Assembly (NCBI GenBank): GCA_044070495.1
Contig: JBIPSI010000056.1
Span: forward strand, 1 to 15,457
Direction: 5' to 3'
DNA length: 15,457 nucleotides
From: Spirulina sp.
GTDB lineage: Bacteria; Cyanobacteriota; Cyanobacteriia; Phormidesmidales; Phormidesmidaceae
The position numbers and the translations under genes are program-made. Positions 1-15,457 of this stretch are shown one piece after another. The notes beneath the pieces were generated by a model that was not told where the DNA came from, made no database searches, and saw only the letters and a list, made by a program, of their open reading frames with translations. Positions within the stretch are counted from its first letter, which is position 1. The number at the start of each line of letters is the position of its first letter.

Positions 1-122
1 GCCATGTCCGGTTCACCCACAACTGCGACCCTGAACCCGCCATGGCCTCTCGGAAGCAGCATGAGCAGCGCACCTATCAAATTGAGTTCAAAATACACAC
101 GTACAGCTATGCCGCCGACTAA
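1..122 (+). CDS. 3' end of an unidentified CDS entering from the left (possibly a transposase, since its stop abuts a TIR-like motif)
   Basis: The frame from base 3 is open (HVRFTHNCDPEPAMASRKQHEQRTYQIEFKIHTYSYAAD) to TAA at 120-122 and is followed directly by GTTTTGTCAGTCAACCAG. No recognisable domain in 39 aa. Confidence 0.35.
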   Translation, partial: HVRFTHNCDPEPAMASRKQHEQRTYQIEFKIHTYSYAAD

Positions 123-164
123 GTTTTGTCAGTCAACCAGCTGATTGCCTGACACATCTCCAAA

Positions 165-249
165 GTAGGTTGGGTGCAGCGAAGCGGAACCCAACACGCG
201 CCGAGGATTTCGGGCTTGTTGGGTTCTGCTATCGCGCCACCCAACCTAC
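165..249. repeat. REP/REPIN-like palindromic doublet (cyanobacterial GTAGGTTGGGT...ACCCAAC family)
   Basis: GTAGGTTGGGTGCAGCGAAGCGGAACCCAACA (165-196) and an inverted copy TGTTGGGTTCTGCTATCGCGCCACCCAACCTAC (217-249). GTAG/CTAC termini; each half is itself a hairpin. Confidence 0.8.
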
Positions 250-316
250 GAGAAATCAATGCTTTTCGGCGTTATGTCGGTCAGCAAGGTTGGTTGTTGG
301 CGTAGTCAATGGGGCT

Positions 317-757
317 TTATTTGCAGGTTATGTTCTTCACTAAATACTTGGGCGATTCTGTATATCCCTGGCGGGTATAGAACCGATGGGCGTCTACTCG
401 GCGGCTGTGGCAGTGGACTTCCATGCGATCACATCCTTGTGCTTGGGCCATCTCGTAGGCCCGGCTCTCTAGGGCGGTGCCAATGCCTTGGCCTCTGGCT
501 TTGGGGCTAACGCAGAGATAGCTAATGCGGCAAAAATCCCCAGGTAGGGCCAATTGGGGGATGAAGTGCAGGGAAATCACCCCTACCACGGCATCGTCAA
601 CGACGGCGACTAGCAAGATCGCATCGGGATGGTCAAGCTGGCGCTGAATGCTGCGGGTGAGGAAATTGAGATCACCAGGATAGCCCAAGTCATCCAGGAG
701 TCGGGCGATTACGGCGGTATCGGCAACGGTGGCGGGGCGAAGCTGGAGAGATGCCAT
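317..757 (-). CDS. GNAT family N-acetyltransferase
   Basis: ATG at 757 (MASLQLRPATVADT), just downstream of the preceding gene's stop. Acetyl-CoA motif LCVSPKARGQGIGTAL and AHRFYTRQGY. Confidence 0.92.
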   Translation of the reverse strand: MASLQLRPATVADTAVIARLLDDLGYPGDLNFLTRSIQRQLDHPDAILLVAVVDDAVVGVISLHFIPQLALPGDFCRISYLCVSPKARGQGIGTALESRAYEMAQAQGCDRMEVHCHSRRVDAHRFYTRQGYTESPKYLVKNITCK

Positions 758-761
758 GGGG

Positions 762-1529
762 TTAGGGAAAAATCGGCGCACCGTTCTGAAACACCAGGAG
801 CTCACCGGGCTGAATGGGTATCCACTGTTCGTTATCGGTGAGGCCCGTGGTGGCAATGATGGCGACTCGGTCGCTGAGGGTGGTCAGTTCTTGAAAGTCT
901 ACGGTGAGATCTTCGTCAATCAGATGAGCCGCCGCAAAGGGTGCTTGCCGCACGATGTAGCAGAGCTTGGTGGAGCAATGGGCAAAAAAGTGCTCGCCAT
1001 CGGAGAGTAGGTAGTTAAAGATGCCGTGCTGGGCGATGTCGGCGGTGATGGCTTGTAGGGTGGCGTAGAGGTCGGTGATGGGGGGCTTGCCCTTGGGAAA
1101 CCGCTGGCGCAGGGTGTTGAGGATGCGGCAAAAGGCACGTTCGCTGTCGGTTTGGCCCACGGGGCGATGTAGTCCAGGTGAAATCTCTAGGGTGGGCACA
1201 TCGCCATTGTGGGCAAACACCCAGTAGCGCCCCCACAGTTCTCGCTTAAAGGGATGGCAGTTTTCTAGCCCCACTGGCCCCACCGTGGCCTTACGAATAT
1301 GGGCAATCACGGTTCTAGACTTGATCGGGTACTGCCGCACCAGGGTGGCAATGGGGGAGGTGCTGGAGGGGTTGTCGTCCAGAAACACGCGACAGCCCAG
1401 CCCCTCAAAAAAGGCAATGCCCCAGCCGTCTTTGTGGTCATCGGTTTTGCCACCCCTGGCGCAAAAGCCCTCAAAGGAGAAGCAAATATCCGTTGGCACG
1501 TTGCAGTTCATCCCTAGGAGTTGACACAT
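762..1529 (-). CDS. Class II glutamine amidotransferase (YafJ/GATase_4 family)
   Basis: Begins MCQLLGMN (N-terminal nucleophile Cys2); motifs HKDGWGIAF, IAHIRKAT, NCHPF, FAHNG and GQTDSE. Confidence 0.93.
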   Translation of the reverse strand: MCQLLGMNCNVPTDICFSFEGFCARGGKTDDHKDGWGIAFFEGLGCRVFLDDNPSSTSPIATLVRQYPIKSRTVIAHIRKATVGPVGLENCHPFKRELWGRYWVFAHNGDVPTLEISPGLHRPVGQTDSERAFCRILNTLRQRFPKGKPPITDLYATLQAITADIAQHGIFNYLLSDGEHFFAHCSTKLCYIVRQAPFAAAHLIDEDLTVDFQELTTLSDRVAIIATTGLTDNEQWIPIQPGELLVFQNGAPIFP

Positions 1530-1769
1530 GGCGCTAGCGACATTTCTGTCAGAGCATTGTATGGCAACCCGGAGTCTTGTCTCGTTCTGCCCTGGGGAAG
1601 CCGCACCCAGAAAAATCGCAACTAGCGCAACCAAGCGATGGTACTGATTCACTGACACAAGATTCTGCGCCGGACGCGGCAACCGCGCCCCTACCGTCTT
1701 CGGAACATGTTGGAGTTAGATCTCCTGACCCTTGGACGGATCTGGGTTCTGGCAAGTTTTGTGAGTCAA

Positions 1770-2888
1770 TCAGGCGGTGGCGATTCGGGGCAGCACAACC
1801 CGCACGGTGGTGCCCGCTTCGGCGGAAGACTCAAGGGTGATCTCTCCCCGATGGGATTCCACAATGCGTTTGACGATGGCTAGGCCGAGGCCATTGCCCC
1901 CCGGCTTGGTGGTAAAAAAGGGCTGACCCAATTTCCTCAGAACCTCTGGCGGAATCGGTTCGCCGCCATTATGCAGGGTGATCCAAAGGGAGGTGGGGTG
2001 GGGGCTGGCGGCAATGCTCCAGGTGACGGTATCGCCGGGGGCAATGGCTTCGCAGGCGTTGCGCACTAGGTTGATGAAGACCTGCTTGAGTTTGTCTGGA
2101 TCGCCCGTAATCCAGACCTCCGGGAGATCCGAGGTGAGGAGGAGGGATCGGCCCTGCATGGCGGGCAGGGTGTCTAGGTGCTCCTTAAGCTGGTAGGCAA
2201 AGGTGACGAAGTCAAAGGTGAGGGGGGCGAGGATGGGTTCGCGGGCGTACTGCAAAATTTCGTTGAGTAACTGCTTGAGGCGGCTAGCTTCCTCTAGGGC
2301 CAAGGTCAGCCGCTGCTGAGCCCGGTCGGGAAGATCCATGGCCTGAAAGGACTCTAACCCCATCAAAATGGTGGTTAGGGGGCTGCGAACTTCATGGACA
2401 ATCATGGCCGCCAGTTCACCAATTTCGGCGAGGCGTTCTGTGGCGGCCTGGGCTTGCTTGCGGGTGGTGATGTCACGCACCATAGAAATGATGCAGTGGC
2501 GTCCGTCTAGGGAAACCACCGCCGCCGAGATCTCGGCGGGCACGGCCACCCCTGCTTTGGTCATGCAGGAAAGCTCATCCGTCCAGCCATGGCCCTGCTG
2601 CAAGACGGTGTTACCAAAGCGCTGAAACTCGGAGAGATCGTGGGGATGGACGGAGGAAACCTTGACGGTGGTCAGCAGTTCTTCACGGCTATAGCCCAGA
2701 AATTCGCTGGCCTTAGGATTCGCTTCGAGGATGCGATCTCCCTGGGGGTCAATCACAAAGATGGCATCGTTGGAGTACTCAAAGATCTGGCGCAGCCTCT
2801 GCTCACTATGGGTCAGTGTTCCATGGCCCTCCGGTGACTGGTTACACAAGGCTTCCCCCGCCCCATCCTCCATCGCATCTGTGGTCAT
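1770..2888 (-). CDS. PAS-domain sensor histidine kinase (soluble)
   Basis: PAS/PAC region (IFEYSNDAIFVID...EANPKA...VHPHD...SMVRDIT), H-box HEVRSPLT, N-box QVFINLVRNA, F/G2 boxes FFTTKPGGNGLGL. Confidence 0.93.
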   Translation of the reverse strand: MTTDAMEDGAGEALCNQSPEGHGTLTHSEQRLRQIFEYSNDAIFVIDPQGDRILEANPKASEFLGYSREELLTTVKVSSVHPHDLSEFQRFGNTVLQQGHGWTDELSCMTKAGVAVPAEISAAVVSLDGRHCIISMVRDITTRKQAQAATERLAEIGELAAMIVHEVRSPLTTILMGLESFQAMDLPDRAQQRLTLALEEASRLKQLLNEILQYAREPILAPLTFDFVTFAYQLKEHLDTLPAMQGRSLLLTSDLPEVWITGDPDKLKQVFINLVRNACEAIAPGDTVTWSIAASPHPTSLWITLHNGGEPIPPEVLRKLGQPFFTTKPGGNGLGLAIVKRIVESHRGEITLESSAEAGTTVRVVLPRIATA

Positions 2889-2938
2889 GGCGTACCCTTT
2901 GTGTGGCTGAATGGCCTAGGTCACCATGGTAACAGATG

Positions 2939-2987
2939 AAAAAAAGTGGCCCAACATAACCCTTTAATCTGCTGGGTGGGCCACTTT
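2939..2987 (-). terminator. Probable intrinsic terminator of the EF-hand gene
   Basis: 11-bp inverted repeat AAAGTGGCCCA/TGGGCCACTTT with a long loop, followed by a T-run on the minus strand. Confidence 0.55.
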
Positions 2988-3039
2988 CAGAGAATCGCGG
3001 GGCCTAGCGGTTCAGCTAGGCCAGATCCGCAGGGCAGAC

Positions 3040-3231
3040 CTAAGCCTGACGCTGCTCACGGTTATACCTCACCAGTTCCGAGAGGGTAACGACCCCGTCT
3101 CCGTTTAGGTCTGCCGCTGCATCGTGTAGGGTGGTTTGGCCCATACTAGAAGACATTTCCGCATTGGCGGCGGCGGCCATGGTCAGACTAGACAGAACGA
3201 CAAACAGACCGGACATAAGTACACGTTTCAT
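3040..3231 (-). CDS. Small secreted EF-hand (Ca2+-binding) protein
   Basis: Signal peptide MKRVLMSGLFVVLSSLTMAAAANA; EF-hand loop DLNGDGVVTLSE; RBS AGGAGG upstream. Confidence 0.8.
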   Translation of the reverse strand: MKRVLMSGLFVVLSSLTMAAAANAEMSSSMGQTTLHDAAADLNGDGVVTLSELVRYNREQRQA

Positions 3232-3399
3232 AGGGTTCCTCCTGGCAAAGGCCTAGGCCTTTGCTTGCTGTGTGGTTTACGGTTCCCATCATGGCGGTCT
3301 ATCCTGAGAGGCCCCTAAACTAAGCTGGGAGAACCCTTAAAAACCCTGAAGGAATGCCTGAAACATCCTGAGCATTGGCTGAGAAACCCTCGGTGCGCC

Positions 3400-4326
3400 C
3401 TAGCCCAGGGTGACCGTAGCGCCCTCGGTGTCGAGCCGCAGCACCTTAGTAGTTACCCTTTGCCCCTGCCAAGCCGCCGCCATGGCCTCGCTCACCTGGG
3501 TTGCGGTGGTGCTGGGGGCTAGGGCCAGCAGGGTGGGGCCTGCGCCGCTGATCACCAAACCGTAGGCTCCGGCGGTTTGGGCGGCAGCGGCCACGGCGTC
3601 ATAGCCCGGAATCAGGGCTTGGCGGTAGGGTTGATGGATCCGGTCGTGCAGGGCCACCCGCAGCCAGTCAGCCTTTCCGGTTTCTAGCCCCCGCAGCAGC
3701 AGCCCCAGGTGGGCAGTGTTGAAAATAGCATCCGCACGGCTGTAGGTGGCAGGAAGGACGCGACGGGCTTCAGCGGTCGAAAGTTCAAAATCGGGAATGG
3801 CCACCACGGGGGTAATCTCGCTGTGCCAGGGCAGGGGGCACAGGGTAGGGGTGCCATCGGCGGCGGTGACTGCCAGTTGACAGCCTCCCACCAGAGCCGG
3901 AACCACATTGTCGGGGTGGCCCTCTAGGGCAATGGCCATCGCCGCAATTTCAGAGGGTTCCAGGGGATCTTCCGCCAGGGCATTGGCCCCCAGCAGCCCC
4001 CCCACTATGGCGGTGGAAGAACTGCCCAACCCACGGGCCAGGGGCACCGCTAGGTCAATGGCCAGGGCCACTGCGGGTACAGCCCACCCTCGCTGCTGAA
4101 AGTAGTGGGCAAAGGCTTGGTAGGCCAGGTTCGTGGCATCGGTGCTGACCCGGTCGGCCTCTAGACCCTGAACAGTAATCGTCACCGTGCCAGGGGGGTG
4201 ATCCATTGCCGTGAAGGTGAAGCGGTTATAGATCGTCAGCGCCGCCCCCAGGCAGTCAAACCCAGGGCCAATGTTGGCGGTTGTACCGGGTACCGTCACA
4301 ATCACAGAGGTAGACACCGCAAACAC
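3400..4326 (-). CDS. thrB: Homoserine kinase
   Basis: Motifs VPGTTANIGPGFDCLG, GHMP PLARGLGSSS, EGHPDNV, DRIHQPYR and ISGAGPT. Exact start (GTG at 4326) is uncertain. Confidence 0.96.
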   Translation of the reverse strand: MFAVSTSVIVTVPGTTANIGPGFDCLGAALTIYNRFTFTAMDHPPGTVTITVQGLEADRVSTDATNLAYQAFAHYFQQRGWAVPAVALAIDLAVPLARGLGSSSTAIVGGLLGANALAEDPLEPSEIAAMAIALEGHPDNVVPALVGGCQLAVTAADGTPTLCPLPWHSEITPVVAIPDFELSTAEARRVLPATYSRADAIFNTAHLGLLLRGLETGKADWLRVALHDRIHQPYRQALIPGYDAVAAAAQTAGAYGLVISGAGPTLLALAPSTTATQVSEAMAAAWQGQRVTTKVLRLDTEGATVTLG

Positions 4327-4542
4327 CTCCAGCGGCTAGAACAGGGTCAAGGTCAGGATAGTAGCACTTTTTGAGGGGCCTAGGTTCTCCGATTCAGAAG
4401 GGGCGTGGGCCGCCTCGCCCCCATCGGATCGAGATGCCGCCAGGATTGGGGTTTCCGGCAGTCTCCTGAACCAAAAACCCTGCGGAAAGGCTCCCGCCAA
4501 CCCGTAAAATACAGTGTCGAATGTTTTTCCTGGAGTAGCAGT

Positions 4543-5055
4543 ATGGTGGATCTGTCTCGCATTCCGGCCCAGCCCGAACCTGGCGTCATTAACGTCCTGA
4601 TTGAAATTCCGGCAGGCAGCAAAAATAAGTACGAATTTGACAAAGACCTCAATGCCTTTGCCCTGGATCGGGTGCTGTTCTCCTCGGTGCACTATCCCCT
4701 CGACTATGGCTTTGTGCCCAACACCCTAGCCGACGATGGCGACCCCCTCGATGGCATGGTGATGATGGATCAGCCCACCTTTCCTGGATGCGTGATTGCG
4801 GCCCGTCCCATTGGCATGTTGGAAATGATCGACGGTGGCGACCGCGACGAGAAAATCCTCTGCGTGCCCGTGGCCGATCCCCGCTATGCCACGGTGAAAT
4901 CCTTGGATGACGTAGCTCCCCACCGTTTGGACGAAATCGCCGAGTTCTTCCGCTCCTACAAAAACCTGGAAAAGAAGGTCACCGAAATCCTCGGCTGGCA
5001 GAATGTGGACAAGGTGCAGGCCCTGGTAAGCCAGTGCATTGCCGCCTATAAGTAA
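4543..5055 (+). CDS. ppa: Soluble inorganic pyrophosphatase (family I)
   Basis: Motifs [35 protein letters not shown] and [17 protein letters not shown] at 4532. Start is ATG 4543 or GTG 4546. Confidence 0.97.
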
Positions 5056-5110
5056 CCTGACATCGGGGGGATGGGTAGCACGGCCTCTCCCCCAACCCAT
5101 CTCCCTCAGG

Positions 5111-5276
5111 GCTATCGCTTATACACAAGTCTCTATTCTGTTAGTTCCTAGGGTTGATCCCCCCTAGCCCCCCTTGTGAAGGGGGGAACTGGAGTCAAAG
5201 TCCCCCTTGATAAGGGGGATTTAGGGGGATCTCCCAGGTATGGCGGGATGAGAGCAAGCTGTGTCTAAGCAGTAAC
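5111..5276. repeat. Cyanobacterial small dispersed repeat / MITE-like element between convergent genes
   Basis: Core 5156-5231 GATCCCCCCTAGCCCCCCTTGTGAAGGGGGGAAC...GTCCCCCTTGATAAGGGGGATTTAGGGGGATC is an inverted doublet of C-run/G-run hairpins. Outer imperfect IR GCTATCGCTTATACACA / TGTGTCTAAGCAGTAAC. Confidence 0.7.
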
Positions 5277-5280
5277 TTCC

Positions 5281-6837
5281 TTAAGGGGAAGGAAGTTCTT
5301 CGGCACTGACGGTGCAGTCTCGGCCATGGGTTTTGGCCCAGCAGAGGGCTTGATCGGCCTGGCGCAGCAGGTGGGTTGGGTTGTCGCCATGGCGGGGAAA
5401 GCAGGCAATACCTAGGGAAATGGTCAACGGCTCGATGGGTTGGTCGTCGTAGACCAGGGTGAGGTATTTGACCGCTCGCCGAATTTTTTCGGCCCGCACC
5501 AGGGCCACATCTAGGGGCGTATCGAACAGCACCATACAAAATTCTTCGCCCCCGTAGCGGCAGACGATATCCTGGGAGCGGACATGGCCCTTGAGCAAAA
5601 TACTAATGTCTTTGAGCGCCCGATCTCCGGCCAGATGGCCAAAGCTATCGTTGATGGCCTTGAAGTGATCAATATCAATTAAAAGCAGGCTGACGGGTTG
5701 TTGATGGCTTCCGGTTTGGCATAGGTTGTGCAGCACGGTTTCCATCGGGCGACGGTTGAGTAACCCGGTCAGCCCATCGTGGGTGGCCTGCGACTCAAGT
5801 TCCTCCAGCACCAGCAGCCGTTCCATCACGAGGGGCATGTGGTCAGACAGTTTTTGGATCAGTTTGGCTTGCAGGGAGCTTGTCCCAGGGGCGGCGGTAA
5901 CCTGGAGCAGACAGATAGCTTCCTTAATATCGCCCAACACCGTACAGGCCAGGGTGGGTTGGGCCGATGGGGTCGCCAGGGGTTCTGAGGGGCTGGGATG
6001 GCAGCGGGGGCAAGGGCCGAGGCGCGGGGCTGTCATGGGGCGAGTGAGCAACGAACAGGGCTGGGCGAGGGCCTGAAGCGGCTGATCTGGCCCCCAATGC
6101 ATCAGCACTTTAGCCTGGGTCGGAAAGCCTGATATCAGCACCACCTGCCCCGCTTGGTGAGGGAAAAACGGCGGCAGATAGTCTGCCAGCAGTTGGCCGA
6201 GATGGTCGTAGGATAGGCAGGCCTGAAGCTGAGTGGCCAAATCCACCAAGCTGGGCAACCGAGGGTGGATTTGACTGTCCCCAGCCGGACGGGGCGGATG
6301 GATAGACACCACCCGCGACAGAAAATCCTGGTTGGGCTGGCCGGGGCTATCCAGATCCTCCAGGTTGGTGGGCAGGGGTGGCGGCACCAAAACCGACGGC
6401 AAGGGGACGAGGCGCAGACACAGCAGTAACTGCTGACTTAGGTAGGCCAGGGTTTTGACCTGGGTGGTCGATAGCGCCTCGGCCACCATGCCCGGAATAT
6501 AGAGGGTGAAGTAGGAGGAGGTGTGGGGCGGATGGATGCGCCCCACCAAAGCCACCTGCGGGGCAGGGGTCTGGGCCTCAGGGGTAGTGCGATACAGCGT
6601 GCCCAGATAAAGGGCGTCGGAGATGGGGACGAGGGCGGGCGGGGGTTGTTCGAGCATCTGGCGCAGCACCACCTGGGTAATGGGGCCATAGCTCAAGGCT
6701 CCGGTGGTGTAGGGGCGGGATCCGACCTGCACCGTCAGGGCCGCCTGGGGTACCTGCAAGGTCAGCGCCGTCAACTTGAGAAAGTTGCGTAGGGCCGGAT
6801 AGGCGTCTCCAAGGGCGGCGGAAGGAGGTTTAGTCAT
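5281..6837 (-). CDS. GGDEF diguanylate cyclase with degenerate GAF-like N-terminal region
   Basis: Motifs HDGLTGLLNRR, IDIDHFKAINDSFGHLAGD, I-site RSQD and active site RYGGEEF. Start at ATG 6837 assumed; ORF is open to 6870. Confidence 0.92.
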   Translation of the reverse strand: MTKPPSAALGDAYPALRNFLKLTALTLQVPQAALTVQVGSRPYTTGALSYGPITQVVLRQMLEQPPPALVPISDALYLGTLYRTTPEAQTPAPQVALVGRIHPPHTSSYFTLYIPGMVAEALSTTQVKTLAYLSQQLLLCLRLVPLPSVLVPPPLPTNLEDLDSPGQPNQDFLSRVVSIHPPRPAGDSQIHPRLPSLVDLATQLQACLSYDHLGQLLADYLPPFFPHQAGQVVLISGFPTQAKVLMHWGPDQPLQALAQPCSLLTRPMTAPRLGPCPRCHPSPSEPLATPSAQPTLACTVLGDIKEAICLLQVTAAPGTSSLQAKLIQKLSDHMPLVMERLLVLEELESQATHDGLTGLLNRRPMETVLHNLCQTGSHQQPVSLLLIDIDHFKAINDSFGHLAGDRALKDISILLKGHVRSQDIVCRYGGEEFCMVLFDTPLDVALVRAEKIRRAVKYLTLVYDDQPIEPLTISLGIACFPRHGDNPTHLLRQADQALCWAKTHGRDCTVSAEELPSP

Positions 6838-6958
6838 AGCGGCGGATGAGGGGCAATGAGGAGAAACCAATGAAGACGGACGCAGACCTAGTGACGATCT
6901 ACCGGAAACCCAGACACTTTAATTGTTCCCGATTTAGACCCGTTCTGACCTTTGCTAT

Positions 6959-8179
6959 ATGATGGCAAGGAAAAACGTTATTTCTATTCCTAACGGTACT
7001 TCTGTGGACGTTACGTTTCCCCTGGCCCAGCGCATGTCGCCCCTTCAAGCCAACGTGTTCGCCGATATGGATCGGGCCAAGGCCAAGGCGAGGGCGGCGG
7101 GGCAAACCATCATCGACCTGTCCCTCGGATCCTCAGATCTGCCCGTAGCCCCCCATATCCTAGAGGCCATTGCCGCCGCCCTGCCCGACACCAGTACCCA
7201 TGGCTACTGCCTCTTTTCCGGCACCCAGGCTTTTCGGCAGGCGGCGGCCCAGTGGTACACCGATAAATTTGGGGTGCCCGTCGATCCAGAAACCGAGGTG
7301 TTGCTGCTGATCGGATCCCAGGAAGGCACCGCCCACCTGCCCCTCGCCCTGCTCAACCCTGGGGACTACGCCCTACTCATGGATCCGGGCTATCCCTCCC
7401 ATGCGGGGGGGGTGTACCTCGCCAGCGGCAACATCCACCCCATGCCCCTGCGGGCGGAAAATCAGTTTTTGCCCCGCTTTGAGGACATCCCTCCCGACGT
7501 GCTGGCCCAGGCGCGGCTAATGGTGCTCAGCTATCCCCACAACCCCACCGCCGCCACCGCCGATTTAGCCTTTTGGCAGCGGGCCGTGGCCTTTTGTCAG
7601 CAGCACCGCATTGTTTTGGCCCACGATTTTCCCTACGCCGACCTCACCTTTACGGGCCAGCCAGCGGTCTCCGTCCTTCAGGCCGACCGCGACAAAAGCG
7701 TCTCCATCGAGTTTTTCTCCATGTCCAAGTCCTACGGCATGGGCGGTTTTCGGCTAGGCTATGCCATTGGTAACGCCCAACTGATCCAAGCCCTGCGGCA
7801 AGTCAAGGCCAACGTAGACTTCAACCAATACCCCGGCATTCAGCGGGGGGCCATCGCCGCCCTCACTGGCCCCCAAGCCACGGTGCAATACATGATTGAC
7901 ACCTTCCGCCAGCGACGGGATGCCGCCATCGCCGCCCTGCACCGTCAGGGCTGGGAGGTTACCCCGCCAGAGGCCACCATGTACCTTTGGCTGAAGCTGC
8001 CCCAGCCCTGGGCCGAGCGCTCCATCGACTTTTGCCTCAAGCTGGTGGAATCGACAGGGGTGGCCCTGGCCCCCGGTGTGGGGTTTGGGGAGGCAGGAGA
8101 GGGCTATGTGCGGATGGCCCTAGTGCATCCCCCCGACCTATTGACCGAGGCCATTGAACGCATAGTGGGCGTAGTCTAA
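6959..8179 (+). CDS. PLP-dependent class I/II aminotransferase (LL-diaminopimelate aminotransferase-like)
   Basis: Motifs IDLSLGSSD, LIGSQEG, YPHNPT, HDFPY, SMSKSYGMGGFRLG (PLP lysine) and GEGYVRMAL. True start may be GTG 7004. Confidence 0.9.
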   Translation: MMARKNVISIPNGTSVDVTFPLAQRMSPLQANVFADMDRAKAKARAAGQTIIDLSLGSSDLPVAPHILEAIAAALPDTSTHGYCLFSGTQAFRQAAAQWYTDKFGVPVDPETEVLLLIGSQEGTAHLPLALLNPGDYALLMDPGYPSHAGGVYLASGNIHPMPLRAENQFLPRFEDIPPDVLAQARLMVLSYPHNPTAATADLAFWQRAVAFCQQHRIVLAHDFPYADLTFTGQPAVSVLQADRDKSVSIEFFSMSKSYGMGGFRLGYAIGNAQLIQALRQVKANVDFNQYPGIQRGAIAALTGPQATVQYMIDTFRQRRDAAIAALHRQGWEVTPPEATMYLWLKLPQPWAERSIDFCLKLVESTGVALAPGVGFGEAGEGYVRMALVHPPDLLTEAIERIVGVV

Positions 8180-8211
8180 GCCTGATCAGGCCTTGCTTGG
8201 CGAGGTTACCC

Positions 8212-9354
8212 TTACCTTCCCAGGGCCACGGCGGAGGGCATGGCCACGGTTTCATAGAGACGCTCTAGGAGCGATAGATTGGCATTGAGGGTATAGCGGA
8301 ATACCACGCGCTCGCGGGCTTTGCGGCCTAGGAGTTGGGCCACTTCGGGATGGTCGCGCAGCAGGGGCAGAATGGTTTGCAACTGCACCGCCACCCGTTG
8401 GGGGTCTAGCACAATGCCCGCCCCATGGGCCAAGACTTCCCCATCGGCCCCGGCATCGGTGGCCACGCAGGCGGTACCGCAGGCCATCGCTTCCAGCAAG
8501 GAGAGGGACAAGCCTTCCACGAAGGAGGGCAGGATAAAGCCATCGGCCCCCCGCAGCAGGTCAATGCGCCGCTGCACATCGGCGACATAGCCTAGCCACA
8601 GAATATTGGCGTCATCGTAAAACAGCTTGAGGGAGGACTCGAGCGGCCCACTACCCATAATCACCAGCTTGCAGGTTGGCCCCATATCCGCTAGCCGCCA
8701 GCCCTTCAGCAGCGATTCCACGTTTTTTTCTGGGGAAAGGCGACCCTGGTAGACAAACAGCCGTTCCGCCCCCAACTCCGCCTTCGCCGAAGATGGGCCA
8801 GGGGTATAGCGCTGGGTATCCACACCGTTGGGAATCACCTCTAGGCGATCATCGGGCACCCCCAATTTGCTCAGCAGGTCGCGCTGGAGATCGGAGAACA
8901 CGATCACCCGGTCGTAGTTGGCCAAACAGGGGGCATAGAGCTGGTAGGTGAGGTGTTGGGTGCCAGAGGTAATGCTGCGCACCTTGCGGTCGAAGGCGGG
9001 GTGAAAGGTGGCGACCAGGGGCAGTCCCAATTCTGCACAGATTTCTGGCAACCGAAAGTCCAGGGGGGAGAGGGTCAAGGACGCATGGACAATATCGGGT
9101 TTAAGCTGCCGCAGGGCATTGGTCAACAGCTTCCGGGACCGCAGGGAGGGAATAGTGAGAATCTGCGACTTAAACAAAAAGGGGAGGGACACCTCAGCGG
9201 CTTCAGGATGGGCCTCGGCCTCGACCCCATGGGGCTGGGCAAAGTGCAAAAACGTGACGCGGTAGCCCCGTTCTAGGAGGGCATTGGTAATTTCTCGACT
9301 GTAGGTGACGTTGCCGCAGAAGGGGGATTTCTTGCCAAGCCACGCAATATGCAT
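8212..9354 (-). CDS. dgdA: Glycosyltransferase family 4, digalactosyldiacylglycerol synthase (DgdA/Ycf82-like)
   Basis: N-terminus MHIAWLGKKSPFCGNVTYSREITNALL matches my recollection of cyanobacterial DgdA; GT4 motifs IPNGVD, GRLSPEKN and EGLSLSLLEAMACG. Confidence 0.85.
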   Translation of the reverse strand: MHIAWLGKKSPFCGNVTYSREITNALLERGYRVTFLHFAQPHGVEAEAHPEAAEVSLPFLFKSQILTIPSLRSRKLLTNALRQLKPDIVHASLTLSPLDFRLPEICAELGLPLVATFHPAFDRKVRSITSGTQHLTYQLYAPCLANYDRVIVFSDLQRDLLSKLGVPDDRLEVIPNGVDTQRYTPGPSSAKAELGAERLFVYQGRLSPEKNVESLLKGWRLADMGPTCKLVIMGSGPLESSLKLFYDDANILWLGYVADVQRRIDLLRGADGFILPSFVEGLSLSLLEAMACGTACVATDAGADGEVLAHGAGIVLDPQRVAVQLQTILPLLRDHPEVAQLLGRKARERVVFRYTLNANLSLLERLYETVAMPSAVALGR

Positions 9355-9450
9355 TCACGGTTCGGGGGATAGGGTGACGGAGAAGGGACAGGTACGCGGG
9401 GACAGACCCATCCCGATAGGCGAGAGGTGAAGCACGCCCGTAACCGGAGC

Positions 9451-9483
9451 CTACCTCAATGCTGTATCGGCAATATACCAGGT
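9451..9483 (-). pseudogene. Orphaned 3' end of a host gene, probably the MFS transporter that usually precedes dgdA
   Basis: Minus strand reads ACC TGG TAT ATT GCC GAT ACA GCA TTG AGG TAG (TWYIADTALR*) and ends 96 nt before the dgdA ATG. Identification rests on recalled deoC-recO-MFS-dgdA synteny and a recalled TWYI-like C-terminus. Confidence 0.5.
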
Positions 9484-9563
9484 TCTGAAGCGTAGAGCCC
9501 TTCTAGAGATCATTGCTACCCACCCAATGATCGGGTGAGGGCTCGTAGCGAAAGAACCTGGTA
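9476..9563. repeat. 88-bp interrupted inverted repeat at the element boundary
   Basis: Nested stems TACCAGGTTCT/AGAACCTGGTA, GAGCCCT/AGGGCTC and GATCATTG/CAATGATC separated by internal loops. Confidence 0.85.
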
Positions 9564-9569
9564 ACGCGC

Positions 9570-9596
9570 AAAAAAACGGCCCCAGGGCGGGGCCGT
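9570..9596 (-). terminator. Intrinsic terminator of the recombinase gene
   Basis: Minus strand ACGGCCCC-GCCCT-GGGGCCGT followed by a T-run, 20 nt after the TAG. Confidence 0.85.
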
Positions 9597-9616
9597 CGTG
9601 GTGTGACGGGGTGGGG

Positions 9617-10810
9617 CTAGAGGCTGGCCAGTAGCTCTCGATAGAGATCCTTCACCAGCTTGCTGGCCACCTTGGAAACGGCCTGGGGGTGAGGCATGGG
9701 TGGCAGGGCTTCATAATAGGCGCGATGCTGAGCCAGGTACTTGGGGATCTGCATGTTGGGGCGACTCCGCAAGATAACCACCATCATTTTGATGTGAAGG
9801 TAGATCGCCGTTCGGGCATAGCGGGGGCCTGCGGCTACCTCTGTCTTTACCTGCCCGCTCTGGTACAGGGTGGTGCCGTTGCCCAGGGCTAGTCGAAAGG
9901 CCCCCAGGGAACGATCACGGCGATTCATGCGGCCACTTTTGGAGGGCACACGGGCGCGGATCGGCTTGCCATCGTCTCCCAGGAATTGATCGAAAGGAAC
10001 GATGCGGCTTAGGATACTCGCCCTGGTATTGGAGGCAAAGCCAAACCTATCAAACACGGTGTGATAGGGGGCAAACTCTGGAGACTCCAGCAGCTCGGAG
10101 ATCCTGACCTCTAAGTCATACTGACGCCGTTCTAGTTCGCAGATTTGAGAGGCCAGGGTTTTAGACATAATCGACACCCCTGCTCCGACCGAGCTTCCTT
10201 GTTTGGAGGCCCAGGCTTTACGGTAGCGTCCCTCTCCGGTGGCGATGTAGTTCCACAGAGTAGGCGGCTCTGGGGCCATCCACTTGCGAGACTGTTTGGG
10301 GCGCTTTCCGCCTGATGAGACGCAAACCTCTGGCCATTCCCTGGATAGGAGCTGCCATAGGCGGCGCTGATAGTTCCCCGTCATTCGGCTTAGGAACTGG
10401 TGCTGTAGGACGGCGTCGCGCAGATCCTCGGCATAGTCGCTGAGGAATGCGCTGGGGCGTCCTAGGTTCTCGGCTCCATAGAGGGCCAAGAATGCCGCGT
10501 CGTATCGGTCACTTTTGCTCATCACCCCGTGATAGGTCTGTAGAGCCTTCACCCGCTGGGGGTTCACTCGGTAGACCGCTCGATCATTGGCCTTCAGGAT
10601 ATCGATCCACACCTTGGAGTAGTCGCCGGTGGGCTCCAGAATGAATACCTCTCCCATGGTTAACAGGGAGGCGATTCCGTCGATGGTGGGACACAGGCCG
10701 ATGGGCTGATAGGAGCCTGAGAACTTGCGGTAGTCGGAGGGCATAGCCTCGGAATCTACCACGCAACACGTGATCGACGTTTTGGAAACGTCAATACCTA
10801 CAATCTTCAT
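9617..10810 (-). CDS. IS110-family (DEDD) recombinase/transposase, 397 aa
   Basis: ATG at 10810 (MKIVGIDVSK). RuvC-like DEDD residues in GIDVSK, LEPTG and KSDRYDA; VNPQRVK; coiled-coil middle; C-terminal Tnp domain with YQSG, the position of the catalytic Ser. Confidence 0.88.
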   Translation of the reverse strand: MKIVGIDVSKTSITCCVVDSEAMPSDYRKFSGSYQPIGLCPTIDGIASLLTMGEVFILEPTGDYSKVWIDILKANDRAVYRVNPQRVKALQTYHGVMSKSDRYDAAFLALYGAENLGRPSAFLSDYAEDLRDAVLQHQFLSRMTGNYQRRLWQLLSREWPEVCVSSGGKRPKQSRKWMAPEPPTLWNYIATGEGRYRKAWASKQGSSVGAGVSIMSKTLASQICELERRQYDLEVRISELLESPEFAPYHTVFDRFGFASNTRASILSRIVPFDQFLGDDGKPIRARVPSKSGRMNRRDRSLGAFRLALGNGTTLYQSGQVKTEVAAGPRYARTAIYLHIKMMVVILRSRPNMQIPKYLAQHRAYYEALPPMPHPQAVSKVASKLVKDLYRELLASL

Positions 10811-10898
10811 GAGTTGAATCACCCTTATCTCGGTTCGCAAAGCCCCAGGGGTCAAGCCACCTGTCTGGCACGTCATTCTAAGAACGGGATCCTCTAGG

Positions 10899-10967
10899 GC
10901 TAGGGGCCGTCTAGCAACGTTGCCAAAGCTGAAAAGCTAAGGGCCGTCTAGCAACGTTCCGAAAGCT
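10899..10967. repeat. Tandem direct repeat, 2 copies, 37-nt period
   Basis: GCTAGGGGCCGTCTAGCAACGTTGCCAAAGCT (10899-10930) vs GCTAAGGGCCGTCTAGCAACGTTCCGAAAGCT (10936-10967); 29/32 identical. Confidence 0.9.
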
Positions 10968-11042
10968 TTTGCAGCAACCTGGTATGAGCTCCGACCCCTA
11001 GGCGGTTTGGAGGACAGAAGGATTGCAGCCCCTCTATCCGTG

Positions 11043-11114
11043 CTAAGCCATCCCGCGACTACTCCAAGGGGAGTAGTTTCGGCCCTTGGCAGGGGCCATC
11101 GTCAGGCGGGTTAG
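11043..11114 (-). ncRNA. Hammerhead ribozyme, type I
   Basis: Minus strand: CUAA CCCGC-CUGACGA-U-GGCCC[CUGCCAA]GGGCC-GAAA-CUACUCC[CCUU]GGAGUAG-UC^-GCGGG[AUGGC]UUAG. Full catalytic core and GUC cleavage triplet; loop II GCCA is complementary to UGGC in the stem I bulge. Confidence 0.9.
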
Positions 11115-11332
11115 TAGTCGGAGCCGTCGCTCTCTTCTATGTGGGGCTCTCCGGTGTCGAGGGTGAGGCCTTCTGCGAGGGCCTGGAGACGTTGAACGAT
11201 GGCGCTACGGGCATCCATGGCTTCCATGGAGATAAACATCTCGTCATTGAGAAGGCTGGCAATGTCTATCAGCTCTCGCAGGGCGTTCATGGCCCAGGGT
11301 TGGATGGTGGGGGTTTTATTCGCCATGGTCAT
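11111..11332 (-). CDS. Phage hypothetical protein (73 aa)
   Basis: Overlaps the end of the upstream ORF, GGAG RBS, helical acidic sequence; last small ORF before the hammerhead. Confidence 0.7.
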   Translation of the reverse strand: MTMANKTPTIQPWAMNALRELIDIASLLNDEMFISMEAMDARSAIVQRLQALAEGLTLDTGEPHIEESDGSDY

Positions 11333-11519
11333 CGGCTCCGGTGGCGAGGGGGTAACGGGCGTTGAGGGCGACTTCTTGCTCTAGACGCGCTTTGTTGAGG
11401 GCCTGGGCTTGGTCGCGAAGATAGGTCAGGTCGGGCAAGCTCATGGAGCGCATTTCTTTGAGGATTTCGCTCGTCACTCGGTCTTTGGGGGTTACGTAGT
11501 GGGCGTTTCCGGTGTTCAT
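11316..11519 (-). CDS. Phage hypothetical protein (67 aa)
   Basis: ATG at 11519 overlaps the upstream TGA (ATGA); RBS GGAGG. Confidence 0.72.
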   Translation of the reverse strand: MNTGNAHYVTPKDRVTSEILKEMRSMSLPDLTYLRDQAQALNKARLEQEVALNARYPLATGADDHGE

Positions 11520-11845
11520 TCCCAGGTTTCCTCCATGCGGAATTTCATTTTGATGGCCTCTGCTGATCCGTTGGATTGGCATAGGCCTCGCCAAAATAGG
11601 CCGGCGTAGGAGATGGATGAAAAGCGCCCGACCTCTTTGCCGGTGGCGCGGTTCACCACTCGATAGATTTTCTGTGGCAGGGGCGGGGGCGTTTTGGTTT
11701 CTAGGCGCTGGGCCAGCAAGCTCACCAGCTCACGTTTGCGAAGGTGTTTCCCCACCCCGTGGGCGTTGGCCCATTGGATGCCATGCCGCTCGGCGATCTG
11801 CTGTAGGCGGGGTAGGCGTAGGGTCATTAGCTCTTCTTGGGTCAT
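11516..11845 (-). CDS. Protein with N-terminal Rho_N/HeH-like nucleic-acid-binding motif
   Basis: LMTLRLPRLQQIAERHGI...HLRKRELVSLL fits the Rho-N/HeH pattern; TAATG overlap with the upstream gene; RBS GGAGG. Confidence 0.7.
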   Translation of the reverse strand: MTQEELMTLRLPRLQQIAERHGIQWANAHGVGKHLRKRELVSLLAQRLETKTPPPLPQKIYRVVNRATGKEVGRFSSISYAGLFWRGLCQSNGSAEAIKMKFRMEETWE

Positions 11846-12231
11846 TAGTCGTCGCCTCCGTGGTGAACGTCGTCGAACAGTCCGTCTAGACGGTTTTCGA
11901 GGTCTTTTACCTGGCTCTCTAGGTCGCCGACCCGAATAGCCAAGCGGCTTAGGGTGTCTTCGTGGCTGATGTATCGCTTCTTCAGTTCGGCGATTTGATG
12001 GGAGTGGAGATCGGTCGGCACTGCGAGGATTTCTTGCAGATCCTCTAGAACCTCCAGCAGTTCCACCAGGTCTAGGGTGATGGCACTGAAGGGGGGATCT
12101 GTCAGATTGACGGCGGAAAAACTGATCTGACGATTCTCTGTGTCGGGTGGATCTATGACAACGGCTACTGGAACCTCGGTTACGTGCCGCCCATAGTCAA
12201 ACCCAATGGTCGTTACAACGGCTTTTTGCAT
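11845..12231 (-). CDS. Phage hypothetical protein with C-terminal coiled coil; first gene of the leftward operon
   Basis: RBS AGGAGA; heptad pattern LSRLAIRVGDLESQVKDLENRLDGL. Confidence 0.78.
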   Translation of the reverse strand: MQKAVVTTIGFDYGRHVTEVPVAVVIDPPDTENRQISFSAVNLTDPPFSAITLDLVELLEVLEDLQEILAVPTDLHSHQIAELKKRYISHEDTLSRLAIRVGDLESQVKDLENRLDGLFDDVHHGGDD

Positions 12232-12399
12232 AGCTTCTCCTAAGAAAATCCGGGGGGCGTTCCCCGGTCACTACGTTTGACGCTAGTCAGTCACTTTGGC
12301 CTGGGCGGAATTGCACCGCCTGCATGAACGCCCACACACCCCTAGGGCCAGCCAGGAAAACGGGGGGAGTGAAGCCCCGTTGTGGAGTTGGTTATCCTG

Positions 12400-12490
12400 A
12401 GGGCTATTGTATATGCAATAGATGTAGATGTATAGTCAATGCATGATGAGTTTATCTATGCAGATGGCGAATCATTGCCTATACAATGGA
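12400..12490. promoter_or_regulatory. AT-rich divergent promoter/operator region
   Basis: Plus strand TTGTAT-N18-TATAGT (12407-12436) and TACAAT (12482-12487); minus strand TTGACT and TACAAT; inverted ATTGTATA/TATACAAT and TGTATAG/CTATACA; tandem TAGATG. Confidence 0.55.
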
Positions 12491-12514
12491 GCTTAAATTC
12501 AATGCCCTACGAAG

Positions 12515-12703
12515 ATGCCCAAAGCCAAACATGCGAAATGGGGAGAACCCAAGGACTCTCAGCTTCCGCCCCAGCGGATGACGCGCACGGGATTGAATCT
12601 CCTCAAGGCCAAGGCCCAGGAGGTGGGAAGCGTGTCAGAGCTTCTGGAGTTGATAGCGCGGTCGGAGTTGCCTTCCTCTTTGGGGGAATCGTCGCCCAGT
12701 TGA
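12515..12703 (+). CDS. Ribbon-helix-helix (CopG-like) transcriptional regulator
   Basis: RMTRTGLNLLKAKAQEVG-SVSELLELIAR fits the strand-helix-G-S-helix pattern of small cyanobacterial RHH proteins. Confidence 0.7.
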   Translation: MPKAKHAKWGEPKDSQLPPQRMTRTGLNLLKAKAQEVGSVSELLELIARSELPSSLGESSPS

Positions 12704-12834
12704 TCCAAGATGCAGAGGATCGGCGGGCTGAGGTGGTGGACTGCATCGACTGGTATCAGCGGGAATTGGAGAAGTGTGATCGTCGCCTTGAGTCGCTGAA
12801 GACTCTCGCCCAAAGCATCCAATCTGCTGAGTAA
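12700..12834 (+). CDS. Short coiled-coil protein, coupled to or frameshift-fused with the RHH gene
   Basis: TTG at 12700 overlaps the RHH TGA; IQDAEDRRAEVVDCIDWYQRELEKCDRRLESLKTLAQSIQ is amphipathic; a terminator follows. Start is uncertain because the frame is open from 12439. Confidence 0.55.
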   Translation: MIQDAEDRRAEVVDCIDWYQRELEKCDRRLESLKTLAQSIQSAE

Positions 12835-12844
12835 ATACCCACAA

Positions 12845-12884
12845 CAAACCCCCAGAGGTGATCGCATCTCTGGGGGTTTGCTTT
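12845..12884. terminator. Bidirectional intrinsic terminator between convergent genes
   Basis: CAAACCCCCAGAGGTG-ATCG-CATCTCTGGGGGTTTG, 16-bp stem with one G-T pair. Confidence 0.8.
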
Positions 12885-12897
12885 GGCGTGGTGGTGG

Positions 12898-13116
12898 TTA
12901 GCGGGGGCGGCGCTTCTTCCGCTCGTCGGCCTTAGCTGTGGCGGCGTCGCCCTTCCTGATGATGGACACCCACTGCATTAACGGAGAAAAGCCCGTGCGA
13001 GTCCAAGCGAAATAGGTTGTCTTCTTCTCTCCCAAGACATAAAGGTGATCGTGAGCGGCTGACATGAGGAGCTGCGTCAAGAAGACACCCCAAAAAACAT
13101 AGTCGAACCATTTCAT
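12898..13116 (-). CDS. Small putative membrane protein
   Basis: ATG at 13116; hydrophobic N-terminus WFDYVFWGVFLTQLLMSAA; basic tail RKKRRPR; ends next to the terminator. Confidence 0.5.
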   Translation of the reverse strand: MKWFDYVFWGVFLTQLLMSAAHDHLYVLGEKKTTYFAWTRTGFSPLMQWVSIIRKGDAATAKADERKKRRPR

Positions 13117-13155
13117 AACCAGCAACCAAACTCAGCAAATTTAAAGTGCCCAGCC

Positions 13156-13392
13156 ATGACGCAACTTAACCTCTTAGACCTAATCGACCAGCCAGAGTAC
13201 CGAGGTGATGATGTGGATCATCTCGTAGATGCCATCTTGGCGGAACTGGAGGCCCACGGCCTGAGCCAGGATGAGCAACGGGCCTTGGCGGTGCGGCTCA
13301 ATGCGCATCAGGTGCTCAGCATGGTGCGGCGGTGGCCAGCACCAGCCCGAAACTACTTTCTGTCCTTGATTGTGGAAGGTTTAGCCGACTAA
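13156..13392 (+). CDS. Phage hypothetical protein (78 aa)
   Basis: Clean ATG-TAA ORF with helical composition and N-terminal QLNLL. Confidence 0.7.
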   Translation: MTQLNLLDLIDQPEYRGDDVDHLVDAILAELEAHGLSQDEQRALAVRLNAHQVLSMVRRWPAPARNYFLSLIVEGLAD

Positions 13393-13480
13393 GACCCAAA
13401 TCAAATACAGTAGCGACCCAGCAAACGCCGCAAAGCTCAACAATGCACCCACCAGCAAAAGCCACTCTTCTCTTCCAATC

Positions 13481-14497
13481 ATGTCTACATGCCCACATCT
13501 TTTCCCCAGCCTAGACCACCCCAGCGGCTACTATTGCCGCCTAGATTGCGGGGGCAACTGTCACAACGAGTTTTTTGAAAAAAATGATATTTCGTTTTCA
13601 GAAAACAACGAAATATCGGCGGTTTCGGGGGTGCCCCTCCTGGGCTTCAAGACCAGGAGGAACCCACACGAGCAGGGGCAACTGTCACACGTTGGACGAA
13701 CACCCGCCGTTACCCTAAAACGGCCATGGGCCTACGCGATTACCCACTTGGGAAAGGACGTTGAGAACAGAACCTGGGCGCTACCGAGAGAGGCCGGGAC
13801 GGTAATCGCAATCCACGCAGGGAAGGGATGGGACGCAGACGGCGCGGAATGGATCAGGTCTAGCGGCCTGGGAGATGTGCCGCCGGAAAGCGAACACCCA
13901 GCAGGGGCCATCGTTGCGCTGGCCACCTTTCGGGGCAACACTCAGACGCATAACTCGCCATGGTTCTTTGGCCCCTGGGGGTGGGTACTGTCAGACGTTC
14001 AGCCCATCAAGCCGATCTACTGTCGGGGGAACCAAGGTCTATGGTTTTGGGATGGCGGAGAGGTGGAGCTATTGGGAAACGCGTCCGACAGCTTGGAACG
14101 TCGCGGTTCTAGCTCTGTCATCGATGGGACGGAAACCCATTATTTCCCTATGGAAAACGTGTCCGACAGCTTGAAACCTCGTTGCATCGATGAGGCTGAT
14201 CCAGGGGATGAGGACGACCAGCTCTATGAAATGTTTTGCCGCTCTGGCCAGTTTTGGCATGAGGCGGGGCCATACCCCAGCAAGGGACGGACGTACTACC
14301 GCTACCGCTGGGGCCATGGCCATGCGATTGATGGCGTCCGCCACATTCCGGGCGGTTCCATGCTGCGGGGGCTGGCGAGGGAACGGGCGGCCATCATTGA
14401 ACGGGCGGTGTATGTGGATTTTCGGCCCCATGCTGAGATTTTGGCGGTGATTGATGGATGGCGACGGCTGACGCCACGACCTAAAATCAGGCTGTGA
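13481..14497 (+). CDS. ASCH-domain protein with Cys/His-rich N-terminus and an extra C-terminal domain
   Basis: ASCH signature TLKRPWAYAITHLGKDVENRTW...IAIHAG...GAIVALA...W.LSDV..IKPIYCRGNQGLW. Confidence 0.85.
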   Translation: MSTCPHLFPSLDHPSGYYCRLDCGGNCHNEFFEKNDISFSENNEISAVSGVPLLGFKTRRNPHEQGQLSHVGRTPAVTLKRPWAYAITHLGKDVENRTWALPREAGTVIAIHAGKGWDADGAEWIRSSGLGDVPPESEHPAGAIVALATFRGNTQTHNSPWFFGPWGWVLSDVQPIKPIYCRGNQGLWFWDGGEVELLGNASDSLERRGSSSVIDGTETHYFPMENVSDSLKPRCIDEADPGDEDDQLYEMFCRSGQFWHEAGPYPSKGRTYYRYRWGHGHAIDGVRHIPGGSMLRGLARERAAIIERAVYVDFRPHAEILAVIDGWRRLTPRPKIRL

Positions 14498-14509
14498 CTA
14501 CTACTCAGC

Positions 14510-14548
14510 GAACCCTCGGCGGCCAAGGCCCTGGGGGTTTTGTTTTGG
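14510..14548. terminator. Probable terminator between the ASCH and FHA genes
   Basis: Imperfect GC hairpin GAACCCTCGGCGGCC-AA-GGCCCTGGGGGTTT followed by TGTTTT. Confidence 0.55.
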
Positions 14549-14549
14549 G

Positions 14550-15122
14550 TTAGTGGATGACGACGGCGGCCACCGCAACGGCGGCGACGGCGGCCAGCAG
14601 CACCAGCAGCAGGAATCGGGCTGTTTTTCCCCAGAAGGTGGTGCCGGTGGTGAACCACTGGACAAACAGGTAGAGGGCGTCGTCGTAGCGGTCGCCGTCG
14701 AGGGGAGCTGGGGGAATGGTGGCCAGGGGCGTGAGGCTTACGACGGTGGCGGGGCCGTCGTCGTTGATGGTGTCGTTCTCATCCTCAACAACTCGGATCG
14801 GCGGGTTGCTGCTGAGGTGGATTTTGTCTCCGATGGTGAGGGAGTGCCAGTTATAGGGGGTGAGGGCTTGGTCGTTTAACCAGGTGCCCCCGGTGGATTT
14901 GAGATCCTGAATGGCCCAGCGGTCGGCGGCGTAGCTGTAGGTGATGGCCAGATGGCGACGACTAACGGTCTTGACGGCCAAGGTTAGGTCTAACTCTGGG
15001 GAGCGTCCGACCAGGAACTCGTCAGAGTCGGCGTCTGGTCGGGGGATGGTCAGGCGATGGGTGTGATCCGCCAATGACGGGTCGGGGAACTCAGGCGGAA
15101 AGTAGAGCGATAGGGTTGGCAC
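14550..15122 (-). CDS. FHA-domain protein with C-terminal transmembrane helix
   Basis: Motifs VGR, VSRRH, IQDLKSTGGTWLN and LTIGDKI; TM segment FLLLVLLAAVAAVAVAAVVI; GTG at 15122 behind RBS AGGAGGAGG. Confidence 0.88.
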   Translation of the reverse strand: MPTLSLYFPPEFPDPSLADHTHRLTIPRPDADSDEFLVGRSPELDLTLAVKTVSRRHLAITYSYAADRWAIQDLKSTGGTWLNDQALTPYNWHSLTIGDKIHLSSNPPIRVVEDENDTINDDGPATVVSLTPLATIPPAPLDGDRYDDALYLFVQWFTTGTTFWGKTARFLLLVLLAAVAAVAVAAVVIH

Positions 15123-15243
15123 TCTGACTACCTCCTCCTTGGCGACGGCCTGGGAATTTGTTGCGGTCGCCAGCAACCAGGGCGAGGCCCAGTAGCAGAG
15201 CCAGTAGCAGGGCGATCCATGGTTTACGGGGGCTGCGATTCAT
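15091..15243 (-). CDS. Small membrane-anchored or secreted peptide (50 aa)
   Basis: ATG at 15243 overlaps the upstream TGA (ATGA); basic n-region, hydrophobic WIALLLALLLGLALVA, then PGRRQGGGS. Confidence 0.6.
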   Translation of the reverse strand: MNRSPRKPWIALLLALLLGLALVAGDRNKFPGRRQGGGSQSANPIALLSA

Positions 15244-15446
15244 GGGATTAGGTCTGACAAGGACAGGGGCGGGGCATAGGGCGGGGGCTGAGGGCCTTCG
15301 ATCCACTGTTGGGCGGCTGCATCCCACTGAGGGGAAGCCATTCCGGGGGGCGGGTCGGCTGCGGTGATTTGCCAGCCGGGGGGCGGCGTGGCGTCGGGTT
15401 CGCAGTTGCCGCCGAAGGTTAGGGTGTCGGTGATGAGGCTAGGCAT
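15240..15446 (-). CDS. Phage tail-fibre-assembly-like small protein
   Basis: T..PP...SPQWDAAAQQWIE resembles the Pro/Trp motif of tail-fibre assembly (Tfa-like) proteins; lies in a convergent operon. Confidence 0.5.
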   Translation of the reverse strand: MPSLITDTLTFGGNCEPDATPPPGWQITAADPPPGMASPQWDAAAQQWIEGPQPPPYAPPLSLSDLIP

Positions 15447-15457
15447 ATCTGAACAGT

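Follow-up and report, generated by a model that had tools for sequence, protein, structure and literature searches.

Organisation of the locus

The window analysed here is the whole stretch of 15,457 nucleotides from Spirulina sp. (contig JBIPSI010000056.1, here C56), and the features of interest are collected in Table 1. Reading leftwards, an operon of four small ORFs runs through a hammerhead-like motif and a leader of about 250 nt into an IS110-family recombinase gene, which is followed by a terminator-like hairpin, an 88-bp inverted repeat and host DNA. This order had been laid out by the first-pass annotation of the sequence, and all its parts were recovered at or near their places. A promoter-like site for the operon lies at 12434-12406, and homologous operons are found in a second copy of the element on contig C50 and in the relative G005.

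Table 1. Features of the window and of the ends of the large element (positions on C56 unless another contig is named)
Feature	Position	Strand	Remarks
88-bp inverted repeat	9476-9563	.	outermost 9 bp (9476-9484) are host DNA
Crossover core GTT	9482-9484	+	host DNA through 9484, element from 9485; empty sites in G075, G027, G005, G019, G070
Large element (copy A), part inside the window	9485..15457	.	runs past the contig end; finishes on contig C50 at 22842-20723
Intrinsic-terminator-like hairpin and T run	9575..9597	-	20 nt past the stop codon
DEDD/Ser recombinase gene, 397 aa, IS110 family (NF051857, transpos_IS110_2)	9617..10810	-	profile matches
Candidate bridge-RNA-like leader, also 5' UTR of the recombinase mRNA	10811..11056	-	consensus fold of five leaders; guide/site matches
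GCGAAC	10838-10833	-	3' side of loop 2; contains the complement of the core
Putative guide word g3	10880-10869	-	far element end
Putative guide word g2b	10927-10916	-	far host half-site and core
Putative guide word g2a	10966-10953	-	near element end and core
Putative guide word g1, AUACCAGGUU	10985-10976	-	host half-site and core
Hammerhead-like ribozyme motif, stem I open	11043..11114	-	sequence, fold, covariation
Hammerhead stem I	11114-11106 paired with 11056-11043		
Hammerhead core	11105-11099 (CUGACGA); 11080-11077 (GAAA); 11059-11057 (GUC)		
Hammerhead stem II	11097-11081		
Hammerhead stem III	11077-11058		
Leftward operon, four small ORFs without assigned function	11111..12231	-	reads into the hammerhead
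Tyrosine recombinase gene, 186 aa	C50 20764-21324		other end of the element
Near element end, CTGAAGCG			palindrome-bearing
Far element end, AGAATAAC			
Host target sequence, ATATACCAGGTTGCCACC			

The recombinase gene

The gene matches PF01548 at E 1.5e-15 and NCBIfam NF051857 over its full length (267.6 bits, cut-off 180), and the C-terminal Tnp domain PF02371 of Pfam gave no match at E 0.01. In an alignment of 11 sequences the residues D7, E59, D101, D104 and S318 are conserved, position 7 being D or E, and S318, which lies within YQSG, is invariant. The alignment profile matched the solved transposases ISCro4 (7.5e-12) and IS621 (4.3e-10), with weak alignment in the C-terminal part. It is an intact gene of the IS110 family, as it had been described, with an N-terminal RuvC-like DEDD domain and a conserved serine in its putative Tnp part. 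The family is present in low copy number, with one to four genes per genome, and its genes always have a terminal position, whether the unit around them is a repeat of 4.3 kb or more or an element of 11.9-19 kb. A scan of genome contigs with a single recombinase protein returned only two distant loci. No relative of the recombinase was found in the deposited phage genomes (50,697 records), and none in IMG/VR with the patterns used.

The inserted unit is the whole large element

Empty sites in related genomes showed that the inserted unit is the entire larger element. In G075 (89% identity) the sequence of window 8628-9484 is directly joined to C50:20722 and downward, with a 3-nt overlap, and the uninterrupted site CGGCAATATACCAGGTTGC(C/T)AC was found in 5/5 relatives inspected. 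The host target, which is single-copy and lies at the 3' end of a host gene in the window, reads ATACCAG-GTT-GCCA, and the joined element ends read ..AGAATAAC-GTT-CTGAAG... Joined ends and host site have only 3-4 bp in common in the three elements with empty sites, and the cores of related elements vary among GTT, ATT, ATC and TGAA (3-4 nt). The assembled portion of the element amounts to at least 8.1 kb, and complete relatives measure about 11.9, 14.7 and 19.0 kb; the middle is not assembled, judging from the contig ends of C56 and C50, which match only each other. A second copy of the element (copy B) is present in the same genome on C50. The outer arm of the inverted repeat (9476-9501) consists of host TACCAG, the core GTT and the element end, and the inner arm (9538-9563) is an inverted copy of the outer-arm word that is borne by the element.

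It might be argued that a prophage had been hit by an ordinary insertion sequence of the IS110 family, about 1.5 kb long (9475-10985), because TACCAGGTT occurs as direct repeats around the gene, at ~10984-10976 and 9563-9555, and the first-pass annotation had offered these repeats as possible insertion-sequence ends. However, the upstream repeat lies within the conserved RNA fold described below, and the pair is better read as a guide and its target. The genome contains no second copy of the 1.5-kb unit, its sole relative being a gene of 57% identity in the corresponding position of the second copy of the large element. Furthermore, the gene has the same neighbours in relatives, and what the empty sites lack is the element in full and not a piece of 1.5 kb. 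Neither a large element without exactly 9485-10985 nor a lone unit was found in the genomes searched. We consider the insertion-sequence explanation highly improbable; on the evidence of the empty sites, the recombinase is a fixed terminal gene of the larger element, as had been supposed.

The phage nature of this element is putative. Neither Pfam nor PHROGs recognised a capsid, portal or terminase in the window and three complete relatives; a tail-fibre-like Peptidase_S74 protein, an F5/8 type C protein and PHROG families without known function are carried by the relatives only. A conserved 274-aa element protein was modelled (pLDDT 78.7), and the model gave no clear fold match, with a best E of 0.043 against the PDB with Foldseek and Z of at most 6.2, covering only the helical N-terminus, in a wide VIA-align search. 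The ASCH-like middle of a neighbouring 338-aa protein matches phage genes, which is little informative.

The hammerhead motif and its linkage to the recombinase

The conserved hammerhead core (CUGANGA, GAAA, A15.1-U16.1 and cleavage-site H) and three helices are all present in the motif, whose 5' strand shares 11113-11111 with the TAA stop of the upstream ORF and whose fold has a z of -3.57. Covariation supports the three helices: across 34 distinct relatives, 92.3% of cells pair as against 69.4% in shuffles (0/500 shuffles as high), double-change cells number 129 versus 38.5, and slid controls pair at 34-49%. An extra U between core and stem II is found in 18/34 of the aligned sequences. The covariance model R1 scores 69.6 bits on the window hammerhead. 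No Rfam hammerhead model reached its threshold in the window (best Hammerhead_3, 11.1 bits, E 7.4, threshold 48.5); Rfam as a whole gave no match there at gathering thresholds and chance-level rows only at E up to 10, and two relatives match RAGATH-1-hammerhead at ~28 bits, below the threshold of 56.3. Cleavage is predicted after C11057, between 11057 and 11056.

A strict hammerhead pattern was searched in 401 genomes of the phylum, and the recombinase gene lies 200-320 nt downstream at 29/30 loci. The remaining locus is cut by a contig end, so all 29 testable loci precede the gene family, and the reversed-pattern control gave 0 matches. For family genes without a strict match an early regular expression for variant hammerheads caught just 3/20, and a covariance model, used instead, found the hammerhead in 18/20; by this model it is absent from the other two and from G057. 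The association spans clades only 27-35% identical, and the distance from cleavage site to start codon stays constant at about 220-320 nt. Homologs do recur with an upstream hammerhead, in keeping with the first-pass reading, and by these counts the hammerhead is part of the recombinase module in the sampled cyanobacterial genomes.

The same pattern is common elsewhere without the gene, no gene of this family being downstream of 92/96 instances in metagenome contigs and 108/108 in IMG/VR. Together with the few family genes that lack a hammerhead, this would suit an arrangement in which recombinase and RNA work as proposed below and the ribozyme does not make the guide, either because its role is confined to uncoupling recombinase expression from the upstream operon or tuning it, or because it was inherited as a phage-type ribozyme without a guide role. 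The constant distance between cleavage site and start codon argues against this, as does the persistence of the association across the divergent clades. Moreover, the first five bases after the cut, GCGGG, sit in the conserved 5' stem of the leader in 3-5 of 5 sequences, varying by pair. We regard a hammerhead without a part in making the guide as quite unlikely. With its predicted cut at the leader start, the motif is placed so that it would generate the 5' end of the guide, which agrees with the original suggestion.

The leader as a candidate guide RNA

The leader comprises 246 non-coding nucleotides, from 11056 to the ATG at 10810-10808, and is predicted to fold into a 5' stem and two internal loops. 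The RNAalifold consensus of five related leaders predicts 46 pairs, of which 16 show compensatory changes. Between 11110 and 10810 no promoter-like site could be recognised. The leader is situated 1.5 kb away from the near element end, and its distance to the far end is at least 6 kb.

Guide/site covariation was observed in five related elements and is backed by three empty sites. The word g1 is identical to host half-site plus core in 5/5 close elements, and the words are all different (TACCAGGTT, TATACCGAT, TATAAATGTT, GTAACCCGTT and AGCTTAATCC). The longest word that a leader has in common with its own flank measures 10-12 nt, as compared to 4-7 nt with the flanks of other elements, and the own-flank length was reached in only 0-2/1000 shuffles. 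The 3'-side guides agree in register with core plus right half-site at 6-7/8 positions and with the near element end at 7/8 and 8/8 positions. The 3' side of loop 2 reads AAC in the three elements with core GTT, AAU in the one with ATT and GAU in the one with ATC, and g3 tracks three variants of the far element end. When it was allowed to match at any place in the leader, the right-target guide was not above chance (92-272/1000 shuffles). The element ends are similar among relatives, and support for the right-target guide is positional only. The evidence for covariation is strong in the case of the first target guide, and in that of the other guides it is positional only.

The guides could also be used for prediction. 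They placed the far end of the second copy on contig C47, which synteny in 5/6 relatives confirmed, and the G075 empty site for this copy reads as the guides predicted. The predicted target of the G005 element was found intact in the present genome on contig C13 (GGCTTAGCTTAATCTAAACGACAGG). In G224, which carries two 19-kb copies and belongs to a clade only ~35% identical, the guides AGGGUGAA and AGAGUGAA match the left host flank and the right element end; this clade has the canonical layout, and the polarity of the site relative to the gene is flipped between it and the window clade. The other 52 genomes searched within the genus contain no counterpart to the host flank of the G028 element. 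The covariation of g1 with the host site, taken with the empty sites, supports the view, already advanced in the first-pass annotation, that the leader behaves like a guide that can be programmed, directed at the attachment sites of the larger element itself.

A tyrosine recombinase at the far end

The first-pass annotation had noted no tyrosine or serine integrase at this end of the element. This is true of the window end, where no integrase gene is present, but not of the element overall, since its far end, located on C50, carries a 186-aa tyrosine recombinase gene homologous to PF00589-positive genes of relatives. This small protein could be the true integrase, with the IS110-type enzyme and its RNA having another task at the same site, such as excising the element, inverting the 88-bp palindrome or keeping out a second copy. 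In copy A, copy B, G005 and G012, 40-150 nt separate the tyrosine recombinase gene from the far junction, and the inverted mimic of the element's own left junction could be read by the guide too. On the other hand, the gene is mid-element in G224, G279, G371 and G273, the protein measures only 186-213 aa with just its catalytic domain matched, and the guide words follow the host target. Tyrosine integrases normally require an identical overlap of 6-8 bp, and none of this length exists in the three elements with empty sites, which share the 3-4 bp noted above. The G012 element is ambiguous in this respect, as it is flanked by a 10-bp direct repeat that would also suit a tyrosine integrase. We consider it rather unlikely that the tyrosine recombinase integrates these elements, and catalysis by the IS110-type enzyme seems the better reading.

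Proposed mechanism and significance

We propose that this segment of the window is the integration module of a larger mobile element, probably inserted by a ribozyme-headed, RNA-guided recombinase of the IS110 type. Transcription of the leftward operon would read through the hammerhead, which would cut itself after C11057 and leave an RNA with a 5'-OH beginning at G11056. The freed RNA may serve as a bridge-RNA-like guide, continuous with the recombinase mRNA and presumably bound by the enzyme. Since words in its two guide loops could pair with the host target and with the joined element ends, the DEDD/Ser recombinase would insert the whole element at the 3-bp core, and it may excise the element as well. 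The 5' end of the putative guide, which lies kilobases from the far end, would be set by the ribozyme instead of a junction promoter.

A further, tentative scenario concerns the origin of the NF051857 subfamily. Here the hammerhead may have replaced the junction promoter and, by excising the guide from any read-through transcript, allowed a cargo of 12-19 kb, so that the enzyme became a programmable integrase of cyanobacterial virus-like elements. In the window clade the duplicated 3' guide and the junction mimic could have enabled a single RNA to read either the empty site or the integrated junction, and thereby to choose insertion or excision.

Bridge recombinases are under development for programmable insertion of large DNA. 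If the proposal is correct, these elements provide a natural example that already moves 12-19 kb, whose first guide word is longer and whose core measures 3-4 nt, and in which the guide RNA trims itself from a longer transcript, a device that engineers add by hand. It would also give a concrete job to bacterial hammerheads, for which few natural roles are known, and would show a route from an insertion-sequence enzyme to the integrase of a larger element.

Comparison with known systems

Hammerhead ribozymes of phage and bacterial genomes are reportedly the subject of Perreault et al. 2011. They have the same conserved core and three-helix junction as the motif described here, and the pattern is frequent in viral and metagenome contigs; unlike the window hammerhead, which is fused to the 5' end of the putative guide RNA, they are not followed by this recombinase. 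Retrotransposon RNAs, among them that of R2, can carry an HDV-like ribozyme at the 5' end. There, as proposed for the window, a self-cleaving RNA frees a functional RNA of a mobile element from a read-through transcript, but the ribozyme class is another, the elements are retroelements of eukaryotes, and their RNA serves as a template instead of a guide.

The use of an IS110-family recombinase by Neisseria Nf prophages is said to trace to Kawai 2005. As described in the accessible part of a later account, the Nf (MDA) filamentous prophages have a terminal IS110-family transposase and insert at dRS3 repeats (PMC7058167). They resemble the window element in being of phage size (~8 kb there), in a terminal IS110-family gene that is taken as the integrase and in a short core, whereas host and element type differ, the accessible text describes no ribozyme or guide RNA, and the Nf targets are multi-copy repeats instead of the single-copy sites of window-type elements (PMC7058167). 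The combination had been thought undescribed by the first-pass annotation. Phage use of an IS110 recombinase is in print, so this part of the novelty falls away; the ribozyme-headed guide and its 12-19 kb cargo appear new, as no publication linking a natural hammerhead to an IS110 guide was found, with subscription journals outside the scope of the search and one 2026 preprint covering both topics separately in its accessible text.

The closest comparison is with the IS621/IS110 bridge recombinases (Durrant et al. 2024, PMC11208160), here taken from the accessible text of that paper. As in the window element, the recombinase is of the DEDD type with a conserved serine, and the guide RNA is encoded just upstream of the gene and has a 5' stem and two internal loops, the fold being a prediction for the window. 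Left guides are likewise read as the top strand and right guides as its complement, with the core within the guides, and the RNA specifies both target and donor, as the sequence suggests for the window. The guide RNA of IS621 starts at a sigma-70 promoter that is rebuilt where RE and LE of an element of 1-2 kb join (PMC11208160), whereas the window RNA is preceded by a hammerhead motif, with no promoter-like site in the leader, and window-type elements carry 12-19 kb of cargo between the RNA and the far end. Compared with IS621, they also have cores of 3-4 nt (GTT, ATT, ATC, TGAA) instead of a CT dinucleotide and a first guide of 9-12 nt, and the 3' guide is duplicated in the window clade, whose near end also bears a palindrome.

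Results

The window is a complete contig (C56, 15,457 bp) of a cyanobacterial assembly of 5.3 Mb. The first-pass annotation had read a hammerhead, a spacer, an IS110-family gene, a terminator and an 88-bp inverted repeat in this order, and each part was located. The operon's stop codon sits within the 5' strand of the hammerhead-like motif.

Features of the leftward operon, the hammerhead-like motif and the recombinase module (window coordinates)
Feature	Position	Strand	Remark
Promoter-like site	12434-12406		heads the operon; closest one to the leader
Leftward operon, four small ORFs	12231-11111	-	ends in TAA 11113-11111
Hammerhead core CUGACGA	11105-11099	-	sequence motif
Hammerhead GAAA	11080-11077	-	sequence motif
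Hammerhead GUC	11059-11057	-	sequence motif
Hammerhead stem I			CUAA-CCCGC paired with GCGGG-(AUGGC)-UUAG
Hammerhead stem II			5 bp
Hammerhead stem III			8 bp
Leader, 246 nt	between hammerhead and recombinase gene	-
Recombinase gene	10810-9617	-	3' of the leader
Terminator-like hairpin	9597-9575		after the recombinase gene
Inverted repeat, 88 bp	9563-9476		after the terminator-like hairpin

The recombinase matches PF01548 and, across its full length, NF051857 (transpos_IS110_2), and does not match PF02371 at E 0.01. An alignment of 11 homologues (27-63% identical) shows D/E7, E59, D101, D104 and S318 to be conserved, and the profile built from it retrieves the solved IS621 and ISCro4 transposases. 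The named homologues are Nodosilinea and Leptolyngbyaceae records. Homologues occur in 10 of 61 relatives' genomes including the window's own, with 1-2 per genome. NF051857 scored above cut-off in 39 of 401 genomes of the phylum and in 0 of 14 control genomes, and its matches at E <= 1e-30 number 1-4 per genome (45 of the 401 with any).

The gene could have been a nested 1.5-kb insertion sequence, for which a count of genomic copies had been proposed. No second 1.5-kb unit is present in the genome; the only relative is a 57% identical gene in copy B, the second copy of the large element, on contig C50. Window 9620-15457 is collinear with C50:5877-1, with neighbouring proteins 80-95% identical versus only 57% for the recombinase, and homologues in the same genus retain the same neighbouring genes. 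In the examined cases across the phylum, the recombinase gene always comes last in a larger repeat or element (two 19-kb copies in the related genome G224, ~13 kb in G169, at least 4.3 kb in G430, 11.9 kb in G005 and 14.7 kb in G012). A nested insertion sequence is ruled out because there is no second unit and, in the genomes compared, the gene is terminal in larger repeats or elements. Besides small ORFs with no assigned function, the element's portion in the window has genes for an FHA protein and an ASCH-like protein (phrog_3193). In relatives' elements there are also genes for a tail-fibre-like protein (Peptidase_S74), an F5/8 type C protein, HU and an HNH endonuclease. Genes that would mark a phage (capsid, portal, terminase) were recognised neither in the window part nor in relatives' elements, and the predicted structure of a conserved element protein gave no fold match.

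The ends of the element were placed by empty sites. In the related genome G075 (89% identity), window 8628-9484 runs, with 3 nt of overlap, straight into the sequence from C50:20722 downward, and the intact host site CGGCAATATACCAGGTTGC(C/T)AC is present in all five relatives inspected; copy A, the window's own copy, therefore spans 9485 to the contig end, an unassembled middle, and C50:20723. Its near junction reads ..ATACCAG-GTT-CTGAAGCG.. and its far junction ..AGAATAAC-GTT-GCCACC.., so that GTT, the core, is all that the joined ends have in common with the host site. Copy A lies within a host gene, at its 3' end. This gene (C50:19251-20753 with window 9476-9484) is conserved and membrane-protein-like, and its last codons are swapped for a short element-encoded tail. 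The far end of copy B was predicted on contig C47 from guide complementarity, and the prediction was confirmed, as C47:2161-3187 adjoins C50:6010 onward in five of six relatives; the empty site in G075 reads ..GGCTAAAG-AAT-CGGTATAAGG.., matching the prediction. The predicted target of the G005 element, AGCTTA-ATC-TAAACGAC, was found intact in the window's genome (contig C13). An unoccupied counterpart of the G012 element's site lies on contig C6 (~147629-147905; TTTAACCTGTCC vs TAACCCGTTC), with divergence too great for placing the crossover.

A tyrosine integrase gene had been declared absent at the near end, but a tyrosine recombinase (186-213 aa, the PF00589 catalytic domain alone) is present by the far junction, which it also adjoins in close relatives. 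That it serves as the element's integrase is a less likely reading, with a 10-bp repeat flanking the G012 element in its favour; its mid-element position in G224, G279, G371 and G273, and the identity of only 3-4 bp between element and host sites, argue against this role for the tyrosine recombinase, which may act as a resolvase or an invertase.

The hammerhead-like motif was not called by Rfam models. In an alignment of 34 distinct relatives, with pairs counted on a specified structure, 92.3% of cells were paired versus 69.4% in shuffles (none of 500 reached the observed share) and 34-49% in slid controls, and 129 cells were changed on both sides versus 38.5 in shuffles. Stems II and III together have 13 pairs, 10 of them with compensatory changes, and the copy B hammerhead differs from that of copy A by four compensatory pairs in stem III. 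Such covariation marks the putatively self-cleaving hammerhead as a genuine conserved structure. Variants were also observed. The locus L232 (G308) has a core with an extra A (CUGAAUGA) and a recombinase frame with TAG, and looks like a decaying element. At L229 and L230 (G169, G118), UUAGC stands in place of the 5' strand of stem I, which would shorten this stem to 2 bp; the element could have a boundary there, or a partner strand could act in trans. L246 (G263:C64) has two hammerheads ~320 nt apart, both upstream of a single recombinase gene.

The first-pass annotation had asked whether homologues recur with an upstream hammerhead, and most of those examined do. A strict hammerhead pattern gave 32 matches in 23 of 401 genomes of the phylum (reversed-pattern control, 0). 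At 29 of the 30 loci returned, the recombinase gene lies 200-320 nt downstream on the same strand; the remaining locus ends at a contig end. About 24 full-length NF051857 places have no strict-pattern match; 20 were fetched, and a covariance model detected an upstream hammerhead in 18. G057 has none. We infer that the hammerhead belongs to the recombinase module. The pattern is not exclusive to this family: among the matches listed, from which 80 loci each were fetched, the recombinase gene followed it in 4 of 96 metagenome instances and 0 of 108 IMG/VR instances. Arrays of up to six such hammerheads in 4.5 kb occur on an IMG/VR contig (L326) and a metagenome contig (L147/L148), with no IS110-type gene nearby.

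The predicted common fold of five close leaders consists of a 5' stem, loop 1 and loop 2. On the 5' side of loop 1, a variable 9-12-nt word reads the same as the host half-site together with the core in all five elements; the longest word shared is 10-12 nt with the leader's own flank, a length reached by 0-2 of 1000 shuffles, versus 4-7 nt with the flanks of other elements. The 3' side is complementary in register to the core and the other host half-site (6-7 of 8), and in the window's clade a duplicated 3'-side guide is complementary to the core and near element end (7 and 8 of 8). Scored as a free word in the leader, the 3'-side guide does not exceed chance in shuffles, so that it is supported by position. 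In loop 2, the 5' side tracks the far element end (three variants: AGAAU, AGAGC, AGAAC), and the 3' side carries the complement of the core, varying along with it (AAC, AAU, GAU). We infer that the leader is a bridge-RNA-like guide.

In G224 (a clade ~35% identical), guides and sites have canonical order and polarity: AGGGUGAA has its match in the left host flank (both copies), AGAGUGAA in the right element end and the right target guide at the right junction, with TGAA as core. Compared with the G224 clade, the window's clade has its sites in the opposite polarity with respect to the gene. Carried by the element, the palindrome inner arm (9563-9538) repeats host half-site, core and element end in inverted orientation, and covaries with the guide in all five elements; it could be a decoy, an inversion substrate or a trace of the polarity flip.

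Two dispersed repeats were seen in the window's genome. One of ~150 nt (window 141-289) recurs dozens of times at 75-99% identity, with copies on most contigs; it resembles a MITE or another dispersed repeat and is probably behind many contig breaks. The second, of at least ~90 nt (gtgcaaatctacggga...ATCGGTATA...cttcggcttttcaaacg), has dozens of copies on many contigs, e.g. C50:12255-12345, and includes the 9-mer read by the copy B guide; copy B is not inserted there.

Discussion

Cleavage after C11057 in read-through transcripts would set the 5' end of the guide and split it from the operon mRNA. In the predicted fold of most of the five leaders, the GCGGG freed by the cut pairs with CCGCC to form part of the 5' stem, and after cleavage this pairing would compete with stem I.

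The use of IS110-family integrases in prophages is known, since they have been published for Neisseria Nf prophages (PMC7058167); the pairing of a natural hammerhead with an IS110 guide was not found described in the literature searched. According to PMC11208160, the IS621 guide begins at a promoter that forms anew where the two element ends join. Unlike this, the window's guide lies kilobases away from the far end, and the leader showed no promoter-like site. The predicted guide logic of the leader is that described for IS621 in that paper, where left guides pair with the bottom strand and right guides with the top, each including the core.

Follow-up and report, generated by a model that had tools for sequence, protein, structure and literature searches.

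A probable bridge RNA with twin guide units beside a divergent IS110-family recombinase on a cyanobacterial cargo element

The 246 nt directly preceding a recombinase gene on the minus strand of the window (the whole 15,457-nt stretch of DNA analysed here) probably encode the bridge RNA of a divergent IS110-family recombinase carried on a cargo element, with two near-identical guide units in its first loop (Table 1). An earlier note, made by reading the sequence, had proposed that this interval holds the RNA of the recombinase, and its limits are exactly the predicted cleavage site of a ribozyme at one end and the last base ahead of the ATG at the other. The proposal is supported by the IS110-type fold of the protein, by covariation in the RNA and by flanks that copy target or element-end sequence together with the crossover core. 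Bridge RNAs and their recombinases are known from IS621 and the IS110 family (Durrant et al. 2024, PMC11208160; Hiraizumi et al. 2024, PMC11208158; both accounts are drawn on in part throughout).

Bridge recombinases are under development as programmable DNA-writing tools, and their weak points are RNA production, guide length and the favouring of insertion over excision or the reverse. The lineage described here offers natural, directly testable answers in the form of a predicted self-processing ribozyme that sets the RNA 5' end within a longer transcript, guides as long as 10-12 nt, cargo that naturally measures 10-18 kb and, possibly, reading of the integrated junction by a third guide module. 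Several elements for which target, donor and RNA are all known provide material for reprogramming experiments.

Table 1. Features of the recombinase cassette and its right junction in the window.
Feature	Position	Strand	Sequence	Remarks
Type I hammerhead ribozyme, predicted	11051..11111	minus		sequence reading; motif in related loci
Bridge RNA, predicted processed form	10811..11056	minus		246 nt; ribozyme cleavage site to base before recombinase ATG
5' stem-loop SL0	11012..11039	minus		helices 3 and 4, both-side changes
F1, 5' strand of helix H_A	10988..11003	minus	GCCUAGGGGUCGGAGC	duplex energies; helices 5 and 6
G1, long target guide, predicted	10976..10986	minus	CAUACCAGGUU	complementary to recombinase-sense core and right target AACCTGGTAT, 9484-9475
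Unit 1	10936..10966	minus	GCUUUCGGAACGUU-GCUAGACGGCCCUUAGC	flank 10966-10953, core 10952-10936
Unit 2	10899..10929	minus	GCUUUGGCAACGUU-GCUAGACGGCCCCUAGC	flank 10929-10916, core 10915-10899
Second loop, predicted donor-binding	10822..10891	minus		covariation helices 8-11; RNAalifold
P2, 5' strand	10891-10881	minus		part of second loop
Left-end flank	10880-10870	minus	UAGAAUGACGU	complementary to core and left end ACGTTATTCTA
Hairpin H_B	10869-10842	minus		inside second loop
G2	10840-10829	minus	UUGCGAACCGAG	partial match to right end and core
P2, 3' strand	10830-10822	minus		overlaps Shine-Dalgarno-like AAGGG
IS110-family recombinase gene (P0001)	9617..10810	minus		397 aa; Pfam, profile, predicted fold
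Intrinsic terminator	9568..9597	minus		3' of recombinase gene; terminator conserved there in homologues
Right-end region	9485..9564	minus		inverted repeat I2
Right end, left arm	9564-9555	minus	UUACCAGGUU	inner arm 9554-9538
Right end, apical hairpin	9537-9502	minus		conserved
Right arm, inner part	9501-9485	minus	AGGGCTCTACGCTTCAG	element right end
Crossover core	9484-9482	minus	AAC	position ambiguous by 3 nt
Core and right target	9472..9484	minus	right target CTGGTATATT, after the core AAC	host DNA, 3' end of conserved membrane-protein gene

The recombinase and its cargo element

By sequence and predicted fold, the protein is a divergent IS110-family recombinase. It matches Pfam DEDD_Tnp_IS110 (PF01548) with an E value of 1.4e-15, and a search of the PDB with a profile of 32 homologues retrieved IS621 (8wt6, E 2.4e-10). 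Residues D7, E59, D101 and D104 align with D11, E60, D102 and D105, the catalytic residues of IS621 (PMC11208158); position 7 is an aspartate in the window and a glutamate in many homologues. S301 and a Q317-S318-G319 motif are invariant among the 32 homologues. Foldseek searches with the AlphaFold2 model (pLDDT 92) gave as best matches IS621 (8wt9/8wt6) and ISCro4 synaptic-complex chains, with alignments of about 410 columns that span the whole protein (E 6e-10, TM 0.47/0.55), followed by weaker matches to Nop5 and TIGR-TasR chains (E 4e-5 to 3e-3). The RuvC-like DEDD domain, the coiled coil and a C-terminal domain of the same predicted fold appear to be shared with IS621, as far as the accounts cited describe it, but no match to Pfam Transposase_20 (PF02371) was found in the C-terminal half at E <= 0.01, and sequence comparison did not yield an assignment of the catalytic serine (S241 in IS621). 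No relatives of the recombinase were found encoded on viral contigs.

Comparison with related genomes shows that a cargo-carrying mobile element of a Nodosilinea-like filamentous cyanobacterium has the recombinase at its right end. The element exceeds 8 kb here and spans 11-18 kb in relatives; the RNA adjoins the right end, at a distance of over 6 kb from the left one, and comes after co-directional ORFs and the hammerhead. In nine of nine relatives lacking the element, similarity to the window begins exactly at position 9484, at the first base of core and right target (AACCTGGTAT...). The left portion of the host gene that the element interrupts is found on contig C50 of the same genome and ends ...GGTGGC|AAC|GTTATTC, giving a target and left junction of TGGCAAC|GTT. 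A second element copy in this genome occupies a site of its own, which in relatives is empty and without a scar. The insertion sites have scarless empty counterparts, with no target duplication beyond a shared core of 2-3 nt, which is AAC for the window copy, AAT for the second copy, GAT in related locus L009 and AA in L034. A core of 2-3 nt is also found in IS621; there, in the published descriptions considered here, it is CT and not AA(C/T) or GAT as on the recombinase-sense strand of these elements. Left ends were compared where contigs reach them, those of L006, L008, L010, L026 and L033 ending first.

Two kinds of candidate site were discarded. The inverted repeat downstream of the gene (9476-9563) was considered as the donor site, and the empty sites show that its outer right arm is host DNA; this outer arm changes with the target in every locus. 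Matches of 9-12 nt at L053rc:187 and C50:12294 were considered as junctions and judged to be chance because their context is unlike a left end and about 0.5 such matches are expected.

A set of genes travels with the cassette in several species, comprising small ORFs, an FHA-domain protein, a phrog_3193 protein and a small tyrosine recombinase. Large cargo-bearing IS110 elements in which recombinase and RNA mobilise many kilobases have been described (Hu et al. 2026, 10.64898/2026.08.14.744561); in the part of that study considered here, they are described as having grown by successive additions and as containing much plasmid DNA and many resistance genes, unlike the conserved gene set found here. 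In Nodosilinea and related Leptolyngbyaceae, an annotation as "IS110 transposase" is the end-marker of a larger integrative element.

Predicted ribozyme processing and covariation of the RNA

Immediately upstream of the RNA, beginning on the last base of the stop codon of the preceding ORF (11113-11111), the minus strand can be read as a type I hammerhead ribozyme (RF00163). Stem I is formed by CCCGC (11110-11106) and GCGGG (11056-11052) and is open, the core CUGACGA (11105-11099) is followed by the stem II hairpin (11098-11081), and GAAA (11080-11077) by the stem III hairpin (11077-11058) and C17 at 11057, which places the predicted cut between 11057 and 11056. The motif occurs in 20 of 25 distinct related loci, down to 26% protein identity, and all 20 have CUGANGA, GAAA and three stems in which changes are compensatory; for stem III, C50 and L009 were read by eye and the other loci by a hammerhead parser. 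The base before the cut is C in 15 of these loci, A in four and U in one, and never G, as in type I hammerheads. Stems II and III vary in sequence between loci yet remain paired, stem I reads CCCAC/GUGGG in L015, and three of the five pairs of covariation helix 2 are changed on both sides.

Rfam Hammerhead_1 scores 33.8 bits in L007, close to the threshold of 34, and 24.4 bits in L006. In the window, the copy departs from the type in two features, a long stem II and an additional U that follows A9, and gives no Hammerhead_1 match even at E <= 10. At gathering thresholds, Rfam returned no matches in the whole window, and in E-value mode for 9350-11200 only two chance-level matches, IFN_gamma and asX2.

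The hammerhead seems to free the 5' end of the bridge RNA, which we infer to be part of one transcript with the small ORFs upstream of it. A search just 5' of the RNA gave no sigma-70-like site. In IS621, by contrast, the published descriptions drawn on here have the promoter rebuilt at the circle junction. No association of a hammerhead with a bridge RNA was found in the literature searched; the ribozymes in PMC11187229, as far as that paper was considered, are engineered HDV ribozymes in constructs and not natural ones.

The RNA region upstream of the recombinase is conserved in nine close homologues, and their alignment bears out the structural covariation that the earlier note had called for. 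In it, pairing extends to 92.7% of 411 cells. Both-side changes affect 20 of the 46 pairs, whereas shuffled alignments have 9.5 +/- 1.7 such pairs; none of 500 shuffles reached this number, and a control in which the partner strand was slid gave at most nine such changes. RNAalifold independently recovers H_A, H_B, P2 and stem III of the hammerhead. The resulting model of a 5' stem-loop and two loops, in a non-coding RNA directly upstream of the recombinase gene, resembles the IS621 bridge RNA as described in the accounts cited. Both helices share a motif of 3 bp, a 1x3 loop and a GC helix, comparable to the conserved asymmetric internal loop in the IS621 helices.

Helix H_A joins the 5' strand F1 to the core of either unit 1 or unit 2. 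The earlier note had seen an alternative 10-bp helix enclosing the region, and RNAduplex indeed finds 10 bp, a 1x3 internal loop and 3 bp with either unit. The core of unit 2 is the better partner of F1 (-20.9 kcal/mol, against -18.2 with unit 1), and F1 is also able to pair with the strand beside the second GGAGCU. Whole-leader thermodynamics give another global fold for the twin-type RNAs, so folding does not support the comparative model: the naked RNA reaches its minimum free energy of -97.2 kcal/mol without H_A, as compared with -70.3 kcal/mol when H_A is enforced with unit 2 and -65.0 kcal/mol with unit 1, and similar energy gaps are found in the RNAs of three relatives. The comparative model was retained because of the covariation.

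It is very unlikely that the twin repeats serve as binding sites in double-stranded DNA, for instance as operators or as sites for the recombinase, instead of acting as RNA. They are direct repeats just 5' of a gene, and their core sequence varies little within the closest clade, as such sites might. Yet the cores pair with the distant F1 through compensatory changes (pair 139/191 is CG in five homologues and UA in four, pair 143/186 AU in five and GC in four), the flanks vary in step with the junctions of each element, and the hammerhead lies directly upstream on the same strand.

Guides to the target and the element ends

In the bridge RNA as modelled here, pairing of F1 with a unit core (GCUAGACGGCCC...) would form the first, target-binding loop and present two guides. 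The longer one, G1, would pair over 10-11 nt with the recombinase-sense strand of core and right target. Scored by longest common substring against the reverse complement of core and right target in six elements, G1 matches cognate DNA over 9-12 nt and non-cognate DNA over at most 7; in C50 and L009 the register is shifted by one base, so that fixed-register scoring misses the match. An unguided scan found matches of 10-12 nt at 12 of 12 cognate loci, with at least 10 nt in seven of 132 non-cognate pairs. The longest programmable guide of the predicted RNA is located outside the repeats.

The shorter guide is found in the flank of unit 2, where UGGCAAC (10925-10919) equals the left target and core, and the next three bases, GUU (10918-10916), equal the first bases of the element left end. 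This copying was confirmed by the empty sites in nine relatives and by the left junction on the other contig. The 7 nt of UGGCAAC just 5' of the unit would pair with the opposite strand of left target and core, and GUU would act like a handshake guide. Across elements, the flank of unit 2, or of the only unit, matches left target and core over 6-7 nt in six of six cognate comparisons, and 6 nt are reached in three of 30 non-cognate ones; including the left-end bases, the match extends over 10-11 contiguous nt in the window, C50, L009, L045 and L019.

Donor recognition would fall to the second loop, which is predicted to read the left end through UAGAAUGACGU, complementary to core and left end, and the right end weakly and discontinuously through G2. 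Compared by hand, G2 matches right end and core at six of eight bases in the window and at three to seven of eight to nine elsewhere, and no recurrent exact match of at least 9 nt to flanking DNA was found in seven loci. Across elements, the matches of the target guides follow the cognate targets, the relation that the earlier note had put forward for checking with its loop bases. An independent test is provided by L034, whose recombinase is 39.5% identical and whose unit sequences are different: here unit 2 matches over 11 nt, G1 over 10 nt and unit 1 carries UACGGAA, so that this element follows the same guide rule.

These matches also bear on the small tyrosine recombinase with a Phage_integrase domain, which adjoins the left junction in every element in which that end was seen. 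It could aid integration or excision; if it integrated the element by itself, the RNA might be only a 5' leader regulating expression of the recombinase, as the overlap of P2 with the Shine-Dalgarno-like AAGGG could suggest. We regard this as extremely unlikely, for the junctions have only 2-3 nt in common, as is usual for IS110 cores but not for the att sites of tyrosine integrases, and four RNA segments match four half-sites and change with them across elements with different targets.

A bridge RNA of this kind resembles that of IS621 in that the long 5' and short 3' guides of each loop pair with opposite half-site strands (PMC11208158, considered in part), and in that the short target guide is followed by additional bases which match the donor, in the manner of the IS621 handshake guide. 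Compared with IS621 as described in the parts of the literature cited above, the long guides are 10-12 nt here and a third guide module, unit 1, is present in seven of 12 loci. The RNA of IS621 lies in the left end and is transcribed inward, whereas here it adjoins the right end, in a cassette that stands at the end of a cargo element of more than 10 kb and points outward. As the half-site for the long target guide is found downstream of the recombinase gene, the polarity is the inverse of that in IS621.

In IS1111 elements, the RNA is encoded downstream of the transposase gene, in contrast to its position upstream of the recombinase gene here. The seekRNAs of the IS1111/IS110 group (Siddiquee et al. 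2024, PMC11187229, considered in part) share with the present RNA that a DEDD transposase is guided by an RNA from a non-coding region of the element, near one of its ends.

Twin units and a possible switch of recombination direction

The twin 37-nt units described in the earlier note were recovered by a repeat search of the window as two 32-nt direct repeats (10899-10930 and 10936-10967), identical at 29 of 32 positions (91%) and 37 nt apart from start to start. The unit is unique in the genome (blastn-short). Identity at 29 or more of 32 positions has a chance probability of about 7.5e-15 per position pair and about 1.5e-8 across a 2-kb region, which excludes a chance origin of the pair. The closing stem that the note had drawn around the first unit is also present in the sequence, GCUG(C)AAAAGCU (10975-10964) facing AGCUUUUCAGC (10938-10928).

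The note had compared the units to the target- and donor-binding modules of known bridge RNAs. Comparison between elements supports the view that the bases differing between the units set specificity, in that the flank of one unit appears to carry target and that of the other donor specificity; as the flanks match target and donor sequences, respectively, guide positions account for two of the three differences between the repeats. The units are not, however, two canonical loops: in the comparative model they form two alternative 3' halves of the first loop, and the donor-binding loop lies further 3'. Nor is the twin arrangement universal among homologues, as the 12 closer ones comprise seven with twin units and five with a single unit. 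Twin units occur in three separate branches (window/L006/L019/L045, L010 and L033/L034) with quite different unit sequences.

The flank of unit 1 (UUCGGAAC-GUU) resembles the right end, the core and the start of the left end, that is, the donor junction. In the window it agrees with right end and core at seven of eight bases, the mismatch being a G.T wobble; elsewhere, L045 has an exact match of 8 nt and L034 one of 7 nt, and the match is poor (5/11) in L019. This resemblance does not discriminate cognate from non-cognate elements because right ends are conserved between elements.

Unit 1 might be a duplicated remnant without function in the stem-loop of the target loop, owing its likeness to the right end to the conserved ...CGGAAC motif. 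The five homologues that manage with one unit indicate that unit 1 is dispensable for the family, and the 91% identity of the units in the window is what a recent copy would leave; the conserved right ends and the poor match in L019 fit this explanation as well. We nevertheless consider a remnant improbable, since twin units recur in three branches with dissimilar sequences, in each of which the flank of the first unit carries right-end and that of the second left-target sequence, and both cores keep their complementarity to F1.

With unit 1 as a third module, its flank would be complementary across the joined right end, core and left end. The two unit cores would compete for F1, so that the RNA presents either G1 with unit 2 or G1 with unit 1, and this competition of repeat cores for one partner strand suggests a switch. 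As a tentative possibility, for which we see less chance than for the bridge RNA itself, the twin units may set the direction of recombination through the shared F1. In one state, G1 and unit 2 would be a perfect reader of the empty target and lead to insertion. In the other, G1 and the right-end guide with its left-end-matching GUU would read the integrated right junction perfectly and also, once exchange has taken place, the circle junction, promoting the strand exchange that re-forms the circle and thus excision. If so, the element would encode a natural three-module bridge RNA, processed by a hammerhead from a cargo-operon transcript and with control of insertion and excision built in.

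The earlier note had also drawn a parallel to TIGR-Tas systems. The units of these systems are reportedly about 36 nt long, and they form a tandem array of many repeat-spacer units that serves a Nop-domain effector without recombinase domains. The 37-nt spacing of the units and the remote similarity in fold between the protein and Nop5 or TIGR-TasR, both among its weaker Foldseek matches, are points of likeness to a short array for a Tas-like effector. The tests made here contradict this reading, whose probability we take to be negligible: there are two units and no array, the best structural matches by far are the full-length ones to IS621 and ISCro4, including the RuvC-like DEDD domain of a recombinase effector, and the guides match transposon junctions.

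Twin repeats within a conserved RNA fold

The pair of near-identical repeats that the earlier note had read upstream of the recombinase gene was recovered by a repeat search (10899-10930 and 10936-10967, 29 of 32 positions identical, spacing 37), as were the closing stem it had proposed for unit 1 and its 10-bp helix, in which 11003-10988 (strand F1, the 5' half of helix H_A) pairs with unit 2. The computed chance expectation for a repeat of such quality is about 1.5e-8 in 2 kb, a genome-wide search found no further copies of the unit, and 88 nt separate the repeats from the downstream ATG (10810) of a 397-aa ORF. Conservation of the twin arrangement holds in part: seven of the 12 closer loci have both units and five a single one, with twin units spanning three branches that differ in unit sequence.

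An alignment of nine homologues combined with RNAalifold gave a structure model of five elements (see table), with 92.7% of 411 cells paired across these homologues. Covariation, which the earlier note had proposed to seek in homologous upstream regions, is present, as 20 of 46 pairs changed on both sides, compared to 9.5 +/- 1.7 in shuffles (0 of 500 reached 20) and 3 to 9 in slid controls. For the naked twin-type RNA, the predicted fold departs from the comparative model, the gap being 20-32 kcal/mol. F1 has an alternative partner in 10858-10845, the strand immediately preceding the second GGAGCU (CUAGGGGUC with GACCCCUGG); such pairing belongs to the predicted minimum-free-energy fold, and its complementarity is kept in homologues. 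A Shine-Dalgarno-like AAGGG lying 12-16 nt ahead of the ATG is contained in the 3' strand of helix P2 (10822-10830), and RNA folding might therefore limit recombinase translation.

Features of the element and its relatives (C50, another contig of the same genome, G000; L numbers, homologous loci; rc, reverse complement)
Feature	Location	Strand	Remarks
Unit 1	10966-10936	minus	GCUUUCGGAACGUU-GCUAGACGGCCCUUAGC
Unit 2	10929-10899	minus	GCUUUGGCAACGUU-GCUAGACGGCCCCUAGC
RNA element 1			5' stem-loop
RNA element 2			Helix H_A: F1 (..GGGyyGGrGC) with unit core (GCYAnACrGCCC..)
RNA element 3			Small hairpin within H_A loop
RNA element 4			Helix P2
RNA element 5			Hairpin H_B; design shared with H_A: 3 bp, 1x3 internal loop, GC helix
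Hammerhead motif	11111-11051	minus	CCCGC-CUGACGA-hairpin-GAAA-hairpin-C/GCGGG, immediately 3' of upstream ORF's stop codon
phrog_3193 protein	13481-14497	plus	Cargo
FHA-domain protein	14550-15176	minus	Cargo
186-aa protein	C50 20767-21345	minus	Catalytic Phage_integrase domain only, E 2e-13; also L050, L052, L053, L054, L066
L007 target evidence	L053 (rc) 2630-2660 and 17300-17320

Guide segments and half-sites

Four segments of the RNA correspond to the four half-sites, a comparison covering only the six to seven elements with all half-sites known, two of which share a target. The long target guide G1 (10986-10976) complements the core plus right target on the recombinase-sense strand, with cognate matches of 9-12 nt and non-cognate matches of at most 7 nt in six elements. 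A match between guide and insertion site, whose covariation the earlier note had proposed to test, was also found when the guide position was not supplied: matches of at least 10 nt occurred in 12/12 cognate and 7/132 non-cognate pairs, and the longest match was G1 in 11 of the 12 cognate pairs. The sequence preceding unit 2 (or the sole unit) matches the left target plus core over 6-7 nt in all six elements (3/30 non-cognate pairs reach 6 nt), and in five elements the match extends into the start of the left end to give 10-11 contiguous nt. For UAGAAUGACGU, which precedes the third unit core, 11 base pairs (one a G.T) are possible with the core and left end; this left-end guide scores similarly in cognate and non-cognate comparisons because it is conserved, as are the left ends. 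G2 (10840-10829, second loop) matches the right end plus core only partially. Sequence comparison makes it very probable that the region is a bridge RNA whose target guides are those mapped here.

Two of the three differences between the units lie at flank positions in the window (UUCGGAAC in unit 1 vs. UUGGCAAC in unit 2). The unit 2 flank fits the left target TGGCAAC. The unit 1 flank agrees with the right end plus core TTCAGAAC at 7/8 positions, the mismatch being a G.T wobble, and continues into the left end, so that an 11-nt pairing with the joined ends is possible. The third difference favours unit 2 as partner of F1 in the window (-20.9 vs. -18.2 kcal/mol for unit 1), a preference reversed by 0.7-1.7 kcal/mol in L006, L019, and L045. 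The same rule applies in L034, whose recombinase is only 39.5% identical: unit 2 matches 11 nt at the left junction, G1 matches 10 nt, and unit 1 has UACGGAA at the right end. L019 is an exception in which the fit of unit 1 to the right junction is lost. We lean towards unit 1 being a functional donor or right-junction guide; that it acts as a direction switch is a more doubtful suggestion.

In the passages of PMC11208158 describing IS621, each loop has a long 5' guide for the left half-site, where it pairs with the bottom strand, and a short 3' guide for the top strand of the right half-site; handshake bases matching the other DNA come after the short guide. The present RNA follows the same guide logic, provided that the orientation of the element is reversed. 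Its long guides read half-sites downstream of the recombinase gene; thus, unlike in IS621, the cassette is inverted and adjoins the end toward which it points. In this reversed frame, a variable base comes before the TT or TC core.

Just after the terminator lies an inverted near-copy of the element's own right junction (9564-9538 vs. 9501-9475, minus strand), with the outer 10 nt of its left arm (9564-9555) mirroring host DNA at 9484-9475. These outer 10 nt vary with the target in every locus, and an apical hairpin with a GUGGGU-like loop between the arms is conserved. For another IS110 element, a preprint describes a target stem-loop as the specificity gate. The right-end hairpin of L019 (L052 (rc), about 17250-17345) is perfectly palindromic over 29 bp, which looks like a conversion of one arm by the other; the L019 right junction is perfectly complementary to the inner arm and has AGC in place of AAC, and G1 and unit 1 therefore mismatch.

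A hammerhead motif at the predicted RNA start

A hammerhead arrangement precedes the RNA in 20 of 25 loci; it is absent within 700 nt in L033, L034, L012, and L013, and one locus offers only 121 nt of upstream sequence. The upper limit of 11056 set in the earlier note coincides exactly with the start of the RNA that the predicted cleavage would leave. Pairing in stems II and III is kept across loci despite sequence differences, and stem I of L015 shows a double change. The base before the predicted cut is C in 15 loci, A in four, U in one, and G in none. The Rfam type I hammerhead model scored 33.8 bits in L007 (threshold 34) and 24.4 bits in L006, with no hammerhead match in the window itself. 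There, as in C50 and L009 (whose motifs were read by eye), an additional U follows A9 and stem II is long. The putative ribozyme is likely to be active. About 250-200 nt ahead of the ATG, L033 and L034 have a different hairpin (CCACC...GGUGG) at this place. The ribozymes mentioned in the two founding papers are engineered HDV only, and in the literature searched we found no hammerhead joined to an IS110 bridge RNA, the terms co-occurring in one paper alone, as separate topics.

Recombinase, element boundaries, and cargo

Pfam assigns DEDD_Tnp_IS110 (E 1.4e-15), and not Transposase_20, to the 397-aa ORF. A profile of 32 homologues, all those returned by a word-indexed protein search, matches the IS621 recombinase 8wt6 (E 2.4e-10), and positions 7, 59, 101, and 104 align with the catalytic residues named in passages of PMC11208158. 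The best structural matches of the AlphaFold2 model (pLDDT 92) are IS621 and ISCro4 synaptic-complex chains, aligned over its whole length, Nop5 and TIGR-TasR being far weaker. The database gene call has 419 aa from 10876, so that 10811-10876 would overlap the second loop of the RNA; homologue N-termini favour a start at ATG 10810. All source-named homologues are from Nodosilinea or other Leptolyngbyaceae, 20/173 genomes of the order have a match at E <= 1e-30, and no relatives were found on viral contigs. The comparison set comprised 25 distinct loci. A second recombinase in the same genome, on C50, is 56.5% identical. A truncated copy (residues 3-332) without upstream RNA lies at L050 3833-5140 (G054 contig C4), abutting a phrog_3193 gene fragment; an intact element with the same orientation follows 12 kb downstream.

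Over about 6 kb upstream of the recombinase, the window and C50 are colinear, and the two contigs share an identical terminal sequence; the recombinase therefore belongs to a larger element. Large cargo-bearing IS110 elements are already known from a 2026 preprint (10.64898/2026.08.14.744561). In 9/9 relatives without the element, similarity to the window starts at 9484 (AACCTGGTATATTGCC...), the 3' end of a conserved membrane-protein gene. C50 holds the body of this interrupted gene, which ends ...GGTGGC-AAC-GTTATTCTATT; the right junction reads ...CGCTTCAG-AAC-CTGGTAT, with only AAC common to both junctions. Of the second copy, the left end lies on contig C47 and the right end on C50; its core is AAT, and its uninterrupted site is present in relatives. 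Junctions lie about 11-18 kb apart in relatives, and the 186-aa protein adjoins the left junction in every element with that end reached.

Cargo common to both copies (window 11111-15457, C50 1-4400) includes several small ORFs without family match. The copies are 82-100% identical in cargo and only 66% in the recombinase gene, and thus form a mosaic. A short repeat unrelated to the element (81-91% identical) occurs at 5141-5274 and C50 9238-9404. A group I intron in L010 (1994-2254, Rfam 66 bits), which follows the recombinase gene at a distance of about 270 nt, probably lies within the host gene beside the insertion. In L051 (rc, 4574-5200), a 516-bp tandem duplication spans the terminator, the right-end hairpin, and the beginning of the adjacent ornithine-carbamoyltransferase-like gene, and is either genuine or a product of misassembly. 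Across the insertion point, the reconstructed L007 target contains a tandem near-repeat (GAACGGGTTAAG / AACGGGTTACAG).

Follow-up and report, generated by a model that had tools for sequence, protein, structure and literature searches.

A predicted hammerhead ribozyme at the 5' end of a putative bridge RNA in a large cargo element of Nodosilinea-type cyanobacteria

What does a self-cleaving ribozyme do in front of a recombinase gene? Bacterial hammerheads, known for over a decade, often lie beside prophage recombinase genes, and their function is left open in the available text of Perreault 2011 (PMC3088659). The question was raised again by a stretch of 15,457 nucleotides from Spirulina sp. 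(JBIPSI010000056.1:1-15457; the window, to which all plain coordinates refer), in which a complete type I hammerhead overlapping a stop codon had been predicted on the minus strand upstream of a recombinase gene.

The segment 11114-11043 of the minus strand was confirmed, as a sequence-level motif, to be a complete type I hammerhead. It reads CUAA-CCCGC-CUGACGA-U-GGCCC-CUGCCAA-GGGCC-GAAA-CUACUCC-CCUU-GGAGUAG-UC/GCGGG-AUGGC-UUAG, the slash marking the predicted cut. All the parts named in the original prediction (core, extra U, stems and GUC) were found where it had placed them (Table 1). The core residues C3 U4 G5 A6 N7 G8 A9 and G12 A13 A14 correspond to CUGACGA at 11105-11099 and GAA at 11080-11078, and hairpins II and III were present in the MFE fold of 11125-11035 (-36.2 kcal/mol, z -2.49). 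Among 25 sequences of the family, the core positions were invariant, or variable at N7, in every case, and the A15.1-U16.1 pair was kept in all. Two relatives carried GUA as cleavage triplet instead of GUC. The extra U between A9 and stem II, a departure from the textbook core, was found in 15 of the 25 family members. Stem I had been described as 5+4 bp; both parts are present, and the distal 4 bp fall outside the conserved structure, in which CCGC/GCGG alone is invariant.

Table 1. Features of the predicted hammerhead, leader, recombinase gene and right end of the element.
Feature	Position	Strand	Remark
Last ORF of the upstream co-oriented operon, 73 aa	11111-11332	-	TAA 11113-11111 adjoins stem I
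Distal stem I, 4 bp	CUAA 11114-11111 with UUAG 11046-11043	-	
Predicted catalytic part, stem I 5' arm to GUC	11110-11057	-	would stay with the 5' product if cut; R1 match and covariation
Stem I 5' arm CCCGC	11110-11106	-	
Core CUGACGA	11105-11099	-	
Extra U	11098	-	
Stem II	GGCCC 11097-11093 with GGGCC 11085-11081	-	
Loop II CUGCCAA	11092-11086	-	
GAAA	11080-11077	-	
Core pair	A11077-U11058	-	added to stem III
Stem III, 7 bp	11076-11070 with 11065-11059	-	loop CCUU
Predicted cut	11057/11056	-	C17 = 11057, GUC triplet
Stem I 3' arm GCGGG	11056-11052	-	also first bases of the putative bridge RNA; predicted 5'-OH end G11056
Bulge AUGGC	11051-11047	-	
UGGC	11050-11047	-	candidate pseudoknot partner of loop II GCCA 11090-11087
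Predicted bridge RNA body	11056-10841	-	5' hairpin domain, target-binding region, donor-binding region; 3' limit approximate
Predicted right target guide AUACCAGGUU	10985-10976	-	exact complement of AACCTGGTAT, core + right host flank, 9484-9475
Candidate left donor guide UUUCGGAAC	10964-10956	-	against right-end terminus + core CTTCAGAAC, 2 wobbles
Predicted left target guide UGGCAAC	10925-10919	-	sense of left flank + core, 7/7
Predicted right donor guide UAGAAUGACGU	10880-10870	-	complement of ACGTTATTCTA, core + left-end start, C50:20721-20731
IS110-family DEDD recombinase, 397 aa	10810-9617	-	PF01548 E 1.5e-15; NF051857
Intrinsic-terminator-like hairpin + T run	9597-9575	-	past the recombinase gene
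Right-end palindrome	9563-9476	-	26-nt arms, 77% complementary
Core AAC at the right junction	9484-9482	-	element end 9485, host DNA again from 9481
Cargo shared by two elements of this genome	11316-15457		against C50:1-3829
Module in the same two elements	9872-10534		against C50:4960-5628

A contact between loop II and the bulge had been proposed as well, and in the window it would consist of four Watson-Crick pairs, GCCA with UGGC. In many relatives, loop II pairs with bases located 2-8 nt past GCGGG, and a covarying pseudoknot of 5-7 bp results (GACUCA/UGAGUC, GACACA/UGUGUC, GACCC/GGGUC, GACGC/GCGUC). A Watson-Crick run of at least 5 was present at the loop II/tail position in 12 of the 25 sequences, and the pseudoknot was absent in five relatives with 2-4-nt loops. 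The proposed contact in the window, at 4 bp only, is a candidate supported by analogy with the pseudoknot that covaries at the same position in relatives. Pseudoknots between stems I and II are a known way to speed hammerheads (PMC3088659).

The Rfam hammerhead models, which the original prediction had proposed as a check, did not report the motif: no hammerhead was found in the window at the gathering score, nor at E<=10 within 10850-11350. The sole Rfam match in the window, IFN_gamma with an E of 0.52, was discarded as spurious. On RF00163, the homologous locus L013 scored 26.0 bits against a GA of 34. An own descriptor, consisting of the core and stems of at least 4, 3 and 4 bp, gave two matches in the 5.3-Mb genome, the window site and a paralogue at C50:4410-4466 on another contig, and none in the reversed genome. 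The covariance model R1 was built from 13 hammerheads of other cyanobacterial genera, without the window sequence. It matched the window over its full length (11050-11111) with 55.5 bits and an E of 4.4e-14, and it detected 25 of the 25 loci supplied. In the R1 alignment of these loci, which was fitted to the model and hence favours the structure, 97.6% of the cells were paired, compared with 76.4% after shuffling and 34.8-58.2% with the partners slid, and compensatory changes occurred in 10 of 17 pairs (5/6 in helix II, 5/7 in helix III). Stem I was without variation, with CCGC/GCGG identical in all 25 sequences, the sampling having leaned on a pattern with GCGGG fixed. Core identity, covariation and an independent covariance model thus back the type I hammerhead with a GUC site.

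The gene downstream of the motif encodes an IS110-family recombinase. In NCBIfam, it reached 267 bits with NF051857 (cut-off 180) and remained below the cut-off of the "RNA-guided" model NF033542 (89.8 vs 140 bits); PF02371 was not reported at E<=0.01. Searching the PDB with a profile of the recombinase family revealed the IS621 transposase (8wt6_A, E 2.8e-5), and phmmer with the recombinase alone gave no match in the PDB. Twenty-four homologues from Nodosilinea and Leptolyngbyaceae, found by word search, begin about 22 residues later than the open frame, which extends 66 nt upstream of their start (10811-10876). The coding sequence therefore most likely starts at ATG 10810 and not at 10876. 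If the gene were annotated from its first ATG (10876), it would take in the bridge RNA region's 3' part. In L013, the recombinase frame stops after 15 codons (L013:2798-2846) while hammerhead and leader are intact, so that the gene is probably broken there. The original prediction had the 3' product carry a leader and the recombinase ORF, which proved right; the bridge RNA, the IS110 family and the start at 10810 had all been missed.

Is the hammerhead a regular companion of this gene? A strict pattern with a fixed stem II sequence matched one further genome among 100 relatives; because it was too narrow, a looser pattern and the covariance model were adopted. The looser pattern matched in 17 of 401 genomes of the cyanobacterial phylum, the window's genome included, with 24 real sites against 8 for a reversed-pattern control. 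An IS110-like ORF followed 150-280 nt after 17 of the 21 pattern sites outside the window. The sites in L023, L032 and L039 were false positives, missed by the covariance model too, and at L027 no intact ORF followed. Within the 401 genomes, there were no pattern matches with intact stems in any other context. When loci were fetched via the recombinase instead, all six had a type I hammerhead upstream on the same strand, 263-292 nt before the start codon and with different stem II and stem III sequences. A search with a recombinase profile, in which no more than four candidates per genome were scored, returned at least 53 matches, and these came from 36 of the 401 genomes. About 15 of these 53 coincided with pattern sites, and from the other 38, 20 were chosen, non-randomly, for well-placed starts. 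Upstream of 18 of the 20, R1 found a match (E<=7e-9) on the gene's strand at a distance of about 230-300 nt; upstream of L169 and L182, it found none. From these comparisons, a hammerhead upstream of this recombinase clade appears to be near-universal.

The leader 3' of the cut, 246 nt long in the window, was identified from its predicted fold and guides as the bridge RNA of a divergent IS110-family recombinase. Between cut and start codon, the leader is conserved, with a length of 216-246 nt. RNAalifold gave 36 consensus pairs, 16 of them with compensatory changes; the MFE fold of the single sequence, which does not reproduce this consensus, was set aside. In the consensus fold, the 5'-terminal GCGG pairs with CCGC at 11005-11002 in eight of eight sequences by G-C or G-U pairs, and this alternative pairing showed one-sided changes only, no compensatory ones. 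The predicted cut falls at the first base of the conserved bridge-RNA structure, and GCGGG is common to stem I and the first bridge-RNA helix in two very different leader types.

The predicted guides were compared with the sequences at the ends of the element. The right target guide matched its cognate site at 10 of 10 positions, other leaders at 6-9. The left target guide is followed by GUUG (feature 10925-10915), which matches the start of the left end, so that the cognate run is 11 nt, compared with at most 9 for other leaders. Together, both guides match both halves of the empty-site target GTGGC-AAC-CTGGTAT. In six of the seven elements compared, the antisense guide occupies leader position 69-72 and yields the longest cognate match, 10-12 nt that span the right junction; it covaries with the flank in all seven, the match in L014 having been read by eye. 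Non-cognate pairs mostly reached 6-9 nt, two or three of them 10-11 nt, partly from related targets. The predicted right donor guide pairs over 11 bp with one wobble and covaries in the paralogous element A, where AGAGCGACGU faces ATGTTGCTCT. In the control comparison, the candidate left donor guide was no better than non-cognate leaders, and because these score equally high, the evidence for it is weak.

The insertion site was defined independently of the guides, from empty sites in five same-genus genomes. The window's element is split over contigs, its left part running from C50:20723 onward. Its left end was located by tblastx to relatives and then proven with the empty sites; an attempt to infer it from an assumed inverted repeat had failed. 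In all five empty sites, C50:20722 is joined to window position 9484, and the two sides overlap by 3 nt, AAC. Left of the junction the empty site has GTGGCAAC and right of it CTGGTATATTG, the right half beginning CTGG; in a longer form, the two halves are GGGGTGGCAAC and CTGGTATATTGCC. In genome G101, the empty sites of three related genomes join L015:1097 to L015:15753. The insertion thus delimited is 14,655 bp long (L015:1098-15752), with AGAACG at both junctions; its right junction, fixed independently by the three empty sites, is matched by the guide. The integration module, composed of hammerhead, bridge RNA and recombinase, is found at the right end; in G101, about 13 kb separate it from the left end. 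Because the left end is so far away, an RE-LE junction promoter of the IS621 type cannot directly precede this bridge RNA.

A simple insertion sequence starting at the hammerhead had once been suggested by two observations: homology sets in at CCGC, and an "AAC" stands immediately upstream. A simple IS110 insertion sequence measures about 1.2-1.6 kb and has the recombinase as its only gene, and the G101 insertion carries about a dozen ORFs. This reading was rejected because the empty sites show the whole large element to be the insertion, and because the far-off left end is matched by the continuation of the sense guides (GUUG.. against GTTATT/GTTGCT).

Upstream of the module lies a run of co-oriented ORFs without Pfam or PHROG matches. 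In L015, Pfam and PHROGs gave nothing for 15 of 18 ORFs, and the ESM Atlas gave nothing usable for a 925-aa cargo ORF (scores <=0.77, TM <=0.16). An FHA-domain protein is encoded in the cargo of the window (14550-15176). At the left end of the G101 element, a tyrosine-recombinase-like ORF of 213 aa was found on the opposite strand (L015:14967-15608, plus strand; PF00589, E 2e-15), and the same ORF occurs at C50 ~20760-21325 and C47 ~1520-2085. It represents a second recombinase in elements whose junctions fit an IS110-type enzyme. Repeats of about 130-180 nt, MITE-like and 80-98% identical, were also noted in dozens of copies across the contigs of the genome (window 5141-5274; C50 9219-9404 and 12028-12340).

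At the right end, the segment 9501-9476, made up of the right-end terminus, the core and 7 nt of host flank, is mirrored by the inner arm of the palindrome (9563-9538). Because this arm mirrors the host flank, the target specificity of the element is present in it a second time, at the level of DNA. The palindrome was also found in six other elements, including C50, L009, L010 and L011, and it is perfect over about 40 bp in L012 and L014.

In the two elements of this genome, the cargo is 88-98% identical and the modules only 66%, the switch falling at the hammerhead. The two modules also differ in target, with the cores AAC and AAT. Copies from other genera frequently start to resemble each other precisely at CCGC of stem I, and two copies in genome G288 share at least 3.1 kb upstream of the hammerhead. 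Because identity switches between cargo and module and homology starts from CCGC, the module behaves as an exchangeable unit that starts at the ribozyme. From these alignments, it looks as if the module had been exchanged as a unit with the break at the hammerhead.

Taken together, the best explanation of these comparisons is that hammerhead, bridge RNA and recombinase would constitute a three-part integration module of a large cargo element in Nodosilinea-type cyanobacteria. It seems probable that the ribozyme cuts a read-through transcript and thereby gives the RNA that carries bridge RNA and recombinase its 5' end, after which GCGGG would switch helix. In this process, transcription would enter from the co-oriented upstream operon, whose last ORF stops 5 nt before CUGA and is a real and conserved gene. 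From this ORF to the ribozyme, nothing resembling a promoter or a terminator was found on the minus strand; a promoter inside the upstream ORF could escape a scan with the sigma-70 consensus. The ribozyme would fold with GCGGG, the bridge RNA's first five bases, as the 3' arm of its stem I, possibly stabilised by the GCCA/UGGC pseudoknot between loop II and the tail, and would cut after C11057. The upstream mRNA would retain the ribozyme and a 2',3'-cyclic phosphate, and the downstream RNA would begin at G11056 with a 5'-OH. The freed GCGG may then pair with CCGC at 11005-11002 and close the first domain of the bridge RNA, and it is proposed that this refolding renders the cut effectively one-way. 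Finally, guided by the bridge RNA, the recombinase would find the target TGGC-AAC-CTGGTAT as well as the two ends of its own element. Self-cleavage, read-through transcription, refolding and RNA-guided recombination by this clade are steps that we infer.

The same class of ribozyme occurs outside this module. In viral contigs, 79 distinct hammerhead-like matches were found, 57 of them with both stems by our own parse. They follow the design CGC-CUGAYGA(U)..GAAAC..GUC-GCGGG, many of the 79 with the extra U, and usually precede small ORFs by 10-80 nt, with a GCGGG-loop-CCCGC hairpin coming after the ribozyme. Only one of the 79 precedes an IS110-like gene (L090, a related module on a 15.4-kb IMG/VR contig). 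Because these hammerheads are common before ordinary small ORFs, the class is not specific to bridge RNAs and could act in mRNA processing more generally. Rfam gives even canonical-looking viral members 24.9-26.8 bits, below the RF00163 gathering score of 34, and the predicted ribozyme is on this ground a member of a widespread class poorly covered by existing models. In a 2026 preprint (10.64898/2026.10.21.760802), a "divergent hammerhead" is reported from 152 loci, the highest score on RF00163 being 26.4 bits, and these loci may overlap with the present class. In the phage hammerheads L045-L124, the 3' product usually begins GCGGG-AGCCA-CCCGC, a hairpin that competes with stem I; the principle is the same as in the GCGG/CCGC pairing of the bridge RNA, in a shorter form. 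In the viral contig L045, a type I hammerhead of the studied class adjoins a ribozyme-dense region (270-4440) with a twister-sister (74 bits), a type II hammerhead (53.9 bits) and three RAGATH-5.

The viral matches could mean that the window's hammerhead is of the generic intergenic phage type, and that it uncouples the recombinase message from the cargo operon and gives it a stability or translation of its own. The 5'-OH end would be closed by a hairpin, and its precise position would play no part in the bridge RNA. Bacterial hammerheads near prophage integrase genes point the same way, long phage transcripts having been proposed to be processed into shorter mRNAs (PMC3088659). We regard this account as unlikely, because in the sampled cyanobacteria intact-stem matches of the pattern occurred only before this module, because the predicted cut falls where the conserved bridge-RNA structure begins, and because GCGGG serves both helices in two leader types. 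It is compatible with the reading of a three-part module, since one cut does both jobs. Far less probable is it that the motif is a chance or decayed look-alike of a hammerhead, or that the leader is an ordinary 5' UTR with coincidental guide matches. No Rfam hammerhead was found, chance would, by our own arithmetic, yield a single 10-nt complement about 0.07 times when stretches of 246 and 300 nt are compared, and some non-cognate pairs do reach 10-11 nt. The descriptor, however, had no match in the reversed genome, the R1 E-value was 4e-14 and the helices show compensatory changes; moreover, the guide has a fixed position in the leader and falls on the independently mapped junctions of G101 and of the window's element, and a second guide fits the other half of the same target site. 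These observations bring the chance or relic reading close to refutation.

The stop codon of the upstream ORF allows another reading, already raised in the original prediction as an influence of the terminating ribosome on folding, in which the ribozyme is gated by translation. The original prediction had placed this codon in the 5' arm of stem I, which is true and conserved in four loci: in the window, C50, L012 and L013, which all have homologous upstream ORFs, exactly 5 nt separate TAA from CUGA, and in L014 it has the same position behind a short open frame. The footprint of a ribosome extends a dozen or more nucleotides beyond the stop codon. A ribosome at TAA 11113-11111 would thus cover the 5' arm of stem I and CUGA, and cleavage, hence the output of bridge RNA and recombinase, would report on translation of the upstream ORF. 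Yet in L009, L010 and L011, three of the eight Nodosilinea-type loci, any stop codon is more than 12 nt away from CUGA, and the sequences before CCGC are variable in other genera. Such a switch is accordingly considered quite improbable, and processing of a read-through transcript at the start of the bridge RNA is the preferred account.

How does the module relate to known systems? With bacterial and phage type I hammerheads (PMC3088659; RF00163, clan CL00010), it shares the catalytic core, the three-helix junction and the open stem I, as well as a candidate loop II pseudoknot with the strand past stem I and the association with mobile elements and recombinases. It differs from RF00163 hammerheads in its score below the gathering threshold and in the extra U after A9, and from those of bacteria and phages in that the 3' product would be a bridge RNA, not a short hairpin and an ORF. 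As in IS621 and IS110 (PMC11208160), a non-coding RNA stands directly upstream of a DEDD recombinase gene. As the same source describes for IS621, the left guide would pair with the bottom strand and the right guide with the top strand, both including the core, and a second guide set would address the element's own ends, the left donor guide being here a candidate (PMC11208160). The available text of that paper gives a core dinucleotide, in comparison with 3 nt (AAY) here, and places the RNA in the left end behind a circle-junction promoter, whereas here it lies near the right end of a 14.65-kb element (PMC11208160). Unlike IS621, moreover, the RNA is about 215-245 nt long with a ribozyme in front, and the recombinase is only distantly related (E 2.8e-5) and falls under NF051857 instead of NF033542. 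The order of the guides in the loop also appears reversed relative to that of IS621.

R2 and other retrotransposons carry HDV-like ribozymes at their 5' end, which likewise free the RNA of a mobile element from a co-transcript; they belong to another ribozyme class, stay on the element RNA and act in eukaryotic, retrotransposing elements. A closer likeness is found in engineered ribozyme-guide-ribozyme cassettes (PMC9881144), in which stem I is formed with the first bases of the guide and the cut leaves a defined 5' end of the guide whatever the promoter. In comparison with those described there (PMC9881144), the present arrangement is natural, no 3' ribozyme was found in it, and the guide runs into the recombinase mRNA. 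In the literature searched, no natural connection of a hammerhead with IS110 or a bridge RNA was found. As far as the available texts go, hammerheads near prophage integrases (PMC3088659), bridge RNAs (PMC11208160) and engineered cassettes (PMC9881144) are already known.

We lean slightly towards a broader proposal, namely that in this whole clade, present in 36 of 401 sampled cyanobacterial-phylum genomes, the bridge RNA was relocated from the left end into the interior of the element, behind a long cargo operon, with the hammerhead as an obligatory 5' processing signal and GCGGG, for which stem I and the first bridge-RNA helix compete, as a one-way folding switch, and that the clade naturally mobilises elements of about 15 kb, which are possibly virus-like. 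If true, this would be a natural "ribozyme-guide" cassette and a natural case of bridge recombination with large cargo. One class of hammerheads would thereby receive a concrete proposed job, the making of the 5' end of a guide RNA, and the arrangement points to promoter-independent expression of a guide within a longer transcript, as in the ribozyme-guide cassettes of engineers. As regards bridge recombinases, the arrangement suggests a divergent clade whose core has 3 nt and whose natural cargo is about 15 kb, and the matches between guides and targets make the specificity of this clade readable from sequence alone.
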